From Fibrobacterota bacterium (GTDB taxonomy: Bacteria; Fibrobacterota; Fibrobacteria; UBA11236), in NCBI GenBank assembly GCA_947482115.1, contig CANKII010000001.1, positions 448,785-512,784 on the forward strand: a stretch of DNA of 64,000 nt, in the 5' to 3' direction. Under the pieces are notes generated by a model, which was not told where the DNA came from, searched no databases, and saw only the letters and a list, made by a program, of their open reading frames with translations. Below are positions 1-64,000 of this stretch, piece after piece; within the stretch, counting starts at the first letter, position 1; each line of letters starts with the position of its first letter. Made by a program: the position numbers and the translations under genes.

Positions 1-351
1 GGTATTGGTCACCCCATAAGTCGCTATCGCCAAACCCAAGGTGCCTTTCTCATGCCAGGGAAGAAGAAAAGCGGCGCAATCAAAATGCGCAACGCCGCCA
101 AATTGTTCCTGATGCGTGGTGGAGAAAGTAAAGTCGTTGACATCGTTCATGGATGCCGGAGCGTTGATCACCGCGTCGGCCCCGTCCTGAAACCCCGCAC
201 GAAGCAAACCCATGCCCTGTTGCCGCGCGCCAAAACCTTCATCGGCCGTGAGATTCACTCCAGAGACTTGTTTCAAGGCCCAGGATCGCAAAGGAAGGCC
301 GATGAAAGCGGTACCGATAAGGAAAAGGAAAATGGCGCGGAAACGGGACAT
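1..351 (-). CDS. outer-membrane beta-barrel protein, PorV/FadL-like (gene runs off the window start)
   Basis: Minus-strand frame is open from ATG at 351 to position 1 (absent from ORF track because it has no stop). Translation begins MSRFRAIFLFLIGTAFIGLPLRSWA (signal peptide) then GFGARQQGMGLL...DGADAVINAPASM, the R..MG..A..D..DA...NPA N-terminal motif typical of PorV/FadL-type barrels and shared with ORF 46661..47953. Confidence 0.45.
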   Translation of the reverse strand, partial: MSRFRAIFLFLIGTAFIGLPLRSWALKQVSGVNLTADEGFGARQQGMGLLRAGFQDGADAVINAPASMNDVNDFTFSTTHQEQFGGVAHFDCAAFLLPWHEKGTLGLAIATYGVTNT

Positions 352-392
352 GCAACGAGTAATCTACTAAGGAGGTATTATTAGCCCCATTC

Positions 393-842
393 ATGGAACC
401 CCCTGTTTTTCCAACAACCTTTCCCATCACCACCGTCGGCGGTTTGCTGCGCGACGAAGCTGGCAATGTCCTGCTCGTCAAGACGTGGAAGTGGTCAAAC
501 CTTTGGGGCATTCCCGGCGGCAAAGTCGAATACGGTGAAACACTTGCAGCCGCCTTCCTGCGAGAGACTTTGGAAGAAACAGGATTGCGCGCGCTGAGTC
601 CCAGCATGGTAATGGTTCAGGACGCCATTGAACATCCCGAATTCCACCGCCCCGCTCATTTTGTGCTGGTCAATTATCTTGCGCATGTGGCGGGAATAAA
701 ACCTCCCGTCACGCTCAATGACGAGGGACAGGAATATGTCTGGCTTCCCTTGCAGGAAGCATTGAAGATGCCGCTGAATCAACCCACGCGGGTTTTGGCG
801 GAAAAGGCCATCGCCGGAGGAGAATCCTTGTGGACATGCTGA
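393..842 (+). CDS. Nudix hydrolase
   Basis: 149 aa ORF with canonical Nudix box GGKVEYGETLAAAFLRETLEETGL. Confidence 0.8.
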   Translation: MEPPVFPTTFPITTVGGLLRDEAGNVLLVKTWKWSNLWGIPGGKVEYGETLAAAFLRETLEETGLRALSPSMVMVQDAIEHPEFHRPAHFVLVNYLAHVAGIKPPVTLNDEGQEYVWLPLQEALKMPLNQPTRVLAEKAIAGGESLWTC

Positions 843-1189
843 GCATTCGCGAGTTGAAAGTTTCCTGCATCGTGGGCGTGCACGCCCATGAACGCAAACG
901 CGAACAGGACCTTTTCCTCGACGCCGATCTCTGGTTCGATTTCGGTCCGGCCTCCGTCTCCGATCATTTGCGCGACACCATCGATTACACTTTAGTCGCT
1001 GAAGACCTAACGGAATTCATTCGGGCGGAGCGCTTTCAGCTCATCGAAACACTGGCCCATCGCGCTTGTGAACGCTTGTTGAGTCTGCAGCCGAAACTGC
1101 GGCGATGCAGGCTCGTGATTCGCAAACCCGGAGCGGTACCCAACGCGCTTTGCGCCATGGTCACCGTGGAGCAAGAGAGATCCGCGTGA
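836..1189 (+). CDS. folB: dihydroneopterin aldolase
   Basis: ~118 aa; SIRELKVSCIVGVHAHERKREQDLFLDADLWFD...DTIDYTLVAEDLTEFI matches FolB family pattern; first ATG at 836 (GTG at 830). Confidence 0.7.
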   Translation: MLSIRELKVSCIVGVHAHERKREQDLFLDADLWFDFGPASVSDHLRDTIDYTLVAEDLTEFIRAERFQLIETLAHRACERLLSLQPKLRRCRLVIRKPGAVPNALCAMVTVEQERSA

Positions 1190-1953
1190 AAGCGGCGCTT
1201 GTCACCGGATCGGCTCGAAGACTCGGACGCGGGATCGCGCTGCGACTTGCCCAGGAAGGTTATTTCACCTTCATCCATTATCGAACTTCGCCCGGAGAAG
1301 CCAAATCCACTTTGCAGGCCTTAAAGAAACTGGGCGGTAAAGGCGCGTTGATTCAAGGGGACTTGGGTTCACCAGCCGATATCAAACGACTGGTCGCCAC
1401 AGTTCGCAAAAAAACCGGCCGGCTCGATGTTCTGGTGAACAACGTGGGCGTTTACAAACCCGGTCCGCTTCTCAAATATTCCCCTGAAGATTTTGAAACT
1501 ACATTGCGATTGAATCTTTCGTCCTGTTTCCGGTTGATTCAGGAGGCCTTGCCGCTGTTTCCCGCTTCCGGTGGAAGCATCATCAACATTGGATATGCAG
1601 GAGTCGAGAATATCACGGGAACAACCCACAACACGGCTTACCTCATTTCAAAAAGCGGTCTTTTGATTTTGACAAAATCCCTGGCTCAGGCATTGGGTTC
1701 CAGACATATTCGGGTCAACATGGTTTCACCGGGCATTTTATCCAACAGTGTGGAGTTGCCGGAAAGCGCCAAGGACTGGGTTCCTTTGGGCCGGTTGGGT
1801 ACGGTTGAAGATGTTGCCGAAGCCGTGGCTTTTCTGGCGGGAAAAAAGGCTGATTACATCACCGGTGTAAACCTTGATATTTCCGGGGGTTACCATTTAA
1901 ACCTCCGTTCGCTCGAAACGGATCGAAAAAAGGGAAAGTCTAGACGCCGGTGA
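1186..1953 (+). CDS. SDR-family oxidoreductase, possibly pteridine reductase (FolM-like) given adjacency to folB
   Basis: ALVTGSARRLGRGIA Rossmann motif, NNVGV, catalytic Y..xK (YLISK); GTG start 1186 overlaps folB stop (GTGA). Confidence 0.7.
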   Translation: MKAALVTGSARRLGRGIALRLAQEGYFTFIHYRTSPGEAKSTLQALKKLGGKGALIQGDLGSPADIKRLVATVRKKTGRLDVLVNNVGVYKPGPLLKYSPEDFETTLRLNLSSCFRLIQEALPLFPASGGSIINIGYAGVENITGTTHNTAYLISKSGLLILTKSLAQALGSRHIRVNMVSPGILSNSVELPESAKDWVPLGRLGTVEDVAEAVAFLAGKKADYITGVNLDISGGYHLNLRSLETDRKKGKSRRR

Positions 1954-3110
1954 ACCGCTTCATTTCCGGATACATCGAAGGCTATTACGGACGCCTCTTT
2001 TCATTTGAAGAGCGCGTGGGCATCGTGCGCAAGTTGAAAGAGATTGGCGCTACGCATTACCTCTACGCGCCCAAGGAAGACCTTTTTCACCGGCAGGATT
2101 GGCGTAAGCCTTATCCCGCAAGTTGGTTGAAGGAATTCAGTGCGTTCGTAACTGGTTCTCGCAAATCGGGAATTCGCGTGGTGCCGGGACTGGCACCAGG
2201 ACTGAGCTATCGCTATCAAAGCGCGGAAGATTTTGAAATCCTGCTACGCAAACTCAAATCGATTTCCGCCTCGGGCTGCGAAGAAGCCGCCTTATTGATG
2301 GACGATATTTCACCGGAACTTCCCAAAGCGGATGAAAAGACGTTTCACTCACTCGGGGAAGCGCATGCGTTTCTGCTGCAACAGCTTCGCAAAAGGCTTC
2401 CCAAGTTGCGCCTGTGGTTTTGCCCTACTGTTTATTGCGATGCCTTTGCCCCCAAGGGAATGTGTGACGATATTTATCTGAAGGATTTGGCGCGGGGAAT
2501 CCCCAAAGACATTGAAGTGATGTGGACAGGGCCGAAGATCATCTCGAAACGGTTGGCGCCACCAGATTTACAAACAGTCAATCGCATTCTGGGTCACAAA
2601 ACCATTTTGTGGGATAACCTCTATGCCAACGACTATTGCCCGGGAAAAATATTCCTTGGCCCATTTTTGAATCGACCTGCATCCGTGCGTTCCACTTCGG
2701 CAGGACTTCTACTGAACCCGACGGGCCTGTATCAAACGGATTTATTTCTGCTGGACTTACTGGGTGGATTTTTAAAAGGTAAGAGCCCCCAGGAAACCTG
2801 GAAGCATGTTGTGTCTGCGCATAAAATCCCCGCCGAATTCTTGAAAATCGCATCCCTGCTTTCCTCTCCTTTCGAAGCCACGATTCCTCCGGCCAAATCC
2901 ATCGACACTTTGCGCAAAGCATTGAAGCCGTTGATTTGGGAATGGAAATCTCCGCTACAACTCGAACTGTATCCTTACCTGTATACGCTGGATGCCGATC
3001 TGCGCCTGCTGTCGGTTGGAAAAGACAAGCCGGATACCACATGGATTCGCAAGAAATATTCACCAATCATTTCTAAAATTTTGAACCAGCATTTGGAAAC
3101 AGGAGGATGA
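1950..3110 (+). CDS. GH84-family beta-N-acetylglucosaminidase-like (O-GlcNAcase/NagJ-type catalytic domain)
   Basis: N-terminus GYIEGYYGRLFSFEERVGIVRKLKEIGATHYLYAPKEDLFHRQDWRKPYP ... LAPGLSYRYQSAEDF ... LLMDDI matches conserved GH84 catalytic-domain motifs; ATGA overlap with upstream SDR. Confidence 0.55.
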   Translation: MNRFISGYIEGYYGRLFSFEERVGIVRKLKEIGATHYLYAPKEDLFHRQDWRKPYPASWLKEFSAFVTGSRKSGIRVVPGLAPGLSYRYQSAEDFEILLRKLKSISASGCEEAALLMDDISPELPKADEKTFHSLGEAHAFLLQQLRKRLPKLRLWFCPTVYCDAFAPKGMCDDIYLKDLARGIPKDIEVMWTGPKIISKRLAPPDLQTVNRILGHKTILWDNLYANDYCPGKIFLGPFLNRPASVRSTSAGLLLNPTGLYQTDLFLLDLLGGFLKGKSPQETWKHVVSAHKIPAEFLKIASLLSSPFEATIPPAKSIDTLRKALKPLIWEWKSPLQLELYPYLYTLDADLRLLSVGKDKPDTTWIRKKYSPIISKILNQHLETGG

Positions 3111-3111
3111 T

Positions 3112-3498
3112 TTGAAACGCGAAAATATTAGCTCCGGCTCAAAGTGGGAACCCATATTGGGATATTCCCGCGCCGTGAAGGTTGGACAATTTGTTTTTGT
3201 CTCCGGCACAACCGGAACAGATGCCAACGGCAACGTGGACCCGGACACCGGAGTGCAAGCCCGTCAAGCCCTGAGCAACATTCTCTCCGCATTGGAAAAA
3301 GCCGGAGCCTCGGCCAAGGACGTCGTGCGCATCCGCATCTTTATGACCGACGCCTCGGAATGGGAAGTAGTGGGAAAGGCCAACGGAGAAATCTTCGGAG
3401 AAATTCGCCCTGCGTTAACCCTCGTGGAAGTCAGCCGCCTCATCGATCCTGCCATGAAGGTCGAAATCGAAGCCGACGCAGTCATTACCACAGTCTGA
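3112..3498 (+). CDS. ridA: RidA/YjgF family reactive-intermediate deaminase
   Basis: 128 aa, YSRAVKVGQFVFVSGTTG ... RIRIFMTDASEW ... VEIEADAVI typical RidA; TTG start 5 nt after AGGAGG. Confidence 0.8.
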   Translation: MKRENISSGSKWEPILGYSRAVKVGQFVFVSGTTGTDANGNVDPDTGVQARQALSNILSALEKAGASAKDVVRIRIFMTDASEWEVVGKANGEIFGEIRPALTLVEVSRLIDPAMKVEIEADAVITTV

Positions 3499-3515
3499 AT
3501 CTTTCACGGAAAATC

Positions 3516-5381
3516 ATGAGCTCTTTCAAAAACCTGCGGGAGAGTCTCGATTTTCTGGAGAGCCGGGGACAACTTCGGCGCGTGGATGAAGAAGTCGATC
3601 CCCATCTGGAAATGGCCGAGATCCAACGCCGGGTTTATGCGGCCAAAGGTCCGGCTTTGTTATTCACCCGCGTTCGCGGCACAAAGTTTCCCTGCGTCTC
3701 CAATCTCTTCGGAACACATGAACGAGCGCAGCTATTGCTTGGCGACGGAATCAAACGGGCAAAGGAACTTTTAAAGCTCCGTTCCGATCCCGTGAATGCA
3801 CTCAAGCATCCGCTTCATTCGTTGCAATCCGTTTTTAAAGCACGCCATGCACTTCCACTATCCGCTTCACATCCAGCCGTTGCGGAATGTGAAACCCAAT
3901 TATCCGCATTGCCGCAAATCACCAGTTGGCCCATGGATGGCGGAGCTTTCATCACCTTGCCTTTGGCTTATACCGAACATCCGGACAAACCTGGACTCTG
4001 GGCATCCAATCTCGGCATGTATCGCGTCCAAACTTCGGGCGGTGAATATGTTCGAGATCGCGAAGCGGGACTGCATTACCAAATCCATCGCGGCATCGGA
4101 GTGCACCATCACGCCGCAATCCGGCGGGGTGAAAAGCTCAAGGTCACCATTTTCGTAGGCGGCCCGCCTGCGCACATGCTTGCAGCCGTGATGCCGTTAC
4201 CCGAAGGGATGCCGGAAATTCTGTTCGCGGGAATTCTTGGCGGCCGACCTTTCCGTTATGCGCGGAGTGAGGGACATTTACTTTCCGCCGATGCGGATTT
4301 CTGCATCACCGGAACAATCGATCCCATGCACACTTTGCCCGAAGGACCGTTCGGCGATCATATGGGATATTACAGCCTCCGACATCCGTTCCCGGTTTTG
4401 ACAGTGGAGAAGGTTACCCATCGACGCGATGCCATCTGGCCGTTCACGGTGGTGGGCAGGCCTCCACAGGAAGATTCGCATCTCGCGGAATTGATTCATG
4501 AAATCGCAGGAGGTGCATTGCCCAAGGAAATTCCGGGCCTGTATTCCGTGCATGCAGTGGAAGCCGCAGGAGTACACCCTTTGTTGCTTGCGCTTGCCAG
4601 TGATCGCTACCTGCCCTACGCCGAGCGCAAACCGCGCGAGTTGCACACCATTGGCAATGCCATATTGGGTTACAGCCAGCTTTCCCTTGCCAAGTACATC
4701 TGGCTTGCGGCACGTGAAGACGATCCTTCACTTGACATTCGCAACATCCCGGCATTTCTCAGTCATGTGCTCCGCACGGTCTCATGGGAAAAAGATTTGC
4801 ATTTCATCACACGCACAACCATGGATACATTGGATTATAGCGGCAGCGGGTTCAATGAAGGTTCCAAGCTTTTACTGACCGTGTCCGGCACAGTGCGCAG
4901 AGAACTTGCGGAAAACATTCCTGCAGAATTGCTTCGCGTCTGGCCGGAGAACTGGTCCACACCACGAATGGTGATGCCGGGAGTTCTGGTGTTTAGCGGT
5001 CCTGCGGCAAAAGGACAAGATGCGGAACCGGAAACGTTGGATGCGGAGTTGGAGAAATTTTCTGCACGATTACAGGAGGCGGGGGATACTGAAACTCTGT
5101 TGTCCGGTTTCCCGCTTTGGATTCTGGCGGATGATCCCGGCTTTGTTTCCCAATCTCTGGACAATTTCCTGTGGGTCACATTCACCCGCTCCGATCCAGC
5201 GCGTGATGTGCATGGAATTTTTGCCTTTACGGATCGCAAGCATTGGGGATGCAGGGGGCCGCTGGTTATCGACGCACGGATGAAACCCCATCATGCACCT
5301 CCGTTGGAATCCAATCCGGATGTGGTGAAAAGGGTAGAGGCGATGGCTGCACCGGGACGGGCATTACACGGGTTGTTTTGA
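3516..5381 (+). CDS. UbiD-family (de)carboxylase (3-octaprenyl-4-hydroxybenzoate carboxy-lyase-like)
   Basis: 621 aa from ATG 3516 (the track ORF 3144.. is the same frame over-extended across ridA); N-term LRESLDFLESRGQLRRVDEEVDPHLEMAEIQRRVYAAKGPALLF and length typical of UbiD. Confidence 0.8.
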   Translation: MSSFKNLRESLDFLESRGQLRRVDEEVDPHLEMAEIQRRVYAAKGPALLFTRVRGTKFPCVSNLFGTHERAQLLLGDGIKRAKELLKLRSDPVNALKHPLHSLQSVFKARHALPLSASHPAVAECETQLSALPQITSWPMDGGAFITLPLAYTEHPDKPGLWASNLGMYRVQTSGGEYVRDREAGLHYQIHRGIGVHHHAAIRRGEKLKVTIFVGGPPAHMLAAVMPLPEGMPEILFAGILGGRPFRYARSEGHLLSADADFCITGTIDPMHTLPEGPFGDHMGYYSLRHPFPVLTVEKVTHRRDAIWPFTVVGRPPQEDSHLAELIHEIAGGALPKEIPGLYSVHAVEAAGVHPLLLALASDRYLPYAERKPRELHTIGNAILGYSQLSLAKYIWLAAREDDPSLDIRNIPAFLSHVLRTVSWEKDLHFITRTTMDTLDYSGSGFNEGSKLLLTVSGTVRRELAENIPAELLRVWPENWSTPRMVMPGVLVFSGPAAKGQDAEPETLDAELEKFSARLQEAGDTETLLSGFPLWILADDPGFVSQSLDNFLWVTFTRSDPARDVHGIFAFTDRKHWGCRGPLVIDARMKPHHAPPLESNPDVVKRVEAMAAPGRALHGLF

Positions 5382-5398
5382 AAAGGTTTGAGGTAGCC

Positions 5399-7204
5399 TT
5401 AATCCTCTTCGCCCGGCTTAATCCCAAATCTCCGCCTCAATTCATCCAGTGAATACCGAATCAATACCGGCGCGCCGGTGGGTGTGACATACGGATTCCT
5501 TGTAGCGAATAAACCGTCCACAATCGCAGCCATGTGCGCCGCATCAAGCGGCTGGCCCAATGGAATAGATGCTGCGCGAGCGTAGGCGCGGGCGACGCGG
5601 GCCAAGAGCTCATCCGCATCTTGATTCTTTCCGCCATGATCCGAATCCAATAATTTCCCAACCAGCGATTGCAGAATCTCCCTGGCTTTTTCCGCCGCCA
5701 CTTCACTGGGCAATCCCCGCAATTGAAACGCCGTCTTGCCGAAAGGTTCCAAATCAAATCCCAGTGCGCGGAGTTCCGGCAATCGTTCTTCAACTGCACG
5801 AGCTTCAGAGACAGTAAACTCCACCAATTCCGGAAACAAAAGCTGCTGTGCGTTGAACCGCCCCGGACGGCGCATGTCTTCCAAAGATTTTTCATACAGA
5901 ATGCGTTCATGCGCAGCCTGTTGATTCACCAGCAGAAAACCACTTTGCACCGCCACCAGAATAAAACTGCCATGAATCTGTAGGCTCGGCGCGCCAGTTG
6001 TTTCAGCGGGAACCGGCATGGATGCAGGAAAGCGAGCATCAACAGGGAAAAGTGTCGGAGCAGGAATGGATTCAACAGGTGATGGAGATTCGGAAACCGA
6101 CATGGAATCCGGTGGAGTGAAAGTAAAGGCAGGGATTTCAGTAACTGAAGTGGCTTCCGCTACTGACTCGCTTTTCACCGGTGTGGAGACATTGAGTTCC
6201 AATGACGGTGCATTGATAGTTTGACGCAACGCCTTCCGCAGGGCCTGTGACAAGGCCCAAAAGACCCGTACTTCATTGAGGAAGCGCACTTCGCGCTTCG
6301 CAGGATGAATGTTCACATCCACTTCGGCGGGGGAGATGGAGATGAACAATGCCGACACGGGATAGCGACCAGGCGAGGTGACTTCATAAGCCTGCGACAC
6401 GGCACGTGTCAACATTCCACCTTGCACATAACGGCGGTTGATGAAGAAGTATTGCTGGTTGGGGCGGCTCGAAAAACGCTGCGGCTCGGAGATATATCCC
6501 TGTATGTGAATCCCATCGCCTTCCCAGTCCACTTCCACCAAATCGGCGAGAAGATGAACACCCAAGACATCACCTGCCCGGCGGCGCAAGGTGCCTTCGG
6601 GAAGATGGAGCAATTCCCGTGTACCTTCGGAGAGCCGGATGGAAACACCGGGATGCGCCAAAGACATGCGCGTCAGTAATCCGGAAATGCGCGTACCTTC
6701 CGCCTTGCCGCTCGACAAAAATTTTCGCCGCACCGGATTATTCCGGAATAAATTTCGAATGGAAAATGTCGTCCCCTGCGGCCGCGCAATGTCCTTCAGT
6801 TCTTCCTGTTGTGATTCCACCACGCGAAGCAAGGTGCCGATTTCTTCTTCCCAATGCCGTGTCTCCACGGTGAATTCGGAAACGGCTGCCATACTGGCCA
6901 AGGCTTCTCCACGAAATCCGAAGCTGGAAACGATTTCCAAATCTTCCACCGCATTGATTTTGCTGGTGGTGTGGGGGAGCCAACAATGCGAGACATCTTC
7001 ACGTGTCATGCCCGAGCCGTTATCCGCCACGCGAATGAGTTCCTTGCCGCCATCTTCCAGCGTGATGGAAATCTTGGTGGCTCCGGCGTCCAAGGCGTTT
7101 TCGACCAATTCCTTGACCACATTGGCTGGACGCTCAATGACCTCGCCTGCAGCGATTTTTTGGATGGTTAAGGGGGAAAGAGCCTGAATTATGGGGGCGG
7201 GCAT
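5399..7204 (-). CDS. mutL: DNA mismatch repair protein MutL
   Basis: 601 aa; N-terminal GHKL ATPase motifs IAAGEVIERPANVVKELVENALDAGATKI...DNGSGM. Confidence 0.9.
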   Translation of the reverse strand: MPAPIIQALSPLTIQKIAAGEVIERPANVVKELVENALDAGATKISITLEDGGKELIRVADNGSGMTREDVSHCWLPHTTSKINAVEDLEIVSSFGFRGEALASMAAVSEFTVETRHWEEEIGTLLRVVESQQEELKDIARPQGTTFSIRNLFRNNPVRRKFLSSGKAEGTRISGLLTRMSLAHPGVSIRLSEGTRELLHLPEGTLRRRAGDVLGVHLLADLVEVDWEGDGIHIQGYISEPQRFSSRPNQQYFFINRRYVQGGMLTRAVSQAYEVTSPGRYPVSALFISISPAEVDVNIHPAKREVRFLNEVRVFWALSQALRKALRQTINAPSLELNVSTPVKSESVAEATSVTEIPAFTFTPPDSMSVSESPSPVESIPAPTLFPVDARFPASMPVPAETTGAPSLQIHGSFILVAVQSGFLLVNQQAAHERILYEKSLEDMRRPGRFNAQQLLFPELVEFTVSEARAVEERLPELRALGFDLEPFGKTAFQLRGLPSEVAAEKAREILQSLVGKLLDSDHGGKNQDADELLARVARAYARAASIPLGQPLDAAHMAAIVDGLFATRNPYVTPTGAPVLIRYSLDELRRRFGIKPGEED

Positions 7205-7229
7205 GGGGATGGGAAGTTAAGAATTATGA

Positions 7230-7378
7230 CCTCACCCCTAACCCCTCTCAATTTGTTAAAGAGATGGAGAGGGAAGGTCTAAATTTTCTTTCTTTCGCTT
7301 TTTTGGGGAACTACCCCTCTCCCGTCCTTTAAGATGGGAGAGGGGCGAATTCATAGACTATGGATTATGGGGTGAGGG
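7230..7378. repeat. composite palindromic repeat, copy A (outer CCTCACCCC...GGGGTGAGG arms enclosing two CCCCTCTC(CC)-loop-G(G)GAGAGGGG hairpins)
   Basis: Intergenic between mutL start and Rrf2 gene; same architecture as 14758..14881 and 38305..38440. Confidence 0.8.
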
Positions 7379-7420
7379 CGTTATACCCTATTGTCCATAT
7401 CAGTTTGATATGATATATTG

Positions 7421-7867
7421 ATGTTCGTGAAGATTACCTCGAAAACCCTGTATTCATTGCACTTTCTGTGTGCTTTGACCATCAAGGCAAAGAGTAACCC
7501 GCAGAAACCCGTGCATTTGCGTGAAATCGCCAAGGAATACGATATCCCATTCAAGTTTTTGGAACAGATCGCCATTCTCATGAAAAGCGTCGGTCTTGTA
7601 AGGGGAACTCGTGGGAAAACAGGGGGTTATCAATTGGCCGAGACTCCAGAGTCCATCAACCTAGCCCGCATCATCAAGGCGACCGAAGGCGAACTTCTGC
7701 CTTGGGCCGACATCGAAGGTGGCAACGAGGTCATTGGTGGAATCTTGCACACGATTTTTCAGGAACAACGCGATGAAATCGACCGGAAACTTTCCGCTAT
7801 TTCATTATCTCAAATCGCTGAGAAGGCGCGCCAACGTTTGGAACCTGCGCCCATGTTTTATCTGTGA
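7421..7867 (+). CDS. Rrf2-family transcriptional regulator (IscR/CymR/NsrR type)
   Basis: N-terminal wHTH of Rrf2 proteins (YSLHFLCALTIKAKSNPQKPVHLREIAKEYDIPFKFLEQIAILMKSVGLVRGTRGKTGGYQLA); precedes cysH-cysK. Confidence 0.75.
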   Translation: MFVKITSKTLYSLHFLCALTIKAKSNPQKPVHLREIAKEYDIPFKFLEQIAILMKSVGLVRGTRGKTGGYQLAETPESINLARIIKATEGELLPWADIEGGNEVIGGILHTIFQEQRDEIDRKLSAISLSQIAEKARQRLEPAPMFYL

Positions 7868-7874
7868 GTGAAGT

Positions 7875-8615
7875 ATGGAACCTGTAACTCAAATCAATGT
7901 CTCCGCACTGCATGAGCAGGCGAATGAATTGAATCGTGAACTGGCCGCAATGGATGCAGACGGACGTTTGCGCAAGGTTTATGAATTATTCGGCGAAGGA
8001 TTGATCGCCACGACGTCTTTTGGCCGTGATGCCGCTTTGTTATTGCATCATCTCAAGCGGCTGCACATTCCCATCCGTGTATTCTTCATGGACACGGGTT
8101 TTCATTTTCCGGAAACGCTTGCGTATCGTGACACGTTGAGGAAAGAATTCGATTTGCGATTGCATACGGTTTCTTCCGACAATACCGAACGCCGGAAATA
8201 TGCCGTAACGGAAAACGGGGAGTTGCGCATCACGGACACCGATGCCTGCTGCGGAATCAACAAGGTGGAAGTGCAGCGCCGGTTTCTGGCCTTGCCCGAT
8301 GTAAAGGCTTTTATCACCGGATTGCGCCGCGATCAAAGCTCCACGCGCAAAGACACGCCTTTTGCCACAGTGCAACGCGGCCGCATCAAGATCATGCCCT
8401 TCGCCGATTGGCCGCAGGAGGACGTGGACTTGTATTTGCGACTGTGGGAAACGCCGGAACATCCCCTAGCCGCACAGGGTTATCCCAGCATCGGTTGCAG
8501 CCCAGTCACTTGCACACGCAAACCTTTGCCGGGAGAAGATGCGCGCAGCGGTCGTTGGGCAGGTGAAGCCAAAACCGAGTGCGGACTGCATCTGGATACG
8601 GAGTTTGGGCCATGA
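7875..8615 (+). CDS. cysH: adenylyl-sulfate/phosphoadenylyl-sulfate reductase (CysH family, Fe-S type)
   Basis: PAPS_reduct fold; CC...C..C cluster motifs (DACCGINKVE, SIGCSPVTC) and C-terminal catalytic ECGLH motif. Confidence 0.85.
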   Translation: MEPVTQINVSALHEQANELNRELAAMDADGRLRKVYELFGEGLIATTSFGRDAALLLHHLKRLHIPIRVFFMDTGFHFPETLAYRDTLRKEFDLRLHTVSSDNTERRKYAVTENGELRITDTDACCGINKVEVQRRFLALPDVKAFITGLRRDQSSTRKDTPFATVQRGRIKIMPFADWPQEDVDLYLRLWETPEHPLAAQGYPSIGCSPVTCTRKPLPGEDARSGRWAGEAKTECGLHLDTEFGP

Positions 8616-9568
8616 AGGAAACTGCGAAAGATTCCGCCAAGATGCGTTACTTCGACGATCTCACTGCAGTGATTGGTCGTACGCCCTTGGTGAAATTGAA
8701 CAAGGTGATTCCGCATAATGATTCGCTGTTTCTGGTGAAGCTGGAAGGGCGCAATCCCGGCGGTTCGCTGAAGGATCGCATTGCCTTAAACATGATTCTG
8801 GATGCGGAGAAAAAAGGCAAGCTTAAGCCCGGTATGACCTTGATCGAGCCGACCAGTGGCAATACCGGCATTGCACTGGCATGGATTTCCGCCGTGCGCG
8901 GTTACAAGTCTTTGCTCATCATGCCGGAATCCATGAGTGTGGAGCGTCGTAATTTGCTCAAAGCCTATGGCGCGGAATTATTGCTCACACCTTCACATCT
9001 CGGTATGTCCGGCGCGATTGAGAAGGCGAAAGAGTTGCTGCGCACGCACAAGGATTATTTCCTGTTGCAGCAATTCGACAATCCCGCCAATCCAGAAGCG
9101 CATCGCAAAATCACGGCTGAGGAAATTTGGGAAGATACGGCCGGTCAAATCGATGTTCTGGTCGCAGGCGTGGGCACAGGTGGCTTTGTCACCGGTGCGG
9201 GGAAGTTGTTGAAGGAAAGGAAACCTTCCCTGAAAGTCATTGCGGTGGAACCGGAAGGTTCACCTGTGCTTTCCGGTGGCAAAGCAGGATGGCATGAGAT
9301 TCAAGGCATCGGCGCTGGATTCGCTCCCTCGGTGTTAGACCGCCATGCTTATGACGAAGTCTTCCGCGTGAGCAATGAATCGGCATGGGAAACCAGTCGC
9401 CGTTTGGCGCGTGAGGAAGGCATTCTCGCCGGACCTTCGTCGGGTGCAAATGTGTATGCGCTAAACGAGATCGGCAAGCGACCCGAGTTTCTCGGTAAAA
9501 CTTTATTGACTTTGATTTGCGATACCGGGGAACGTTATCTCAGCACCCCTTTGTATAGTCTGGATTAA
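8611..9568 (+). CDS. cysK: cysteine synthase (O-acetylserine sulfhydrylase)
   Basis: PLP-enzyme motifs TPLVKLN, KLEGRNPGGSLKDRIA, TSGNTGIALA, GVGTGG; ATG 8611 overlaps cysH stop (ATGA). Confidence 0.85.
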
Positions 9569-9607
9569 ACCCGAACCCTGAACGTAGTCGAAGGGTGAGA
9601 TAATTCC

Positions 9608-10411
9608 ATGCCCCAATTTACTCCGGAAGAAATGCAACGCTATGAACGCCACTTCTCGTTGAGTGGCGTCGGTTTTCAGGGACAACTCAAACTCAAGAAT
9701 TCCAAAGTGCTCGTGGTTGGTGCGGGAGGATTGGGTTCTCCGGCGTTGTTGTATTTAGCCTCAGCTGGCATTGGCCGAATCGGCATTGTGGATGGGGATA
9801 CGGTGGATCTCACCAATCTGCAACGCCAGATCATTCATGCCACGCCGGATATCGGAAAACTCAAAACCTTGTCGGCCAAGGAAAAAATCGCAGCCATCAA
9901 TCCCGATGTCGAAGTGATTGAACACAGGGAATTTCTGGATGCTTCCAATGTCACTCGAATTTTCGCGGACTATGATTTTATCGTGGAAGGTTGCGATAAT
10001 TTTGCGACCAAGTTTCTGGTAAACGACGCCTGTGTGATTCTCGGAAAACCGTTTTCCCATGCGGGCATGTTGCGATTCGAAGGTCAGACCTTCACCTATG
10101 TTCCCGGAAAAAGCCGCTGCTATCGCTGCTTGTTCCGTAACCCGCCACCGCAGGGCAGCGTTCCGAATTGCGCCGATGCGGGAATTCTGGGAATGTTGCC
10201 GGGGATTTTGGGATCGATTCAGGCTACAGAAACGGTGAAGTATTTGTTGGACTTGGGAGATTTACTTACGGATCGTTTGCTGATCTTTGATGCATTGGCG
10301 ATGCATTTTCGGGAAATCAAAGGCTCTCGCGATCCCGGTTGTCCAGTATGTGGTGATCATCCAACCATTACGGATTTGCGGGATGAAGCCGGTGGGAGAT
10401 GCGAGAGCTGA
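9608..10411 (+). CDS. ThiF/MoeB/HesA-family E1-like adenylyltransferase
   Basis: VLVVGAGGLGSPALLYLASAGIGRIGIVDGDTVDLTNLQRQ nucleotide-binding motif; C-terminal CxxC...CPVC zinc motif. Confidence 0.8.
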   Translation: MPQFTPEEMQRYERHFSLSGVGFQGQLKLKNSKVLVVGAGGLGSPALLYLASAGIGRIGIVDGDTVDLTNLQRQIIHATPDIGKLKTLSAKEKIAAINPDVEVIEHREFLDASNVTRIFADYDFIVEGCDNFATKFLVNDACVILGKPFSHAGMLRFEGQTFTYVPGKSRCYRCLFRNPPPQGSVPNCADAGILGMLPGILGSIQATETVKYLLDLGDLLTDRLLIFDALAMHFREIKGSRDPGCPVCGDHPTITDLRDEAGGRCES

Positions 10412-10425
10412 ACGACCAGGAAGAG

Positions 10426-10878
10426 TTAGAGCAGTAGCTTGGCGTATTTGGCTGCCAAGTCTTCCTGAATAGGTTCCACCTCTCGCACCCGCTCTCTCCG
10501 CAGTTCCATCATCGGTACAGGCTTGTTCATTCGAATCCGCTCATCTATTGCGAGCGGCTTGCGGTTTTGGATGGGCGTTTGAACCGGCATCTGGACCGGA
10601 ATTTCCATTCGAGGTTGCGACTCTTCTTTTCGCACTTCGGCCACCGGCGCGGGAGCAGGCGCGGGATTCGGTGAGGGCTCCAGCGCATTCATGAGGTTCA
10701 GAACGAAGTTGAACACCACGGGAGTTTGCGACGCACCCTGATTTGCCAAGGCATTTCCAAAAGCAGGTGTGGTGAACTCGAGGATTTCAGGAATCCAGAC
10801 TTTGACGTGAATGTCAAGCATGTTGGTGGTGCGATCGAAGTTCGTTTGCTTTTCCATCAATTTCATGTCGGGCTCCAA
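10426..10878 (-). CDS. hypothetical protein (Pro/Ala-rich central region)
   Basis: 150 aa ORF, no recognisable family; alternative start MKLM at 10866. Confidence 0.35.
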   Translation of the reverse strand: MEPDMKLMEKQTNFDRTTNMLDIHVKVWIPEILEFTTPAFGNALANQGASQTPVVFNFVLNLMNALEPSPNPAPAPAPVAEVRKEESQPRMEIPVQMPVQTPIQNRKPLAIDERIRMNKPVPMMELRRERVREVEPIQEDLAAKYAKLLL

Positions 10879-11269
10879 AAGGGATCAATGAGATTCAAAT
10901 ATGCATTCAACGGTTAGACGCATCGCATCGTTGAATGGGGACGCGGTTTTCGAAAGGAATGTGACTCAAGTCACCCGGGAAAAAGAGGTGGGATACCAAG
11001 CGCCGGTAGGTTGACTTCGGGTCTCGTCTTCAAGAGTCACCCGGTTCAGGATCTGTTCAGTAGAACCATCCACGGGCGGAATCCATATTTCCACCAATAA
11101 TTCGACGTTTTCGCCAGTTTCGAGGATTTCTTCCATCTCGTCCACGGTGTTCTCCCAGATTCTTTCAAATCATACAGTTGGGTTCTGCATTGTATGACGA
11201 AATGAAAAGGGGATTTGGGGACAATGCAAAATGACAAAGATTTATAGGGAATCAAAGAAGCACAAGAGG

Positions 11270-11998
11270 CTACTTCAAAACCAAATCCACACCTGTCACA
11301 ATCAACAGCACATACACCACATAAACAAAATATTTCTGCGGCAACCACCGGTTCATCAGCCACCCAACGCCAATGCCCAGCGGAATCATCGGCAAAAGTT
11401 TGAGATCCACTTTCAGGATATCGACATTCACGATTCCCGAAGCCACATAAGGTGGGAGTTTCAGAAGATTGGTCACAAAGAAGAACAGACTTGTCGTGCC
11501 CACGAAGGTTTTTTTGTCCATCTTCTGCGCAATCAGATAAAGCGCCATGATGGGACCCGCTGCGTGCGCCAGTGTGGAGGAAAATCCGGCCAGCACTCCG
11601 ACCAGCATTCCCTGCCACCAACTGGGCACATAGGTTTTGGACGGATACCAGATGTCACGTATTAAAAGCAGGGCTGTCAGAAAGAGCGCCGTTCCTCCCA
11701 ATGCATGTCGAAGCAGATGATCGGACACCGAATTGACAAACAGCATTCCCAACGCGATGCCGAAGACGCAACCAAAGATCGGCCAGCGTATCCGGCTGAA
11801 GTCCCACTTTTTCCAGTACACGCTCACGGTCAGGATGTCCGCGAAAATCAACAGGGGCAGTACAAGACCAATGGCCTGCTTGGCCTTGTATGCGTAAGCC
11901 AGCAAAGGGGTTTGCAAAAGTGAGATGCCGGAGGCGAATCCCGCCTTGCCGAAGCCGACGATGAAAGCACCGAGATAGGGAAAGATTGCCGTATTCAT
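11270..11998 (-). CDS. TSUP-family membrane transporter (TauE/SafE sulfite-exporter-like)
   Basis: 242 aa, multiple TM helices, Gly-rich repeats typical of TauE/SafE duplication. Confidence 0.75.
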   Translation of the reverse strand: MNTAIFPYLGAFIVGFGKAGFASGISLLQTPLLAYAYKAKQAIGLVLPLLIFADILTVSVYWKKWDFSRIRWPIFGCVFGIALGMLFVNSVSDHLLRHALGGTALFLTALLLIRDIWYPSKTYVPSWWQGMLVGVLAGFSSTLAHAAGPIMALYLIAQKMDKKTFVGTTSLFFFVTNLLKLPPYVASGIVNVDILKVDLKLLPMIPLGIGVGWLMNRWLPQKYFVYVVYVLLIVTGVDLVLK

Positions 11999-12000
11999 AT

Positions 12001-12552
12001 TTAACGAGCCACGATGCGCTGACGCACCTGCTCTGCAGCCTCCGGATTTAAAAGAAGGGATATCAAGGTTAACGCAAATTCTTCCGACGTTCCCGCTCCG
12101 CGCGAGGTGATCACTTTGCCGTCGATATGGACCCGATCTTGAACGTAAGAACGGACCTGACCGGTAAATTCTTCTTCCGAACCGGGAAAGGATGTCACGG
12201 TGAGGTTTGAAGTGATGCCCGCGTCCATCAAGACCAAGGGTGCGGCGCAGATGGCCGCGATGTAGCCTTGTTCGTTGCGAAACTTGCGGACCAATTCCAA
12301 TACTTCCGGGCGCATGCGCAAGGCATCCACTCCGGGACCGCCGGGAATCAACAACATGTCAAAGATCTGATCCGCACAGGCGGACAGCAGGGCATCTGCC
12401 ATCACGGAGACGTTTCGGCTGCCCAAAATCTTGAGATCCTTGGTGACCGACGCGGTGGTCACGGTAATTCCGGCGCGGCGCAGCAAATCGACGGCGGTAA
12501 TGGCCTCGATCTCTTCAAAGCCGGGGTGAAGAAGCACCAGCACCTTTTTCAT
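12001..12552 (-). CDS. DJ-1/PfpI (ThiJ) family protein
   Basis: MKKVLVLLHPGFEEIEAITAVDLLRRAG...LLIPGGPG...AAICAAPLVL nucleophile-elbow Cys; start taken at internal ATG 12552 to avoid overlap with hslO. Confidence 0.8.
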   Translation of the reverse strand: MKKVLVLLHPGFEEIEAITAVDLLRRAGITVTTASVTKDLKILGSRNVSVMADALLSACADQIFDMLLIPGGPGVDALRMRPEVLELVRKFRNEQGYIAAICAAPLVLMDAGITSNLTVTSFPGSEEEFTGQVRSYVQDRVHIDGKVITSRGAGTSEEFALTLISLLLNPEAAEQVRQRIVAR

Positions 12553-12571
12553 CGGTGCTAAATTAGCATAG

Positions 12572-13507
12572 ATGGAAAACACCCCGCTCCCCGCTTTTTC
12601 TCCACCCACAACCTTCTCCCACGGCGACCGCATCTGGCGGGCTACCGGCGATAAACTCGCCGTCCGCATTGTGCTGGTGGACAACACCGAAACCGCCAAT
12701 CGCATCGCCTCGGCGCACGGTGCACAGGCCTTCGCCCGCCAGCTTCTCGGCGAATCCATCTCCGCTTCGCTTTTGCTCGCTTCGGGTCTCAAGGGACCGG
12801 GAACGATTCAACTGCGCTTCTCGCTTTCAGGCGACATCAGCCGCGTGGCTGCCGATGCCACACCGATGGGGTTGGTGCGCGCCATGATCCCGCAGGAAGA
12901 TCTTTCCCGCACCGGAAATTTTGAACCCATGTTGCTGCCGCAAATGTTGACGGTGAGCAAGCTGGATCGCGATGGTCAGCGCATTGCCGAGGGCATCGTG
13001 GAAATGGAATCGGCGGACATCTCGCAAAGCGTAACCCATTATTTGCGCCAGAGCGAACAGGGCAAGGCTTGGCTGCGCGCGACATCGGTATGCGATACGC
13101 CTACGGGAGAACGACTGCATTTCAGCGGCGGGTTTTTAATCGAAGGTTTTCCCGGTTTGTTGGAAGCCGGGTGGAAAGCGATTGAAACGACTGCGCAAGG
13201 TTTGGATGTGGCCGCTTACGCGCTTCCCGGCGGCGGACTGGATTTACACGCTTTGTTCAACCAGTTTGCCGCGCATTTCCCTGCGCAAATTCATCAGGAG
13301 TTCAAGGTCGAGTCCTATTGTCCATGCACAGAAGACGGAGTGCTTCGCGCCATGGCGGGATTGGGACGTGACGAACTACTGAGCATTCTGATGGAAGGAC
13401 AGGATACCGAGGTGTTCTGCGAGTTCTGCCGCCGCCGTTATGCCATTCTTCCCGAGCAAATCGGAGCTCTTTTGGACGGTTTGGAGCCAGACGAAGAGCT
13501 ACCTTGA
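12572..13507 (+). CDS. hslO: redox-regulated chaperone Hsp33
   Basis: C-terminal zinc centre CPCTEDG...CEFCRRRY (CxC...CxxC) and N-terminal Hsp33 fold motifs; exact start uncertain. Confidence 0.85.
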   Translation: MENTPLPAFSPPTTFSHGDRIWRATGDKLAVRIVLVDNTETANRIASAHGAQAFARQLLGESISASLLLASGLKGPGTIQLRFSLSGDISRVAADATPMGLVRAMIPQEDLSRTGNFEPMLLPQMLTVSKLDRDGQRIAEGIVEMESADISQSVTHYLRQSEQGKAWLRATSVCDTPTGERLHFSGGFLIEGFPGLLEAGWKAIETTAQGLDVAAYALPGGGLDLHALFNQFAAHFPAQIHQEFKVESYCPCTEDGVLRAMAGLGRDELLSILMEGQDTEVFCEFCRRRYAILPEQIGALLDGLEPDEELP

Positions 13508-13527
13508 TGCCTCCGGAAGAAAAGATC

Positions 13528-15258
13528 ATGTCATACCTCGTCATGGCCCGCAAATGGCGGCCGAAGAACTTCGAAGAAATGGTGGGGCAGGAGCATATCG
13601 CCAAGACGCTCCGCAACGCCCTGACTTCCGGCCGCATCGCCCATGCATTCCTATTCACCGGAACCCGCGGAGTGGGGAAGACCACCTCCGCCAGAATTCT
13701 CGCCAAAGCCTTGAACTGCAAAAATGGCCCAACACCGACGCCTTGTGAAGTCTGCGAAAACTGCCTTGCAGTAAATCAGGGCGCATCCATGGACGTTCTC
13801 GAAATCGACGGCGCGTCCAACAACGGTGTGGACAATGTTCGCGACTTGCGCGAACAGGTGAAGTATGCGCCGATGCACGGCCAATACAAGATTTACATCA
13901 TCGACGAAGTACACATGCTTTCCAAGGCGGCGTTCAACGCTTTGCTCAAGACTTTGGAAGAGCCGCCTCCGCATGTGATTTTCATCTTCGCCACCACCGA
14001 GGTGAGCAAGGTTCCTCACACCATTTTATCCCGCGTCCAACGCTTCGACTTCCGCCGCATTTCCGAGACGGCCATTCGCGATCGACTCGACTTCATTTGC
14101 GGACAGGAAAAGATTCAGTTTGAAGTGGAAGCGCTGGAAGCCATTGCCCGTAAGGCCGACGGCAGCATGCGCGATGCACTGAGCCTGTTTGATCGCGTCG
14201 TCGCCTTTACCGGTGAAAGCCTGACTTTGGAATCCACGCGCAAGGTGCTTGGCATTCCCGAAGACCGGTTGTTCGGGAATTTGTTGAAGTGTTTGATGAC
14301 CCATGATACGGCGGGGTGTTTCAAGGCTTTGGAAGAAGTGTATCATCAGGGTTTGGAGATCTCCGAATTCCTGTCCGGCTTTGGGGAATATCTGCGTGAT
14401 GTGTTGTTCAGCCGTCAGGAAGGCATTACACCCGCTATGTTGGGAGTGGGTGAGGCGCGCTTCCGAGATTTACGAGCCTTGGCTTTGGATCTTCAAGACG
14501 GTGATTTGTTGCGCTATGCCAAGATCACTTCTGATTTACTCGGTGGTTTAAAGACTGCTCCGCATCCACGACTGTGGGTGGAACTGGGCCTGTCGCGTAT
14601 GGCCGCTTTGGATCGCGTGGTCACCTTGTCACAGTTGATGGGGCAGGAATCATTGCCTCCTGTGCATATTCAGCCTGCACCTCCGGTTCAATTGCCTACG
14701 GCAGCAGTACCTATTCCGGAACCGATTCCCGAGGCTAAAAAAAAAAGTCCTGAACAACCCTCATCCCCAACCCCTTCTCCCACGGTAGTGGGAGAAGGGG
14801 AAGAAGAAACGGTTTTAAAACCACAATTCTCTTCTCACCCCTCTCCCGCGTTTAAGGCGGGAGAGGGGCTGGGGGTGAGGGATTTACCCGCCCAATGGAC
14901 CGCATTGGTCGATTCCTATTCCATCGAAAAGCCGCTTACCGCAAGTCCCTTGCGATATAGCCACTTACGCATAAAACCTGAAGAAACTCCCGTGGTGGAA
15001 ATTGTATTTTCAGGGAGTGGACATCACGATCTTTTTCTGGCCGATGGTGAGGGGAAACGCAGCCTCAGAAACTTTCTCGCTGCATCGCTCGAAGCCGACA
15101 GTATTTTCACTTTGGCCTTCGCATTTGAAGAGCCCGTGGGTGGTACATCCAAGTCGGCTCCGGTTACGGAAGGCCTGAATGTTTTGCTGCAACGAGAGCC
15201 CATCGTAAAAACCCTGCTGGACATGTTCGAGGGGCGCGTGCTCGAAGGTCCGGTTTAA
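13528..15258 (+). CDS. dnaX: DNA polymerase III subunits gamma/tau
   Basis: AAA+ clamp-loader motifs RPKNFEEMVGQEHI, GTRGVGKTTSARILAKALNC, zinc module CEVCENC, DEVHML, SRVQRFDF; contains in-frame repeat insert 14758..14881 and A10 tract 14737..14746. Confidence 0.9.
   Translation: MSYLVMARKWRPKNFEEMVGQEHIAKTLRNALTSGRIAHAFLFTGTRGVGKTTSARILAKALNCKNGPTPTPCEVCENCLAVNQGASMDVLEIDGASNNGVDNVRDLREQVKYAPMHGQYKIYIIDEVHMLSKAAFNALLKTLEEPPPHVIFIFATTEVSKVPHTILSRVQRFDFRRISETAIRDRLDFICGQEKIQFEVEALEAIARKADGSMRDALSLFDRVVAFTGESLTLESTRKVLGIPEDRLFGNLLKCLMTHDTAGCFKALEEVYHQGLEISEFLSGFGEYLRDVLFSRQEGITPAMLGVGEARFRDLRALALDLQDGDLLRYAKITSDLLGGLKTAPHPRLWVELGLSRMAALDRVVTLSQLMGQESLPPVHIQPAPPVQLPTAAVPIPEPIPEAKKKSPEQPSSPTPSPTVVGEGEEETVLKPQFSSHPSPAFKAGEGLGVRDLPAQWTALVDSYSIEKPLTASPLRYSHLRIKPEETPVVEIVFSGSGHHDLFLADGEGKRSLRNFLAASLEADSIFTLAFAFEEPVGGTSKSAPVTEGLNVLLQREPIVKTLLDMFEGRVLEGPV
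14737..14753 (+). promoter_or_regulatory. candidate tau/gamma recoding site: A10 slippery run followed by -1-frame UGA
   Basis: AAA AAA AAA A in zero frame; -1 frame reads AAG UCC UGA (stop 14751..14753); GAGG 3 nt upstream; strong hairpin element starts 12 nt downstream. Confidence 0.45.
14758..14881. repeat. composite palindromic repeat, copy C, inserted in frame in dnaX linker
   Basis: CCCTCATCCCC-AA-CCCCTTCTCCC-loop-GGGAGAAGGGG-spacer-CCCCTCTCCC-loop-GGGAGAGGGG-CT-GGGGGTGAGGG; translated as ...SSPTPSPTVVGEGEEETVLKPQFSSHPSPAFKAGEGLGVRD... Confidence 0.8.
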
Positions 15259-15280
15259 ATTTAAGGACGAGGAGAGTCTT

Positions 15281-15586
15281 ATGAACATGCAGAAAATGCT
15301 CAAGGAATTGCAAAAGGTGCAGGGCCGCATGGGCAAGGTGCAGGAAGAGTTGCAGTCGGCCATATACGATGCTGAGGCTGGCGGCGGTTTGGTCAAGGTT
15401 TCCATGAACGGCAAATACGAAGTCCAGGCCGTGCGTCTCAAGAAAGAAGCCGTGGATCCGGACGATGTCGAGGCTTTGGAAGATTTATTGCTGGCGGCTT
15501 TCAATGAAGCGCGCAACAAAGTCGAAACAGATTCGCAGGAAAAAATGGGCGGATTGACAAAAGGTTTGGGAATACCGGGAATGTGA
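15281..15586 (+). CDS. ybaB: nucleoid-associated protein YbaB/EbfC
   Basis: 101 aa, MNMQKMLKELQKVQGRMGKVQEEL...GGGLVKVSMNGKYEV..., family signature; follows dnaX as in most bacteria. Confidence 0.85.
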   Translation: MNMQKMLKELQKVQGRMGKVQEELQSAIYDAEAGGGLVKVSMNGKYEVQAVRLKKEAVDPDDVEALEDLLLAAFNEARNKVETDSQEKMGGLTKGLGIPGM

Positions 15587-15667
15587 GCTAAAAACGTCGT
15601 TTTGACAAACTGTCGCTTTGCCAGAACGACCATGCAACTCACATCCAGTCTTATCTTTTAATCACTA

Positions 15668-16474
15668 ATGGAAATCTTTATCGCACTCTTGAAGGGGCTG
15701 CTCCCTGTCGCCTATCTCATCTGTCTGTGGTTTTACGGACAGTTGTTTTTCAGCGCGGATGAAACGAAGCAAAGCCGTTGGGCCAAACTCAGTGTGGCGA
15801 TTGCGGTATGCATGCACACAGCCCTGTTATTTAGTCTCGCGGCCCAATATCATCGCTGTCCCTTGTGGACTCAAGGCGAAGCTTTGTTGTTTCTGGCATG
15901 GATGTTGGCCATTGTCCATCTTCTTTCCGAATGGTCGGCGGATACACGGAGATTGGGGTTCTTCACTTTGGGACCGGCTGCTTTTTGCGCCACTGTGGCG
16001 CTGTCCTTTCTCGGTAAAGAATTGATGCTGGATGCGCAATACCGCAGTTCCTGGTTCATCTTTCACATCGTTGCGAGCCTCGCCGCTTATGCCGCCTTCA
16101 GTCTGGCCGCCGTTTTGGCTGCCTTGTATCTGACTTTGCATCGCAAGCTTAAACTCAAAACTTTCGACCTGACATTTCGCAAACTTCCGCCGCTGGACAA
16201 GCTGGACAAGCTCTCCGCCATGTGGTCCTTTTTGGGAACTTTGCTCATGCTTGCCAGCACGGTCATCGGTGTGTGGTGGGTGCGGCGCGATGGCTTGCAT
16301 GGAATGTCCCCGCGTGAAATCGGCATTTTTGTCGTACTGGCGATTTTTCTGTTTACTGCTGCAGCTCGCAGAACATTGGGCTGGCGCGGACGCCGTCATG
16401 CGATTTGGATTTTGGCGGGCTTTGCGGCCTTGGTACTGGCGAATCTTGCCGGACTGCACGGGTTTCACTTTTAG
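15668..16474 (+). CDS. cytochrome c assembly protein family membrane protein (CcsA/HemX-like)
   Basis: 268 aa polytopic membrane protein immediately upstream of hemA (B. subtilis hemAX-like arrangement), W-rich segments. Confidence 0.6.
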   Translation: MEIFIALLKGLLPVAYLICLWFYGQLFFSADETKQSRWAKLSVAIAVCMHTALLFSLAAQYHRCPLWTQGEALLFLAWMLAIVHLLSEWSADTRRLGFFTLGPAAFCATVALSFLGKELMLDAQYRSSWFIFHIVASLAAYAAFSLAAVLAALYLTLHRKLKLKTFDLTFRKLPPLDKLDKLSAMWSFLGTLLMLASTVIGVWWVRRDGLHGMSPREIGIFVVLAIFLFTAAARRTLGWRGRRHAIWILAGFAALVLANLAGLHGFHF

Positions 16475-16477
16475 GAA

Positions 16478-17779
16478 ATGATTTTGAACGCGCCATCACA
16501 GCCGCAGGTTTTTGTGCTCGGAGCCAATCATTTGACCGCTTCCGTTTCATTGCGCGACCGGTTGCTGCTGGATGAAAAAAGCATTCAGGAATTTGCGGAG
16601 ACCTTGTTGAAGGACGGCGTTGTGAAAGAGCTCTCCATTCTTTCCACCTGCAACCGATCCGAGATTTACGGCATGGCGGAAGATCCAAAGGCGGCGAGAA
16701 CGCACATTGAAAACGCCTGGGCAGCCCGGCGCAATGTCAGCGAGGATGAAATTCGCACCCATGGTTATTTCCTTTCGGAAACCGAGGCCATTCGCCATTT
16801 GTTCCGCGTCATGGGCTCTCTCGATAGCATGGTACTTGGAGAGATGCAGATTCTTGGACAGGTCAAGGATTCCTATCAATTGGCCTCGCAGAACGGTTGG
16901 ACGGATTTTTATTTGAACCACATTTTTCAATCCGGCTTCCACACGGGCAAGCGGATTCATTCCGAGACAACCATTCATGAAGGCGCAGTGAGTATCAGTT
17001 ATGCCGCAGTGGAGCTGGCGCGCAAGGTGTTGGGCGATTTGCGCGGGCGTGTGGTCGGTGTGGTGGGTGCGGGTGAAATGGGAGAGCTGGCGGCGCAGCA
17101 TTTGCACAAGGCCGGAGCCCGTAGTTTTCTGTTCTTCAACCGCTCCATGGGGCCAGCCGAGCGCATGGCTGCGGCTTTCGGCGGAGAATCCCGTCTCCTC
17201 TCCGAACTGCAGGAGCACATGGGGCAATGCGACATCGTGATTTCCGCCACTGGTGCGCCGGACATTGTGATTACGCGCGAACATGTTCAAGGCGCATTGC
17301 GGCACCGGCATGGTCGCCCCCTCTTTCTGGTGGACATTGCGGCGCCGCGTGACATTGATCCGCTGGTGGGCGAAATAGAGAACACCTTTTTGTTCACCAT
17401 CGACGATCTCAAGAATGCTGTCAGCGGAAACCTGGAATTGCGCCGGCAGGAGGCCCACAAGGCTGAAGCCATTGTCGAAGAGGAAGCCGCACGGATTGAA
17501 TCCTGGAGTCGCGCTCTGGGTGTGGTCCCGGTTTTGCGCACCCTGCGGGAAAAATATCAGGCCATCACCGATCGGGAAATTGAAAAATGGGCCGCCGGTC
17601 AACCGCCGGAATTGCGTACGCACCTGGAATCGCTGGGGCGCGGCCTGCTCAATAAATTTTTACACGCCCCGACGACGCGTCTCAAGCAACTGGGCGAACA
17701 GGGCGACGGTTCACGCGCGAGCTATTACGCGGATTTGCTGTTCGCCCTGGCCCGCGAGGAGAAACAACATGGTGACTAA
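16478..17779 (+). CDS. hemA: glutamyl-tRNA reductase
   Basis: 433 aa; active-site region ILSTCNRSEIYG, NAD-binding GAGEMGELAAQHL. Confidence 0.9.
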   Translation: MILNAPSQPQVFVLGANHLTASVSLRDRLLLDEKSIQEFAETLLKDGVVKELSILSTCNRSEIYGMAEDPKAARTHIENAWAARRNVSEDEIRTHGYFLSETEAIRHLFRVMGSLDSMVLGEMQILGQVKDSYQLASQNGWTDFYLNHIFQSGFHTGKRIHSETTIHEGAVSISYAAVELARKVLGDLRGRVVGVVGAGEMGELAAQHLHKAGARSFLFFNRSMGPAERMAAAFGGESRLLSELQEHMGQCDIVISATGAPDIVITREHVQGALRHRHGRPLFLVDIAAPRDIDPLVGEIENTFLFTIDDLKNAVSGNLELRRQEAHKAEAIVEEEAARIESWSRALGVVPVLRTLREKYQAITDREIEKWAAGQPPELRTHLESLGRGLLNKFLHAPTTRLKQLGEQGDGSRASYYADLLFALAREEKQHGD

Positions 17780-18701
17780 AAAACAGAGACTCATTTTGGG
17801 AAGCCGCGGAAGCCCTCTCGCTTTGGCGCAGGCAACCATGATTAAAGGGGATTTGGAGGCCGCTCACAAGGGACTCGAAGTTCAACTGGAAATCATCAAG
17901 ACTTCCGGCGATACGGATCAAAGCACAAGGCTGGATTCCTTTCCGGCTTTCGGAGTGTTCGTCAAGGAAATTCAGGCTGCGCTTTTGAGCGGCAGAATCG
18001 ATGCTGCCGTGCATTCGCTCAAGGATGTGCCTGAGGACGAACCGGAAGAATTGATGCTGGCCGCCTTCCCCAAGCGCGAAGACGCCCGTGATGTGTTCGT
18101 TTCCAAGGGAACCCGGTTTCTGGATTTGCCCAAAGGTTCCAAAGTGGGAACAGGTTCACCGCGTCGCATTGTGCAATTGAAAGCCCTGCGCCCCGACATC
18201 CAGTTCATGCCCATACGCGGCAATGTGGATACGCGCATTTCCAAAATTGAAAAAGGGGATGTGGCTGGCATTATCCTGGCCGCAGCCGGTCTTCGCCGTC
18301 TCGGAAAAGCCTCGGTCATCACCCACAGTTTTTCCTTTGCGGAAAGCATTCCTGCCATTGGACAGGCCTCGCTCGCATTGGAATGTCGCGCAAACGACAA
18401 CCGGGTTCGCGACATTTTGGTGGCATTGGATGAACCTTTTACCGCCGATGCCGTGCAACTGGAACGGCAATTCATGCGTGTCGTGGGTGGAGGATGCAGC
18501 GTTCCGATGGCGGCGCATGCCTATCCTTACGGTTCCGGATTTCGTTTCATGGCGGTGATGGGTGACGTATCCACCGGGAAAATTGTGCGCATAGAGCGCG
18601 CTTTTGAACCCGAGAATGCGGAAGATGAAGTGGATGATATTGCAGAGGAATTGCTGGAGGAATGCCGGGCAAAAGGCATTCCCACACCTAAAAAGGCGTG
18701 A
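17769..18701 (+). CDS. hemC: porphobilinogen deaminase (hydroxymethylbilane synthase)
   Basis: MVTKKQRLILGSRGSPLALAQA...IKTSGD... family pattern; track ORF 17415.. is over-extended; true ATG 17769 overlaps hemA end. Confidence 0.9.
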   Translation: MVTKKQRLILGSRGSPLALAQATMIKGDLEAAHKGLEVQLEIIKTSGDTDQSTRLDSFPAFGVFVKEIQAALLSGRIDAAVHSLKDVPEDEPEELMLAAFPKREDARDVFVSKGTRFLDLPKGSKVGTGSPRRIVQLKALRPDIQFMPIRGNVDTRISKIEKGDVAGIILAAAGLRRLGKASVITHSFSFAESIPAIGQASLALECRANDNRVRDILVALDEPFTADAVQLERQFMRVVGGGCSVPMAAHAYPYGSGFRFMAVMGDVSTGKIVRIERAFEPENAEDEVDDIAEELLEECRAKGIPTPKKA

Positions 18702-18721
18702 TTCATTAAAAGGGGGATGTC

Positions 18722-19486
18722 GTGATTGATGTTCTCAACACAAGGCCGGAATCGCAGGCCGCAGAATTAAGTGAGTTGTTGAATCAAAACGGATATCATC
18801 CCGTTGAAATTCCCCTTGTGGAGCTGGTTTTAATCTCCGAAGGCTTGGCGACATTAACCCGGCTTTCATCCGATGAGTACGACGGTATTTTGCTTTCCTC
18901 CCCCAATTTGATTCCGCTGTTGGTTGAAATGAATGCGCCTGTTTTAAAGAAACTGGCGGCCAAGGAATGGTACTTGATCAGTAAACAGGCGCAGTTTCAA
19001 GTCGAAGCGATTGGCGGCAAGGTTGCCTTTGTTCCTAAAAACGCATCGTTGGAAGGTTTTTACAAGGAGTTTCCCGCACGGGCCGGCCTGCGCATTCTGC
19101 ATATTTGTTCGCGGGTGACCCGGCTCGATCCCAAGCTGTTTCTGGAACGCGGAATCACGGTTCGCAATCTTCCCATGTATACTCCGCATTGTCCCACGGG
19201 TGTCGCCTCCCAATTACAGGTCGTCTGGCCGCAGCTCCGCGCAGTTCTGTTTGCTTCGGGTTCGGCGGTGCAAAATCTGTTTACAGCGGATACCCAAAGA
19301 GCGAAGACCTTGGGATCCGAAAAAGGACCGTTGCCGATTTCCATTGGACCGAGTGCCACCGAAGCCTTGCTTGCGGAAGGAATCGAAAATTTCCGGCAGG
19401 CAGAAACTGCGGATAATGCCGGACTCGTTGCCGCGCTCAACAAGGAATTTCAAAACCCACCTCAGGAAGAACTTTCAGAATCATGA
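18722..19486 (+). CDS. hemD: uroporphyrinogen-III synthase
   Basis: 254 aa HemD-like (VLNTRPESQAAELSELL...), position between hemC and hemL; GTG start. Confidence 0.7.
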   Translation: MIDVLNTRPESQAAELSELLNQNGYHPVEIPLVELVLISEGLATLTRLSSDEYDGILLSSPNLIPLLVEMNAPVLKKLAAKEWYLISKQAQFQVEAIGGKVAFVPKNASLEGFYKEFPARAGLRILHICSRVTRLDPKLFLERGITVRNLPMYTPHCPTGVASQLQVVWPQLRAVLFASGSAVQNLFTADTQRAKTLGSEKGPLPISIGPSATEALLAEGIENFRQAETADNAGLVAALNKEFQNPPQEELSES

Positions 19487-20772
19487 CTCCAAGCCATCCT
19501 TCCCAGTCCGAACGCCATGCCCGTGCCCGCAAAGTGATTCCCGGTGGAGTCAATTCTCCGGTGCGTGCATTCAAATCTGTCGGTGGTTCTCCCGTGTTCG
19601 TCGCCTCCGCCAAAGGACCGTTTCTTTACGACGTGGATGGGAAGGAATACATCGACTTCGTCCTGTCATGGGGACCGATGATTTTGGGACACGCTCATCC
19701 TGCCGTTGTGGAAGCGGTACAAAAGGCGGCGGAGAAAGGTCTGAGCTTTGGTGCCTGCACGGATGGCGAAACGGAAATGGCGGAAGCCATTTGCAATTTG
19801 CTGCCTTCCGTGGAAAAAGTGCGACTGGTGTGCTCTGGAACCGAAGCTACCATGGCGGCGGTGCGTTTGGCGCGCGGTTATACGGGCCGGGAAAAGATCG
19901 TGAAATTTCGCGGTTGCTATCACGGACATGGCGACAGCTTTTTGGTGCAGGCCGGTTCCGGTGCCATGACGTTCGGAAATCCCAGCAGTCCCGGCGTCAC
20001 ACGCGGCTCAGCGCAGGATACCTTAATCGCCGAGTTCAACAATCTCGATTCGGTGAAAGCTTTGTTCGCCGAACAGGGATCGGAGATCGCCGCCATCATT
20101 GTGGAGCCTGTGGTGGGGAATATGGGGGTTCTCATTCCCGAACCCGGATTTCTTCAGGGCTTGCGTGAATTCTGCGACGGAAAGAAAACGCTGCTGATTT
20201 TTGATGAAGTAATGACTGGATTTCGTGTATCGTTGCAAGGCGCGCAAGGACGTTTTGGAATTAAACCCGACCTCACAACCATGGGGAAGGTGGTTGGTGG
20301 TGGTTTGCCTTTGGCGGCCTATGGTGGCCGCGCGGATATCATGGATATGCTGAGCCCTGAAGGGCCCGTATATCAAGCCGGAACCTTATCGGGAAATCCG
20401 CTGGCCGTGGCGGCGGGTTTGGCGACGTTGAAGGAAATATCCAAACCGGGATTTTATGATCGATTGGAAACCTTGAGCAATCGTTGGGAAAATGATTTAC
20501 GTACGGCACTGGAAAAAAGTCCGGTTCCCACTCAGGTGAATCGCGTTGGTGCGATGATGACCGTATTCTTCAGTACGAAATCGGTGCGCGACTATGATTC
20601 TGCAGTGGCCTGCGACACGGCGGCTTATGGCCGATTCTTCCAGGCCTGTTTAAGCGAAGGGCTTTATCTCGCGCCGTCGCAATTCGAAGCGGGATTCCTC
20701 TCCATCGCGCATGATGAATCCATTCTGGCGCGGGTGGCGGAAAAGACAGAACGGGCCGTAAAAAAAATCTGA
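19483..20772 (+). CDS. hemL: glutamate-1-semialdehyde 2,1-aminomutase
   Basis: 429 aa class-III aminotransferase, ARKVIPGGVNSPVRAFKSVGG, TMGKVVGGGLP (PLP-Lys). Confidence 0.9.
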   Translation: MTPSHPSQSERHARARKVIPGGVNSPVRAFKSVGGSPVFVASAKGPFLYDVDGKEYIDFVLSWGPMILGHAHPAVVEAVQKAAEKGLSFGACTDGETEMAEAICNLLPSVEKVRLVCSGTEATMAAVRLARGYTGREKIVKFRGCYHGHGDSFLVQAGSGAMTFGNPSSPGVTRGSAQDTLIAEFNNLDSVKALFAEQGSEIAAIIVEPVVGNMGVLIPEPGFLQGLREFCDGKKTLLIFDEVMTGFRVSLQGAQGRFGIKPDLTTMGKVVGGGLPLAAYGGRADIMDMLSPEGPVYQAGTLSGNPLAVAAGLATLKEISKPGFYDRLETLSNRWENDLRTALEKSPVPTQVNRVGAMMTVFFSTKSVRDYDSAVACDTAAYGRFFQACLSEGLYLAPSQFEAGFLSIAHDESILARVAEKTERAVKKI

Positions 20773-20784
20773 AAAATCGGGGAA

Positions 20785-21390
20785 TTATTTCTCTTTCAAC
20801 CACTTCGCAAAAAGTTCAACAGCTTTTCCCCGGTGGCTCATCGGGTTCTTTTCCTCCGGTTTCATTTCCCCAAAAGTCCGGGTTTCACCGTCCGGGATGA
20901 AAATGGGATCATAACCGAAACCGCCTGTGCCGCGTTCTTCCTTGGTAATCTCACCGGGGCAAAGTCCTTCAAAATATTGCGGCTCTTTTCCGGGTTCCAA
21001 AAAACACAGCACGCAAACGAAACGCGCGCGGCGATTGGTTTGATCGCCCAACACCGATAAAAGTTTGTGCCGGTTGTTACTGTCCTTAGCCCCGAGTCTT
21101 GCGTAACGCGCTGAGTAAACTCCGGGCGCTCCGTTCAACACTTCGACTTCCAAGCCGCTGTCATCCGCCAACACGGAATGAGGGACATGTGCAGCCACAG
21201 ATTGGGCTTTAATCAAGGCGTTTTCACGAAAGGTTTTTCCTGTTTCCTTCGGCTCTTTATCGTAACCCGCTTGCACAGCCGTCAGAACTTTATAACCCAA
21301 TGGTCCCAACAAATCCTGAAACTCCCGGGCTTTACCGGTGTTGCGTGTGGCAAGGACGATGATCTGGGTAATGGGAATCTCTTGGTCCAT
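20785..21390 (-). CDS. rdgB: non-canonical purine NTP pyrophosphatase RdgB/Ham1
   Basis: ILATRNTGKAREF..., FGYDPIF, HRGKA motifs. Confidence 0.85.
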   Translation of the reverse strand: MDQEIPITQIIVLATRNTGKAREFQDLLGPLGYKVLTAVQAGYDKEPKETGKTFRENALIKAQSVAAHVPHSVLADDSGLEVEVLNGAPGVYSARYARLGAKDSNNRHKLLSVLGDQTNRRARFVCVLCFLEPGKEPQYFEGLCPGEITKEERGTGGFGYDPIFIPDGETRTFGEMKPEEKNPMSHRGKAVELFAKWLKEK

Positions 21391-23919
21391 TTACCCAACC
21401 TTTGGTTTCAATACGAAGTTTACCAGCTTGCCCGGAACCGCAATGACCTTGACGACTTCCTGATCCGCGAGATAGGCTACGAATTTTTCATTGCCTCGTG
21501 CCTGCGCTTCCAGTTCTTCCTTGGAAAGATCCTTCGCCAGCATTTCACGGACGCGGACCTTGCCATTGGTTTGAAAGACGATTTCCACCGTGTCATCCAC
21601 AATCAATGCCGGGTCCCATTTTGGCCAGGGTTCATAGGACAAGGTTTCGGGGTGACCCAATTCCTGCCAAAGCTCTTCGGCAATATGAGGTGCGAAAGGG
21701 GACAACAACTTCGCCATGATTTCGGAAGTGTAGCGGTATGCGACTCCATCTTTTTCCAGTGACTCGGAAAGATCACTGGAATATACCATCATCGCGGAGA
21801 TGGCAGTATTGAAATGCAACTCATCCAGATCTTCGGTGACCTTCTTGATGCAACGATGCGCGGCTTTGAGCAAGGCTTCCGGCGGTTCACGATCCACCAC
21901 AGTTACCGAACTACGATCATCGCCAACAATCACGCGCCAAGCGCGGCTCAGGAAACGCCATTGGCCTTCAATGCCGGTGGTTTGCCACGGTTTCATGCGT
22001 TCCAGTGGACCCATGAACATTTCATACAGGCGCATGGCATCGGCGCCGTATTCTTCAATCACGTCATCCGGGTTCACCACGTTGCCACGCGATTTGGACA
22101 TTTTCTCGCCGTCTTCACCGAGAATCATTCCCTGATTCACCAGCTTGTGAAAAGGTTCCACGGTGGAGACATGGCCGAGATCGAACAACACCTTGTGCCA
22201 GAATCGGGCATACAGCAAATGCAATACGGCATGTTCCGCTCCGCCGATGTAAAGATCCACCGGCATCCAGTACTTTTCAATTTCGGGCGAACAGAATGCC
22301 TTGTCGTTATGCGGATCGAGATAACGCAGGAAGTACCAACTCGAACCGGCCCATTGCGGCATGGTGTTGAGCTCGCGTTTCTTCGCAGGCGAATACTGGA
22401 CCCAGTCCACAGCTTTGGAAAGCGGCGGTTCGAAAGTTCCATTGGGTTTATAATCCTCGACTTCGGGAAGATTCACCGGCAATTCGGAGTCCGGCAAAGT
22501 CTCCGGGCCGTTGGAACCGTGAACGATTGGGAAGGGTTCGCCCCAATACCGCTGGCGTGAGAACAACCAATCGCGCAGCTTGTATTGAATCTTCGCCTTG
22601 CCAAGTTTTTTTTCTTCCAGCCAGGTGTTGATGCACTTCTTGGCATCTTCAACTTTCAAGCCGTCGAGGAAAGAAGAATTCACCAGCGGTCCATCGCCGG
22701 TGTAGGCTTCCTTGGAAATATCTCCACCGGAGATCACTTCGATGATGGGAAGGTTCATCGCTTTTGCAAATGCATAATCGCGTTCGTCATGCGCAGGCAC
22801 CGCCATGATGGCTCCGGTGCCATAACCCATCATCACATAATCTGCGGTCCACACGGGAATGCGATTGCCGTTGACGGGATTGATGGCATAGCCGCCGGTG
22901 AACACGCCTGTCTTATCCTTGTCCATGCCGCGTTCCAAATCGCTTTTCGAACTTGCTTGCTTGCGATAGGATTCAACAGAGGATTTTTGCGCCTCGGAAG
23001 TGAGGATTTGAACGAAGGGGTGTTCGGGTGCAACCACCATGAAAGTGGCTCCGAATAAAGTGTCAGGCCGCGTCGTGAAAATGCGCAGGGATTCGATACG
23101 ATCCACGAGTTGGAAATCCACTTCCGCGCCTTCCGATCTTCCGATCCAGTTGCGCTGCATGCTCTTGATGGATTCAGACCAATCTAACGGTTCCAAATCA
23201 TTGATCAACCGTTCCGCATAGGCGGTGATGCGCAACATCCATTGACGCATTGGTCGCTTTTCACAAGGATGCGCTCCTCGCTCGGATTTTCCGTCAATAA
23301 CCTCTTCATTAGCTAATACGGTACCTAATGCTTCACACCACCAAACGGGGGCATTAGAGATGTAAGCGAGTCTTTGTCCATCCAAAAATTCATGGACGGC
23401 GCCTTCGCCCTGCTTTTTGATCTCTTCAGGAATAGGAAGTTCCGCAATGGGCCTGGCTTTTTGTTGTGTGGTGTCATACCAGCTTTCAAAAAGCTGTTTG
23501 AAGATCCACTGGGTCCACTTGAAATAATCGGGTTCACAGGTGCTTATTTCGCGATCCCAGTCATAACTGAAACCCAGCGCGCGGATTTGACGGCGAAAAT
23601 TATCGATGTTGCTGTTCGTGGTCGCTCGCGGATGGGTTCCGGTTTTGATGGCATGTTGCTCGGCGGGCAGGCCGAAGGCATCCCAACCCATCGGATGCAA
23701 AACATTGTGTCCGTTCATACGCTTGTAGCGGCACACGATGTCAGTGGCGGTATAGCCTTCAGGATGGCCCACATGCAGGCCGTTGCTGGAAGGGTAGGGG
23801 AACATGTCGAGGCAATAGAATTTGGGCTGGTCGGGCTTGATATCGGCCTTGAAAGTTTTGTGGTTCAGCCAATATTCCTGCCACTTGGGCTCGACCATTT
23901 TGGGATTATAACGAGGCAA
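21391..23919 (-). CDS. leuS: leucine--tRNA ligase
   Basis: 842 aa; HVGHPEGY (HIGH), KMSKS present, CP1 editing domain. Confidence 0.95.
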
Positions 23920-24002
23920 TGTTCCGTCCTTTGTAAATCAGGGGAAAATGTAGATCGCTTCAAGTACATTTTTGCCCTCAAATAACGAGGACTGGGGAAA
24001 GC

Positions 24003-24977
24003 ATGCACTATCGCGATTTTGGCAAAACGGGGATGAAGGTTTCGGAAATCGGCTTCGGAGCCTGGGCTTTGGGCGATGAAAGCTGGTGGGGCAAGCAGGA
24101 CGACAAGGATTCGTTCAAGTCACTGGAACGCGCCTTGGAACTCGGTGTCAACTTCATCGACACGGCAGCCGTGTATGGTGATGGCAAAAGCGAAAAACTG
24201 ATTCGCGAGTTTCTGAAAACCCGAAAAGAGAAGGTGATTGTCTGCACCAAAACACCTCCGGCAACCGGAGTGTGGCGGCCCAATCCGTGGGAACGCTGGG
24301 AGGATGTTTACTCCGAAGCTTATCTGCGAAAAGACATTGAAGAACGGCTCACCAATCTGGGTGTGGATTGCCTCGATATTTTGGTGTTGCATACCTGGAC
24401 TCGGGCTTGGAACAAAGATCCGGGTCCATTGCTGGCGCTGGCCAAATTGAAAAAAGAAGGCAAGGTTCGCGCAATTGGAATTTCCACACCGGAGCATGAT
24501 CAGGATTCGGTGAACGGTCCCATCCGCGATGGTTTGGTGGATGCGATTCAGGTGATTTACAATCTGTTCGATCAAGAACCAGCGGCGGAGCTTTTGCCAT
24601 CGGCAAAAGAAAAAGGCGTGGGCATCATTATCCGCGTGGCGTTTGACGAAGGTTCGTTGACGGGCAAATACAACAAGGAAACGAAATTTCCCGCCGGGGA
24701 TTTCCGCGGTGAATATTTCAAAGGTGAGCGTCTGGGAGACATGGTGGATCGCGTGGATGCCATCAAGGCGGATTTGGTGGGCAGTGGCTATACCGTGCCT
24801 CAAGCTGCGCTGCTTTACACCTTGGCCAATCCCGCCACCTCGGTGGTGATTCCCGGTATTCGCAATGTGGCACAGGCGGAGATGAACGTCGGCGTTTCAC
24901 ATCTGCCACCGATGCCGGAAGTTTTGCAGGTTAAACTGCGGAAGCATGCATGGCGCAGAGGCGTGTGGTATCCGTAA
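24003..24977 (+). CDS. aldo/keto reductase
   Basis: 324 aa AKR fold (MHYRDFGKTGMKVSEIGFGAWALG..., NFIDTAAVYG). Confidence 0.85.
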   Translation: MHYRDFGKTGMKVSEIGFGAWALGDESWWGKQDDKDSFKSLERALELGVNFIDTAAVYGDGKSEKLIREFLKTRKEKVIVCTKTPPATGVWRPNPWERWEDVYSEAYLRKDIEERLTNLGVDCLDILVLHTWTRAWNKDPGPLLALAKLKKEGKVRAIGISTPEHDQDSVNGPIRDGLVDAIQVIYNLFDQEPAAELLPSAKEKGVGIIIRVAFDEGSLTGKYNKETKFPAGDFRGEYFKGERLGDMVDRVDAIKADLVGSGYTVPQAALLYTLANPATSVVIPGIRNVAQAEMNVGVSHLPPMPEVLQVKLRKHAWRRGVWYP

Positions 24978-24993
24978 AATATCGAGGGAAACA

Positions 24994-25392
24994 ATGAGAA
25001 TTAAGCGAACATTTTTTCTTGCCGCACTGATTGAGGTTGTGATTATTTCCGGTTGCGCATGCCCGAAGCGAAATATCCAACAACATGAAAAACCCATTCA
25101 AGTCGAGATTGCCACAAATGAAAGTCAGAAGGCAAAACCGAATCCCATCGAGGAAAAAGGAAATCTGTTTCGCGAAAGCTGGACGAAGTTGCGAACAGGA
25201 ATGACGGTCGGAGAGTTAACCCGGCTTTTTGGTTCGGAATTGGGTTTGAGTTATTGCAACCAGCCCAGCGCCTGTCAATGGTCTCCCAAGTTGACTTATT
25301 ACGGTTTTCCGGAAATTAAAGCAGAGATCACCTTCAAGTTCGAAGGCGGCAAGTTGACGGACTGGTCACCAAAGGTCCTGCCGCCCAAGTAA
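24994..25392 (+). CDS. small lipoprotein, possibly BamE/SmpA_OmlA-like
   Basis: Signal peptide + lipobox (IISGCA); ~130 aa; weak BamE-like pattern (TGMTVGELTRLFG...). Confidence 0.4.
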   Translation: MRIKRTFFLAALIEVVIISGCACPKRNIQQHEKPIQVEIATNESQKAKPNPIEEKGNLFRESWTKLRTGMTVGELTRLFGSELGLSYCNQPSACQWSPKLTYYGFPEIKAEITFKFEGGKLTDWSPKVLPPK

Positions 25393-25412
25393 TGCGACTT
25401 GCTTCGTGGGAT

Positions 25413-27455
25413 TTAAGGCGAGTAAACCATTCTGTGGGTAATGGAACCAGACTGTTTGCCATCAAAGTCCTGTCCTGTCATCCGGACAAGATAAAGGCCA
25501 CGCGCAGGGCGGCTGCCATTCGAAGCCAAACCGTTCCAGACAAGAATATTCCGCTGACTTCCAATTTCAATCCGGCTTTCCCAAACCTTCATTCCCTTCA
25601 TATCCAGAATTTCAATCTTGCCACAGGTAGCATTTCCTTTGGGCAGGGCAAACACAATCGCTGATGATCCCGGAATTTTAAGGGTGAAAGATCGGGAACC
25701 TGGTTGTTTTAAAATATCCACCGGGTTGACCACTACGGCAAAAATCAGGGTACTCTTTGTATTTCCCGTCGAATTGGTCACAGTGACAGTATAACCGGCC
25801 GCAGAAACCGGTGTGGTAGGAGTGCCGGAAATAATTCCAGTGCTTGAATTCAGGATCAATCCCGTCGGAAGTGCTGGACTCACAGTGTAAGTGAGTGGAG
25901 TACTTCCTGTAACTGTGGGAATGTTCTGAGAGATCGGATTTCCGACGATGTACAAAGCCGTTGGCGAGGAATATGAAAGATTTGTGGGAGGTGTGTTCGG
26001 TACTGGTGGCATGCCCACAATCAAGGGAAATCCGAGTCCCAGAACCAAATCATTCGATACGCGCACTTCATCAACCTTGCCGCTGAACTGATAATTATCC
26101 CGGCCATTATTGCCCACAAAAAAAGGTCCTGTGGAAACACGGAAAGGATCGGTTACCGGGTTGTTGGTGCCATTACTGTAAAGCTGAAAGGGCGTTCCAT
26201 CGATGTAGCCGTAGGCCTGTCCATTGGATTGATCAAAAGCAATCGCGATGTCCACCCAGCGATTCCGGGGAACGATTCCGTCCACACTCCATTCCCGAAT
26301 CCAATAACCCGTGCCGTTCCTAACCTTTTGGCCATCGGCTTCCAAACGACCGTTCGGGTCAACTACCAAAATGAGGCCGTCGTAAGTACCCATTAGCCAG
26401 CCACCCTGCCCTGGGGTCAAATAAACCCGTGCTTCAAAGGTCATTTTACCGGTGGCGCCAATCGTCAAAGCACTTGCATAGGCATGAGTCAGATAGCTGT
26501 TGGCAATCGTCGCGGTGCCGGTAAAGATGCCGGCGGAATCATAAGGAGAAGAGGTTAATGCGAAATTATTGGCGTTTGACAAACTAAAGGCATTGGGACT
26601 CAAGTCTGTGAATGTGCCGCTGTTGTGGGAGGCAAATGACCACAGTGCCACTGTCGAAGAGTTGAGGGGAAAATGGGTCTGTGTAGCAGGGGGAGAGCCG
26701 ACGATTAAAGGTAAACCAGCCCCCAATATCAAATCATTTGAAACACGGATTTCGTCAATGGTTCCGCTGAATTGATAACTCAGATCCCTACCATTATTGC
26801 CTACGAAAAAGCTGCCTGTTGAAACTCGGAAAGGATCGGTTATGGGATTGCTGGTCCCCGTGCTGTAAAGCTGAATGGGAACTCCATCAATATATCCGTA
26901 AGCCTGTCCCGTGGACTGATCGAAAGCAACCGAGAGATCAAACCATCGATTCAAGGGCACGATTCCAGGAGGACTTACCTCCTGTATCCAATAGCCCGTC
27001 CCATTCCTCACCTTTTGTCCTGCCGCTTGAAAATGGCCGTCCGAACCTATTTGCAGGCTGACGCCATCGTAGGTTCCAATCACCCAGCCACCAAAGTTAC
27101 CCGCACCGCTTTGACCTGGTTTTAAAAACATGCGAACTTCATAGGTTATTCTACCCGTACCCGCGATCGTGAGTGCGCTGGCATTCGCATGGGACAGATA
27201 GCTGGCCGAAAGCGATGCGGAACCCGTAAACACCACGGCAGAATCACTGGGAGATGCCGTTAACGCAAAATTATTGGCACTAGACAAGCTATTACCATTT
27301 GGACTCGAATCAGTGAACGTGTTTCCCACGCGAGAACTAAATGTCCATAGGGCTACGGTGTTAGAATTCACAGTAAAATGTGTGGCACACCAGCTTGGAT
27401 TCGAAACTACGAACAGGGTCAATGTGGATACCAGAATCGATTTCATAGCAGACAT
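25413..27455 (-). CDS. T9SS C-terminal-domain cargo protein with two LamG/concanavalin-like domains and an Ig-like repeat
   Basis: Signal peptide MKSILVSTLTLFVVS; two LamG_3-like domains (FDQSTGQAYGYIDG...IDEIRVSN; second ...VDEVRVSN); C-terminal ~80 aa sorting domain ...LYLVRMTGQDFDGKQSGSITHRMVYSP; track ORF start 27530 likely over-extended. Confidence 0.7.
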   Translation of the reverse strand: MSAMKSILVSTLTLFVVSNPSWCATHFTVNSNTVALWTFSSRVGNTFTDSSPNGNSLSSANNFALTASPSDSAVVFTGSASLSASYLSHANASALTIAGTGRITYEVRMFLKPGQSGAGNFGGWVIGTYDGVSLQIGSDGHFQAAGQKVRNGTGYWIQEVSPPGIVPLNRWFDLSVAFDQSTGQAYGYIDGVPIQLYSTGTSNPITDPFRVSTGSFFVGNNGRDLSYQFSGTIDEIRVSNDLILGAGLPLIVGSPPATQTHFPLNSSTVALWSFASHNSGTFTDLSPNAFSLSNANNFALTSSPYDSAGIFTGTATIANSYLTHAYASALTIGATGKMTFEARVYLTPGQGGWLMGTYDGLILVVDPNGRLEADGQKVRNGTGYWIREWSVDGIVPRNRWVDIAIAFDQSNGQAYGYIDGTPFQLYSNGTNNPVTDPFRVSTGPFFVGNNGRDNYQFSGKVDEVRVSNDLVLGLGFPLIVGMPPVPNTPPTNLSYSSPTALYIVGNPISQNIPTVTGSTPLTYTVSPALPTGLILNSSTGIISGTPTTPVSAAGYTVTVTNSTGNTKSTLIFAVVVNPVDILKQPGSRSFTLKIPGSSAIVFALPKGNATCGKIEILDMKGMKVWESRIEIGSQRNILVWNGLASNGSRPARGLYLVRMTGQDFDGKQSGSITHRMVYSP

Positions 27456-27539
27456 GGTAACCTCGCTTTTCCTTATGACAAGCCCTAACCCAGATTTAAT
27501 TTCGCTTCGTTTCTGCAAAAATGTTGGCAAATTCGGCGC

Positions 27540-29396
27540 CTAAGGTGAATACACCATTCTTCGAGTCACAATACCAGCTTGTTTTCCATCCAAATCGAAC
27601 CCAGTCAAACGAACAAGGTAAAGCCCGCTAGCAGGACGCAAACCGTTGGTAGTAACACCATTCCATGCAAGAGTGTTTTCCCGATTTGCAAGCTCAGTCC
27701 GGCTTCCCCAAATCTTCATTCCCTTCATGTCAATAATTTCCAGCCTGCCATTCGACATGCTTCCTTTCGGCATGACAAATACGATGGATGCAGAGCCTGG
27801 GATTTTCAGTGTGAATGAACTGGCATCGGATTGTTGCAGGATACCTACTGGATTGATTACGGCCAGGGTCAAAGTTGCCGTGGTGCTTCCGGCCTGATTG
27901 GTTGCGGTGATGGTGTAATTTGCCGCTGCTGAAGGTGTGGTGGGTTTTCCGGTAATGATTCCTGTGCTTGTACTCAAGGTAAGGCCTGCAGGAAGTGACG
28001 GACTCACAACGTAAGTGATGGTGGCGCTTCCGCTGATGCTCGGTGTATTGGGTGTGATGGTCGTTCCGACGATGTACAATGCCGAACTGGAGGAGTACGA
28101 AAGACCGGAAGGTGGAAGACGTACTGTAATTACCAGTGTAGTGGTTGCTCCCCCGCTGGCGGTCACCGTATAGCTCGCAGTGGAAGCAGGCGTGGTGGGT
28201 GTTCCGGATATCACCCCGGTGGTTGTGTTCAATGTCAATCCGGCTGGCAAAGCGGGACTCACAGAATAACCGGTTATTGTTCCGTTCACCGTAGGGGTGT
28301 TCGGTGTAATGACTGTACCGACCACATATTGGGCTGGATTTGAGGAGTAAACAAAGGTGGGTGCAGTAGTCACCGTAATGTTCAGCGTGGCAGTTGTGGA
28401 GCCCAGTGTATTGGTTGCAATCACCACATAACTTGCCGGTGGGGAGGTTACAGTGGGAGTTCCGGTAATGGCTCCCGTGCCTGTGTTCAATGTCAATCCG
28501 GCTGGGAGTGCAGGTGTTACGGAGTAGGTTATGGGCGTGGTTCCATTGATCGTTGGAGTGTTTGTTGTGATGGCAGCTCCCACATAATAAGTTGCGGGAT
28601 TCAAGGAATACACAAGATTTGTCGGAGGCGTTTGCACAGTTGGTGGAGTACTGGCATTCAGCGGAAGTCCCGCGCCGTACACCAAATTGTTGGAAACACG
28701 GACTTCATCGATAAGCCCATTAAAAGGGTGGCCGTCAGTAGGTGTGGCTCCGACCTCAAAATTACTTGTCGCCGTTCTCCAGGAATCCGTATTGGGGGCC
28801 GGATATCCTGAATGCGTATAAAGCTGAACCGGGCTTTCGTCGATATAACCGTAAGCCTGTCCTGTGGAGTTATCAAATGAGGTTGCCACATCAACCCAGC
28901 GGTTCAGAGGCACAACCCCATTCGCGGATATAAACCATACCCAATAACCCGTGCCGCCGCTTATTTTTTGCCTTCCAATTGAAAGAAATCCTCCTGCGCC
29001 AATTGTGACAGAAAGGCCGTCATAACTGCCCACGACCGTATAACCAACAGTTCCCGTAGGATACTGTGTTAGATAAATGCGGCCTTCAAGGGTCATTTTC
29101 CCTGTCCCGCTAATGTTCAGCAAAGAGGTATTTGTATGGCTCAGTCCGTTCGCGCCTTGGGATCCCGTAAAGCTGACTGCAGAATCCGTAGGGGAGGAAA
29201 CCAGGGAGAAGCTGTTGGCATTGGATAAGCTAAGGCCATTCGGGCCGAGGTCGGGAATGCTACCGCTGCTCCGCGAAGCGAATGACCACAATGCTGTTGT
29301 TGAAGCGTTCACGGTAAAATGCGTTGCGCTCCAGCCCGGATTCGAAACAACAAACAGGGTCATTGTGGATACAAGAATCGATTTCAGTGTAGTCAT
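27540..29396 (-). CDS. T9SS C-terminal-domain cargo protein with one LamG-like domain and five Ig-like (putative Ig/PF05345-like) repeats
   Basis: Paralogous signal peptide (MTTLKSILVSTMTLFVVS), LamG-like domain (...IDEVRVSNNL), repeated ~75-aa PAGLTLNT.TG.I.GTPT modules, T9SS CTD ...LYLVRLTGFDLDGKQAGIVTRRMVYSP. Confidence 0.7.
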   Translation of the reverse strand: MTTLKSILVSTMTLFVVSNPGWSATHFTVNASTTALWSFASRSSGSIPDLGPNGLSLSNANSFSLVSSPTDSAVSFTGSQGANGLSHTNTSLLNISGTGKMTLEGRIYLTQYPTGTVGYTVVGSYDGLSVTIGAGGFLSIGRQKISGGTGYWVWFISANGVVPLNRWVDVATSFDNSTGQAYGYIDESPVQLYTHSGYPAPNTDSWRTATSNFEVGATPTDGHPFNGLIDEVRVSNNLVYGAGLPLNASTPPTVQTPPTNLVYSLNPATYYVGAAITTNTPTINGTTPITYSVTPALPAGLTLNTGTGAITGTPTVTSPPASYVVIATNTLGSTTATLNITVTTAPTFVYSSNPAQYVVGTVITPNTPTVNGTITGYSVSPALPAGLTLNTTTGVISGTPTTPASTASYTVTASGGATTTLVITVRLPPSGLSYSSSSALYIVGTTITPNTPSISGSATITYVVSPSLPAGLTLSTSTGIITGKPTTPSAAANYTITATNQAGSTTATLTLAVINPVGILQQSDASSFTLKIPGSASIVFVMPKGSMSNGRLEIIDMKGMKIWGSRTELANRENTLAWNGVTTNGLRPASGLYLVRLTGFDLDGKQAGIVTRRMVYSP

Positions 29397-29484
29397 GGGC
29401 CTCTCCATTTGTGTCTTGTAAAAAGAATATTCCCTTTTGAACTTTAACCCGGCGACTCCAGAAAATGTTGGTAAAACCCGATCC

Positions 29485-31773
29485 CTAGGGCGAATACACC
29501 ATTCTTTGAGTTCTAACGATGGCCTGCTTTTTGTTCAAATCCACACCCGTCATGCGAACCAAATAAAGCCCGCTGGCAGGACGCAAGCCGTTCGAAGCCA
29601 AACCGTTCCAGGCAAGAACATTCTGCTGATTTCCGACTTCAACCCGGCTTTCCCACACACTTGTTCCCTTCATGTCCAGGATTTCCAATTTGTAATTAGA
29701 AGCATGTCCATTCGGCAGAGAAAAAACCATTGAAGATGAACCGTGAATTTTCAGGGTGAATGATCGGATATCGGATTGTTGCAGAATACCTACTGGATTG
29801 GTTACGGCCAGAGTCAAAGTTGCCGTGGTGTTTCCCGCCGGATTGCTCGCTGTGATGACATAATTCGCCGCAGCCGAAGGTGTTGTCGGAGTTCCAGAAA
29901 TAATTCCAGTGCTTGCATTGAGTACCAGTCCGGCTGGCAAAACCGGATTTACGGAGTAGGTAATAGTGGCGCTGCCGGTAATGGTGGGGGTATTTGAAGT
30001 AATGGCAGTTCCAACGATGTACAATGCTGTGGGTGAGGAATACGAAAGGTTGGAAGGTGCAAGACGTGCCGTAATGATTAAAGTGGCGGTTGCTGAACCA
30101 CCCGTCGTATTGACGGTAATCACATAGCTGCCGTTCGAAACAGGCGTAGAAGGCGTTCCCGATATGACACCCGTCGTGGTATTTAAAACCAGTCCGCTGG
30201 ACAAGGCGGGGGTTACGGAATAACTGGTCGCTGTTCCAGTCACGGTAGGTGTATTTGGAGTGATTGCTGTCCCCACTATGTATTGAGCCGGGTTCGCAGA
30301 ATAGGAAAGAGTTGGTGCGGGCATCACACTGATATTCAGGGAAAGGGTGGTGGACCCCACGGAATTGGTCGCTGTCACGGTATAATTTGCCGACGGAGAT
30401 ATTACGGTAGGCGTTCCGACAATGATTCCGGTGCCAGTGTTCAAGTTTAATCCGGCTGGAAGCGTGGGGGTCACGGAATAGGTAATCGGCGTTGTACCTG
30501 ATACTGTGGGATTATTCGGGGTAATGGCCGCTCCGATTCCATAAGTTGCGGGATTGGAGGAATAAGTGAGACCGGATGGAGGCGCCAGCACGGTAATATT
30601 CAACGTGGTCAATGTGTATGAAGAACCATTGAAGGCGTTCACCGTATAAATGGTGGCAGGTGAGGATGTCGCGGGAGTTCCTGAAATGGCACCGGTATTG
30701 GTATTGAATGTTAATCCGGCTGGAAGAGTGGGACTGATGGTATAGGACGTGATGGATTGTGTGGTAATAGTGGGAATATTCGGTGAAATGGCAGTCCCGG
30801 CAAAGTACACTGCAGGATTTGTAGGATAAACGAGATCCGATGCGAAGTAGGTCTGGAAAGCGAATTTCAAAACAGTGCCGTTGTCTCCGGCGGCATAACC
30901 TGTGGTGGAATCCGGGAAATAAATGCCGTTGAAATTCCACGTCGTGGGCAGGCTTTGGGAAACCCAATTTGTACCGCCATTGGTGGTTTTGAGAACCACG
31001 TTTGAACTTCCGGATCCGCCCACGGCATAACCGGTGGTGGGACTTATGAAATAAATTCCGCGCAAGGGCTTGGTATTGCCCGTGGTCTGGGCCGTCCAGT
31101 TGGAACCGCCATTGGTGGTTTTTAAAATCCCTCCGCTGAAGGTGGTGGCATAACCCGTTGAACTATTGTTGAAATAGGTGGCCCAAACTATTGCCGTGAC
31201 ACCGCTGGTTTGGGAAACCCAGGTAGCTCCGCCGTTTGTGGTTTTGACAATTCTCCCGCCACTCCCCACGACATAACCCGTATCTGCACTGGTAAAATAC
31301 GCGTTCAGAAAATCAGAGGTCACTCCGCTATTTTGAGTGACCCAGTTTGTGCCGCCGTTGGTAGTTTTAAGAATGGTGCCGCCATATCCGACGACGTATC
31401 CCAGACTCGAATTGATAAAGAAGCCGCGGGTTAGATTTTGGGTGGTACCGCTTGTCTGGAGATTCCAGTTGGCACCGCCATTGGTGGTTTTAAGAATAGT
31501 ACTGGATGCCGTCATCCAACCGGTGCTTGTGTCCACGAATTGAACGAAAGTAACAGCGCTTGAAGTCCCGCTGTTTTGTGCTGTCCAACTTGTTCCACCG
31601 TTCGTGGTTTTAAGAACCGCCGAGCCGCCTACAACGTAGCCGAATCTGGAATTGAGGAAGCTGGCCCTGTGAAGCGTTTCGGACGACCCGGTGGGTAGCA
31701 GGGTCAGTGTTTGTGCCGGAATGATCGAAAAAAGCGCAAGGACACAGAGTGATGCGAGCAACCGGATTTTCAT
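29485..31773 (-). CDS. T9SS C-terminal-domain cargo protein with Ycf48/BNR-like beta-propeller and five Ig-like repeats
   Basis: Signal peptide; seven ILKTTNGGTNW-type blades; same Ig-like modules and CTD (...LYLVRMTGVDLNKKQAIVRTQRMVYSP) as neighbours. Confidence 0.7.
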   Translation of the reverse strand: MKIRLLASLCVLALFSIIPAQTLTLLPTGSSETLHRASFLNSRFGYVVGGSAVLKTTNGGTSWTAQNSGTSSAVTFVQFVDTSTGWMTASSTILKTTNGGANWNLQTSGTTQNLTRGFFINSSLGYVVGYGGTILKTTNGGTNWVTQNSGVTSDFLNAYFTSADTGYVVGSGGRIVKTTNGGATWVSQTSGVTAIVWATYFNNSSTGYATTFSGGILKTTNGGSNWTAQTTGNTKPLRGIYFISPTTGYAVGGSGSSNVVLKTTNGGTNWVSQSLPTTWNFNGIYFPDSTTGYAAGDNGTVLKFAFQTYFASDLVYPTNPAVYFAGTAISPNIPTITTQSITSYTISPTLPAGLTFNTNTGAISGTPATSSPATIYTVNAFNGSSYTLTTLNITVLAPPSGLTYSSNPATYGIGAAITPNNPTVSGTTPITYSVTPTLPAGLNLNTGTGIIVGTPTVISPSANYTVTATNSVGSTTLSLNISVMPAPTLSYSANPAQYIVGTAITPNTPTVTGTATSYSVTPALSSGLVLNTTTGVISGTPSTPVSNGSYVITVNTTGGSATATLIITARLAPSNLSYSSPTALYIVGTAITSNTPTITGSATITYSVNPVLPAGLVLNASTGIISGTPTTPSAAANYVITASNPAGNTTATLTLAVTNPVGILQQSDIRSFTLKIHGSSSMVFSLPNGHASNYKLEILDMKGTSVWESRVEVGNQQNVLAWNGLASNGLRPASGLYLVRMTGVDLNKKQAIVRTQRMVYSP

Positions 31774-31869
31774 GGAATCTCCCTTATTTACCTGTAATAA
31801 TATTCATTCAAATTGGCATTAATCCCGCGTTCGGAAAAATACCGTTCGTAAATTCCGAACAGTTGCGTT

Positions 31870-32583
31870 TTAATCCAAATAATGAATAGGGGAGTTGCGA
31901 TCCACGCCCACGGCGCTACGCTCATAGAAGGTTGCCAGCAAAGCAGACCGCTCTTCCGGTGACAGTGAATGCTTATCGCGACCGTTCTCACGCAGCCAAT
32001 GATCCAAGGTTGCAATGATGACTCCGGCGCAGACAGAAACGTTCAGGCTTTCAGTAAGACCTTGCTGGGGAATACGGAAACGAACATCCGCCCGTTTCAA
32101 AGTTTCAGGATGATTTCCCATGGTTTCCGAACCGAGATAGAAGGCTACCGGCTGCGAAAGATCCAAGTCATACAACGATGTTTCGGCGGAAGTAGATGCC
32201 ACGGCGATTTTATAACCGCGACCGCGAAGATTATCCAGACATTCGACGCGGCGGGAATGGCAGAAAATGTCCAGCCACTTGTAACTGCCCTTGAGTACCG
32301 AACGCGTCACACGATAAGGGTTGACCTCGTTGATGACATGCACATCCTGAAAACCAAACACTTCGCAAGTGCGAATCACGGCGCTGATATTGTGCGGGTC
32401 CTTGAGATCCTCCATCACCAGCGAGAAATGTCGTGTGCGCCGGGATACCACACCCTGCAATAATTTCCTCCGCGCCTCGGTGAGTTTCAATCCATACTTT
32501 TGCAAAGCTTCGCGCACCGCGGGATCTTCGGCTAATGCGGCTTCGGGTAACAAAGGCAATGCCATTTCAACGAGGCCGCTCAT
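31870..32583 (-). CDS. SpoU/TrmH-family RNA 2'-O-methyltransferase
   Basis: SPOUT motifs (HNISAVIRTCEVFG, VASTSAETSLYD, GSETMGN, GLTESLNVSVCAGVI); ATG at 32583 overlaps upstream gene stop (ATGA). Confidence 0.75.
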   Translation of the reverse strand: MSGLVEMALPLLPEAALAEDPAVREALQKYGLKLTEARRKLLQGVVSRRTRHFSLVMEDLKDPHNISAVIRTCEVFGFQDVHVINEVNPYRVTRSVLKGSYKWLDIFCHSRRVECLDNLRGRGYKIAVASTSAETSLYDLDLSQPVAFYLGSETMGNHPETLKRADVRFRIPQQGLTESLNVSVCAGVIIATLDHWLRENGRDKHSLSPEERSALLATFYERSAVGVDRNSPIHYLD

Positions 32584-33419
32584 GGAAGCTTGAAGAAGTC
32601 GGCAACCTTCTTCTTCTCCGCTGGCGTCCATGCAGGACTGGATTGAATATCCGCGCCCCCGCTGGCATTCAATTTGTGCGCTGTTTCCGTAATGTCATTC
32701 AACACTTCACGGATCTTGTTGAACACGATTTTCCGGAACACACCGAGATTCATGATTTTATTGATGACGCTGTTTCCGGGAAAAACCAGAATCTTCATTT
32801 TATATCCGACGGTGTGCGGCTTTCCAGGCACAGGCCAGTAGACGAAATCCATCAGCGCCGGACCTTTCAAACTCCAAAAGGCCACGTCCGCCGTGCCGCT
32901 GCCGAAATAAAACAGGTGTTTTTCGGAATAGGATCCGGAAATAAGCCTGGCCTCACCGCGCAAATGCTTGCCCTTGGTTCCTTGAAAGTAGGTGCGGGCT
33001 GCATCGACATATTGCGCCGTATAGGGTTGTCCCTGATAATGACTCACCAGCTTGGCGGACAGAGGTAAATCCTCCAGAAGATATTCCAGCCGTTCACGTG
33101 AAACCTGAATCGTGTCCGTGATTTCATAGATCACCCGGTATTCCATGCCCAGAAAGCGGTACAGGGGATAGCCGAATTGTGGATTGGCTGGCCCAACCCC
33201 ACGGCTTTGCAGCAGATGCGCTTCTTCGCAGCGGGTGTTGTCGAAAACAAAAGGGGAGGGGCCAAGTGTTTTGGCGTCGGGGCAAAATCCCCTACCGGGA
33301 TAGGCGAGTTTGCATCCGTAAATGATGCGGCAAAAATCCACCTGACCTGGACTCAAATTCCCTGCGGCAAAAGTTTGGGCAGCGACCGCAAGCGCCATTG
33401 GCAGAAAGAGCTTTCTCAC
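32580..33419 (-). CDS. secreted hypothetical protein
   Basis: 279 aa, N-terminal signal peptide MRKLFLPMALAVAAQTFAA; no recognisable family; 4-nt overlaps with flanking genes suggest operon PHP-hyp-trmH. Confidence 0.5.
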   Translation of the reverse strand: MRKLFLPMALAVAAQTFAAGNLSPGQVDFCRIIYGCKLAYPGRGFCPDAKTLGPSPFVFDNTRCEEAHLLQSRGVGPANPQFGYPLYRFLGMEYRVIYEITDTIQVSRERLEYLLEDLPLSAKLVSHYQGQPYTAQYVDAARTYFQGTKGKHLRGEARLISGSYSEKHLFYFGSGTADVAFWSLKGPALMDFVYWPVPGKPHTVGYKMKILVFPGNSVINKIMNLGVFRKIVFNKIREVLNDITETAHKLNASGGADIQSSPAWTPAEKKKVADFFKLP

Positions 33420-34147
33420 GCCACTCTCCGCTGCTTTTTATAGTCGATCCACGGCATATAGCCGCGTCCCACAACCTTGTAGGTAATCACCGACATCTCA
33501 ATCCAGCGCAATGAGCGGCCTTGCACGCGCCCCTTGCCGAGCTTCAACGCATTCAGGATGGCCTCGATGGATTGTTCGGATTCGACCTCGGTCCACAAAG
33601 TTCCGAACTGTTCCAAGGTGTGTGTATCCGAATCTCCAACCAAGGGCAGCCCCAGCTTTAATGCCGCTTCACGAGCTTTGGCATTCGGATTCCAAAAGCG
33701 GTGGTAAAAACCTGAAATCTCCACGGCATCAAAAAGGTCCGCATTCTCAAAGAGCTTCTCTTTGAGGCACACCGCATTGGGATAAAAAGGATGGGCTGCG
33801 AGGATGAACGCTTTGTCTCCATAAACCGATTTGACTTTTCTCAACTCCGCAAAGGTGTGAACATTGTTCGCCACTTCCGCCGGGAAATTGAGGAGCACGA
33901 CATGGCTGCCCTCAATATCCTGTTCCACGCCAGGAATCAGAAGGATGCCCCGCTCGGCGGCATAGGCCTTGATGCGCTCACTTTCGAATTGTTGGGTGTG
34001 CAAAGTAATGGCCAAAGCCGTATATCCCAGCCGGGCGGCTTTGTCGATCAATTCCTCGGCCGTATGCCATACGTGATGGTCCATGGGATCATTCACCGTA
34101 TGCAAATGCAGGTCTATTTTTTGGACTTCTTTTTGAAATTCGGCCAT
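33416..34147 (-). CDS. PHP-domain metal-dependent phosphoesterase
   Basis: IDLHLHTVNDPMDHH... His-rich PHP motifs, ...GDSDTH. Confidence 0.7.
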   Translation of the reverse strand: MAEFQKEVQKIDLHLHTVNDPMDHHVWHTAEELIDKAARLGYTALAITLHTQQFESERIKAYAAERGILLIPGVEQDIEGSHVVLLNFPAEVANNVHTFAELRKVKSVYGDKAFILAAHPFYPNAVCLKEKLFENADLFDAVEISGFYHRFWNPNAKAREAALKLGLPLVGDSDTHTLEQFGTLWTEVESEQSIEAILNALKLGKGRVQGRSLRWIEMSVITYKVVGRGYMPWIDYKKQRRVA

Positions 34148-34258
34148 AATTTTAAAGGTTTTGGGCTTGAATGCTGCGTGTCAAATATAGTTTACAAAGC
34201 ATTGAAAATAAACTACTTAGGTAGCCTTGAATCACCTTGTTCAGGCCATCGGATTTCC

Positions 34259-35719
34259 ATGAGTTTACCCTGTGCTGTCATCATTGGAAGGCCTAATGTA
34301 GGCAAGTCCAGCCTCTTTAACCGAATCCTCGGCCGTCGCGCTGCCGTGGTTGCCGACCGCGAAGGCGTCACCCGGGATCGACACTATCAGGAAGCCGAGT
34401 GGGACGACAAGCGTTTTCGCATCGTGGATACCGGCGGCTTCATGCCGAAAGAAATCAGTCACCTCGATAGCCAGGTCAAAACCCAAATCGACATGGCTTT
34501 GGACGAAGCTTCGGTGGTCCTCTTCGTACTGGATGGTTTGACCGGTGTTACGGCGCAGGATCAGGAATTCGCCCGCATGGTGATGCGCAAGCGCAAGCAA
34601 GTAATTCTGGTGGTGAACAAATCCGAGAAGCGCGACACGGCCATGGAAGCGCCCGAAGCCTGGTCTTTGGGAATGGGCGAACCTTATCCCGTTTCCGCAT
34701 TGTCAGGTTTTGGCATCCGCGATTTACTTGATCTCATTGTGTCCATGCTGCCCGAGTCCGGTCCGGTTGGGCCTTCACGGGAAATTTTACGCTTGGCTGT
34801 CTTGGGACGCCCTAATTCCGGCAAGAGCACCTTGGTAAATGCATTACTCGGTGAAGAACGCGTGGTCACCTCGGATTTAGCCGGAACCACCCGCGATGCC
34901 ATTGACACCGAACTGGAATATGAAGGTCGCCGCATCGTGCTGACGGATACGGCCGGGTTGCGCAAGAAGTCGCGCGTGCATGATGAGGTGGAGCACTTCT
35001 CCAATCTCCGCGCTCTGGAAGCCATTCGTCGCAGTCAGGTTTGCGTGCTGATGGTGGATGCCACGGACACAGTCAGTGAACAGGACTTCCGCATTTGTGA
35101 AAAGATTCAGGAAGCCGGTCGCGGACTCGTGGTCGTGTTGAACAAGTGGGACGAAGTGGAAGCCGGAGATAAAACCTTCGCCCATGCCGTCAAGGAAATT
35201 CGCCGTCGCAGTCCGGTACTGGAAGGCATGCCCTTCGTAGCCATCTCTGCGTTGACGGGAAAACGCGCCACCAAGGTGCTGGATTTTTCCATCAAGGTCA
35301 AGGACAATCTGGAACGCATTTTGGGCCGCGAAAAAGTCATCGAGTTTTTTCAGCTCGCCTTGGATACACATCCCCATCCCACTTCTTCGCTGGGACCCGT
35401 GCGATTGAACCGGTGTTGTCAGGTTATGGTGGACCCGGTGGCGCTGGCCATCGAGGTATCCAATCCCGAGAGAGTTCTGCCGAGTTATGTGCGCTATTTG
35501 CGCCGCAAGGCCATGGAGCATTTCGACCTCAAGGGCGTACCGTTGCGCATCTGGTTCCGCGATCGTTTTCAATTGCGCACAGATGAAGAGTTGGAAGCGT
35601 ATTTGAACGGACATCGCGAAGGCTTCACCGAATGGGAGGAAGCCGAGTGGATAGAGGAAGGTGCGGCAATCTCCGCTTCTTCGGGAACATCTTCCTCTTC
35701 AGGAGATGAGGAGGAGTAA
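34259..35719 (+). CDS. der: ribosome-biogenesis GTPase Der (EngA)
   Basis: Two tandem GTPase domains (GRPNVGKSSLFN...; GRPNSGKSTLVN...DTAG) plus KH-like C-term; acidic tail; track ORF 33791.. over-extended. Confidence 0.9.
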   Translation: MSLPCAVIIGRPNVGKSSLFNRILGRRAAVVADREGVTRDRHYQEAEWDDKRFRIVDTGGFMPKEISHLDSQVKTQIDMALDEASVVLFVLDGLTGVTAQDQEFARMVMRKRKQVILVVNKSEKRDTAMEAPEAWSLGMGEPYPVSALSGFGIRDLLDLIVSMLPESGPVGPSREILRLAVLGRPNSGKSTLVNALLGEERVVTSDLAGTTRDAIDTELEYEGRRIVLTDTAGLRKKSRVHDEVEHFSNLRALEAIRRSQVCVLMVDATDTVSEQDFRICEKIQEAGRGLVVVLNKWDEVEAGDKTFAHAVKEIRRRSPVLEGMPFVAISALTGKRATKVLDFSIKVKDNLERILGREKVIEFFQLALDTHPHPTSSLGPVRLNRCCQVMVDPVALAIEVSNPERVLPSYVRYLRRKAMEHFDLKGVPLRIWFRDRFQLRTDEELEAYLNGHREGFTEWEEAEWIEEGAAISASSGTSSSSGDEEE

Positions 35720-36345
35720 TGCCTCCGGCGCTTTCATATTCCATCTTGTCACTGGGGAGCGGCTACTTGCTCGGCTCCATTCCCAGCGCCTTGTGGATTT
35801 GTCGTTTCTTTTTCCGCGTGGACATCACCCAGGTAGGCAGCGGCAACCCCGGCATGACCAATGTCTGGCGTACTCTGGGTTGGAAACCCGCATTGCCTGT
35901 CGCTCTCGTAGATGCAGCCAAAGGATTCTTCGCTGCGTATTTGGGACTACTTCTAACGCATTCCGTTTTATGGGCCTTGCTCGCTGGCATCGCTGCTGTG
36001 ATCGGACATTCATTTTCCCTCTTCGCCCATTTTAAAGGTGGCAAGGGAGTGCTCACCGGTTTTGGCGCATTTCTGTTTCTCAGCCCCATCGCCAGCCTGT
36101 CCTCTTTGAGTCTCTGGGTTGTGGTATTGCTTTTGAGCCGCTTCGTCAGCCTTTCATCCATTGCTGCCGCCGTGACTTTGCCGGTGTTCATCACCCTCGA
36201 ATCGCATTGGCATGGGATGCCCGTATTCAATTCCGTATTCTGGGCGGCACTGGTGGTCTGCGGCTTTGTCGTGGTGAGGCACCGCGCCAATTTCTCCCGC
36301 CTGTTGAATGGAACCGAACCACGTTTTCAGGGGAAGTCCTCATGA
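35719..36345 (+). CDS. plsY: glycerol-3-phosphate acyltransferase PlsY
   Basis: LLGSIPSALWI...GSGNPGMTNVWRTLG motifs; conserved der-plsY linkage. Confidence 0.85.
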   Translation: MPPALSYSILSLGSGYLLGSIPSALWICRFFFRVDITQVGSGNPGMTNVWRTLGWKPALPVALVDAAKGFFAAYLGLLLTHSVLWALLAGIAAVIGHSFSLFAHFKGGKGVLTGFGAFLFLSPIASLSSLSLWVVVLLLSRFVSLSSIAAAVTLPVFITLESHWHGMPVFNSVFWAALVVCGFVVVRHRANFSRLLNGTEPRFQGKSS

Positions 36346-36782
36346 ACGCATCCTTACAACGCCTGGAACAGGGCAAGCTGTATTACTCCATCTCCGAAGT
36401 CTGCCGGATGACGGGTTTGGAGCCGCATGTGCTCCGGTATTGGGAAACCGAATTCACGCAAATGCGGCCGCGCAAAAACCGCGCGGGCAACCGCGCTTAT
36501 CGCGCCAAGGAAATCCAATACGTTCATTATATCCGTCACTTGCTGCATGCCGAGAAGTACACCATTCAGGGCGCCAAGAAAAGACTCGTTGAAGTAACGC
36601 CCGAAGAAGTGGCCGGGCAGATTTCCCTGCTGCGTCCGGAAATTGTAGTGAGCCCGGTAAAACGGGGGGAAGAATCCATTGAAGAGGTTTCATCAGTCTC
36701 TTCCGATCTGCGCAGTGAACTGGAACAGGTCCGCAACGGTTTGCGTGAAGTGCTGCGATTGCTCGACGGAGAAAAGGCCTAG
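36342..36782 (+). CDS. MerR-family transcriptional regulator
   Basis: YSISEVCRMTGLEPHVLRYWETEF...NRAYRAKEIQYVHYIRHLL HTH + coiled-coil; ATGA overlap with plsY. Confidence 0.65.
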   Translation: MNASLQRLEQGKLYYSISEVCRMTGLEPHVLRYWETEFTQMRPRKNRAGNRAYRAKEIQYVHYIRHLLHAEKYTIQGAKKRLVEVTPEEVAGQISLLRPEIVVSPVKRGEESIEEVSSVSSDLRSELEQVRNGLREVLRLLDGEKA

Positions 36783-36784
36783 GC

Positions 36785-37576
36785 TTGTTCGGTTTTCGTT
36801 GGCAACAACTTTCGCTGTTTGATTTCTTTTCCGCTCCCGTTGTAAAATCTTCAATTGATACTTCTTCGACCGGCGATTCGCAGGATGAAATTCGAATTTC
36901 CGTCAATCCGAGAATGCGTCAGGGTTGGAAACTGGAATGGCGGCGGGGGAAAGGTGCGCAGCTCATCGTGCCTCAATCTCTTGCGAATGCACCCGCCGAA
37001 GTTCGAAAGTCCCTGTTGGACTGGGCTTCCATCACAATCCGCCGAGGTAGCAAGGATACTGTCACAAAAGCAAAGCGCCGTCAGCTCGAAGATCAAGTCC
37101 ACACTTGGATTCATGGACACAATGAAAACGATCCCGCGAGGAAAGCGCAAACCCTTCGTCGCGCAGGCAAACATTTGCAACGGCTGGAAGCGCAGGGCAG
37201 GCATCATAATCTTCAGGCCATTTTCGAAAAAATCAACGCGGAATATTTCGATGGAAAACTGGAAGCCCGCATTACCTGGTCCACCCGCTGGGGTGGACTG
37301 TCCACACAATCCACGCGTAAGGATGCGGAGGGGAAACCTTATCATCTGTTGAGCATCAGCAGGGGATATGATCACCCGTTAGCCACGCCGGAGATTGTGG
37401 GCGGCGTGGTGTATCATGAATGCCTGCACATCGCCGTGCCTCCCGGGGAACGGGATGGCCGCAGGACGATTCATGGCCGAGAATTCCGTAAACGGGAAAA
37501 GGAATATCGCCATTATGAAATATGGCGGAAATGGCATCGGGATGAATTACCCAAAATATTGCGGCATCCCCCGTAG
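36785..37576 (+). CDS. SprT-like zinc metalloprotease-domain protein
   Basis: TRWGG...HLLSIS... then HExxH (VYHECLHIAV) and downstream HGREF. Confidence 0.55.
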   Translation: MFGFRWQQLSLFDFFSAPVVKSSIDTSSTGDSQDEIRISVNPRMRQGWKLEWRRGKGAQLIVPQSLANAPAEVRKSLLDWASITIRRGSKDTVTKAKRRQLEDQVHTWIHGHNENDPARKAQTLRRAGKHLQRLEAQGRHHNLQAIFEKINAEYFDGKLEARITWSTRWGGLSTQSTRKDAEGKPYHLLSISRGYDHPLATPEIVGGVVYHECLHIAVPPGERDGRRTIHGREFRKREKEYRHYEIWRKWHRDELPKILRHPP

Positions 37577-37605
37577 GGGCGCATAGCCATGCGCCCCTAC
37601 GGGGG
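37568..37605. terminator. perfect 17-bp-stem palindrome at convergent SprT/trmB ends (bidirectional terminator candidate)
   Basis: CCCCCGTAGGGGCGCAT-AGCC-ATGCGCCCCTACGGGGG; both stop codons (TAG) and the HPP C-termini of both proteins lie in the mirrored arms. Confidence 0.5.
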
Positions 37606-38301
37606 ATGCACCCGTAACACACACCGGTAAATCGGTTTTCCGATCTTTCGGTATTTGATCTCAAAGTTGGTTTGAATCCCCTCGGTGGGTTCCGCTTTCG
37701 GATCGATCATTTCCAGCCACGGCATGCGTTTGAAAAGCTCCTGCGTCTCCAGATTGTATTCCTCATGATCGGTGCCAAAGAAAAACAGGGCATCGGGAGT
37801 GGAAATGCGCCGGACCTGATCGAGAAACTCTTCCTGCATGATCCGGTGTTTGTGATGCCGCTTCTTCGGCCATGGATCGGGAAAATAAACGTGCACGGCT
37901 TTTGTACAGGCATCGGGTAAAAAGTCCCGGAAGAAAATCAGGGCGTCACCCAAGACCAAACGCACGTGTTTAAGCTGGGGGCGTCGGGCCACACGACCGG
38001 CGGCGATGTAGGCGATCTCGGCTTCTTTCTCCAAAGCCAGAAAAGGCATGTCCGGATGCCTTTCGCAATAGGACGTCATGAAAGTTCCCTTGCCGCAACC
38101 CACCTCGATTTCAATGGGACCCGGGACTCCGAAAAATGCGGGGATGTCGATGGGCGTTGTCGCCGGAGTGTTTTCCGTCCTCAGCAGGGGAAGGTCTGCA
38201 TCGTCCTTCAGCAACCGCAAATGAAAATAGTGTTTCAGGTCGTGGCTGGGGGTCAGCGCACGCTGGAATTCGTAAGAGGATAGCCCGGAGGGAAGGGACA
38301 T
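37597..38301 (-). CDS. trmB: tRNA (guanine46-N7)-methyltransferase
   Basis: IEVGCGKGTFM SAM motif, ...FPDPWPKKRHHKHR. Confidence 0.85.
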   Translation of the reverse strand: MSLPSGLSSYEFQRALTPSHDLKHYFHLRLLKDDADLPLLRTENTPATTPIDIPAFFGVPGPIEIEVGCGKGTFMTSYCERHPDMPFLALEKEAEIAYIAAGRVARRPQLKHVRLVLGDALIFFRDFLPDACTKAVHVYFPDPWPKKRHHKHRIMQEEFLDQVRRISTPDALFFFGTDHEEYNLETQELFKRMPWLEMIDPKAEPTEGIQTNFEIKYRKIGKPIYRCVLRVHPP

Positions 38302-38304
38302 ACG

Positions 38305-38440
38305 CCCTCACCCCCAACCCCTCTCCCATCTTAAAGGATGGGAGAGGGGAGAGGAACAAATGTTTTTTTTTGTTTTGAACACGAGCATTTATCTTCCCCC
38401 CTCTCCCACTTTTTGGTGGGAGAGGGGATGGGGGTGAGGG
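38305..38440. repeat. composite palindromic repeat, copy B
   Basis: CCCTCACCCCC-AA-CCCCTCTCCC-loop-GGGAGAGGGG-AT-rich spacer (T9 run)-CCCCTCTCCC-loop-GGGAGAGGGG-AT-GGGGGTGAGGG between trmB and gatB; causes ORF caller to over-extend gatB to 38338. Confidence 0.8.
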
Positions 38441-38463
38441 TCGAGAAAACTAACTTTCATTTC

Positions 38464-39915
38464 ATGTCATACAGCATTGTCATTGGATTGGAAGTACACG
38501 CCCAGCTCTCCACAAACACCAAAATGTTTTGCGGTTGCCGGGTCGAATTTGGCGCAGAGCCGAACACCTTGATTTGCCCCGTCTGCCTCGGTATGCCCGG
38601 CACCTTGCCTGCGCCCAATGCGACGGCTGTGGAAAGCGCTGTCAAAATGGGACTGGCCTGCGGCTCCCGGATTGAGCCGCGCCCCATGTGGACGCGCAAG
38701 AATTATTTCTATCCCGATCTTCCCAAGGGTTACCAGATCACCCAGCAGGGGGGATCGCCGATTTACGATAAGCCGATTTGCACCGGCGGCCATCTTGAAA
38801 TCGATTTGGAAGATGGAACCCGCAAGCGTATCCGGTTGAACCGCATCCACATGGAAGAGGATGCCGGAAAACTGATTCACGATCTCACGGTCAATGATTC
38901 CCTGTTCGATGCCAATCGCTGCGGCACGCCCCTGATCGAGATTGTCACTGAAGCGGATCTTCGCTCGCCGCGTGAAGCTTATCTGTATCTGGAAAAGCTC
39001 AAGCAAATTCTCGAATATCTTGAGATTTGCGACGCGAACATGGAACGCGGAAACTTGCGTTGTGATGCCAACATCTCATTGCGTAAAGATGAGAACGCTC
39101 CGTTCGGCGAACGCATTGAACTCAAGAACATGAACTCTTTCCACAACATTGAAAAAGCGTTGGAATCGGAGATTGAATTACAGGCAGGAATGCTGGATCG
39201 CGGCGAAGTCGTCAAGCGTGTGACCAAACGTTGGGATGTGCAAAAAGGCGTCACTGTGTCCGTGCGTAGCAAGGAAGATGCGCAGGACTACCGTTATTTC
39301 CCGGAACCCGATTTGGTGCGTCTGAGCGTCACTGAAGCAGATGTGGAATCCATCCGAAAGGTTTTACCGGAATTGCCGGAGGCCCGTCGTCGTCGTTATG
39401 TCGAAGTTTACAGCGTCCCGCCTTATGACGCCGATGTATTGACCCGTGAAAAGGCAGTCTCGGAATTTTTTGAATCCGTATGCGCAGTGACCTCCGACAA
39501 GAAGGCTGCTTCCAACTGGGTCATGGGCGAAGTGTTGCGTGTGCTCAAGGATGGAAATCTCTCCATCACTGATTTGAAATTCACCCCGCAGCATTTGGGA
39601 GAGATGATCAATCTCATTCAAACGGGAGCCATTTCAGGCAAGATCGCCAAAACCGTTTTCGAACACATGGTGGCCGAAGGCAAACCACCGGAGCAAATCG
39701 TCCGCGAGCAGAATCTTTCCGTGATCAGCGACTCTTCCGCCATTGAAGGATTTATCCGTCAGGTGATGGAACAGGATGCCGAGAAGGTAGGCGAGTACCG
39801 GAGTGGCAAGGTGAAATTGTTCGGCTATTTCGTGGGTCAGGTGATGAAGGCCTGTCAGGGCAAAGCCAGCCCGGATCAAGTAAATGCCCTGTTGCAAAAG
39901 ATGCTGGCGGGGTAG
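38464..39915 (+). CDS. gatB: Asp-tRNA(Asn)/Glu-tRNA(Gln) amidotransferase subunit B
   Basis: MSYSIVIGLEVHAQLSTNTKMFCGC...ICPVCLG (GatB N-terminal Zn/cradle motifs); true start ATG 38464. Confidence 0.9.
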   Translation: MSYSIVIGLEVHAQLSTNTKMFCGCRVEFGAEPNTLICPVCLGMPGTLPAPNATAVESAVKMGLACGSRIEPRPMWTRKNYFYPDLPKGYQITQQGGSPIYDKPICTGGHLEIDLEDGTRKRIRLNRIHMEEDAGKLIHDLTVNDSLFDANRCGTPLIEIVTEADLRSPREAYLYLEKLKQILEYLEICDANMERGNLRCDANISLRKDENAPFGERIELKNMNSFHNIEKALESEIELQAGMLDRGEVVKRVTKRWDVQKGVTVSVRSKEDAQDYRYFPEPDLVRLSVTEADVESIRKVLPELPEARRRRYVEVYSVPPYDADVLTREKAVSEFFESVCAVTSDKKAASNWVMGEVLRVLKDGNLSITDLKFTPQHLGEMINLIQTGAISGKIAKTVFEHMVAEGKPPEQIVREQNLSVISDSSAIEGFIRQVMEQDAEKVGEYRSGKVKLFGYFVGQVMKACQGKASPDQVNALLQKMLAG

Positions 39916-40357
39916 GGAATTTTGGTTAAATGGGTGTTTCTGTTGGTTGCGGTTGTAGGGGCTGAAAATATTCCACCCCTACAACTGCCCCAACAAGATT
40001 CAACCCAAATCGTTCGTACGGATTCGACTCATTTACCCCCCCCGACCCCCGTATTTCTGAAACGCACCGATACCGTTTCGGTGGTAAAGCATCAGTTCAA
40101 TCACCGGGAACAGATTATCACCGGCGGCGTCATTATGGCCTGTTTAATGGGAATGCTGGCTATTATGAACAATTACAACCCCCGGTAATTTATTGCTTTT
40201 TGGCCCGGGAAGTGTATATTTGTAACATCTAAAACGCATTTACGTGGCTGCCCCACGGATTTAAAATCCCGCCAAGCAGATTCAAACGGTTTTCGGTTCT
40301 CCCGTAAGAGAACAAGCCAATTCACACATCACCGCCCTGGATTTAGGGGTCTTTCGC

Positions 40358-41842
40358 ATGGAACAGGATTTTATCAATAACTCTGAAGAACCCTCCGGAC
40401 AAATACCGGAAGAGGAAGAGTATTACCCCCAAAACCCCGAAGTTGCCGAGGATGGTGACGAGGATTCGGATTTTGACGGGGAAGAAGGTGAAGGTGAAGA
40501 GGAAGAAGACACCTTTGGCAACGGGACTTCGGGACGACCCAGAAAAGGGTTTGACCCCCAGCGGCAAATCCAGAATCTCTCCCAAATCTCGCATGAGTCC
40601 AATGACAGCCAGCGTCGTTTTCGCAAACGGAACAAGCTCAATAAAATCGTAACCCGGATGAAACCGGGTGGAAAGCGCACTCCGGGCCAACAGGGCGGAG
40701 CTTTGGATTACTCTGCGGATTATGACCCCCGTTCGGAAGCCGAGGAGTATACGGCGTTAATTTACGTCACCGAAAACGGCCATGGATTCATGCGCTCGGA
40801 GCGTATCAATTTTCAGGCTCAGGATATTGATATCGTCATCCCGCGTGAAATGGTGCAGCGCTTCGGACTGCGTTCGGGTCACAAGATTCAGGCCATTGTC
40901 CGCGCCAAACGGAATCGCCGCCAGAAGGTGGTTTCCCACCTGCTCTTCATTCAGGATGAGCCGATTGAAACGTGGAGACCGACTCCGCCGTTTCACACTT
41001 TGACCAGCATCAACCCCCACGAGTTCTACCACCTTTCATCCCCTTCGGATGAAGACAAGAGCATGACGCTTTTGGAACTGCTCACACCAATCGGCAAGGG
41101 GCAGCGCGGTCTTATCGTGGCGCCACCGCGCACCGGCAAAACCATTCTAATGGAAAAAATCGCCAATGGCATTGCCCGCAATCATCCGGAAGCGGAGATT
41201 TTTCTGCTGCTCATCGATGAGCGCCCCGAGGAAGTCACACATTTGACCCGCCGCATCAAAGGCAAGATTTACGCCTCCTGTCTGGATCGATCCATCGACG
41301 AACATATTGCGCTCACGCAAATGGTGATCGACATGGCGGAGCGCAAGGTGGAACGCGGCAAGGATGTGGTTATTCTGCTGGATTCCATCACACGCATGGC
41401 ACGCGCCTTCAACAACCAGTTGAAATCCTCCGGCCGCACCTTATCCGGCGGTGTGGACGCCAAGGCCATGCAGGAGCCCAAGAAATTCTTTGGCGCAGCC
41501 CGCAAAATCGAAGAGGGTGGAAGCCTGACGATCATCGCCACGGCGCTGGTCCAAACCGGTTCGCAAATGGACGAGGTAATTTTCCAGGAGTTCAAGGGCA
41601 CGGGCAACATGGAGTTGGTGCTCAACCGCCGACTGGCCGAAAAACGCATCTATCCCGCACTCGACATCGGCATGTCCGGCACCCGCCGCGAGGAATTGAT
41701 CCTGCCACCGGAATATCACAAGGCTGCGTCCCGCTTCCGCCGTTATCTGGCGAATCTTACCGAGGCAAACCAAATGCAGGCAGCGTTGCAGGAATTGGAG
41801 AAATTCAAGAGCACCGAAGCGTTCATCAACGCGTTTGTGTAG
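40358..41842 (+). CDS. rho: transcription termination factor Rho with N-terminal acidic/basic low-complexity insertion
   Basis: OB-fold RNA-binding and RecA-like ATPase core ([11 protein letters not shown] Walker [11 protein letters not shown] loops) highly similar to E. coli Rho; first ~120 aa E/D-rich then R/K-rich disordered segment. Confidence 0.9.
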
Positions 41843-41889
41843 CTTCGTACCCTTCGACTACGCTCAGGGTACGAGACAAGGAGTTTAAG

Positions 41890-42309
41890 ATGAAGATTCA
41901 ATTACGGGGCACACCGGACTTTCACTTCGAAGCAAAGAGTCCGGAGAACGATTACACGTTTTCCATCGGCGCCTCCAAGTCCATTGGCGGGGATGAAAGC
42001 GGATTTCGGCCCATGCAGGTTTTGTTGGCTTCATTGGGAGGCTGTTCCGGCATTGATGTGGTGAATATCCTGAAGAAATCCCGCGTGGAATTTGATTCCA
42101 TTGACATCGAAATAAACGGAGACAGAAAACCGGATTCTACCCCGTCGCCTTTCACTCATATTCGCCTTTTGTTTCGCGTTCACGGTAAAAATGTGGACAA
42201 GACCAAGGTTGAAAAGGCCGTGAGCCTCTCGGTGGGGAAGTATTGTTCAGCCATCACTTCGCTCGATCCTGCAATTACGATAGAGACGGTTACGGAAGTT
42301 GTGGAATAA
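41890..42309 (+). CDS. OsmC/Ohr-family peroxiredoxin-like protein
   Basis: 139 aa; GGCSGIDV and ...GKYCSA conserved Cys pair of OsmC family. Confidence 0.75.
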   Translation: MKIQLRGTPDFHFEAKSPENDYTFSIGASKSIGGDESGFRPMQVLLASLGGCSGIDVVNILKKSRVEFDSIDIEINGDRKPDSTPSPFTHIRLLFRVHGKNVDKTKVEKAVSLSVGKYCSAITSLDPAITIETVTEVVE

Positions 42310-42592
42310 TCCAGTGACTAAAGCGTTTCGACTTGTGGGCTGGCTGGAAGGGGCTTCTTTCCTGATCCTGTTGTTCATCGCCATGCCGCTCAAGTATCAC
42401 TGGCATATGCCGTTGGCGGTGAGAGTCGTAGGCATGGCACACGGTTTGTTGTTCCTCGCCTATCTGTTTTCCGCTTACAACATGGCTTCCAAGTTTGACT
42501 GGTCATTCCGTAAACAGGCGAAGGCCTACATTGCGGCATTTCTGCCTTTTGGAACCTTTGTGTTTAACGCGAAGTATTTAAAGCAGAATTAA
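42299..42592 (+). CDS. DUF3817-family small membrane protein
   Basis: AFRLVGWLEGASFLILLFIAMPLKY...PLAVRVVGMAHGLLFLAYL...AAFLPFGTFVFN pattern typical of DUF3817. Confidence 0.7.
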   Translation: MWNNPVTKAFRLVGWLEGASFLILLFIAMPLKYHWHMPLAVRVVGMAHGLLFLAYLFSAYNMASKFDWSFRKQAKAYIAAFLPFGTFVFNAKYLKQN

Positions 42593-42611
42593 GCTAAAGC
42601 AGACGGGGTAA

Positions 42612-43184
42612 TCACTTCGTCCGCCACGATCCGAATACATGGTCCCTTGCGTCGGTTGATGCATGGCATAGTATGCAGGAAGAGATCTTTCCACTTTCCA
42701 CATTCTGACTGTCATTGAAATAGAAGTATTCCCAGTCGCCGTGTTCCGGGTCATAACCAACAGGCCGTTTTACCATTCCACCTACGCCACTATCCACTTC
42801 CACGCCCAGTTTTCCATTGTCCATCCAGTAGGGGTGGAATTTCTTCTGCTTGATAATTACCGAACCGACCGGATAGGACGCGGAATTACTGTCGAAAGCG
42901 ACAGTCGCCAGATTGTTCATGTAAACAAGTATGGCGGCATAAGCATGTGGGCCATTTTTGATGCGAGCTTTGTCAATATCCTGCTGGTTTGCCCCACGGC
43001 AAAGCATAGCCAGTTCTGGATTTACTAAAACCTCTTTGTCAGTAACCTTCTCATAGCTCACCGCGTAGGCGCTAACGATTTCCGGAATCGTGGGTGAGGC
43101 ATTATTTGGGTTTAGAGTTTCCTGCGAATTACAACTTATCAGAAAGGTTGCAAAACCTATGGCGAGGAATATGAAAGACTTCAT
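42612..43184 (-). CDS. secreted lipoprotein with single C-terminal CXXCH heme-binding motif (cytochrome P460/c'-beta-like candidate)
   Basis: Lipoprotein signal MKSFIFLAIGFATFLISC; ~190 aa; single CILCH motif near C-terminus; track ORF over-extended to 43364 into MFS gene. Confidence 0.45.
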   Translation of the reverse strand: MKSFIFLAIGFATFLISCNSQETLNPNNASPTIPEIVSAYAVSYEKVTDKEVLVNPELAMLCRGANQQDIDKARIKNGPHAYAAILVYMNNLATVAFDSNSASYPVGSVIIKQKKFHPYWMDNGKLGVEVDSGVGGMVKRPVGYDPEHGDWEYFYFNDSQNVESGKISSCILCHASTDARDHVFGSWRTK

Positions 43185-43230
43185 GATTCCATAAATGTAT
43201 CGCCGGAATTCAGGACTGGCAGTACGATTT

Positions 43231-44502
43231 TCACAAACTCTCGTGCATCGTCTCCCGTGACAACCAAAGTGCCAAAAAGGTGATTGCAGCCGCAATAGAC
43301 AGATAATAGCCCACGAATTGCAAGCCATACTTTGTCGCCAACCATGTGGCTGCGTAAGGTGCAAGCGAAGCTCCGAAAATTCCCGCCAGATTAAAGGTTA
43401 GAGAAGCGCCGGTATAACGAACGGTTGTGGGGAAGAGCTCGGACAGCATCGTACCTAACGGGCCATAGCATAGACCCATCAAACCCAGCCCAAGGGCAAG
43501 AAAGAGAAGAACCAGAGGTGTACTGCCAGAACCGAACAGTGGGGCGAAGACGAGGCCGAAGAGCATAATCGCCGCGATGATCCACATCTGCGTAATGCGG
43601 CGGCCATGGCGATCCGCAAGCCAACTGGCAATGGGAATGGTCAGTCCGAAAAAGACCACACCGAACATTTGCATCAGCAAAAACTGGTTGCGGGAATAGC
43701 CCAGTGCCTTGGTGCCCCAAGTCAATGCAAATACGGTCATCAAATAAAATGTCACGAACACCGTCAGCGCAAGCATGGTTCCCAAAATCAAAGTCTTCCA
43801 ATGAAACTTGAATACCTCAACCACAGGCACAGCAACCCGCTCATTATGCTGAACAGCCTTGCGGAATACCGGTGTTTCTTCCAACTTGAGACGCACATAA
43901 AGCCCGAGCATCACCAACAATGCACTGGCAAGAAAGGGTATACGCCAACCGAAGCGGAAGAACTGTTCATCGCTCAGGGATGTGCTCAGAATCAAAAAAA
44001 TTCCACTGGAGAGAATGAAACCTATCGGCGCTCCCAACTGTGGGAACATACCATACCATGCGCGTTTTCCCGGAGGCGCATTTTCCGTCGCCAGCAATAC
44101 CGCACCGCCCCATTCACCGCCCAACCCAAGGCCTTGTCCAAAACGGCACAGCGCCAGCAGCAGGGGAGCCCAGATGCCGATTTGTGCATAAGTCGGGAGA
44201 ACACCAATGATGACCGTGGACAAACCCATGGTGAACAGCGCCGCCACCAAGGTCGCCTTACGACCGACGCGATCTCCAAAGTGACCGAATAATGCCGAAC
44301 CGATGGGACGCGCGAAAAAGGCGAGCGCGAAAGTGGCCAGCGATTGCAAAGTCGCCGAGGTGGGATCGGACTTGGGGAAAAACAAATGCGGAAACACCAA
44401 CACCGCAGCAGTAGCGTAGATGTAGAAGTCGAAGAATTCTATGGCCGTGCCGATGAGGCTGGCGAATAAGATGCGACTGGGGGAGTTGGTTTTAGCGGTC
44501 AT
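43231..44502 (-). CDS. MFS transporter (metabolite:H+ symporter family)
   Basis: 423 aa, 12 TM, GHFGDRVGRK MFS signature. Confidence 0.85.
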   Translation of the reverse strand: MTAKTNSPSRILFASLIGTAIEFFDFYIYATAAVLVFPHLFFPKSDPTSATLQSLATFALAFFARPIGSALFGHFGDRVGRKATLVAALFTMGLSTVIIGVLPTYAQIGIWAPLLLALCRFGQGLGLGGEWGGAVLLATENAPPGKRAWYGMFPQLGAPIGFILSSGIFLILSTSLSDEQFFRFGWRIPFLASALLVMLGLYVRLKLEETPVFRKAVQHNERVAVPVVEVFKFHWKTLILGTMLALTVFVTFYLMTVFALTWGTKALGYSRNQFLLMQMFGVVFFGLTIPIASWLADRHGRRITQMWIIAAIMLFGLVFAPLFGSGSTPLVLLFLALGLGLMGLCYGPLGTMLSELFPTTVRYTGASLTFNLAGIFGASLAPYAATWLATKYGLQFVGYYLSIAAAITFLALWLSRETMHESL

Positions 44503-44545
44503 ATTGCAACGATAGAATTGATCCGCTGGGTGAGCGGAGACAGGG

Positions 44546-45253
44546 CTATATCAGATATTCCGACACGAGCCATTCCTCCCGGCCATCGTCGAACTTGACC
44601 CGCAGATGTCCGTCCGGATTCACGTCCACGGGCAGGACTCTAGGTTGTCCAGGGCGATCCCGCAAACGAAGCGGGACATCCCACAGGACTTTCTCTTTCC
44701 ATTCCGTCACAATATCCCGCGTTCCGGTTTTAGTGAGCCGTTCCTGAATGGCCTCGGAAAAACCCGAAGCCAGAACCGAACCGCAATCCGGATCCGCTCC
44801 CGCTTCTATTAAGCAAGCGCTGGCCGTTCCACCATCCGATACCAAAGGGGCTTCCACCACATTGATTCCCAGTCCGATGAGAACATGATCGCCTGTTGTT
44901 TCCAGCAACATGCCCGCAACTTTGCGGCCTTCCCACAACAAATCATTGGGCCATTTCAATCGCAGACGCAAACGATTCTCCGGAGCAATGCAGGCAGCGG
45001 CGGTGTCCCAAAGTGCCAAGCCGGCCTCCAACGGAAACAGTTTCAACCGGGATGGCGGAAGGAATTTCCGGTGCGCCGCCAGTGTGAGATACACGTTTCC
45101 CACCGGACTGTGCCATGAACGGCCTCGGGTGCCGCGGCCCTGCGTTTGGACATCCGCGGTGATTAGAAGGAAGTCATACCCCGAAGCTTCGCTGCGGGCC
45201 GCTTCCATGGTCGATTCAATCGAGTCAAAGTGAATGTGGTGGATTTGATGCAT
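44546..45253 (-). CDS. birA: biotin--[acetyl-CoA-carboxylase] ligase (class I, no DNA-binding domain)
   Basis: TQGRGTRGRSWHSPVGNVYLTL matches BirA GRGRRGR.W.SP motif; KWPNDLL. Confidence 0.75.
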   Translation of the reverse strand: MHQIHHIHFDSIESTMEAARSEASGYDFLLITADVQTQGRGTRGRSWHSPVGNVYLTLAAHRKFLPPSRLKLFPLEAGLALWDTAAACIAPENRLRLRLKWPNDLLWEGRKVAGMLLETTGDHVLIGLGINVVEAPLVSDGGTASACLIEAGADPDCGSVLASGFSEAIQERLTKTGTRDIVTEWKEKVLWDVPLRLRDRPGQPRVLPVDVNPDGHLRVKFDDGREEWLVSEYLI

Positions 45254-45272
45254 GGGTCATTTCACAGGCGTT

Positions 45273-45815
45273 TTATTTTAAAAGATTTCCGCGCGGAGAT
45301 TTCACGAAGGCCGAATATTCGACTTCGAAATTGGGAGTGAAGACCCCTGTTCCCAATGCAGCATCCATTTCTTTGCGGCTCCAGAATTGTACTGCAGTGA
45401 CTTCATCCAGACCGGGATTAAACGGGCCTTCATGAAAACTCAAATAACTGCGGATGTTTTCCGATTCCACGGGGTCGCGAATTTTCAGGAAGTAGAGATA
45501 TTCCAAATCCGACACATCCAGAAAAATACCCAGTTCCTCTTCGGTTTCCCGCAAAGCGGCTTCCTCATAGGATTGGCCAAAACCCACATGACCGCCCACC
45601 GAGGTATCCCATTTATCGGGCATGATGTCCTTGGTGGAGGCGCGCTTTTGCAGCAGCATGAGCCCGGCGCGATTCAGAACGACCACGTGCACAGCCCGGT
45701 GAATAATAGAGGGGTTGCCGTGAACCATTCGTCGTGCAACCGGACCGATGACGGTTTCATCATCATCCGAAACCTGAATCAATTGCTCATCGGCATGGGG
45801 ATGGGGAATGGACAT
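45273..45815 (-). CDS. Nudix hydrolase (IPP-isomerase-like subfamily)
   Basis: HRAVHVVVLNRAGLMLLQKRASTK...GGHVGFGQSYEEAALRETEEELGI. Confidence 0.7.
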   Translation of the reverse strand: MSIPHPHADEQLIQVSDDDETVIGPVARRMVHGNPSIIHRAVHVVVLNRAGLMLLQKRASTKDIMPDKWDTSVGGHVGFGQSYEEAALRETEEELGIFLDVSDLEYLYFLKIRDPVESENIRSYLSFHEGPFNPGLDEVTAVQFWSRKEMDAALGTGVFTPNFEVEYSAFVKSPRGNLLK

Positions 45816-45903
45816 TCTTGGAAATTAGTAAGCCTGAAAACCTCAAAGTGTTTAGTTTTTGGGTGTGATTTTCAGTTCCTCAACCCCCGTCAAGGAGAAC
45901 CCC

Positions 45904-46557
45904 ATGAATAGATTCCATGTTGCCTTCTCAATTGCCATTCTGGCGGCTTCGGCAAGCTTTGCCGCTATCAGCAACATCACCGGGTTTGGCACGCTCGCCA
46001 TCCCAACCGGGGAATTTGCGGACGACGCCTCCTCCGGGGCCAATGCCGGTTTGGCTACAACCGGATTCGGAGTAGGTGGTGAATACAATTATCCCATCGA
46101 CGGGGAAAATTTTATTTGGAGCTCCAGTGCCTTTTGGATCTTTAATCCAACGGATGAAGACGAATTGAAAAAGGGTTTTGGAGTCACATCGGCGTCCGGA
46201 ATGAATTATTGGAATGTCCCTCTCCTGACCGGGTTGAAATTACAGAAGGCATTATCCCCCGCGTTTACTGGATATGTTACGGGCCAGGCGGGCTTTAATT
46301 ACAAGACGGCGACGGATGGAGAAATAGCCAACGGCGGACCGTCAACAAAGGTGAAGGTTTCCGGATCCGGTGCGTTTGCCTTTTCCATTGGCGCGGGCAT
46401 GATTCTGAAACAGGAAATACTCAATCATAGAATCCATATCAGCGGTCGGTACATGAGCTTGGGCAAACCCACCGTCAAACTCAAAACAAATGCAGGGAGT
46501 GGTTCGTTCAAGGGTGAAACAAATCTCATTGCAATTTTGGCGGGCCTTGATTTCTAA
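45904..46557 (+). CDS. outer-membrane beta-barrel protein (OmpA-like TM domain / porin-like)
   Basis: Signal peptide MNRFHVAFSIAILAASASFA, alternating amphipathic beta-strands, C-terminal ...GLDF. Confidence 0.5.
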   Translation: MNRFHVAFSIAILAASASFAAISNITGFGTLAIPTGEFADDASSGANAGLATTGFGVGGEYNYPIDGENFIWSSSAFWIFNPTDEDELKKGFGVTSASGMNYWNVPLLTGLKLQKALSPAFTGYVTGQAGFNYKTATDGEIANGGPSTKVKVSGSGAFAFSIGAGMILKQEILNHRIHISGRYMSLGKPTVKLKTNAGSGSFKGETNLIAILAGLDF

Positions 46558-46582
46558 GAACGAAAAAACATCTATTTAGACC

Positions 46583-46622
46583 AGCGCCTTTTCCCGAAAT
46601 GGAAAGGGCGCTTACTTTTTCT
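46583..46622 (+). terminator. Rho-independent terminator
   Basis: AGCGCCTTTTCC-CGAAAT-GGAAAGGGCGCT followed by TACTTTTTCT; on the opposite strand also followed by a T-rich run (bidirectional). Confidence 0.65.
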
Positions 46623-46660
46623 CGAGCCCTGAGTCCGCCTTGGGCGGAAAGGGCGAAGGA

Positions 46661-47953
46661 TTAAATCCCCAACCCCACATTGATGGCGAAATAACGATCT
46701 TCCGTTTGACCGGTATAATAACCCTTCTCCTCAGCCCACGTCACGGCGTCCACATGAATTGACTTGAACAGGGAAAGGCCGAGGCCCCCTGTCCAATAAC
46801 CTCCCTTGAAACCGCTGGCGAGTCGAACGCTCGCAATCCACCACAGATACTGCTCCACTTCCGCCCCGAAATTGATTTTGTTCAGCGGCTTGTAATTGTG
46901 GTCGTTGTTGAACAAGTCTTCGAGGTCCACCGCGAAATTCACCTTGCGTCCGAATATTCCCCCGTGTTGGAGAATGGCCGGGGTCGCGGCCGCACCCACG
47001 GTGAATTCCGGCGTCACCGGATCGCCATTCAGATACATGCCCATATTTTGCACCGCCGCACCGAAGCGCAACCATGAATATTGCTGCCACAGCGCACCGA
47101 CGTCGATGCCATGTCCATAGCTCAACGGATTACCGTAATTTTCCAATTTGCCATTGAGCGTGTCGATGACGGAATGTTTGAGATTGTCATTCCCAAAATC
47201 GCTGGCCGCAAGCTGATAATTCTCCACCTGCTGGCGGTTGGCCAGACGGTATCCGACACCCACGGAAAGTTTGTCGTTCATGAATCCACGCGCACCCGCA
47301 AGTTGTATGACGGCATCGATTTGAATCCGTTCGACACCGGCCTGCGGCAATAAAATCCCCTGGTCAGCATAGGGCGCCACCGTGGCATCCGCCCAATAGG
47401 CAAAACCAAAATTGTGCATTGCAAACTCCGAGCCGTGTAAAACCCCCACATGGATGGGCTTTCGATCAAAGGGGGTCAAATCCGTTTGCAACGTGGAGTC
47501 ATTCAGGAAGGTGTTTTGATCAGAAAAGGAATTCTGATGATTATTGTAAATATTTTTGAAATCCAACAGATCGCTCAGGTTGGGCGATGTCAGCCCGATG
47601 ACATCCATCCGCAAGTCCATCCGATCGCGGGGATAGCTCATGCCCGGCCTCCGTTTCGGATTTCCCAAAGCATTGATCAGGTTCAGACCTGCGGGATTGT
47701 AAAACAAAGCATCCTTGTCATCCACCACAGCGACAAAGGCATTGCCCATGGACATTGGGCGAAAAGAAAGATGCTGTGGTCCCGATCGGGCAAAGGTGGA
47801 CAAGGGATATAACAGAAAGAAAAAGGCAATCATTCGAAAGCAATGCTGGCCGAGTGACGCCACGGCACCTCGATACACCCGCGTAAACGCGGGCACTCGG
47901 TGACCGTGGCGTTGTATCGAGGCCAGGCCCGAAGTTCTCATGGCTTGCTCCAC
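46661..47953 (-). CDS. PorV/FadL-like outer-membrane beta-barrel protein
   Basis: 430 aa; signal peptide; N-terminal RPMSMGNAFVAVVDDKDALFYNPAGL motif; ends in aromatic barrel terminus (…VGLGI). Confidence 0.5.
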   Translation of the reverse strand: MEQAMRTSGLASIQRHGHRVPAFTRVYRGAVASLGQHCFRMIAFFFLLYPLSTFARSGPQHLSFRPMSMGNAFVAVVDDKDALFYNPAGLNLINALGNPKRRPGMSYPRDRMDLRMDVIGLTSPNLSDLLDFKNIYNNHQNSFSDQNTFLNDSTLQTDLTPFDRKPIHVGVLHGSEFAMHNFGFAYWADATVAPYADQGILLPQAGVERIQIDAVIQLAGARGFMNDKLSVGVGYRLANRQQVENYQLAASDFGNDNLKHSVIDTLNGKLENYGNPLSYGHGIDVGALWQQYSWLRFGAAVQNMGMYLNGDPVTPEFTVGAAATPAILQHGGIFGRKVNFAVDLEDLFNNDHNYKPLNKINFGAEVEQYLWWIASVRLASGFKGGYWTGGLGLSLFKSIHVDAVTWAEEKGYYTGQTEDRYFAINVGLGI

Positions 47954-49806
47954 CGCGATTTTTTGGGTAGGGAAGATTCAGGCACGTAATTCCGCCAGCA
48001 CCCGCCGATGAATGTGACCGCCGAGTCCAATCCGTTCTTCACATTGCTGCTGAGTTGCGAATAGGACTTGCCGGCCATTTTAACCAGCAGAGAATCCTTT
48101 TGAATTCGGATGCGGATGGGCATCTGGGAATCGTCACTCTTCCTGATTTTGATGAAGGATACCTGATTCTGCTTCTCAAAGTTCTTGACGAAGCCCAGAA
48201 CACCGGGCTGGCCCGACATATAGACAGTGTCATAGATTATGGTATGTGCGGAGATATGCACGGTATCCATGCGACAGCGGGGCGGGTGATAGCTGGTATC
48301 GTTGACGCAGAATTGCGGATTGACATGAATCGTGCCGGAATCCAAATGGTCGGGGATGTGAAGCGTGATTCGCAGGCATTGCTGCGGTTGAACCGTAGTA
48401 TCAACAAAACATACCGGGGTAGTGCGACCCGGATAAAATACAGTCTGCTGGGAAATATGGAGTGTGTCTGGAGGATCTTTGCTGTAATCAATACTGTCAT
48501 GTGCGGGAACGTCATAGGAAAAGACGGTGTCGTGTGAAGGAACTGCAATGGAATCGTAGCTGCTATCGTGGGCGAAAACTTGATAGTAATAGGTGCTATC
48601 GTGCGCTGGAATGGAAACTTGAAATGTGCTGTCATGGGCGGGGATGTTTCTCGTCATCGAAACAGTGTCGGGTGCCGTGGAGGTATCCGGTTCCTCTCCA
48701 GCATCATCCATCACGCTATTGTGATCATTGTCGATGAAATCTCCCAAACCCACCGGAACGACCCGTGCATCCTCGTCCACGAAGCCGTCACCGTCATTGT
48801 CCTTGCCGTCCATGATTTCCTCATCCACGCAGCCGTCACCGTCGTTGTCCCTGGAATCCCCAAATTGGTAGAAGGTGATCGCATCACCGAGGTCATTGAT
48901 GACCTTGGTGACATCATTCCCCGAGGAACCGGACAGTGAGGAATCCTTCCCCGTATCCGAACCACCCGACTTGCCGCCACCAATCAGCGCGGCCAATTGC
49001 GAGGCGGAGGCCAGTCCACCGGAGACGTTTTGAATCAGGGAATTCAGGTTATCGCGAGCCACCGGATCGTTTTGCAAATCCGCACGAATGGAACTCAAGC
49101 TGTCCACGGAGAATCCACCATCCCCCTTTCCGAAATGAATTTTTTTCATCAGGGCGTCGCGGGAGTCGATGATGTCGTTCTGATCGAGATCGTAGAGCCG
49201 GGTAACGTTGTAAAGAACCTCGAATGCTGTGAAGTCCACGACGACCTTGTCATAAGGCATGATGAAATCGATTAGGGGGAATCGGCTTCTTTTGCGAAAC
49301 CCGGGTTTCCCCATATTGGCCGAATCGAGGTATTTCCGCATGAAATCCGCCGAATCATTGCCCTTGAGGTATTTGTTGAACCGCCGTGTCAACGTGTCGC
49401 GATCTGTCAGAAGCCCCAAAACACGATTGACCTTGACGGCTGCCTGCAATCTTTTGGTCAGGGCATTATCATCATGGTTTAAAAATGTGAGGGAGCCGCC
49501 GTTTTTTGTGCTGTCCAGATCTTTGAGAATGCCGTTGACGTTCAGCTTGTAATAGCGAACAGCAGCTTTGGCGTATCCGTAATAGGCCATGGAATTTGCG
49601 CTGTCCTCACCAATCGCCTTTTCAAAAGCGGACATGGCTCCGGCGAAATCCTTTTGGCGGAAGAGTTCCTCTCCGTGGGACGTGTTTCCACTCGCGTCCG
49701 TTCCGGCATCCCCTTCGCCGCTGGGATTGAAAATGTTGCAGCCTGCAAGAAAGACTACGGCACCAAGTACCGCAACGGCAAGCTTTATAAACGGATGATA
49801 ACGCAT
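47938..49806 (-). CDS. lipoprotein with TPR-like N-terminus, thrombospondin-type-3-like Ca-binding Asp repeats and tandem AHDS short repeats
   Basis: Lipobox LAGCN; DNDGDGCVDEEIMDGKDNDGDGFVDED; five ~11-aa AHDS(T/S)... repeats; overlaps downstream PorV-like gene by 16 nt (operon). Confidence 0.5.
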   Translation of the reverse strand: MRYHPFIKLAVAVLGAVVFLAGCNIFNPSGEGDAGTDASGNTSHGEELFRQKDFAGAMSAFEKAIGEDSANSMAYYGYAKAAVRYYKLNVNGILKDLDSTKNGGSLTFLNHDDNALTKRLQAAVKVNRVLGLLTDRDTLTRRFNKYLKGNDSADFMRKYLDSANMGKPGFRKRSRFPLIDFIMPYDKVVVDFTAFEVLYNVTRLYDLDQNDIIDSRDALMKKIHFGKGDGGFSVDSLSSIRADLQNDPVARDNLNSLIQNVSGGLASASQLAALIGGGKSGGSDTGKDSSLSGSSGNDVTKVINDLGDAITFYQFGDSRDNDGDGCVDEEIMDGKDNDGDGFVDEDARVVPVGLGDFIDNDHNSVMDDAGEEPDTSTAPDTVSMTRNIPAHDSTFQVSIPAHDSTYYYQVFAHDSSYDSIAVPSHDTVFSYDVPAHDSIDYSKDPPDTLHISQQTVFYPGRTTPVCFVDTTVQPQQCLRITLHIPDHLDSGTIHVNPQFCVNDTSYHPPRCRMDTVHISAHTIIYDTVYMSGQPGVLGFVKNFEKQNQVSFIKIRKSDDSQMPIRIRIQKDSLLVKMAGKSYSQLSSNVKNGLDSAVTFIGGCWRNYVPESSLPKKSRWSKP

Positions 49807-49964
49807 ATCAGGGTTTGCGAACAGGATTCATTGACAGCTTTCTCAGGGTTTCGAACGGTCATAAATTTAACACCCTGGGCAATCTTGAGGAACAGTTTGA
49901 TATTGAATGTGATAAGCATTTGATTTTAAAGCAACAAACCCGTGAAGGAGATACATTTCAACTC

Positions 49965-50675
49965 ATGCAAAGCCCTGCAAAAGACAAGTTACCGGAGGCC
50001 GTAGAGAGCTTTCTGCTAACGGTCAAGATTTTGGAGGAATCGCTCAAGTCGCTTCCCGAAAATGTGGACGGGGCCTATTATCAGGCTTTGGAAAAGGCAT
50101 TGGAAAATGTTCCTGCCGTGCATCAGGCTTACGATCGTTACATCTCCGCTGCGCTGGTGGCGGATGGAAAAAACATCACCTGCAAAAAAGGATGCTCGGC
50201 CTGCTGCCGTCATTTTGTGACGAGTGTAGAGCCTTTCGAAATCCTCGCGCTGCATCTTCGTATTCGTAAATCGGAACAGTACCCGGATCAACTGTTTGCC
50301 TGCCACAGTCGCGTCACGAAGTTTGATCAACTTCTCAAGAAGGAAGGGGAGGACCCGGAAGCCGAAGACCGGGCGTTGTATCGCTATTTCCTCCGTGGCG
50401 CAGCTTGTCCCTTTCTGAAGCAGGATGGGGAATGTGGCGTCTACGAAAACCGACCCATGTCGTGTCGCATGTTCTTTGCCGAGTCTCCGCCGCGATTCTG
50501 TTCCGGCAAGGAAGTGGTATCTCCGTGGAATAAAAACTTTCAGGTGGAATTGCCGGATGTGGCGGAGGAAGCGCTCGCGAGATGTTCGGCATTGCTGGAT
50601 AACTTGGAGCTACCCGTGGGTTTATTCTCCGGTGTGTTGGACGCAAATGCCTTATTTGGGAAGTATGAGAGTTAG
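49965..50675 (+). CDS. YkgJ-family (UPF0153) Zn/Fe-S cluster CxxCxxCC domain protein
   Basis: CKKGCSACCRHF ... CPFLKQDGECGVYENRPMSCRMF; start uncertain (49815 upstream alternative). Confidence 0.55.
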   Translation: MQSPAKDKLPEAVESFLLTVKILEESLKSLPENVDGAYYQALEKALENVPAVHQAYDRYISAALVADGKNITCKKGCSACCRHFVTSVEPFEILALHLRIRKSEQYPDQLFACHSRVTKFDQLLKKEGEDPEAEDRALYRYFLRGAACPFLKQDGECGVYENRPMSCRMFFAESPPRFCSGKEVVSPWNKNFQVELPDVAEEALARCSALLDNLELPVGLFSGVLDANALFGKYES

Positions 50676-50698
50676 TTAACATTAGATTTCATACCACC

Positions 50699-51604
50699 AT
50701 GAAGCCTAGTTCGAAAATCATCACTTACAAATTCAAATCAGGTTTTCCGCATGAGATAGAACTGGTATCCTTGAAATCCTCTTTTGAAGAAAGCAAGCGT
50801 TTGCTGACTGAACCTCACAGGGCGGATTTTTATCACGTCCTCTGGTTCAAGAAAGGTCGGCCCGCACATCTGGTTGATTTCAATCCCATCCGTATTCAAC
50901 CGGGAACGTTTTTGTTCATCGGAAAAGGAAGGGTCATTATGTTTGACAAACTGGGGGATTATGACGGAATGGCACTGCGCTTCACAGATTCTTTTTTCTG
51001 CAGAAATGTGGAAGACTCACAGTATCTGAACAGCACGCCGCTATTTAACTCTTACAATGAGATTCCGATTATTGCATTAAAATCTTCCCCTTCCGACTTG
51101 AGCCATATTCTTGAACAGATTCAGAATGAAATCACCTTCCCATCCGATGCCAAACAACATCTGGTGCTGCAAAACTTCGTACACAATTTCCTGATTCTGG
51201 CGGAGCGTCAATTCCATCCAAAGCCGATCAAAATGGTTCGGGATGGCGCCGATCTGCAATACGGAGAGAAATTCTCCCTGCTTTTGGATCAACACTTCAA
51301 AACCTCCAAACACTTGGCAGAATACGCCGGGAAAATGTTCATCACCGAGAAAAAATTATCCAAGGTAATTTCGAGGATGTTCGGAAAATCACCCAAGGAA
51401 ATGATCGACGATCGTGTGGTTCTTGAAGCAAAGAGACTTTTACTATTCAGTAATTCCAACGTAAAGCAAATATCCCAAGAACTCGGTTTCGACGAAGCGA
51501 CAAACTTCATCAAATATTTTCGGAAACATGTGGCTCAAACTCCGAATACATTCCGGGCGCGCTATCTCACAGGAGCCGTTCCAGATTTACCCCAAAAGGG
51601 CTGA
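50699..51604 (+). CDS. AraC-family transcriptional regulator
   Basis: C-terminal dual HTH_18 (…HLAEYAGKMFITEKKLSKVISRMFGKSPKEMI...ISQELGFDEATNFIKYFRKHVAQTPNTFR). Confidence 0.8.
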   Translation: MKPSSKIITYKFKSGFPHEIELVSLKSSFEESKRLLTEPHRADFYHVLWFKKGRPAHLVDFNPIRIQPGTFLFIGKGRVIMFDKLGDYDGMALRFTDSFFCRNVEDSQYLNSTPLFNSYNEIPIIALKSSPSDLSHILEQIQNEITFPSDAKQHLVLQNFVHNFLILAERQFHPKPIKMVRDGADLQYGEKFSLLLDQHFKTSKHLAEYAGKMFITEKKLSKVISRMFGKSPKEMIDDRVVLEAKRLLLFSNSNVKQISQELGFDEATNFIKYFRKHVAQTPNTFRARYLTGAVPDLPQKG

Positions 51605-51670
51605 ATCTTACCCTCTCCAACATAGTGGTCGCACTTATCTTCCATCAATCCGGAGATGGAGGAATAATAC

Positions 51671-52609
51671 TTGAGCACAATATTCCGAATTTTACCAGCA
51701 ATCTTCTGTGTTTTATGGGCGGGTTGTCTGTTCGACAACTCGAGCCAAGGCGATGAATCCGGTTCCAATTGGACTTTACGAAATCCTTCCGTGACGGCGA
51801 ATGTACTGGAATCCGTCATTTGGTCGGGTTCACAATTTGTTGCGGTCGGGGACTCGACTTCCAATGCCGGTTATTACGGAGTCATTCTCACCTCGCCAGA
51901 TGGGATATCCTGGACAAATCGTCCATCCGGAATGGAACATTGGCTTTATTCGGTAGCCTGGTCTGAAACGAAGTTCAATACCGTAGGTTACTACGGAGTT
52001 ATGCTGACGTCACCCGATGGAATTACATGGACCATTCAAAATTCAGGTTCAGGGGCTGTTCTCCGTTCTGTAACCTGGACTGGTTCACAATTTGTTGCAG
52101 TGGGTAATGGAGCCATTCTGACTTCACCAGACGGCATCACATGGATGGATCGGAGCGTTGACGTTACTCCAGGCTTGTTATCGGTAATCTGGACGGGTAA
52201 GCAATTGGTGGCTGTAGGTTGGGGTGGAACGGTTCTGACATCACCCGATGGTGTGACTTGGACCACTCGTCCTTCGGGTACAACTCTTGACCTGAATGCA
52301 GTCACATGGTCCGGCACTCAATTGGTGGCAGTAGGCGGTAATGAAGTTGCGGAAGTGATTTTGACTTCGCCTGATGGCGTAGTGTGGACTCCGCATTCGT
52401 CTGGAAAATCTCATAACCTTCGTGCTGTGACTTGGGCGAGTACGAAATTTGTCGCAGTCGGCGACAGTGGAGCCATTCTCATTTCCGCTGATGGAATAAC
52501 GTGGACTCCACGTACTTCGGAAACGACCCGTTCTTTACATTCAATCACCGGATCAAATTCCAGATTGGTGGTAGTAGGTGATAGCGGCACCATCCTTACG
52601 TCACCTTAG
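51671..52609 (+). CDS. lipoprotein with Ycf48/BNR-like beta-propeller repeats
   Basis: Lipobox WAGCL; eight to nine ~36-aa repeats (V)ILTSPDG(I/V)TWT. Confidence 0.6.
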   Translation: MSTIFRILPAIFCVLWAGCLFDNSSQGDESGSNWTLRNPSVTANVLESVIWSGSQFVAVGDSTSNAGYYGVILTSPDGISWTNRPSGMEHWLYSVAWSETKFNTVGYYGVMLTSPDGITWTIQNSGSGAVLRSVTWTGSQFVAVGNGAILTSPDGITWMDRSVDVTPGLLSVIWTGKQLVAVGWGGTVLTSPDGVTWTTRPSGTTLDLNAVTWSGTQLVAVGGNEVAEVILTSPDGVVWTPHSSGKSHNLRAVTWASTKFVAVGDSGAILISADGITWTPRTSETTRSLHSITGSNSRLVVVGDSGTILTSP

Positions 52610-52719
52610 TTCAACACACCCGTTCCAAATTTACCGTACAAGGGCTGAAGCTTACCATTCCCCGCAGCACCAGCTCAGCGTATTTTCTCGCATACAAATT
52701 GATGGAGAGAGGGGAAACG

Positions 52720-54561
52720 ATGAAACAGATAAACATGCGTTTTGTTTTGTTGGCAATCTTAGGATGCTTGAGTCCGTGTTTTTCGCAGTTCACCTATCCA
52801 GGATGCGCCAATCTGGCAGCCACCGATTTCAGGGAAGTGGTGCTTGTTGGGCGCTCATCATCCGTTAATGGCGTTACACCTTTGGCAATTGACGCTAACC
52901 TCACGGAACCGGTGGGCATGTACGTGCATACCGACGGAAAGGTTTATTGGGCAGAACGCAGCAATATCGGAAACAGCAACGCTCAAAACGGGGTGGGGCG
53001 CATCAAGGTCTTTGACCCATCCACCAACACAGTCACCACCGTGCTCACGCTCGCTACTTCGGGTGGTACTACAAATGGAGTGGGAGGTAATGAGGCTGGC
53101 GTTCGATATGTCACCTTGCATCCGAATTTCAATGTCAATCGCTGGGCTTACGTGCAGTACATGCCTCGTGCCATCTCCACAGGAAGAAATGTGGACACAA
53201 CCGTGCTCTCAAGGTTTGTGGTGATGCCAAATGGAATGTTTGATTCCACCAGCGAGAAGAAATTTCTCAAAATGGCATGGACTCCTGGCGTAAATCACCA
53301 TGGTGGTGGACTGGATTGGGACGCTCAAGGAAACCTCTACATTGCCACCGGACACAATACGGAGAGAACGACGGACTATGCTCCCATGAATTCAGCACTG
53401 CTGGGGACGGCTGGAGAAAACAAGGACAGAGCGACACAGGACGATCAAGCCCATTCGGCCAATACGATGGATTGGAGGGGAAAACTCCTGCGCATTCATC
53501 CCGACAGTTCCGCCAAAGGCTATAGTATTCCGTCGGGAAATTTGCGTCAAAGGTTTTATGAAGTAGGTGGTTCATGGGTGGCGGGACAGGATACGAATAA
53601 AATTCTGCCCGAAATCTACAGCTTTGGCTTTCGCAACCCTTACTCCATTTCCGTCGACAAGCGAACGGGATGGGTGACAATCGGAGACATGGGGCCTGAT
53701 GCCGCCGCTGCCGCCGCAGCTTCCGGACCGGCAGGTGGAGATGATTTTGACCTGATCACAAAGCCAAGTTTCAACGGCTGGCCCTATTTCATCGGCCCTA
53801 ATCGGGGATACAACATGTGGAACCCTTCCACAAACAATTATTCCCTGCCCGTTCAAAGCCCAGACACGGTTTACAACAATTCACCCAACAACAACGGTGT
53901 TACTAGGCTGCCCACGGCCCTTGCCAGCATACTTTCTGAATCCAGAAATGGAGCGCTCAACACGGGAGTTGCAGCGGCTTTTGGCACCACCGGAGGAATG
54001 GGATCGGTAACAGGACCCATCTATCATTACAACGATTTTCCGGCATCATCCAAAAAGTGGCCTCCGCATTTGGAAGGCAAGTGGATTATTGCCGAATCGG
54101 CGCGTAACAACGTCTATGTGGCGACTCCCAACAGCGCTGGGACTGCCGTGACAGACCTGCAAGTCATTCCCGGTTCCGCCACCGTTTTCAGGCCGTCTGG
54201 AACAGTCGGGATCATCGACATGAAAATGGGACCCGAAGGAGCGCTTTACCTGATTCATTATTCCGGAAATTGGACATCCGGAACCACAACCCGTATTTCA
54301 CGTGTCGAATATGCAGGAACATGCAGCCCGGCTACGGTGTCCATTGTTGGAAGCAGAGCCGACATCAAGCCAATTCAAAAACTCATTTACACTAATCTTG
54401 GAGATGGAACGTTGTTCTGGCCTGTTGGAATGAAGCGCCTCACCGCGTTTGACCTGCAAGGAAAAATTTTGTGGTCGGCGATGCGTCAAGCCTCGGAAAA
54501 CACCGTATCCATTCCAGCCGGATTACGCAGTGACTTGCTGAAAGTGCGATACGTCCAATGA
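52720..54561 (+). CDS. PQQ-dependent sugar dehydrogenase-like beta-propeller (GSDH family) with probable T9SS C-terminal domain
   Basis: Signal peptide MKQINMRFVLLAILGCLSPCFSQ; FGFRNPYSISVDKRTGWVTIGDMGPD GSDH-type blade motif; ~80-aa C-terminal beta-sandwich-like tail. Confidence 0.55.
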   Translation: MKQINMRFVLLAILGCLSPCFSQFTYPGCANLAATDFREVVLVGRSSSVNGVTPLAIDANLTEPVGMYVHTDGKVYWAERSNIGNSNAQNGVGRIKVFDPSTNTVTTVLTLATSGGTTNGVGGNEAGVRYVTLHPNFNVNRWAYVQYMPRAISTGRNVDTTVLSRFVVMPNGMFDSTSEKKFLKMAWTPGVNHHGGGLDWDAQGNLYIATGHNTERTTDYAPMNSALLGTAGENKDRATQDDQAHSANTMDWRGKLLRIHPDSSAKGYSIPSGNLRQRFYEVGGSWVAGQDTNKILPEIYSFGFRNPYSISVDKRTGWVTIGDMGPDAAAAAAASGPAGGDDFDLITKPSFNGWPYFIGPNRGYNMWNPSTNNYSLPVQSPDTVYNNSPNNNGVTRLPTALASILSESRNGALNTGVAAAFGTTGGMGSVTGPIYHYNDFPASSKKWPPHLEGKWIIAESARNNVYVATPNSAGTAVTDLQVIPGSATVFRPSGTVGIIDMKMGPEGALYLIHYSGNWTSGTTTRISRVEYAGTCSPATVSIVGSRADIKPIQKLIYTNLGDGTLFWPVGMKRLTAFDLQGKILWSAMRQASENTVSIPAGLRSDLLKVRYVQ

Positions 54562-55412
54562 ATCATCGAAGAAAAATCCAAATCGGTTGCATGTTGGCCA
54601 TGATGTTTTTTGCAACACGACCCGCAATTTCAAACACCAAGGAGAATAAAATGGAAAACCGAGAAAAAGCCGTGGCACTGTTGAACAGCATCGAATCGGG
54701 AGATGCGGGTCCGGCCACGAATTATGTGAACCCGAACAAATACATCCAGCACAATCTCGGAGTTGCCGACGGACTTCAAGGCTTCGGAGCACTGTTGCAA
54801 TTATTACCCAAAGGTTCTGCCAAGGTCAAAGTCGTTAGGGCCTTTCAGGATGGAGATTACGTTTTCACGCATACGGATTACAATTTCTTCGGCCCAAAAA
54901 TCGGATTCGATATTTTCCGCTTTGAAGACGGAAAGATTGTGGAGCATTGGGACAATTTGCAGGAAACCATTCTGAGAAATCCCAGCGGCCACTCCATGGT
55001 CGACGGGTCGACGGAAATCACGGACTTGGAAAAAACCGAGGCGAACAAAACCTTAGTTCTCTCTTTCATCTCGGATATTCTTGTCAATGGAAAGATGGAT
55101 AAGCTGGCCGGATATTTTGACGGGGACAATTATATCCAGCATAATCCGCATATTGCCGACAAACTGTCGGGCCTCGGAGCGGCAATCGAGGCTATGGCCA
55201 AACAAGGCATCGCAATGAAGTACGAACAAGTCCACAAGGTGCTTGGCGAAGGAAATTTTGTGCTGGCGGTGAGCGAAGGAAATTTCGCCGGAAAGCGAAC
55301 TTCGTTCTATGATCTTTTCCGAGTCGAAAACGGAAAAATTGCCGAGCATTGGGATGTGATGGAAACCATTCCCGAAAAAGAGGAGTGGAAGAATGGGAAT
55401 GGAAAGTTTTGA
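54558..55412 (+). CDS. secreted protein with two tandem SnoaL-like (NTF2-fold) domains
   Basis: Signal peptide; two internal repeats each ending ...FRFEDGKIVEHWD / ...FRVENGKIAEHWD typical of SnoaL-like cyclase/ester-cyclase fold. Confidence 0.55.
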   Translation: MNHRRKIQIGCMLAMMFFATRPAISNTKENKMENREKAVALLNSIESGDAGPATNYVNPNKYIQHNLGVADGLQGFGALLQLLPKGSAKVKVVRAFQDGDYVFTHTDYNFFGPKIGFDIFRFEDGKIVEHWDNLQETILRNPSGHSMVDGSTEITDLEKTEANKTLVLSFISDILVNGKMDKLAGYFDGDNYIQHNPHIADKLSGLGAAIEAMAKQGIAMKYEQVHKVLGEGNFVLAVSEGNFAGKRTSFYDLFRVENGKIAEHWDVMETIPEKEEWKNGNGKF

Positions 55413-55444
55413 TGAGCCCAGATGGGGGATAAGGGTGGATGGAA

Positions 55445-55516
55445 TTATTCCGCCTTCACCCATCTTTTCAACACGTGTTCCTTCCATACCTCAAACGTCC
55501 CCTCCAAAATCTGCTG
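55445..55516 (-). pseudogene. displaced/duplicated 3'-terminal fragment of tgt (24 codons incl. stop)
   Basis: Minus-strand reads QQILEGTFEVWKEHVLKRWVKAE* vs Tgt C-terminus QQILDGTFEVWKDQLLRSWMKVEE*; first 38 nt identical to tgt (1 mismatch), remainder diverged; preceded by in-frame stops. Confidence 0.5.
55479..55516. repeat. 38-bp direct repeat, left copy (att-like)
   Basis: TCCTTCCATACCTCAAACGTCCCCTCCAAAATCTGCTG; partner at 62558..62595 differs at one base. Confidence 0.8.
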
Positions 55517-55601
55517 TCACTACTTTAGATAATTTTGAATTACCAACCAGCCGGTGCTCCGGCATGTTGGAGGCCAACGCATTGTTTGGACGATTTGAAG
55601 C

Positions 55602-55955
55602 TTAAACATCCATGGACTTGACTTTCCTTTTCCTGTGAATAGGTCGTTCAAAGTATTCATCGTGCTTGAGTCCATAGGCTAACGTAAAAGATCCCATCGC
55701 GGCAAAGGGTATGAGCAGCAGGTGAACCCACCCGTCCATCATATAATTCGCCGTAATGCAACCAAGCCAGTACACCAACAATGCAGTCGTAGCCAGCCAC
55801 AGTGCCAGAACCATTTTCCTGTTCAAGTCCCTGGGTTTGTGCAAATGGATTGGACCCGGGACCCATATTGTCTTCGCGGTTTTCATATTGACTCCTTTCT
55901 CCAACTTTGTCTTTCCGAAAAATCCCGCCCCGATGTTGAATCGAAGCGGGACCAA
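55602..55955 (-). CDS. small hypothetical membrane protein
   Basis: 117 aa ORF with two predicted TM helices (VLALWLATTALLVYWLGCI..., LLLIPFAAMGSFTLAYGL); start uncertain (internal MKTAK). Confidence 0.35.
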   Translation of the reverse strand: MVPLRFNIGAGFFGKTKLEKGVNMKTAKTIWVPGPIHLHKPRDLNRKMVLALWLATTALLVYWLGCITANYMMDGWVHLLLIPFAAMGSFTLAYGLKHDEYFERPIHRKRKVKSMDV

Positions 55956-55994
55956 GGATTGCCGATTAGATAGTTAGCCTTTCGGTGCAATCCT

Positions 55995-57581
55995 TTAAGG
56001 GTTGTATTCCTTCAAAACTTCCTTGTTCATGACCTCCAGTTCAGTGCGTCGGTTGAACTTGCGTCCTTCGGCGGTACGGTTATCCGCCTTGGGTCGTGTG
56101 AACCCGTAACCTTTTGCGGTCAAGTGGCCATTAAGGGAAGGTTCAGTCTGTCCCATATACCGCATCACGGCTTCCGCCCGGCCTTGACTCAACCCCATGT
56201 TATAATCCGCGCCTCCCACATTATCCGTGTGGCCAGCCACCTCAATTTGAAGTTTGGGGTATTTGACAAGCATCTTGGCAATAATGTTGAGGTAGGGTTT
56301 GGAATTGATCGAGATTTCCGTTTTGCCGGTTTCGAAGTAAACCGCATCCAGCAACAGCAGGCCCGTGCTTAACAATTGCTTTTCAGCCTCGGATCGCTTT
56401 GAGCGCTCTTCAGCAAGCGAAGCCTGCGAAGCGGCAAGACTGGAGGCAAGGTTGATGGAATCCTGGCGTGCCTTGGCCGCAATGGAATCGGCGATGGCTT
56501 TTTGCCTGGCCTGTTTCATCGCATCCGCAAAAGCCAGGCTGTCCTTGGACTCCTCGGCGTTTCTGGCCCGGTTTTTCAGCGCGATTCTGTCCAGTGAATC
56601 CTGACGCGCCTTTTCGGCCTCCTGAAGCTTTCTCTCGGCCTGCGTATCATAGGAAATGCTTACGGAAGCGAAAGCCCTCCACGGTTCCAGCGCCCTGTCC
56701 GGAGCGCTCCGATCCTTGGACAGCGAAAAGTCCGCCCCTAATCCAACGTTTAAATGCGCTGGGGTTCGGAAGGTCACGGAAGGCGTTGCCCACAGGGGAT
56801 CGGTGCTGAGGGGTTTGGCCAGGAAAGTGCGGCTGTTTATTTCCGCTCCCAGAACGAGGGGGGGCATCACGATGAATTGTGCGCCCACTCCTGTAACCAG
56901 CAGAACGTCCTTGCCGGACTCAAAGGAGGAAACCACGCCCTCATTTAAATGAAGCTTGATCCCCATGTCTTCACCAGCAAAAACAAAGGATTGAACCAGC
57001 CGGGCCATCACATCGGTGCCCTTGCGGGTTTCAAAATAATTGTAGCCGTCCGCGCGATTCGTGTTGATTTGACTTCCGGCGATTCCGAACAGGGTCGCAA
57101 CCTGCAGCCCCAAATGCACGGGGACATTTTCAGGAAGGGGAAGGCTCCCTTGTGCTCCTAAAACGGCGGTTCCCGCTCCCGTTCCATTATCCGTGCTGTT
57201 GCGGATGTTATAAGCACCGAGGCCCACGAATCCATCGATGTAGGGATTAATCCCCAAAGCCGATCCAAAAGTGGCCGTGGTGATTTGTCCGTTCTTGGAA
57301 GGCGCGAGCGGCTCCGTTTTGGATTGCTGATAAAAATTCCCCCGCAATTGCATGCCCAGTCGTCCCGCCCCCAGCGGCTCCGCAGAAATGACGTTTGTCA
57401 TGCCCGGGGTTCCGTAGGGGGTGGTCGTAGGCTCCATGATCTGGGACATTGGCGCGGATCCGTATTTGGCGGGTGCGGGAGGCTGATCTAACGTGTCCTG
57501 TGATCTGACGGTTTGCAGGGACAGGATGAGAAGGGAAACGATGGCAACAAGAAAGCGGATAGAACAGTTTTTGAATAACAT
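55995..57581 (-). CDS. OmpA-family outer-membrane protein (N-terminal barrel, coiled-coil linker, C-terminal OmpA peptidoglycan-binding domain)
   Basis: Signal peptide; C-terminal LQIEVAGHTDNVGGADYNMGLSQGRAEAV OmpA_C motif; Ala/Lys/Gln-rich linker. Confidence 0.8.
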   Translation of the reverse strand: MLFKNCSIRFLVAIVSLLILSLQTVRSQDTLDQPPAPAKYGSAPMSQIMEPTTTPYGTPGMTNVISAEPLGAGRLGMQLRGNFYQQSKTEPLAPSKNGQITTATFGSALGINPYIDGFVGLGAYNIRNSTDNGTGAGTAVLGAQGSLPLPENVPVHLGLQVATLFGIAGSQINTNRADGYNYFETRKGTDVMARLVQSFVFAGEDMGIKLHLNEGVVSSFESGKDVLLVTGVGAQFIVMPPLVLGAEINSRTFLAKPLSTDPLWATPSVTFRTPAHLNVGLGADFSLSKDRSAPDRALEPWRAFASVSISYDTQAERKLQEAEKARQDSLDRIALKNRARNAEESKDSLAFADAMKQARQKAIADSIAAKARQDSINLASSLAASQASLAEERSKRSEAEKQLLSTGLLLLDAVYFETGKTEISINSKPYLNIIAKMLVKYPKLQIEVAGHTDNVGGADYNMGLSQGRAEAVMRYMGQTEPSLNGHLTAKGYGFTRPKADNRTAEGRKFNRRTELEVMNKEVLKEYNP

Positions 57582-57769
57582 GACTCCTCCTTTGTTAATA
57601 CATCACCAACAATTAATCTATGCGATTAAAAAACTTTGGCAAGATATTTTTTGATTTTATTTTATGTAACTATTTATTACTGATACAACCCGGACAGAAA
57701 TCCGCTGCTGATATTCCTACTCCACCGCCACCAAAAACAAATGTCCCTGCGGCGGGACTCCCTATCGTC

Positions 57770-57818
57770 CAATAAAGATCAAAAGTCTGTTTCAGGCATC
57801 AGACCCGAAACAGACTTT
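57770..57818 (-). terminator. Rho-independent terminator downstream of lipoprotein gene
   Basis: AAAGTCTGTTTC-13 nt loop-GAAACAGACTTT 12-bp stem followed on minus strand by TTGATCTTTATT. Confidence 0.6.
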
Positions 57819-57830
57819 TCTCTCCCGGCT

Positions 57831-58658
57831 TTAATCCTCCTGTGTTTCATCACCTCCGTTGCATTTGATGTGATGGATTTTCCCTTTTCCAATGACAATC
57901 ACTTCGGCCATGCCTGCGCCCTTGAAAGTGATGTCCAGAGAAAAATCACCCCGCTCCATGTGTATTACTCCATCGCTGGGGAATCCAAAACCCACGACAA
58001 AGCTTCCCAGAAAAATGAATGGGCGCTTCACCTTTTTAAAGGACCCATTCTTAAACTCGGCGCCGTTAAAGGTGCCGGTGATGGTTCCGCTCCATTCCGC
58101 TCCCGTTCTGACCCCGTTGTCAAATATCCACGTTAGAGTCGCGTTGATTTGGACCTCTATATCCACGGCCCCGTTGACCTTGACCACATGCCGGTCATGT
58201 TTAATGGTGACGGCCTGAAACGGATGGAACGTCGTCATGTAATTTCCCAGGGAATCCGTAAGCCAGATGGAATCCTGGCGCTCCCGGGTGAACGTTTTTC
58301 CGCTGGCGTTCGTAAAGGTGAATTGGGCGTCTCGCACGAAACATTTGCAGGTATCGTTGTAGTGAAGCCGGTGGATAACGATCTCTCCAGTGACCGTATC
58401 CGTGTCGGCAGTTTCTTTAGCGGAACCTTGGGCGGTGAACATTTGCCCCATGTTAATGGTTTCCTGGTTCATGAAACTGCTGGCTCCGTCGGATTGGTAG
58501 TCACCGCTGACACTGGTGGACGACATACAGCCTGTCAACGCGAAACAGGTCATTGCCACCACAATGGACGTTCTGAATAAATGGCTGAAAGAAGTTGACG
58601 TTTTCATGGATTTCCTCCTTTGTTTTCGAGCACAAACGGCCTCGAAGAGGTCACCCAT
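57831..58658 (-). CDS. hypothetical lipoprotein
   Basis: Signal peptide with lipobox LTGCMSS; 275 aa beta-rich; no family recognised. Confidence 0.45.
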   Translation of the reverse strand: MGDLFEAVCARKQRRKSMKTSTSFSHLFRTSIVVAMTCFALTGCMSSTSVSGDYQSDGASSFMNQETINMGQMFTAQGSAKETADTDTVTGEIVIHRLHYNDTCKCFVRDAQFTFTNASGKTFTRERQDSIWLTDSLGNYMTTFHPFQAVTIKHDRHVVKVNGAVDIEVQINATLTWIFDNGVRTGAEWSGTITGTFNGAEFKNGSFKKVKRPFIFLGSFVVGFGFPSDGVIHMERGDFSLDITFKGAGMAEVIVIGKGKIHHIKCNGGDETQED

Positions 58659-58893
58659 AAATTATGCGGCAATAGTCCCAAGAGCAAGTCAATTTATGGT
58701 CAGTATTTATTTCGAATAACAATTTTTACAATATTACGGAATCGTTACAGAAAAAATGTCCCTTGGAAAAGGATTCCGACGTCCATAAAAAAATCCCTCG
58801 AATGTTTGTGATGTGGAAAAGATCAACCTGACATAAAAAAAGCTGCGTACATTAAAAGAGACGGAAGGATTGAGACACAAAAAGGAGGAGATT

Positions 58894-59361
58894 ATGAAAA
58901 ACCTGATTTTGTGTTTGGCATGTGTTTTGACGATGGCAATTCCTTCAACTGCCAGTGGAGATTTTGGACTGGGAATCATCCTTGGAGCTCCATCGGGGAT
59001 TTCGGCCAAAATTGCCACAGGCCAGACAAACTCTGTAAACCTGATTCTGGGATATGATCTGAACGACGGCCCCGGCTGCTGTCGCGACAATGGCCAGCTC
59101 TACATCGGCGGAGATTATGTGTGGTACAACTACAATCTCATCCGCGTATCGAAAGGAAGGCTTCCGCTTTATTACGGCCCCGGTGCTAATGCCTCGTTTT
59201 CAAACAATTCGAGGGTGGGTGTGCGCGGTGTGATTGGGCTTGAATATCAATTCTCGGGAGCCCCTTTTGACGTGTTTCTGGAAATAGCACCCGGAATCAA
59301 CGTAATGCCCAGCACTCACGGGTATGTCTCAGGAGGGCTCGGCTCCCGATTCTTCTTCTAG
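58894..59361 (+). CDS. small outer-membrane beta-barrel protein (OmpW/OmpA-TM-like)
   Basis: RBS AAAGGAGGAG 6 nt upstream; signal peptide MKNLILCLACVLTMAIPSTASG; alternating beta-strands; C-terminal RFFF. Confidence 0.5.
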   Translation: MKNLILCLACVLTMAIPSTASGDFGLGIILGAPSGISAKIATGQTNSVNLILGYDLNDGPGCCRDNGQLYIGGDYVWYNYNLIRVSKGRLPLYYGPGANASFSNNSRVGVRGVIGLEYQFSGAPFDVFLEIAPGINVMPSTHGYVSGGLGSRFFF

Positions 59362-59372
59362 TCCAGTTTGGA

Positions 59373-60068
59373 TCAAGCAAAGACGAGAATATTCCTGCGT
59401 GCTTCGAGCCTTTTCTCCATGGCTTTGGCTCGTGGGAAAAGCACTTCGATTTCCAGCTTGGCGTGCAGGAGCAGGCGGTTTTTAAAATCGCTCATCTCAT
59501 CCTTTAAACTACCCGTGTTCAATGCCAGCTGGTCCAAATGCTGCTCATAAACATGCCCCAAACTCGCGATCATGGTTGCTGAAATTTGGTGGGTCGGATG
59601 AAATTCAGATTCCAAATTGAGGGTGCAAACATCCTCAAGGCGGAGGATATAGGGGAAAACATGCTCCTCCTCCTCATGCATGTGTTCCAAAAATGATTCT
59701 GCAAAGGATTTGAATGTTTGGTATGCGAATTTCATTCCAAAAGAATTCGGCAGTTCAGACGAATCTTGCCGGGAAAAAAGCCTGTCCAGAATGGGAATAT
59801 CTTCATCCCGAAACTGGCGGTGTTCCGCATTAAGAAAATCCACAATGCGATAGGAACGCTCCCGATTCCAATCCGAGTCAGATGATGGAACAGGCATTGT
59901 CTCAGCCACACGGAGCAATTCCGCAAAATCGGTTCCTGTTTCACGGCAAAAGGATTCCACCGTCATGTCGAGATGATTCCAAAAAGAATGACCTGTAGTC
60001 TCCAGCAATTCTATCACAATGGGACGCTGGCGTATGAGTTTGGAAAGGGAAGCGTTTTCTGAAAACAT
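59373..60068 (-). CDS. hemerythrin-like di-iron protein, RIC/YtfE/ScdA-like (iron-sulfur cluster repair) candidate
   Basis: N-terminal ScdA_N-like segment (LIRQRPIVIELLETTGHSFWNHLDMTV...FAELL) plus His/Glu-rich HHE-type motifs (NAEHRQFRDED, LEHMHEEEEHVFPYIL, LGHVYEQHLDQ); start ATG 60068 after AAGGAGG. Confidence 0.5.
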   Translation of the reverse strand: MFSENASLSKLIRQRPIVIELLETTGHSFWNHLDMTVESFCRETGTDFAELLRVAETMPVPSSDSDWNRERSYRIVDFLNAEHRQFRDEDIPILDRLFSRQDSSELPNSFGMKFAYQTFKSFAESFLEHMHEEEEHVFPYILRLEDVCTLNLESEFHPTHQISATMIASLGHVYEQHLDQLALNTGSLKDEMSDFKNRLLLHAKLEIEVLFPRAKAMEKRLEARRNILVFA

Positions 60069-60388
60069 GGGACACCCTCCTTTCGGGAATATACTGTGCT
60101 TCGGAAAGCATTGCAATTAAAAGGGACGTCAAAATACTTGGCAAAAAACTGTCCCATAATTTCTGAATCACGCGTCTCTCCCACATGTTGAGATCCTTGC
60201 GGTACAGCTTAAGCGGCCGTAGTTATTGGGGTTGTTACGATCCGTAATAAAACAGAATCAACAGAAACCCAAACATTGCAACACGCTCATATCAAATCTC
60301 CTGATATTTATGATATGAGGACTGACAGTCATTTAATCCGGGAGATCCACATGCCGCCATAAGTTGACGGAAAACAAAGGAGATGAAC

Positions 60389-61792
60389 ATGAAACGGCAA
60401 GCTTTTTTTCTCACACTATCCCTTCTTGTAACCCTGTCGCTGCCCCAGGAGAATTATTCAACTTGGGCTTATCACAAAAATCTCATTCTGAACACATCCG
60501 GATCGGGGGCAAACGTCATGAGCGATGTTTACAATTTCCCCGTGTTAGTCCGTCTGGGAGTCTCTGATGCCGCCATCTTCACACAAGCTGTTGGAAATGG
60601 AAAAGACATCCGGTTCACCAAACGGGACAATGTCACCCGTTTGCCACATCAGCTGGAGCTTTGGGATGTTGCGAATAAATCTGCAGCTATTTGGGTGCTG
60701 GTGGATACCATTCACGGAAACGTGAGCAACCAATCGATCCGAGTGCATTGGGGGCAGGGAGCCGCCCAAGACAGTTCCAACGGGGCGGCAGTTTTTGACA
60801 CGGGCAGGGGTTTTCAGGCGGTATGGCACATGGATGGAAACGCCCCGGCAAGCGATGAACCCGATGCCACAAAAAACGGATTCACTGCCGCTCAAAATTC
60901 GAATCCCGCCTCGGTATCGGGAATGATTGCAGGAGCACGCAACTTTGATGGAAGCTTCAATTATTTTTCGACTACAAACACGGCCAGTGGTCCATTGAAT
61001 TTCCCTCAAAACGGTCGCTATACAATTTCCGCATGGGTCAACGCGGTGGCGTTTACTGCCCACGGGGTTGTCGTTTCCAAGCATGACCGGCAATATGCGC
61101 TGAAACTCAATAACGGCAACAGTTGGGAATTTTTCGAGTTTGAGGACGCATCCGGATGGAATGCCGTGTCTTATCCTCCAGCGGACGCCCAGGGAACATG
61201 GGAATACCTGACCGGAGTATGGGATGGATTCAATGCTTACCTGTATATCAACGGCATTCAGGTGGGCAACAGTCCGAACCTCACGAGTAGCACGAATGCA
61301 AGGGTTACGAACACGAATGTGACCATAGGGCGCCAGAACGAAAGCGCCAATCGGTATTTCATGGGGCTTATGGATGAAGTTCGGATGGCCAGTGTTTCAA
61401 GGGATTCCAACTGGGTCCGGTTGGAATTTCAGAATCAGCAGGCCAATCAAACCCTGGCATCCCTTTCAGATACCATTCCAACCGGTATTGGGAGACCTCC
61501 GCTTTTGACCGCATCTGAGCCACGCCTCTCAATCGATTTACAGAGTGGCAGTCTCATTGTCCGCATGCAAAAAAGCGATGCTTTAAAGGTTCGTCTGCTG
61601 ATGATGGACGCTCAAGGCCGGACAATCTGGAATCAAACCGTTGGAATGAGTCCGGGAATGAACCGGATCACCTGGAATCGACAGCTTGGTAACGAAAGGG
61701 TGACAGGGATTTGTCTTTTACAAGCCACTTTCCTGGACGCAAAAAAAAGAACGATTTCAATCGTCGAAAGGAAAATTCCGTTTATCCGGTAG
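60389..61792 (+). CDS. secreted DUF2341 + LamG/concanavalin-like domain protein with probable T9SS C-terminal domain
   Basis: Signal peptide MKRQAFFLTLSLLVTLSLPQ; DUF2341-like N-domain (WAYHKNLILNTSG...DIRFTKRDN...LELWD); LamG_3 motifs (QAVWHMDGN...GLMDEVRMASVSR); C-terminal ~85 aa beta-sandwich tail. Confidence 0.55.
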   Translation: MKRQAFFLTLSLLVTLSLPQENYSTWAYHKNLILNTSGSGANVMSDVYNFPVLVRLGVSDAAIFTQAVGNGKDIRFTKRDNVTRLPHQLELWDVANKSAAIWVLVDTIHGNVSNQSIRVHWGQGAAQDSSNGAAVFDTGRGFQAVWHMDGNAPASDEPDATKNGFTAAQNSNPASVSGMIAGARNFDGSFNYFSTTNTASGPLNFPQNGRYTISAWVNAVAFTAHGVVVSKHDRQYALKLNNGNSWEFFEFEDASGWNAVSYPPADAQGTWEYLTGVWDGFNAYLYINGIQVGNSPNLTSSTNARVTNTNVTIGRQNESANRYFMGLMDEVRMASVSRDSNWVRLEFQNQQANQTLASLSDTIPTGIGRPPLLTASEPRLSIDLQSGSLIVRMQKSDALKVRLLMMDAQGRTIWNQTVGMSPGMNRITWNRQLGNERVTGICLLQATFLDAKKRTISIVERKIPFIR

Positions 61793-62062
61793 ACCGGGTT
61801 ATGCTCCTGTGCGAAGGGTTGTTGCAAACCGGCTCTTCGCATGAAGATGTTTTGCCACAGGGACTTAGGATGACGGCTTAACGTATCCTTTTGAAATCCG
61901 GATGCAACATGGATTACAGGCCGGATACAAAACCTGATTTTCCAAAAAACCTGCTGCCGTTTTTAAAACAGTTGGATATTATACAGGAAAGTTCGGTTTC
62001 CCTGGAATTAGGGAAAGTAAAACCCACCTTGTTGCTCAACATTAAACGCTGGGGTAATCGTT

Positions 62063-62506
62063 ATGTTGAAAGTTCAGGACAAATTCGGAAACGCTAAAAT
62101 ATCCGAACGTAGAGTGGATCCGGATCCGGCGCCCGAAATGTTCACCTTCAAAGATGTCCTGCAATCCAAACGATCCTCCATAACGCTCTACGAAGGCGAG
62201 AACGAATTTTTGTTGTCGGCGGACCTGAAAGGCTGTCATAAAAAGAATCTGGATATTCACTTTGGTTGCGAGACTTTAATGCTTTCGGGTTACCGAAAAT
62301 CGCCTGAAGAAAAATTCGAGAAATGCATTCGTTTTGAGGCACCCATTCAAAAGAAGGGCATGCGGGCGTGGTTTTCAAAAAACCTTCTTCTGGTGAGTTT
62401 ACCCAAGGCCAAGAACGTGCCGGTTGAAAGAGAAATTAAAGGGCGGGCCATTCCGTCGCATCTGAATGAAATCATTCAGAGAAAACCGGAGATGGTGGCG
62501 ATATAG
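62063..62506 (+). CDS. Hsp20/alpha-crystallin family small heat-shock protein
   Basis: ACD pattern ...ITLYEGENEFLLSADLKGCHKKNLDIHFGCETLMLSGYR...RFEAP...AWFSKNLLLVSLPK. Confidence 0.8.
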   Translation: MLKVQDKFGNAKISERRVDPDPAPEMFTFKDVLQSKRSSITLYEGENEFLLSADLKGCHKKNLDIHFGCETLMLSGYRKSPEEKFEKCIRFEAPIQKKGMRAWFSKNLLLVSLPKAKNVPVEREIKGRAIPSHLNEIIQRKPEMVAI

Positions 62507-62520
62507 AAAAGGCCGATTGG

Positions 62521-63657
62521 TTACTCCTCGACCTTCATCCAACTCCTCAGTAACTGATCCTTCCATACCTCAAACGTCCCATCCAAAATCTGCTGCCGCG
62601 CCACCCGCATCAAGTCCTGATAGAAATGCAGACTGTGCAGCGTCGCCAGTTCCAGCGCCAGAATTTCTCCGGAAACAAAAATATGCCGCAGATAGGCCCG
62701 TGAGAAATTACGACAGCAATAACACGAGCAATCCGGATCAACAGGCATATCCAGCTCCTTCGCATGCCGCGCCGCCTTATAATGAAAAGGCCCATTCCAT
62801 GTGAATACGGTTCCATGCCGCGCGGCGCGCGTGGGGAGAACGCAGTCGAACATGTCGATGCCCCGGGAAATTAATTCCAGCAAATTGGCTGGTGTGCCCA
62901 CGCCCATCACATAACGCGGTTTGTTGGTGGGCATCAAATTCGTGGAAAAGTCGGCTACGGAATACATCTCTTCAGCCGGTTCACCGACAGAAAGGCCGCC
63001 CAGCGCATAACCTGGCAGATCCAGTTTGATCAAATGTTCAATGGCTTTGGCCCGCAATTCCTCGTGCATTCCGCCCTGCGCGATGCCGAAGAAATATTGC
63101 GGATAGCCGTGCATCTCCGGATGATCCTTTAGCCATGTCACAGCGCGTTCATGCCAGCGCTGCGTCAGCTCAAGACTTTTCACTGCCACGTCCTTCGTAG
63201 CTGGATAGGGAGTGCATTCGTCGAAGGCCATGAAAATATCCGCACCAAGTTTGCGCTGTGCTTCCATCACACTTTCCGGCGTGAACATGTGTTTCGAGCC
63301 ATCGAGATGGGAGCGGAACTCCACACCTTTTTCTGTCAGCTTGCGCAAAGTTTCCAGACTCCATACCTGAAACCCGCCCGAGTCGGTGAGCATGGCATGC
63401 GGCCAGCTGGCGAAGCGATGCAGTCCTCCGGCTTGGGCCACGAGATCGCAACCGGGACGGAGATACAGGTGATAGGTGTTTCCAAGAATTAATCGCGCGC
63501 CCGTGTCCGCCACATCGCGCGGGGAAACGGCCTTGACCGCACCCGCGGTGCCTACTGGCATGAACACTGGTGTTTGAATGGTGGCATGAGCGGTATGCAA
63601 TGTACCCGCGCGCGCCTTGCTTGCGGAAGACGTTTTCTCGAGATTGAAAAAGCTCAT
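62521..63657 (-). CDS. tgt: queuine tRNA-ribosyltransferase
   Basis: 378 aa; TPVFMPVGTAGAVK, catalytic Asp regions, zinc site CSCYCC...H; 3' end carries right copy of 38-bp direct repeat. Confidence 0.9.
   Translation of the reverse strand: MSFFNLEKTSSASKARAGTLHTAHATIQTPVFMPVGTAGAVKAVSPRDVADTGARLILGNTYHLYLRPGCDLVAQAGGLHRFASWPHAMLTDSGGFQVWSLETLRKLTEKGVEFRSHLDGSKHMFTPESVMEAQRKLGADIFMAFDECTPYPATKDVAVKSLELTQRWHERAVTWLKDHPEMHGYPQYFFGIAQGGMHEELRAKAIEHLIKLDLPGYALGGLSVGEPAEEMYSVADFSTNLMPTNKPRYVMGVGTPANLLELISRGIDMFDCVLPTRAARHGTVFTWNGPFHYKAARHAKELDMPVDPDCSCYCCRNFSRAYLRHIFVSGEILALELATLHSLHFYQDLMRVARQQILDGTFEVWKDQLLRSWMKVEE
62558..62595. repeat. 38-bp direct repeat, right copy (inside tgt 3' end)
   Basis: TCCTTCCATACCTCAAACGTCCCATCCAAAATCTGCTG. 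Confidence 0.8.
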
Positions 63658-64000
63658 GTTTGATACAACAGGGGCAAGGCTTCGGACAATTTCTTCACTG
63701 GATGTAATTCCATTTCTTTAATTCGCAACCTTGCAGAATCTCCTTCGGGAACTACGGCGGCGTGAAATCCCAAACGTGCAGCTTCGCGCAATCGCGCTTC
63801 CAATTGCGGCACATGACGCAACTCGCCGTTCAATCCAAGTTCGCCCACTGCCAGCGTCGCGGGAATGCTGCGTCGTCCCAAATGGTTTCCGGCCACGGCA
63901 GCTGCCACGGCCAAATCTACGGCGGGTTCATCGACGCGAATTCCTCCAGCCATGTTTACGAAGACATCTTGCATGCCGATTTCCACGCCCGCGAATTTTT
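63654..64000 (-). CDS. radA: DNA repair protein RadA (C-terminal Lon-protease-like domain; gene continues beyond window end)
   Basis: ...DVFVNMAGGIRVDEPAVDLAVAAAVAG...AVGELGLNGELRHVPQLEARLREAARLGFHAAVVP matches RadA C-terminal domain; 4-nt overlap with tgt. Confidence 0.8.
   Translation of the reverse strand, partial: KFAGVEIGMQDVFVNMAGGIRVDEPAVDLAVAAAVAGNHLGRRSIPATLAVGELGLNGELRHVPQLEARLREAARLGFHAAVVPEGDSARLRIKEMELHPVKKLSEALPLLYQT

Follow-up and report, generated by a model that had tools for sequence, protein, structure and literature searches.

Each half of three composite palindromes in a 64,000-nucleotide stretch of DNA from a Fibrobacterota bacterium (the window, by which the whole of this stretch is meant) is very probably, judging from its sequence, a module of the repeat known from Escherichia coli as BoxC, PIT, TMECO or HPG1-2. 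The account that we favour, with a probability of roughly 0.7, is that the elements are BoxC-family doublets which are likely to be selfish and may have spread via a DUF559-type cassette. The initial annotation had regarded them as a novel family without a name; however, each half matches BoxC/PIT/TMECO/HPG1-2 and has the same cores as the E. coli copies, and for the window the result mainly corrects a label, to a Fibrobacterota-lineage member of the BoxC/triplex-motif family rather than a new family. The family is known and the host lineage newly recorded, and the association with DUF559 genes is the part worth pursuing. The origin and spread of BoxC have been a standing question for three decades, since 1992, and the bracketing of DUF559 genes by modules, including that of E. 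coli ycjD at the founding locus of BoxC, supplies a concrete candidate enzyme.

Anatomy and family membership of the three elements

Reading of the sequence at all three sites bore out the composite palindromes of 124-149 bp that had been claimed there. The first copy (7230..7378, no strand assigned) lies in the intergenic region between the divergent genes mutL (5399..7204, minus strand), the start codon of which is 25 nt from its left end, and an Rrf2-family regulator gene (7418..7867, plus strand), a conserved upstream segment of which, CCTATTGTCCATATCAGTTTGATATG, starts approximately 10 nt past its right end. This copy is damaged, in that an outer arm (7230-7238) is followed by a degenerate left hairpin (approximately 7242-7275; CCCCTCTCAATTTGTTAAAGAGATGGAGAGGGA), a spacer and a right hairpin (7314-7345), the latter split from the second outer arm (7369-7378) by a 23-nt insert (7346-7368). 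The second copy (14758..14881, plus strand) sits in frame within dnaX (13528..15258, plus strand), which encodes DNA polymerase III tau/gamma, and consists of a left module (14758-14800), a spacer (14801-14837) and a right module (14838-14881), with an 11-nt variant (TCAT/TTCT/AGAA) present in all three arms of the left module (CCCTCATCCCC / CCCCTTCTCCC / GGGAGAAGGGG). The third copy (38305..38440, no strand assigned) comprises a left module (38305-38349), a spacer (approximately 38350-38395) and a right module (38396-38440), and occupies the spacer between a divergent trmB-like methyltransferase gene (Methyltransf_4; 37597..38301, minus strand), the start codon of which is 3 nt from its left end, and gatB (38464..39915, plus strand), the conserved start of which (MSYS...) is 23 nt past its right end. 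Longer ORFs and gene calls for gatB begin within this copy. The 64 kb therefore hold three doublets beside unrelated housekeeping genes, two of them intergenic and one within dnaX.

The arm sequence CCTCAYCCC occurs six times in the window, at both ends of each of the three elements, compared with an expectation of 1.1, and a count of six was reached in none of 100 shuffles. Exact CCCCTCTCCC/GGGAGAGGGG pairs were confined to the three elements across the 64-kb window, the RNA folds of the three copies scored z = -5 to -10.8 relative to shuffled controls, and a repeat finder grouped the hairpins as a family and returned copy 3 as a 46-nt inverted repeat. Reading the three copies thus upheld the description of a dispersed family in which the G/C arms are conserved whereas loops and spacers vary. 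The architecture said to be common to them held as far as the G/C arms, which are in place, but not for the left hairpin of copy 1, which is degenerate, or for the spacers, which span 37-64 nt. The hairpin loops had been put at 8-12 nt; the stems, however, are often 12-13 bp long, extended by ATC/GAT, AC/GT or GC/GC pairs, hence the true loops are of 4-7 nt once these extensions are counted; the window subtype has ATC-TTAAAG-GAT loops. A known RNA family or a tRNA-derived element was rejected as the identity of the repeat, as neither Rfam at gathering thresholds nor ARAGORN returned a hit across the whole window, and the matches from Rfam in its E-value mode were confined to generic miRNA-hairpin models and scored far below threshold.

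The unit that could be recognised in each half is a module made up of a hairpin, CCCCTCTCCC-loop-GGGAGAGGGG, a linker of 2-5 nt and a third arm, GGGGTGAGGG, with each copy in the window forming a doublet of two inverted modules whose third arms lie outward around an A/T-rich spacer. BoxC was first described in E. coli in 1992 (Bergler 1992), followed by the PIT element in 2000 (Hoyne & Maher 2000, 2002), TMECO in 2015 (Holder et al. 2015, PMC4666352) and HPG1/HPG2, a G-quadruplex-hairpin switch, in 2016 (Kaplan et al. 2016, PMC5100583). The published consensus is CCCTCNCCC-N3-6-GGGNGAGGG-N3-GGGNGAGGG (PMC4666352), and the stems of the E. coli TMECO/BoxC copies are CCCTCTCCC / GGGAGAGGG / GGGTGAGGG (Table 1, PMC4666352). 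The window stems are the same as these, which were also read directly in E. coli (NC_000913, 164.5 kb), and the window sequence ruled out the presence of unrelated arms at the positions of the E. coli consensus. A search on one strand for the three consecutive blocks CCCTCNCCC ... GGGNGAGGG ... GGGNGAGGG, in which the loops were relaxed, gave exact matches to four of the six modules in the window, against an expectation of 0.00; of the other two modules, one is the 11-nt co-varying variant and one is degenerate. The strict published pattern, with a first loop of 3-6 nt and a second of exactly 3 nt, gave no hits in the window because the loops there are longer: if 9-nt stems are assumed, the first loop measures 10-12 nt and the second 5 nt, or 25 nt in copy 1.

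The likeness to BoxC/TMECO extends to the same three blocks, core sequences and mirror-repeat logic, to a recurrent mismatch variant, GGGCGAGGG, common to both, and to the behaviour of a multi-copy, dispersed repeat that often forms inverted pairs and is unstable between close relatives. In contrast, the arms in the window are of 10-11 nt rather than the 9 nt of E. coli, the first loop measures 10-12 nt between arms, partly as extra stem, rather than the published 3-6 nt, and the second, of 3 nt in the published pattern, measures 2-5 nt, or 23-25 nt in copy 1. Third arms face outward in the window and inward in E. coli, one window copy is intragenic whereas the E. coli copies are all intergenic, and the window host appears to be a Fibrobacterota-like MAG.

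Published work on E. coli describes multi-copy, dispersed motifs, all intergenic, next to genes without a functional theme (PMC4666352), at loci that are unusually variable among strains (PMC4666352, PMC5100583). According to published work, E. coli and Shigella have many copies and Salmonella has none. An isolated strand folds in vitro as a class II purine intrastrand triplex or as a G-quadruplex (PMC4666352, PMC5100583); DMS footprinting, however, detected no triplex in vivo, and no link to known mobile elements was found (Holder et al., PMC4666352). Reports of the strict TMECO pattern are limited to 262 proteobacterial genomes; cyanobacteria and other groups have related G/C-rich triplex motifs. 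In the window, the G-strand GGGAGAGGGGCTGGGGGTGAGGG carries four G-tracts of at least 3 nt with loops of at most 3 nt, as a G-quadruplex requires, and a window module as single-stranded DNA may, like the E. coli version, fold either as a purine-motif triplex or as a G-quadruplex.

The pairing that is conserved was found to be that within a module. Of 92 modules drawn from loci that were not selected by module sequence, 86 have a third arm equal to the reversed C-arm, a T being taken as either T or A, and all readable window modules obey this mirror rule (triads G*G-C, A*A-T and T*A-T). Five co-varying classes were distinguished (TCA/TCT, TCAT/TTCT, TCT/TCT, T/T, and AT or TT/TT). The left outer arm of copy 2, CCCTCATCCCC, co-varies with its own hairpin (TTCT/AGAA) and mismatches the right outer arm, and in the orthologous dnaX copy of the relative L124 the matching positions of the three arms are C, C and (G), where the window has T, T and A. 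The mirror rule and its co-variation support the published three-strand reading or, alternatively, a recognition constraint across all three arms, and they favour assigning each outer arm to its adjacent hairpin, as a third arm, over pairing it with the outer arm at the other end of the element. Of the proposal that the outer arms form a three-way junction, what stands is that such an RNA junction can be drawn, with the outer arms of copies 2 and 3 paired in the RNA folds; the pairing itself is not the conserved feature.

Variation among relatives and the copy within dnaX

At each of the three sites the nearest relatives depart from the window. In the window 162 nt separate trmB from gatB, compared with 29 nt in both L133 and the P0244 contig, 31 nt in L130 and approximately 69 nt in L131, and the element is absent at this site in all four. 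As the difference in spacer length equals the size of the element, the whole doublet would have arrived as one unit, and the third copy looks like a single gain of approximately 133-136 bp in the window lineage. No target-site duplication was visible on comparing the filled and empty trmB/gatB sites, the flanks of which have diverged too far for this to carry much weight. L133 is on the same contig as L124, and the GatB proteins of L133 and P0244 belong to the 90%-identity protein cluster of the window GatB. In L124, the closest relative in the mutL/Rrf2 comparison, this site lacks the element and has a different G/C palindrome in its place, with the Rrf2-side sequence conserved. Insertion sites compared with relatives were thus empty in four cases at trmB/gatB and in L124 at mutL/Rrf2, and the dnaX copy was half-decayed. 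The behaviour likened earlier to that of REP, MITE or RPE sequences was confirmed, in that the elements are short, palindromic and ORF-less, vary in presence and absence among relatives, and include one copy in frame in a gene.

The copy within dnaX is read through in frame as PSSPTPSPTVVGEGEEETVLKPQFSSHPSPAFKAGEGLGVR, approximately 41 residues rich in Pro, Ser and Gly. It starts 11 nt past a run of ten A residues (14737..14746, plus strand), where the tau-only part of the protein begins, and its first hairpin is 24 nt from the run. The A10 run is in phase and followed by G[TC]CCTGA, an arrangement kept in four lineages, the run and the stop being conserved in L124, L125 and L127; one extra A or a -1 slip at the run leads to KKKK(S/P)-stop, the stop lying two codons on in the -1 frame. 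Judged by what is established for dnaX of E. coli and Thermus, the run is probably the tau/gamma slippage site of this gene. The doublet is hence translated within an essential replication gene just past its putative slippage site, pristine in the window and decaying in an orthologue.

L124, the DnaX of which is 77% identical to that of the window, carries this orthologous copy, with identities to the window of 77% for the left module, 62% for the spacer, 61% for the right module and 64-69% for the flanking dnaX sequence; its left half has been kept and its right half has decayed to the identity level of the flanks. In L125 and L127 only faint traces of the copy were seen. As the identity of the spacer (62%) is close to that of the flanks, shared ancestry of the copy is favoured over independent insertion, and by this comparison the insertion is probably old. 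Both modules of the window copy are nevertheless perfect although the dnaX flanks have diverged by approximately 33%, a state that selection could account for, as could homogenisation against other copies or a fresh insertion into this site.

For this copy alone, it is conceivable that the insertion was co-opted as a downstream RNA structure that sets the tau:gamma ratio by tuning programmed slippage on the A10 run. The conservation of the run with G[TC]CCTGA, the start of the element only 11 nt after it, the predicted folding energy of the 150 nt downstream (-86.8 kcal/mol in the window and -28 to -48 kcal/mol in relatives) and the better preservation in L124 of the half nearest the run (77% against 61%) would all suit such a role. 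L125 and L127, however, retain the slippage site with no comparable structure, which indicates that the element is not required for slippage. From what is established for Thermus dnaX, an A10 run would be able to slip during transcription with no RNA stimulator, and a distance of 24 nt to the first hairpin is far for a stimulator of ribosomal frameshifting. Co-option is accordingly considered improbable; it would in any case be compatible with the main explanation.

Modules in other genomes and the DUF559 genes they bracket

The BoxC family is pan-bacterial and closely associated with one subfamily of DUF559 genes. A scan of a genome collection containing one genome per species retrieved the 22-nt core (left end CCTCACCCCCANCCCCTCTCCC) unchanged in at least 120 stretches from at least 12 phyla, including Chloroflexota, Planctomycetota, Cyanobacteria, Bacteroidota, Acidobacteriota, Armatimonadota, Nitrospirae, Verrucomicrobiota, Bipolaricaulota and others; alpha-, beta-, gamma- and deltaproteobacteria were also among the matches listed. 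The unit that recurs across genomes is one outer arm with its own hairpin, mostly with hairpin loops of 2-8 nt and a linker of 2 nt in the modules of other phyla. A sample of 195 modules from other genomes contained 24 outward doublets, 12 inward doublets, 10 tandem pairs, 91 solo modules and 10 single hairpins flanked by arms on both sides. The outward doublet was the commonest paired arrangement, hence the architecture seen in the window is not a local peculiarity; it is widespread in the sampled genomes and has been little described, and insertion into coding sequence has likewise been little noted before. The third arms of the E. coli K-12 pair, read directly, face inward as in the 12 inward doublets sampled.

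In a search for an autonomous parent of the element, one pair of modules was found to enclose a 100-residue DUF559 ORF, encoding a Vsr-like PD-(D/E)xK nuclease. Among the 120 module-selected loci listed, six carried a PF04480 ORF (E = 1e-32 to 1e-36), and in four or five of these six it was directly bracketed by modules. A further 80 metagenome loci were selected solely by a DUF559 peptide motif and ranked by similarity to the DUF559 ORFs that had themselves been found beside modules, hence this sample describes one subfamily. A strict module was counted in 53 of the 80 loci, and 29 were listed as showing none under the strict pattern; a module lay within 150 nt of the DUF559 ORF in 47, and modules lay on both sides within 200 nt of it in 21. 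Module density was 3.87/kb at 0-100 nt from the ORF and fell outward to 1.03, 0.27, 0.16 and 0.09/kb, the values at 400-1500 nt being 0.09-0.16/kb. Both polarities of flanking modules occurred. At 27 of the 80 loci, no stop interrupted the DUF559 frame for at least 120 codons on either side, so that the cassette lies in frame in a host gene, with hosts including hsdM (in which the N6_Mtase domain was split), hsdR and a gene for an FGE-sulfatase domain protein.

The E. coli K-12 gene ycjD is itself a DUF559 gene, the last codons of which lie within an GGGAGAGGG arm, and TMECO #9 is located 168 nt beyond its end, next to fabI. It was at this ycjD locus, next to envM/fabI, that BoxC was first reported. 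No link of DUF559 or ycjD to BoxC or triplex motifs was found in the open-access literature, which is no proof of novelty. Within the 64-kb window no DUF559, transposase, integrase or RAYT gene was detected by tblastn or by Pfam searches of 30 ORFs, the remaining ORFs having been labelled through synteny. Between module pairs 0.3-4 kb apart in other genomes, no IS or transposase was found; apart from the DUF559 case, the intervening sequence consisted of ordinary host genes, such as those for an acyl-CoA dehydrogenase, an aminotransferase and an HMG-CoA lyase-like protein.

Origin and spread of the doublets

The window elements are likely to be a selfish repeat of the insertion type. Under the account favoured here, the three copies would be a dispersed ORF-less repeat, each a doublet of inverted BoxC/PIT/TMECO modules, and such a doublet would be the dependent form of a cassette whose two modules bracket a DUF559 gene. 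The module-DUF559-module cassette would be the autonomous form, either free-standing or in frame in hsdM, hsdR and other genes, whilst the ORF-less doublets and the solo modules, which far outnumber it, would depend on it and be maintained or copied by nuclease-triggered repair. It is tentatively proposed that the modules are the cis-acting ends of a pan-bacterial selfish system of which a small DUF559 nuclease (YcjD-type, Vsr-like) is the enzyme. Such a nuclease, with its gene elsewhere in the genome, would cut folded (or duplex) modules or the DNA close to them, and repair after the cut would lead to doublets being copied, spread, homogenised or deleted, with no host benefit being necessary for their spread. 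That DUF559 is the enzyme behind the spread of the modules is a possibility to which we give somewhat less than even odds. The direction could also be the opposite, in that DUF559 genes insert or home into pre-existing doublets, or both could favour the same sites; no transposition or homing event has been observed, in this analysis or in the literature. Five of the six reading frames of a module are stop-free, hence doublets can be tolerated in genes as linker peptides rich in Pro, Ser and Gly, such as the tau-only linker of DnaX. The co-varying indel in all arms alters the length by 3 nt, which together with the stop-free frames could explain how coding sequence came to be colonised.

Structural DNA that serves the host is an unlikely alternative to selfish spread. 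Under that explanation, switching between duplex, hairpin, triplex and G-quadruplex would be useful in itself (in replication or transcription pausing, nucleoid organisation or local variability), and the wide distribution of the family would reflect selection on function. A three-arm mirror rule upheld across several co-varying variants would be expected of such DNA, as would a pristine dnaX copy amid diverged flanks, the siting of two of the three window copies between divergent start codons, and the folding in vitro and the variability of module loci among strains recorded for E. coli (PMC4666352, PMC5100583). However, the triplex was not seen in vivo, and published tests in E. coli were negative for promoter, terminator and in-vivo polymerase-blocking activity (PMC4666352, PMC5100583). 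The window elements do not keep their positions among close relatives, copy 1 shows visible decay, and the neighbouring genes lack a functional theme, as they do in E. coli. A role as terminator was rejected on the same published tests and on the absence of a T-tail at either the mutL/Rrf2 or the trmB/gatB site, and no promoter-like match was found at trmB/gatB. The mutL/Rrf2 site contains three consensus-level promoter matches against 0.6 expected, two of which are on the mutL strand and overlap or abut copy 1.

Two further explanations are far less probable. That the elements constitute an undescribed palindromic family akin to REP/BIME, MITE or RPE sequences, the outer arms of which pair as a cruciform or three-way junction, agrees with the pairing of these arms in the RNA folds of copies 2 and 3, with the frequency of outward-arm doublets in other genomes and with the presence of one copy in frame in a gene, as in RPEs; yet the sequence is that of the known BoxC/PIT/TMECO/HPG motif, 91 of the 195 modules are solo and so have no partner arm, the doublet arms of E. 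coli face inward, and the outer arm co-varies with its own hairpin instead of the opposite arm, all of which makes this explanation very hard to sustain. Equally remote is a derivative of a classical transposable element, either a MITE of a DDE-transposase IS or a REP/IS200/IS605-type sequence moved by a Y1 (HUH) transposase. Terminal inverted repeats, small size, many copies and presence/absence polymorphism are all features of such derivatives, but a target-site duplication was not seen, searches of the window ORFs and of the sequence between distant module pairs elsewhere yielded no transposase, the module is missing a GTAG-type REP head, and its core is invariant across phyla whereas REPs are species-specific. 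RAYT-associated REP/BIME sequences were rejected as the identity of the repeat on the missing head, the cross-phylum core and the lack of a Y1 transposase in the window.

The favoured account, of selfish doublets dependent on a DUF559-type cassette, would parallel the arrangement of REP doublets (REPINs) and their RAYT gene. A REP is a species-specific imperfect palindrome of 20-40 nt with a GTAG-like 5' tetranucleotide, and RAYT genes are flanked by REPs. Common to both systems are short palindromic units dispersed as inverted doublets, of which a few copies bracket a small nuclease-type gene, in both flanking polarities, and most are ORF-less. In contrast, the gene bracketed by modules is DUF559 (Vsr-like PD-(D/E)xK) rather than a Y1/HUH transposase, the BoxC-type module is nearly invariant across phyla where REPs differ per species, and the DUF559 cassette, the mobility of which we infer, is often in frame in host genes. 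If the account is true, the modules and DUF559 would form a second system of the REPIN/RAYT kind, with a nuclease of another fold at its centre, and the BoxC repeat would thereby be explained.

RPEs resemble the window elements in being palindromic, approximately 100-150 bp long, and in frame in essential genes, where they are translated as extra peptide segments. RPEs are not known outside Rickettsia and have no known sequence relationship to the window elements; the core motif differs, and only one of the three window copies is coding. MITEs likewise share the small size, the lack of an ORF, the terminal inverted repeats and the presence/absence between relatives, but the window element showed no target-site duplication at the filled and empty sites compared, no parent IS encoding a DDE transposase turned up in the searches above, and the termini of the element are three-arm structured motifs.

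The window sequence recurs in several metagenome assemblies, the organism is present in samples such as ERZ28593093 and ERZ28612967, copy 1 is identical in two further assemblies of the same organism (L001 and L002), and the best named homologues of DnaX and GatB were from Fibrobacteria/Fibrobacterota MAGs. With the identical core in at least 12 phyla, the BoxC family is far broader than the 262 proteobacterial genomes of the published survey, and such conservation across phyla is unusual in a short repeat and wants explaining. An ordinary selfish repeat would not readily be expected to stay near-identical over 35 nt across phyla; either horizontal transfer would have to be intense, or a structural or recognition constraint would have to be strong. 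The identical core also occurs on viral contigs, two of which carry the same module-DUF559 cassette.

DUF559 cassettes within host genes and a possible remnant at ycjD

Cassettes comprising an ORF of the Vsr-like nuclease family DUF559, bracketed by copies of the BoxC/PIT/TMECO repeat module, were found in frame within conserved domains of host genes, namely hsdM (loci L140, L149 and L092), hsdR (L143) and a gene encoding a TIR and FGE-sulfatase protein (L162). Among the 80 metagenome loci sampled by a DUF559 peptide motif, 27 had a reading frame that continued without a stop for 120 codons or more in either direction. The placement of the in-frame cassettes is similar to that of inteins, whose splicing domain, however, is absent from them. 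In the ycjD region of Escherichia coli (NC_000913, 1351129-1351430; L214), the 3' segment of this DUF559 gene was found to be duplicated, with the second copy situated between ycjD and the module copy TMECO #9 (gaatattctccagcaccgtctcc); this second copy looks like the leftover of a further DUF559 cassette.

Modules in viral contigs and tandem arrays

The exact 22-nt module core was also present in 79 stretches of IMG/VR viral contigs (L215-L293), and hence phages or prophages could act as carriers of the motif between hosts; the stretches may be either phage DNA proper or host flanks. Some genomes harboured dense tandem arrays of modules, including an Anaerolineales genome (L025) with at least seven modules in approximately 300 nt and a Polyangiales genome (L006) in which the array had a 36-nt period. 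Such arrays constitute a mode of amplification distinct from that of dispersed doublets.

Genes at the module doublets of the window

At the mutL/Rrf2 site, occupied in the window by the first module doublet (copy 1), a relative (L124) carries a different G/C palindrome (CACCCCGGTAGGGGTTGGGTTTACCCAACCCCTACCGGGGT; L124 4100-4145), and this intergenic spot has thus been held by two unrelated palindromes. An in-phase A10 run in dnaX, followed by G[TC]CCTGA, was conserved at the nucleotide level across four lineages, being located at 14737-14757 in the window and at 11186, 6768 and 11183 in relatives L124, L125 and L127, respectively. Either a -1 slip or one additional A at this run results in KKKK(S/P)-stop, and the C-terminal ends of several public DnaX homologues (about 390-400 aa) fall near its position; the run is probably the tau/gamma slippage site of dnaX. 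Both the mechanically derived ORF start on the gatB side (38338) and that of the public gatB gene call P0121 (38428; MGVRVEKTNFHF...) lie within the third module doublet, whereas gatB of the relatives begins at MSYS (window 38464). The stop-free repeat has probably misled the annotation into placing starts within the element.

Other repeats in the window

A 25-nt sequence occurs as two inverted, 92% complementary copies (9572-9596 and 41849-41873), each a few bases past a stop codon (ORF ends 9568 and 41842), the second forming an 8-bp hairpin (CGTACCCT...AGGGTACG). This may be an additional small repeat of the palindromic kind, or else a hairpin that resembles a terminator but is devoid of a T-tail. 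Three large neighbouring genes at 25413-31773 (-), mutually related and internally repetitive, with He_PIG Ig-like, Laminin_G_3 and BNR-like domains, account for families D1-D5 and D8-D9 of the repeat-finder output and probably encode surface proteins. A 64-nt direct repeat (84% identity) has one copy at the 3' end of tgt (62532-62595; tgt 62521-63657, -), whilst the other, intergenic copy (55453-55516) may be a gene-fragment duplication.

Follow-up and report, generated by a model that had tools for sequence, protein, structure and literature searches.

That slippage on a run of A's can yield tau and gamma from a single dnaX gene became known in 2000, and comparative studies had added neighboring phyla by 2013. 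In Thermus thermophilus, dnaX is subject to programmed transcriptional slippage on an A9 run (Larsen et al. 2000, as cited in PMC1088944 and PMC5009743), 9 nt being the threshold length for slippage (PMC1088944). Genes with an A10 run were reported from Chlorobi, Flavobacterium, Cytophaga and Coraliomargarita (Antonov et al. 2013, PMC3711429, Fig. S3); Fibrobacteres are represented in that paper only within a genome-count table. In a Roseiflexus IS630 element, transcriptional slippage is stimulated by a stem-loop in the nascent RNA (Penno et al. 2015, as cited in PMC5009743).

The window, by which we mean the entire 64-kb stretch of Fibrobacterota DNA analyzed here, contains a dnaX gene with a run of ten A's past the part common to both subunits. 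The relevant features are as follows:

13507..15258, forward strand: dnaX in the tau reading frame, identified from the ORF list, Pfam, a match to P0001 and synteny
13528..14634, forward strand: coding region of DnaX domains I-III, common to tau and gamma, delimited by the end of domain III (PF12169) at residue 369
14737..14746, forward strand: A10 slippery run (AAA AAA AAA A), the putative recoding site, seen in the sequence and with A9-A11 equivalents in 23 of 23 loci surveyed
14739..14745, forward strand: A_AAA_AAA, the sole in-frame X_XXY_YYZ heptamer for -1 ribosomal frameshifting, derived from the reading frame
14751..14753, forward strand: UGA stop in the -1 frame (AAG UCC UGA), reached via an A11 mRNA or a -1 shift
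14786..14788, forward strand: UAG stop in the +1 frame, reached via an A9 or A12 mRNA and located in the loop of repeat hairpin 1
15281..15586, forward strand: ybaB, the usual dnaX partner, downstream (PF02575 on this neighboring gene; context only)

The ORF has possible starts at 13504, 13507 and 13528, all ending at 15258; the ATG at 13507 overlaps the hslO stop, and the N-terminus of the relatives (MSYLVMARKW...) matches the ATG at 13528, from which residues are counted below. The product is a 100% match to P0001, with Pfam matches to DNA_pol3_delta2, DNAX_ATPase_lid and DNA_pol3_gamma3, and the gene order is hslO-dnaX-ybaB-ccsA-hemA. The first A of the run occupies codon position 1, and frame 0 reads AAA AAA AAA AGT CCT GAA (KKKSPE), with KKK at residues 404-406, i.e. 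34 codons past clamp-loader domain III and before the tau-specific domains. In the -1 frame, the UGA lies 4 nt past the run, and the predicted gamma would end with ...KKKK-S. The +1 frame (GTC CTG AAC ... CGG TAG) stays open for 13 codons (VLNNPHPQPLLPR) before the UAG 39 nt past the run, with a predicted gamma' ending in ...KKK(K)VLNNPHPQPLLPR. The E. coli form of the heptamer, A_AAA_AAG, does not occur in frame at this run. A first-pass annotation, made from the letters alone, had picked out the in-frame A10, its location past domain III, the Lys-Ser-stop in one shifted frame, the 13-codon extension in the other and a GAGG just upstream, and each of these proved correct on re-examination.

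At the DNA level the run appears invariable: it is an identical A10 in two independent assemblies (L081 and L082), DNA assemblies are uniformly A10, and the identical DnaX protein is present on 24 contigs read. An exact look-up in the protein collection found neither the A9 nor the A11 variant product of this species, and thus gave no evidence for phase variation at the DNA level. It should be kept in mind that runs of nine or more A's are no rarity when the window is dinucleotide-shuffled, and that KKKS would be spelled as A10 with a chance of about 4.5% under the codon usage of the genome (AAA, 0.53 of Lys; AGY, 0.31 of Ser), so that the window alone is no proof of selection; that proof comes from comparative data.

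Our nucleotide survey covered 23 loci, the window and 22 loci from relatives. A run is found after domain III in all of them (A9 in one, A10 in 18 and A11 in four; never below 9), lying in the relatives 26-147 nt past the end of the domain III match. At the protein level, KKK is exact in 101 of the 120 best DnaX homologues, at approximately residues 380-430 (in one case at residue 509), and forms an island, [E/D]x-KKK-[S/N]P[E/D], within a hypervariable Pro/Ala linker. All 69 Lys codons at the run are AAA, in lineages differing in GC content, although AAA makes up only ~53% of Lys codons in the genome of the window, and the codon after the run starts with A where needed. In 22 of 23 loci (all but the window, whose +1 stop is at 39 nt), both non-tau frames are closed within 1-27 nt of the run, and the alternative-frame stops are closer to the run than expected from other positions in the same genes (median empirical p = 0.002). 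The A10-GYC-CUGA arrangement, which places the -1 stop 4 nt past the run, is shared with ten relatives' loci, where the +1 stop follows 9-27 nt, mostly 9-15 nt, past the run. Conservation of the run, of its place past domain III and of the stops in both frames, all within an otherwise hypervariable linker, strongly supports the view that the A10 of the window is a genuine, conserved tau/gamma recoding site.

A contig scan with full-length DnaX alignment gave at least two Fibrobacterota loci, and its other listed matches served as a background sample beyond the phylum. Among these matches, Bacteroidota, Ignavibacteriota, Planctomycetota and Leptospira had runs of nine or more A's past domain III, including A9-A10 runs in Bacteroidota and Ignavibacteriota loci, and there were none in the Firmicutes or Nitrospira loci. 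Within the relatives, the run is missing in L113 (P0021; at the DNA level), in P0077 (at the protein level) and in a clade with short DnaX. These exceptions, as well as the 4.5% spelling chance and the frequency of A9 runs in the shuffles, would fit a view in which KKK in the tau linker is simply conserved at the protein level, with the A10 and the stops being its by-products and no recoding taking place. We consider this highly improbable, given the exclusive use of AAA across lineages of varied GC content, the closure of the alternative frames far sooner than elsewhere, and the existence of relatives in which tau, the essential full-length form, can be made only by a shift; moreover, experiments have established the same cassette in Thermus, according to PMC1088944 and PMC5009743.

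The latter relatives, four in number (L084, L002, L088 and L112), have a reversed two-ORF layout, in which gamma is encoded in the zero frame and tau in the -1 frame, the latter being open for 475-635 nt. In addition, about 13 gamma-length gene calls terminate 1-10 residues past KKK. Some of the relatives are represented by long-read assemblies, in which homopolymer lengths are error-prone; short-read assemblies agree with them. Long-read homopolymer error was considered as a general cause of the two-ORF forms and rejected, as L088 and L112, which are short-read assemblies, display the same layout, and the L112 protein was located on 16 contigs.

Our preferred reading, to which we assign a probability of roughly 0.6, is that programmed recoding yields both tau and gamma in this organism, mostly through transcriptional slippage on the A10 run, and that the repeat found downstream is a passenger. 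The occurrence of slippage, its level and its mainly transcriptional route are all what we infer. RNA polymerase would slip on the A10 at the point where its 9-10 bp RNA:DNA hybrid consists entirely of rA:dT, and A11, A12 or A9 mRNAs would arise beside the templated A10. The A10 and A13 messages would yield full-length tau, the A11 message would be read as AAG UCC UGA to give a gamma ending in KKKKS, and the A9 and A12 messages would continue to the UAG at 14786, yielding a gamma with a 13-residue tail; the predicted junction peptides are ...PEAKKKKS, at the C-terminus, and ...KKKVLNNPHPQPLLPR. The same KKKKS product would also result from a -1 ribosomal shift on A_AAA_AAA, which may play a part.

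We favor the transcriptional mechanism because the run is never shorter than 9 in the 23 loci, although 7 would be enough for ribosomal frameshifting. The two routes cannot be separated from sequence, as an A run is also a good -1 shift site and the main product is identical; furthermore, all four two-ORF relatives require the same direction of shift, whereas Antonov et al. looked for shifts in both directions as the sign of transcriptional realignment. A recoding event that is mainly a -1 ribosomal shift on A_AAA_AAA, operating without the repeat and with the length of the run kept for another reason, such as the provision of several overlapping shift sites, is a minority possibility to be weighed, although we regard it as rather unlikely. 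A-rich heptamers are classic -1 shift sites, and reversed dnaX genes have been discussed as frameshift candidates (PMC5009743); in all four two-ORF relatives tau depends precisely on a -1 shift, and the conserved stop closest to the run belongs to the -1 frame. However, A_AAA_AAA shifts far less readily in E. coli than does A_AAA_AAG (PMC5009743), and the latter is used by none of the loci; the run has at least nine A's in 23 of 23 loci; no stimulator is conserved at a distance from which it could work; and a +1 stop is conserved near the run, which would be of no use to a purely ribosomal -1 mechanism but would be needed for mRNAs that have lost one A or gained two.

Two elements lie immediately upstream of the run:

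14731..14734, forward strand: GAGG, Shine-Dalgarno (SD)-like, seen in the sequence and separated by 2 nt (CT) from the run and by 4 nt from the in-frame heptamer
14714..14733, forward strand: degenerate stem-loop of low stability (-3.7 kcal/mol; rank against local background, 0.30), with its end 3 nt from the run

GAGG occurs at the equivalent position in 13 of 23 loci, where it mostly constitutes the 3′ arm of an upstream hairpin. Stimulation of a -1 shift by an SD-like element requires a spacing of 9-14 nt, with 3 nt being the spacing of +1 shifts (PMC5009743), and the 4 nt that separate the GAGG of the window from the heptamer fall outside the former range. In many of the Fibrobacterota relatives, a GC-rich hairpin precedes the slippery run and ends 0-3 nt away from it. 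As the stems vary in length and register among clades, we judged these hairpins by ranks against local background and by synonymous-codon resampling, rather than by counting covariations. The stem-loop of the window is a remnant of a UCCGGC/GCCGGA hairpin, which both L083 and L086 have in intact form, and resampling gave p = 0.44 for the window versus 0.021 for L083 and 0.036 for L086. The 5′ hairpin signal is thus suggestive in the relatives, and absent in the window.

Downstream of the run, the tau linker is largely composed of a repeat, which has two further full copies in the window:

14758..14881, forward strand: copy of a MITE-like palindromic repeat that lies in frame and encodes 41 tau-linker residues, defined by folding and by its nhmmer family
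14758-14769/14870-14881, forward strand: outer stem of the repeat, from the fold
14771-14783/14788-14800, forward strand: repeat hairpin 1, from the fold
14802-14807/14830-14835, forward strand: repeat hairpin 2 (weak), from the fold
14838-14849/14857-14868, forward strand: repeat hairpin 3, from the fold
7230..7378, no strand assigned: second copy, apparently intergenic (nhmmer E = 4.8e-32; fold z = -5.8)
38305..38442, no strand assigned: third copy, apparently intergenic (nhmmer E = 1.3e-40; fold z = -12.0)

The dnaX copy folds with -85.7 kcal/mol (z = -10.2) alone and -89.7 kcal/mol (z = -6.9) in a 176-nt context, its first paired base being 12 nt past the last A and 4 nt past the -1-frame UGA. 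It is read in its sole stop-free frame of six, and supplies 41 of the ~50 linker residues that separate KKK from domain IV. The three copies in the 64-kb window (nhmmer E = 1e-31 to 1e-40) are 124-149 nt long, with terminal inverted repeats, a stable self-complementary fold and no coding capacity of their own, and motif counts exceed those in all shuffles. The second copy sits between an ORF ending at 7204 and another starting at 7418, and the third contains a T9 at 38363-38371. No obvious target-site duplication was seen flanking any of the three copies in the window. An antisense intrinsic terminator, formed on the minus strand by the palindrome followed by T10, was considered and rejected, as the two are separated by an 11 nt gap and a terminator scan was empty at this place on both strands.

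In 16 relatives folded, no stable structure was found downstream of the run (z from +1.5 to -3.4, versus -9.3 for the window). The closest relative, L083, which is 77% identical, retains an eroded orthologous copy (z = -1.5) together with the A10 and both stops, while the copy in the window is still almost perfectly paired. The insertion has moved the +1-frame stop from ~9-15 nt to 39 nt. In the context of the mechanism proposed above, the repeat would have been inserted in frame into a tau-only, sequence-tolerant part of the linker, and it is best read as a tolerated MITE-like insertion, a passenger in dnaX with no sign of being needed for recoding. The decay of the L083 copy, set against the intact copy in the window, could nevertheless reflect selection on the structure of the latter.

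These data bear on the suggestion of the first-pass annotation that gamma is made here as in E. coli or Thermus, with the GAGG and the downstream hairpins in the roles of the E. coli stimulators. Its description of a very stable nested structure 12 nt downstream, copied from a dispersed palindromic repeat, holds, and so does the recoding site itself, with its conserved run and stops; what does not survive is the E. coli-like architecture. The comparison of orthologues that it had called for likewise gave a divided answer, in that the A run and the -1 stop are conserved and the downstream hairpin is not. We accordingly regard as improbable a -1 frameshift of the E. coli type, stimulated by pairing of GAGG with 16S rRNA and by the repeat as a 3′ stem-loop. 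An in-frame A_AAA_AAA is indeed followed two codons later by a -1 stop, GAGG recurs in 13 of 23 loci, the stability of the structure is extreme, and the window combines an intact 3′ copy with a decayed 5′ hairpin, the opposite of L083. However, GAGG is only 4 nt from the heptamer, short of the 9-14 nt needed for -1 shifts, with 3 nt favoring +1, and in most relatives it is a hairpin arm. The 12-nt spacer exceeds the usual 5-9 nt; as some of the known 3′ stimulators, albeit a minority, are active at 12-15 nt (PMC5009743), the spacing is not a strict argument against the involvement of the repeat. The 16 relatives have the run and the stops without a downstream structure, and L083 keeps its cassette intact next to an eroded copy; the conserved run length of 9-11 is greater than frameshifting requires; and a permissive cmscan (E up to 10) of positions 13000-16000 yielded no match to the DnaX frameshift element of Rfam, only spurious miRNA-type matches on the palindrome.

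The repeat might instead act after slippage, by hindering termination at the UGA, slowing down the ribosomes in the tau frame or protecting the 3′ end of the mRNA, and thereby tune the gamma:tau ratio in this lineage only. REP-type elements near stop codons are reported to affect translation in E. coli, which lends this idea some appeal, as do the start of a structure of -86 kcal/mol only 4 nt past the -1-frame stop and its intactness in the species, the identical protein being found on 24 contigs. We nevertheless find it quite improbable, as the structure is unique to this species and lacks comparative support, and the two other, apparently intergenic copies are equally well paired, making pairing a property of the family that requires no function in dnaX. 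There is also the reciprocal pattern to consider, in which a decayed 5′ hairpin accompanies an intact 3′ structure in the window and an intact 5′ hairpin accompanies an eroded 3′ copy in L083. It might mean that a mobile repeat was co-opted in one lineage as a modulator of dnaX recoding, either stimulating -1 frameshifting from the 3′ side across a long spacer or forming a roadblock where gamma terminates, and compensating for the decay of the 5′ hairpin, and, in connection with this, that dnaX of Fibrobacterota generally relies on slippage assisted by a nascent-RNA hairpin. To our knowledge, transcriptional slippage of the latter kind has so far been shown only in the Roseiflexus IS element, and we view this pair of ideas as unlikely.

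Under the preferred reading of transcriptional slippage with a passenger repeat, what is new is the extension of the phenomenon to Fibrobacterota, where it takes both one-ORF and two-ORF forms and is seen in every relative sequenced except the L113 lineage and the short-DnaX clade. Gamma-length genes and split ORFs in these MAGs should not be labeled by annotators as pseudogenes or assembly errors. The in-frame repeat also shows that a translated mobile palindrome can be accepted almost whole by the tau linker, and the hairpins abutting the run in relatives offer a testable lead on stem-loop-assisted transcriptional slippage in a housekeeping gene.

Comparison with the described systems shows that the window shares with E. 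coli dnaX the gene itself, an A-rich heptamer and a gamma ending 1-2 codons past the shift. It differs in having A_AAA_AAA instead of A_AAA_AAG, an SD-like element at 4 nt rather than 10, and a structure located at 12 nt instead of 6, which is unconserved and has the form of a multi-branched repeat where E. coli has a simple stem-loop. With respect to the repeat, it is worth mentioning that Rickettsia palindromic elements (RPE) and other MITE/REP-like repeats are inserted in frame within genes; ours is likewise a short, non-autonomous dispersed palindrome with one window copy in frame and translated, a likeness by description, with no claim of a sequence relationship. The geometry of the Roseiflexus IS630 element, in which, according to PMC5009743, a hairpin abuts the run, is matched by the hairpins found 0-3 nt upstream of the run in many Fibrobacterota relatives; the run, however, is A10-11 and not T5C5, the hairpin of the window itself is degenerate, and the statistics of the relatives are suggestive only. 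The two-ORF A10 dnaX genes of Antonov et al., from Chlorobi, Bacteroidetes and Verrucomicrobia, have the run in the same position and belong to the same superphylum (FCB), and L084, L002, L088 and L112 reproduce exactly their reversed layout. In contrast, the gene in the window is a single ORF with tau in the zero frame, a form invisible to their detector of frameshift genes. In this respect it resembles dnaX of Thermus, with a single tau ORF, an A run past domain III and close stops in both alternative frames, and the resemblance extends to the local sequence, GAGGGAG-A9-GCCUGA in Thermus versus GAGGCU-A10-GUCCUGA in the window. The differences are that the run is A10 and not A9, that the phylum is Fibrobacterota and slippage here is a prediction, and that a mobile repeat lies 12 nt downstream and supplies the +1-frame stop.

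In the window, dnaX lies within the gene order hslO-dnaX-ybaB-ccsA-hemA, and its product carries Pfam matches to the clamp-loader AAA+ module, the lid and domain III (PF12169), the last of which ends at residue 369, numbering from ATG 13528. The start is ambiguous: relatives begin at the equivalent of ATG 13528, and the hslO stop overlaps the first dnaX ATG (TGATG, 13505-13509), an arrangement that suggests translational coupling. The first-pass annotation had placed a candidate tau/gamma recoding site in this gene, and re-reading of the sequence bore out all of its coordinates. The gene and its features are:

TTG 13504, ATG 13507 or ATG 13528 to 15258, + strand: dnaX, from ORF reading
14731-14734, + strand: GAGG, from sequence reading
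14737-14746, + strand: A10 run, read AAA AAA AAA AGU (KKKS, residues 404-407)
14751-14753, + strand: -1-frame stop UGA, in a frame reading AAG UCC UGA
14786-14788, + strand: +1-frame stop UAG, reached after 13 codons

The encoded protein is identical to P0001, a DnaX that turns up in many samples, on at least 24 contigs in all, and the relatives of which are Fibrobacterota MAGs, going by source-given names. Two independent assemblies are identical around the A run.

A tau/gamma recoding site under selection is very probably present in dnaX. An exact KKK is found in 101 of the 120 best DnaX homologues, near residues 380-430 (residue 509 in one). It forms the core of a short conserved motif, [E/D]x-KKK-[S/N]P[E/D], within a Pro/Ala-rich linker that is hypervariable elsewhere. 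About 13 homologues are gamma-length gene calls ending 1-10 residues past the Lys run. Of the 19 lacking an exact KKK, two end before the site, three end in KKNS* or EKK* (the one sequenced, L112, has A9), 12 form a clade of short DnaX proteins (437-469 aa), and only P0021 and P0077 are true exceptions. The short-DnaX clade (loci L097-L109; proteins P0080-P0082, P0088, P0089, P0093, P0094, P0099, P0102, P0103, P0106 and P0117), one member of which is named Fibrobacteria by its source, has no A run; domain III is followed by a short linker and a conserved C-terminal helix (...GPNLQQAVE.DP.LGR.V..FDATP), and most of domains IV and V are apparently missing.

At the DNA level we compared the window with 22 loci of relatives, taken from contigs that encode the exact proteins and from a clade-specific metagenome scan. 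All 23 contain the run (A10 in 18, A11 in four, A9 in one), most commonly as A10-GYC-CUGA, the window's own arrangement, with the -1 stop 4 nt past the run. With the window counted among the 23 loci, both non-tau frames are closed within 1-27 nt in 22 of them; elsewhere in these genes the stops lie much farther off (median empirical p = 0.002). The conserved SPE/SPD can be read as the footprint of AG(Y) CCU GA(N), i.e. of the out-of-frame UGA. In a deep-branching clade, which may be Fibrobacter itself, the site reads UCA-AAA-AAA-AAA-UUA, and stops follow 1 and 5 nt past the run. In one lineage (L113) no run of six or more A's was found in the region scanned. Four relatives (L084, L002, L088 and L112) show a reversed layout: the assembled zero frame gives gamma, ending at a stop 3-8 nt past the run, and the tau C-terminus is encoded by a separate -1-frame ORF that stays open for 475-635 nt; the L112 protein occurs on 16 contigs. 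Gene callers give these loci, L084 (3670-4317) among them, a DnaX of about 390 aa plus an unannotated ORF of 156-199 aa, and the pairs are likely mis-annotated as truncated genes. Long-read homopolymer error was rejected as a simple cause, since L088 and L112 come from short-read assemblies.

Gamma could arise at such a run by two routes. A -1 ribosomal shift on the heptamer A_AAA_AAA (14739-14745) may yield it, and the product would be identical (KKKKS); shift direction does not discriminate between the routes, as all four two-ORF relatives need the same one. Transcriptional slippage is nevertheless favoured by the sequence comparison, for three reasons. Every one of the 23 loci has a run of at least 9, although 7 nt are enough for ribosomal frameshifting, slippage and selection against runs being evident from 9 (PMC1088944); the much more shift-prone A_AAA_AAG (PMC5009743) is used in none of them; and the +1-frame stop, which matters only if some messages have lost one A or gained two, is conserved alongside the -1 stop. 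Our preferred reading, to which we assign a probability of about 0.6, is that RNA polymerase slips on the A10 run in the Thermus manner so that gamma is made, the repeat downstream being a passenger in the tau linker.

That the sequence beyond the run belongs to a dispersed repeat, as first proposed, was upheld, three copies of a palindromic family being found in the window:

14758-14881, + strand: copy in dnaX, closed multi-branch RNA fold
7230-7378, strand not given: second copy, profile match, appears intergenic
38305-38442, strand not given: third copy, profile match, appears intergenic

A profile built from the three copies re-found each within the window at E = 1e-31 to 1e-40, with no other convincing match there, and the core motifs outnumber those of every shuffle. 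Each copy has the terminal inverted repeats (CCCTCACCCCCAACCCCTCTCCC ... GGGAGAGGGGNTGGGGGTGAGGG), two sub-hairpins and a variable AT-rich centre, and each folds very stably. The dnaX copy folds into a 12-bp outer stem, 13-bp and 12-bp hairpins and a weak central hairpin (-85.7 kcal/mol, z = -10.2; z = -6.9 in 176-nt context). Its translated frame, the sole stop-free one of its six, encodes PSSPTPSPTVVGEGEEETVLKPQFSSHPSPAFKAGEGLGVR. This accounts for 41 of the residues, roughly 50 in number, that separate KKK from the Trp opening domain IV, a translated mobile element thus forming nearly the whole tau linker. In these respects the element behaves as would a MITE/REP-type repeat whose in-frame insertion was tolerated. 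The copy at 38305-38442 holds a T9 (38363-38371); besides this and the A10, the window has no A/T run of 9 or more. A strain variant of the window protein, P0121, carries V427G in the loop of the first repeat hairpin (14785-14787); if this is GUA to GGA, the +1-frame UAG is lost and the next +1 stop is UAA at 14816-14818.

While the recoding site itself is real and conserved, the E. coli-like stimulators attributed to it, GAGG and the 3′ hairpin, found no support. GAGG ends 4 nt from the heptamer, whereas -1 stimulation needs a spacing of 9-14 nt, 3 nt being that of +1 shifts (PMC5009743); it occurs in 13 of the 23 loci, mostly as the 3′ arm of a hairpin. The 3′ structure begins 12 nt past the heptamer, where 5-9 nt is usual and a minority are active at 12-15 nt (PMC5009743). 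Folding of the 140 nt 3′ of the run is the more decisive evidence, with z = -9.3 for the window and +1.5 to -3.4 for 16 relatives. The closest relative, the 77%-identical L083, aligns colinearly with the window all the way between the run and domain IV; its copy of the element is eroded (z = -1.5), yet it retains A10, the -1 UGA at 4 nt and the +1 UAG at 12 nt. In the window the element starts 11 nt past the run and the +1 stop has moved to 39 nt, inside the loop of its first hairpin, so that here alone the stop spacing is non-significant (p = 0.14); the insertion therefore disturbed the cassette and did not complete it. Rfam returned no frameshift-element match, and a scan of both strands no terminator-like site. 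The repeat is quite likely dispensable for recoding.

Upstream of the run, a stem of at least 5 bp ends 0-3 nt 5′ of it in 14 of the 23 loci. Hairpins in the 24 nt before the run (L083, L085, L086, L089, L091-L093, L095, L096, L110, L115 and L116) comprise at least six unrelated GC-rich stem sequences (GACCUC/GAGGUC, CUCUUCCG/CGGAAGAG, UCCGGC/GCCGGA, GACCCUG/CAGGGUU, CCGAC/GUCGG and GGCCU/AGGCC). The conserved peptide DLxEV-KKK corresponds to GACCUC-NNN-GAGGUC. The hairpin ranks below 0.05 against local background in six of the 23 loci, and synonymous-codon resampling places six below or about 0.05 (Fisher p = 0.001, the loci not being independent). The window has a degenerate version (14714-14733; C.C mismatch, -3.7 kcal/mol, p = 0.44). 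Co-option of the repeat as a modulator specific to this lineage, perhaps to offset the decayed 5′ hairpin, is improbable.

The relatives' hairpins share the geometry of Roseiflexus IS630, in which a nascent-RNA stem-loop assists transcriptional slippage (PMC5009743), a likeness suggestive of the same assistance in their dnaX genes, outside the window's own feature. In Thermus thermophilus, RNA polymerase slips on an A9 run to give gamma, and both other frames have a stop close by (PMC1088944, PMC5009743). Antonov et al. 2013 reported A10 dnaX genes in Chlorobi, Flavobacterium, Cytophaga, Capnocytophaga and Coraliomargarita, the shift being needed for tau, and their Figure S3 aligns such genes with Thermus GAGGGAG-A9-GCCUGA; Fibrobacteres appear in their genome-count table only (PMC3711429). 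Our literature search found no description of a dnaX site in Fibrobacterota. Among background loci L003-L080, A9-A10 runs just after domain III occur in Bacteroidota (13 loci), Ignavibacteriota, Planctomycetota (Gemmata, Planctomicrobium), a Leptospira MAG and two Desulfobacterota, and in none of the Firmicutes or Nitrospira loci of that sample. The dnaX site would thus extend a known mechanism to a new phylum, the Fibrobacterota.

Follow-up and report, generated by a model that had tools for sequence, protein, structure and literature searches.

An inverted pair of BoxC/PIT/TM-type repeat units translated in frame within the tau linker of dnaX in a Fibrobacterota genome

The stretch of DNA analysed here (the window, 64 kb of a Fibrobacterota MAG) carries a dnaX gene in the order hsp33-dnaX-ybaB-hemA, which is syntenic in relatives, and the encoded protein contains the Pfam domains DNA_pol3_delta2, DNAX_ATPase_lid and DNA_pol3_gamma3. 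The gene lies within the listed open reading frame (ORF) 13504-15258; translation most likely begins eight codons inside that ORF, at the ATG of MSYLV..., and 12 of 12 DnaX orthologues start at MSYL. A run of ten A residues (A10) marks a presumed slippage site, and 12 nt past the run begins a nested palindrome of 124 bp at 14758-14881, exactly where the initial annotation had placed it. Two further copies of the element lie in intergenic regions of the window. The features are as follows:

13528-15258, plus strand: dnaX coding sequence (tau, 576 aa), within the listed ORF
14737-14747, plus strand: A10 run followed by G, codons AAA AAA AAA AGT = KKKS, presumed slippage site
14751-14753, plus strand: TGA stop in the -1 frame (AAG TCC TGA), which would end gamma two codons after the slip
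14758-14881, plus strand: the element, an inverted pair of BoxC/PIT/TM-type units, encoding 41 tau-linker residues in frame
14758-14800, minus strand (G-rich sense): left TM unit, with evidence from fold, triads and nhmmer (E = 1e-7)
14758-14768: third block of the left unit, CCCTCATCCCC
14771-14800: hairpin of the left unit, CCCCTTCTCCCAC-GGTA-GTGGGAGAAGGGG
14801-14837: central A/T-rich spacer, not conserved between the window copies but resembling the spacer of the dnaX copy in the related locus L001
14838-14881, plus strand: right TM unit, with a loop-relaxed TM pattern match, 10 uninterrupted allowed triads and an nhmmer E of 9e-9
14838-14868: hairpin of the right unit, CCCCTCTCCCGC-GTTTAAG-GCGGGAGAGGGG, followed by C at 14869 and TG at 14870-14871
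14872-14881: triad block of the right unit, GGGGTGAGGG; T14870-G14881 doubles as the 3' arm of the outer stem
7230-7378: intergenic copy between the divergent mutL (start codon 7204, minus strand) and an Rrf2-family gene (~7418)
38305-38440: intergenic copy between the divergent trmB-like gene (start codon 38301, minus strand) and gatB (ATG 38464)

The A10 run is the sole A run of at least nine residues within a gene in the window. The string A10-G-YCC-TGA is identical in five of five orthologous DNAs (the window, L001, L004, L006 and L129), the -1-frame TGA thus being kept in all four relatives, and KKK stands at the A10 position in most of the 120 DnaX homologues listed, several of whose gene calls stop just past KKK. 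The stop in the +1 frame comes 13 codons on here, versus 3-5 codons in the orthologues. With at least nine A residues at the gamma/tau boundary and stops in alternative frames nearby, the cassette appears to fit the Thermus or 10-A type, and dnaX slippage sites of 10 A and of 9 A are known (PMC3711429, PMC5009743). Judged by its sequence, gamma is likely to be made by slippage at the A10 run, with an expected length of about 408 aa. Because the element lies 3' of both the run and the -1-frame UGA that would end gamma (it starts 4 nt past this UGA), it would be translated only in tau.

The palindrome is built of an outer stem (14758-14769 / 14870-14881, 12 pairs, one of them G-U) enclosing a left hairpin (14771-14783 / 14788-14800, 13 perfect pairs) and a right hairpin (14838-14849 / 14857-14868, 12 perfect pairs). 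As RNA it folds at -86.8 kcal/mol, compared with -48.3 +/- 4.2 kcal/mol for shuffles (z = -9.1), and none of 200 shuffles folded as well. Just one of the six frames through the element is open and dnaX uses exactly that frame, in which the element reads PSSPTPSPTVVGEGEEETVLKPQFSSHPSPAFKAGEGLGVR(D), a Pro/Ser/Gly/Glu-rich stretch of 41 residues (419-459 of tau; predicted tryptic peptides SPEQPSSPTPSPTVVGEGEEETVLK, PQFSSHPSPAFK and AGEGLGVR). ORF 13504-15258 reads through without a break, and the earlier description of an in-frame repeat that gives a Pro/Ser/Gly-rich peptide within the variable linker of tau, past domain III, was borne out. In the AlphaFold model, residues 375-453 are coil with pLDDT below 50, and the C-terminal domain has its first helix at 458-475, starting where the insert stops; the stretch is modelled as disordered and tethers the C-terminal domain to the clamp-loader body (domains I-III). 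Linkers of the orthologues are highly variable in length and sequence, and the window linker is no longer than theirs; only about five residues between KKKSPE and the first C-terminal-domain helix come from outside the element, which makes up almost the whole tether. Since the element length of 124 nt is not a multiple of three, and since the linker is replaced rather than extended, the event would not have been a clean insertion.

BoxC or PIT repeats reportedly go back to work by Bergler in 1992 and by Bachellier in the 1990s, and they are not known to have been given a function since then. The dnaX segment represents a dispersed G/C-rich repeat that pairs two inverted units of this BoxC/PIT/"intrastrand triplex motif" (TM) kind. 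Each unit comprises a hairpin, CCCCTCTCCC-loop-GGGAGAGGGG, and a third, mirror block, GGGGTGAGGG, and the two units face outwards round the A/T-rich spacer. In alignment to TM 17+18 of E. coli K-12, the core order CCCTCNCCC ... GGGNGAGGG ... GGGNGAGGG is present as in BoxC/PIT/TM_ECO (PMC4666352, Table 1), the intrastrand triplex motifs of Hoyne & Maher 2000 and Holder et al. 2015 (PMC4666352). That K-12 pair, between lldD and trmL, has an identical layout and the same core blocks, with a spacer of 59 nt. Block order, mirror-plus-complement complementarity, dispersal in multiple copies and arrangement in inverted "palindromic" pairs are common to both; the window elements differ in their longer stems (12-13 bp) and in the longer stretches between the 9-nt blocks.

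The potential for triad formation was scored with the third G-rich block set against the second block and with the purine-motif triads G*G:C, A*A:T and T*A:T allowed. The six half-elements of the window contain 8-11 uninterrupted allowed triads, against a mean of 3.2-4.0 and at most 8 in shuffles. The left dnaX unit has 11 (shuffle mean 3.2, maximum 6), and its hairpin has one additional T:A pair, to which an additional A in its third block corresponds; the G-rich half of the right unit also matches a four-G-tract quadruplex pattern. A stable intrastrand triplex has been shown in vitro, as single-stranded DNA, for E. coli units only. The strict published TM_ECO pattern (loops of 3-6 nt and of exactly 3 nt) has no match in the window, and a relaxed pattern (loops of 3-14 and 2-6 nt) has three, with hairpins 2-3 bp longer, against an expectation of 0. 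No Rfam family reached its gathering score anywhere in the window.

The motif at the ends of the element, with 18 specified bases, occurs at no fewer than 120 loci in GTDB species genomes of many phyla, compared with about 17 loci expected for a random 18-mer by a back-of-envelope estimate, and nearly all of the matches listed for L008-L060 show the block-plus-hairpin unit. In other phyla TM units are also found in frame in MetRS, LeuRS, AroC and MnmE. They also flank DUF559 endonuclease ORFs there, as is the case for 7 of 7 DUF559 ORFs among the loci listed (at least 120, chosen by the TM motif), and the DUF559 genes coupled to TM units include E. coli ycjD. A DUF559 profile search detected no such ORF in the window or in L001-L007.

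Within the window, CCCTCTCCC occurs 8 times against 0.5 expected, always in the three loci listed above. With an nhmmer profile made from the six half-elements, precisely these loci are recovered from the 64 kb (E from 3e-11 to 1e-7) and nothing else significant, and the copies, each an inverted pair, can be aligned in both orientations; all three share the nested architecture that the initial annotation ascribed to them. The 7230-7378 copy has a degenerate left hairpin and a 23-nt insertion that displaces its right outer arm. The best-preserved copy, 38305-38440, occupies most of a 162-nt spacer, and the listed ORF 38338-39915 (gatB) begins within it (..LVGEGMGVRV..). For gatB itself the ATG at 38464 (MSYSIVIGLEVHAQL) is the most likely start, in agreement with the earlier view that this N-terminal extension is spurious. 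Both of these copies are intergenic, as all 23 BoxC copies of E. coli K-12 are reported to be; the dnaX copy differs from them in being translated inside a gene, and from the E. coli repeats also in belonging to a Fibrobacterota MAG.

When the best 120 DnaX homologues were scanned, the element-encoded signature was found only in the lineage of the window (the P0001 cluster) and in P0002. A protein search with the 44-aa insert peptide returned no match, no candidate sharing enough 5-residue words with the query. The nearest relative is P0002, whose N-terminal domain is 89.9% identical, and in its syntenic DNA, L001, the left arm can still be recognised at that site (nhmmer E = 2e-4), next to a degenerate right half; this element begins 6 nt further from the A10 cassette and is half destroyed. 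The spacer pattern GAAACGG..AACCAC..CTCTTC of the dnaX element is shared, in the alignments, with L001 only. The linkers of L006 and L129 are unrelated. L004 (P0003) was considered as a third carrier and set aside, its left-arm likeness amounting to about 16/24 in an alignment by eye, without an nhmmer hit. These comparisons suggest that the element entered the dnaX linker in the common ancestor of the window lineage and its closest known relative, and the half-decayed copy at the same site in that relative indicates that the insertion would be old.

The element probably arrived by insertion rather than arising in place. Orthologue alignment, proposed earlier as a means of defining a target-site duplication, yielded none: no direct repeat is common to the sequences on either side of the three copies, and none appeared in comparison with empty or orthologous sites. 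As neither a target-site duplication nor a mobilising gene was found, "insertion" rests on comparative absence. The label "mobile" given in the initial annotation stays a matter of inference.

The locus is well supported by assembly and population data. Identical DnaX protein was read on 24 contigs (43 blocks listed), and two independent assemblies (ENA and Logan) match the window DNA exactly over 7.7 kb; together these rule out an assembly artefact. The sole variant inside the insert on the 24 contigs read, V427G, falls in the loop of the left hairpin. The hairpins might instead be incidental to a conserved linker peptide, or the assembly might be chimeric at a repeat. This idea can draw on the similar peptide of P0002 (PSPPTPSP...EGKKEPVE) and on the frequency with which repeats break assemblies, contig L131, which may alternatively be a real deletion variant, being an example. 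Against it, the peptide is absent from the other 118 of the best 120 DnaX homologues scanned, the DNA blocks are identical to the intergenic repeat of the window, of E. coli and of many phyla, and independent data sets assemble the locus identically. The pattern that the initial annotation named as refuting, homologous linkers in unrelated lineages without the palindromic DNA, is not seen: the only other homologous linker is that of the sister L001, whose DNA retains the left arm of the element. We consider this explanation extremely improbable.

We favour, as the probable explanation, that the dnaX element is a fixed passenger, a selfish or structure-prone repeat that now serves as linker-coding sequence. 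The repeat would have landed in the linker, where composition outweighs sequence, in its single open frame; it would now be kept as the linker, and its removal would need a precise in-frame deletion. Its mode of action is most likely passive, and it would have no dedicated function. Scans for promoters and terminators detected no such site inside the dnaX and gatB copies, which agrees with published assays in which PIT elements were without effect on RNA polymerase and on promoter or terminator activity, and which we count in favour of tolerance within a gene. Several points speak against the passenger explanation. The window copy is structurally perfect, with a coordinated three-way change, and the orthologous copy in L001 has lost its right half. 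A neutral passenger of that age should decay in both lineages, so that selection on structure, concerted evolution or later re-insertion is needed to account for the difference. The place of the element right behind a recoding site, the lack of a target-site duplication and of a mobilising gene, and a length that is not a multiple of three weigh on that side as well.

Later re-insertion, or gene conversion over a relic, would imply that the family is currently active and that the dnaX site is a hot spot. It would explain why the TM units are intact here with the right half gone in L001, and it is in line with the further intact copies of the window genome as against none elsewhere in 21.7 kb of L001. 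The 7230-7378 copy is missing from the orthologous intergenic region of L001, which indicates that copies turn over, and a high turnover of BoxC loci has been reported (Holder et al. 2015, PMC4666352). The likeness of the dnaX spacer to that of L001, and its unlikeness to the spacers of the other window copies, argues instead for orthology of the whole element, with conversion of the arms at most; moreover, no strain without the element occurs among the 24 contigs read. We regard re-insertion or conversion as unlikely.

Selection on structure would make the palindrome a cis-acting recoding or expression element. Just downstream of the A10 run and the gamma stop, a very stable RNA fold, or else a triplex or quadruplex in the DNA, would make the ribosome or RNA polymerase pause and so set the tau:gamma ratio, or would protect the untranslated 3' part of slipped (gamma) transcripts. 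The geometry is suggestive, with the outer stem 12 nt past the heptamer A_AAA_AAA and 4 nt past the -1-frame UGA; the fold is exceptional (-86.8 kcal/mol, z = -9), and the structure, with its compensated changes, is perfect here while the sister copy decays. The position of the element directly after the recoding site may be no coincidence. The likeness to known dnaX recoding cassettes extends to an A run at the boundary of domain III and linker, a -1-frame stop after two codons and a strong downstream stem-loop. In the E. coli dnaX cassette the spacer between heptamer and stem-loop is about 6 nt. That cassette combines the heptamer A_AAA_AAG with an SD-like sequence and a 3' stem-loop close by, which acts as a frameshift stimulator (PMC3711429, PMC5009743); here the in-frame heptamer is A_AAA_AAA, which is less shift-prone, and with the outer stem 12 nt away and the first hairpin 25 nt away the spacing exceeds the short E. 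coli spacer. The structure of the window is a lineage-specific repeat, and orthologues that have the same A10/UGA cassette without the element show no significant downstream structure (z = +0.7, -1.7 and -0.7), so a stimulator would be neither ancestral nor required. Runs of 9-10 A are thought to slip in transcription without a 3' structure (PMC3711429, PMC5009743), the L001 element is 6 nt further off and half destroyed, and PIT elements proved inert in RNA polymerase, promoter and terminator assays. On frame, spacing and lack of conservation, a canonical dnaX frameshift stem-loop was largely rejected as a description of the element. A cis-acting role is thus an improbable alternative to the passenger explanation.

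Rickettsia palindromic elements, reportedly described by Ogata et al. in 2000, are the precedent named in the initial annotation. They too are palindromes of about 100-150 bp that occur both between genes and in frame within genes, essential ones included, and the peptide they add lies in a structurally permissive segment, as does the dnaX insert (low-confidence coil at 375-453). The comparison is sound as an analogy and is not meant as family membership: the blocks are BoxC-type, the host belongs to the Fibrobacterota, and the two appear to have nothing in common in sequence family, base composition or host range. Whereas the Rickettsia elements add residues, the dnaX element replaces nearly the whole linker and adjoins a recoding site. 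Rickettsia palindromic elements are mentioned in passing in PMC1779305.

The layout also recalls REPINs (RAYT-mobilised REP doublets) and MITEs, in which two inverted palindromic units round a spacer form one long hairpin and which are non-coding, multi-copy and variably present between relatives. The terminal inverted repeats of MITEs are matched by the 12-bp outer inverted repeat and the inverted units, but the target-site duplication is absent at the window copies, and no RAYT or IS transposase was noticed in the 64 kb. REPINs and MITEs are, furthermore, lineage-specific, whereas the TM motif is nearly identical across phyla, and the only coding partner observed for it elsewhere is a DUF559 Vsr-like endonuclease. 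In the dnaX linker a repeat of a known kind occupies an unusual location, and there is no evidence for a new kind of system.

A tentative and rather doubtful proposal is that a selfish element of pan-bacterial spread exists in two forms, the inverted BoxC/TM pair being the one that lacks an ORF. The full form would have a DUF559 (Vsr-like, PD-(D/E)XK) endonuclease between the units, and the element could settle in frame in housekeeping genes such as dnaX, metG, leuS, aroC and mnmE. The literature searched here held nothing relevant on the encoded peptides or on DUF559 as a gene associated with repeats, and no link between BoxC/PIT and DUF559. If true, the proposal would give the BoxC/PIT repeats an origin together with a mobilising or homing enzyme.

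As the dnaX copy shows, BoxC/PIT/TM units can lie inside genes too, and their occurrence in many phyla shows that they are not confined to Proteobacteria and Cyanobacteria. TM units create spurious ORF extensions, as in gatB, and leave PSP..GEG.GVR-type peptides in protein databases. The units found across phyla, the in-frame copies in housekeeping genes and the coupling to DUF559 make the spread of the repeat directly testable. For dnaX itself, a tau-specific tether can be built almost wholly from a repeat right after a recoding site, and the element is a natural construct for testing the effect of a stable 3' structure on the tau:gamma ratio at an A10 run.

The DnaX protein is encoded by the ORF at 13504-15258 of the window, translation of which most likely begins with the ATG at 13528, because MSYL opens all orthologues. 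As the initial annotation had proposed, a 124-nt palindromic repeat (14758-14881, hereafter the element) lies within this reading frame without interrupting it: the dnaX frame reads through as PSSPTPSPTVVGEGEEETVLKPQFSSHPSPAFKAGEGLGVR and is the only one of the six frames that is open. The features of the element and of the A run preceding it are:

14737-14747, run of ten A plus G (A10 run), codons AAA AAA AAA AGT CCT GAA
14758-14769 and 14870-14881, outer stem, 12 pairs, one of them G-U
14771-14800, left hairpin, 13 perfect pairs, loop GGTA
between the left and right hairpins, A/T-rich spacer
14838-14868, right hairpin, 12 perfect pairs, loop of 7 nt

The predicted RNA fold of the element has an energy of -86.8 kcal/mol versus -48.3 +/- 4.2 for dinucleotide shuffles (z = -9.1). 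Its nested-hairpin architecture had also been ascribed to two intergenic copies (7230-7378 and 38305-38440), and the comparison bears this out: the three sequences can be aligned to one another in both orientations, all eight occurrences of CCCTCTCCC in the window (0.5 expected) fall within them, and a profile of the six half-elements, searched over the 64 kb, matched exactly these three loci, with no further significant half-element locus. Both intergenic copies sit between divergent genes (mutL/Rrf2-family, 7205-7417; trmB-like/gatB, 38302-38463) and fill most of each spacer, and a T9 run lies at the centre of the 38305 copy. The N-terminal extension of gatB was correctly regarded as spurious, since the ORF 38338-39915 begins within the 38305-38440 copy; the real gatB start is likely the ATG at 38464. 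No sigma-70-like promoter was detected in the gatB spacer (38302-38463) by a simple scan, and no promoter-like or terminator-like sites were detected inside the dnaX element. An assembly artefact was ruled out by the identical DnaX protein read on 24 contigs and by two independent assemblies that match the window identically over 7.7 kb.

Each half-element consists of CCCCTCTCCC, a loop, the complement GGGAGAGGGG and a third block GGGGTGAGGG. Searching full texts for the block words pointed to Holder et al. 2015 (PMC4666352), in which the motif is named TM_ECO; earlier names are BoxC (1990s) and PIT element (Hoyne & Maher 2000). The published pattern, 5'-CCCTCNCCC N3-6 GGGNGAGGG N3 GGGNGAGGG, occurs 3610 times in 262 proteobacterial genomes, and abundant G/C-rich motifs related to it are found in cyanobacteria; it adopts a purine-motif intrastrand triplex structure in vitro, none having been detected in vivo, is without promoter or terminator activity and is linked to local genomic instability (PMC4666352). 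The 23 copies of E. coli K-12 all lie between genes, with inverted pairs at five sites (PMC4666352). The K-12 lldD-trmL spacer has a layout like that of the window element: CCCTCACCC-TAA-CCCTCTCCC-loop-GGGAGAGGG, a 59-nt spacer, and CCCTCGCCCC-loop-GGGGAGAGGG-CCG-GGGTGAGGG. The strict pattern has no match in the window because the hairpins there are 2-3 bp longer. When loop lengths were relaxed, three halves fitted the pattern (0 expected in the window), and each of the six halves contains 8-11 uninterrupted allowed purine-motif triads versus ~3.3 in shuffles.

Compared with the consensus, the dnaX left unit (14758-14800) carries a T inserted in one hairpin arm, an A inserted in the other arm and a C to T change in the third block, coordinated changes that keep hairpin and triad register together. 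The extra T:A pair of this hairpin has a matching extra A in the third block, a single case that is consistent with constraint or with a copying mechanism acting on all three blocks. The G-rich half is, in addition, a match to the standard quadruplex pattern of four G tracts; a quadruplex was considered for the E. coli units and excluded by NMR, and RNA does not form purine-motif triplexes (Holder et al., PMC4666352), so that only hairpins, and possibly an RNA quadruplex, are relevant at the mRNA level.

The end motif CCTCACCCCNANCCCCTCTC (18 specified bases) occurs at no fewer than 120 loci in GTDB species genomes, the matches listed coming from Chloroflexota, Bacteroidota, Planctomycetota, Cyanobacteria, Acidobacteriota, Armatimonadota, Proteobacteria, Nitrospirota, one CPR genome and others; nearly all of the listed matches L008-L060 contain the third-block-plus-hairpin unit (TM unit). 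A lineage-specific MITE was rejected, since near-identical forms of the motif recur in different phyla. Neither the repeat family nor the presence of palindromic repeats in frame (RPE) is novel; what is new here is a family member in a new phylum and in an unusual place.

That place had been described as the variable linker of tau, the full-length DnaX product, and both structure prediction and alignment agree. In an AlphaFold model built from a 13-sequence alignment, residues 375-453 are coil with pLDDT below 50 and the C-terminal domain is confident, its first helix spanning 458-475; the linker is also the most variable part of DnaX among orthologues. From these positions the insert (residues 419-459, ORF numbering) is predicted to sit in a disordered tether, abutting the C-terminal domain. 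Only one strain variant, V427G, was found inside the insert, in the left-hairpin loop.

Among the best 120 DnaX homologues, the encoded signature is confined to the window's own cluster and the closest relative, P0002 (89.9% identity in domains I-III, 77% overall). The syntenic DNA of this sister lineage (L001) has GCCCTCACCCCCAACCCCCTCTCCCATGAAAATGGAAGAGGGA at the equivalent site, where the left unit is still discernible (nhmmer E = 2e-4) and stands 6 nt farther away from the A run than in the window; its spacer is closer to the window dnaX spacer than those of the other window copies are, and its right half is decayed (~60% identity by our own reading of the alignment). Because L001 keeps this decayed copy, the insertion dates back to the split of the two lineages or earlier. 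More distant linkers show vestigial similarity to the element and no more (P0003/L004) or are unrelated to it (P0004/L006 and P0013/L129). Measured from KKKSPE up to the conserved Trp, the stretch is 54 residues long in the window, 59 in P0002 and 46 in P0004, lengths by which a plain addition to the linker was rejected; only ~5 residues of the window linker are not element-encoded, and thus the present-day linker is the element itself. Intergenic copies turn over faster, for L001 has no counterpart of the 7230 copy in its orthologous spacer. At that position (L001 ~4100-4135) lies a different perfect palindrome, GGTAGGGGTTGGGT-TT-ACCCAACCCCTACC, and no TM pair.

The A10 run ends twelve nt upstream of the element, at the DnaX domain III/linker boundary, and is the only run of nine or more A within genes of the whole window. 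After it, the -1 frame reads AAG TCC TGA, placing a stop two codons past the slip. A10-G-YCC-TGA is identical in the five orthologous DNAs read (window, L001, L004, L006 and L129), and KKK is found at this position in most of the best 120 DnaX homologues listed. The short product gamma is made in E. coli by ribosomal frameshifting on A_AAA_AAG and in Thermus by transcriptional slippage on A9, and slippage is the mechanism that Antonov et al. put forward for dnaX genes having 10 A (PMC3711429, PMC5009743). The A10 run is presumably a programmed slippage site for gamma in Fibrobacterota. Since the A10/TGA site matches these known modes, gamma (~408 aa) would end at 14751-14753 and the element, from 14758, would be translated in tau only. 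Eight DnaX gene calls (P0019, P0020, P0026, P0027, P0069, P0070, P0075 and P0079; 389-415 aa) end a few residues past KKK, which fits differences in the length of the A run, whether genuine or due to sequencing errors, or else the two-ORF architecture of dnaX described by Antonov et al.

A structure of -87 kcal/mol placed after the A10 run could modulate the tau/gamma output, which we consider unlikely: the in-frame heptamer is A_AAA_AAA, not A_AAA_AAG, it lies 12 nt upstream of the outer stem and 25 nt upstream of the first hairpin, and in orthologues with A10/UGA but without the element the 70 nt downstream have no significant structure (z = +0.7, -1.7 and -0.7). The ancestral cassette therefore works without 3' structure, the behaviour expected of slippage on a long A run, and the element is probably not a dnaX frameshift stimulator.

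We favour, with reasonable though not high confidence, the reading that a BoxC/TM-type inverted pair became fixed in the composition-tolerant dnaX tether, in the one frame open through it, and that it would be translated in tau alone and retained because it serves as the tau linker. This reading leaves unaccounted for the perfect palindrome in the window versus the imperfect sister copy; the palindrome may have been upheld by selection acting on structure, by concerted evolution with other copies or by template-switch repair of quasi-palindromes. A 1-kb metagenome contig (L131; the part of interest is 1-160) begins within a right-hand unit near-identical to the dnaX one and in matching frame, followed by 8 codons, the last ~25 DnaX residues and then ybaB, with the C-terminal domain missing; this may reflect a deletion next to the repeat in a variant, insertion at a second site, or misassembly.

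Screening of open frames around the motif in the 120 listed loci, themselves selected for the motif, revealed TM units in frame within genuine proteins of several phyla. Four hosts were confirmed by Pfam, i.e. MetRS (catalytic and anticodon domains, insert, tRNA_bind domain), LeuRS, chorismate synthase (AroC) and MnmE. In MetRS, LeuRS and AroC, an ORF for DUF559 (a Vsr-like endonuclease) lies between two inverted units, and L053 and L110 have a free-standing DUF559 ORF flanked in the same way (Pfam E-values of flanked ORFs 8e-27 to 2e-38). Loci with in-frame units and/or flanked DUF559 ORFs are:

L011, ~2090-2680
L054, 6890-7440
L081, 1-400
L105
L053, 400-930
L110, 60-760

All seven DUF559 ORFs in the 120 motif-selected loci are within ~300 nt of a motif match or flanked by TM-encoded peptides. 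A hairpin-encoded C-terminal tail, PSP-x-GRG, is present in 27 of 120 cyanobacterial DUF559 homologues versus 0 of 118 DnaX homologues. A Nostoc DUF559 gene chosen from the tail-bearing list has TM units on both sides, in the reverse of the orientation seen above, and its own tail is TM-encoded; no TM units were found around a second tail-bearing gene. In E. coli K-12, ycjD, the only DUF559 gene in the region examined (L132, NC_000913.3 1351205-1351760), has ...RSPSP* as its end, a tail for which CCCTCTCCC codes; the gene is situated ~170 nt away from copy no. 9 of BoxC/TM, next to fabI. No DUF559 ORF was found in the window or in L001-L007, and a literature search found no link between DUF559 and BoxC/PIT/TM repeats. 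The association suggests that the ORF-less dnaX pair may have descended from a selfish element that carries DUF559. Neat as it is, the dnaX copy is probably passive; the DUF559 coupling and the units in frame within housekeeping genes would, on confirmation, be of greater value.
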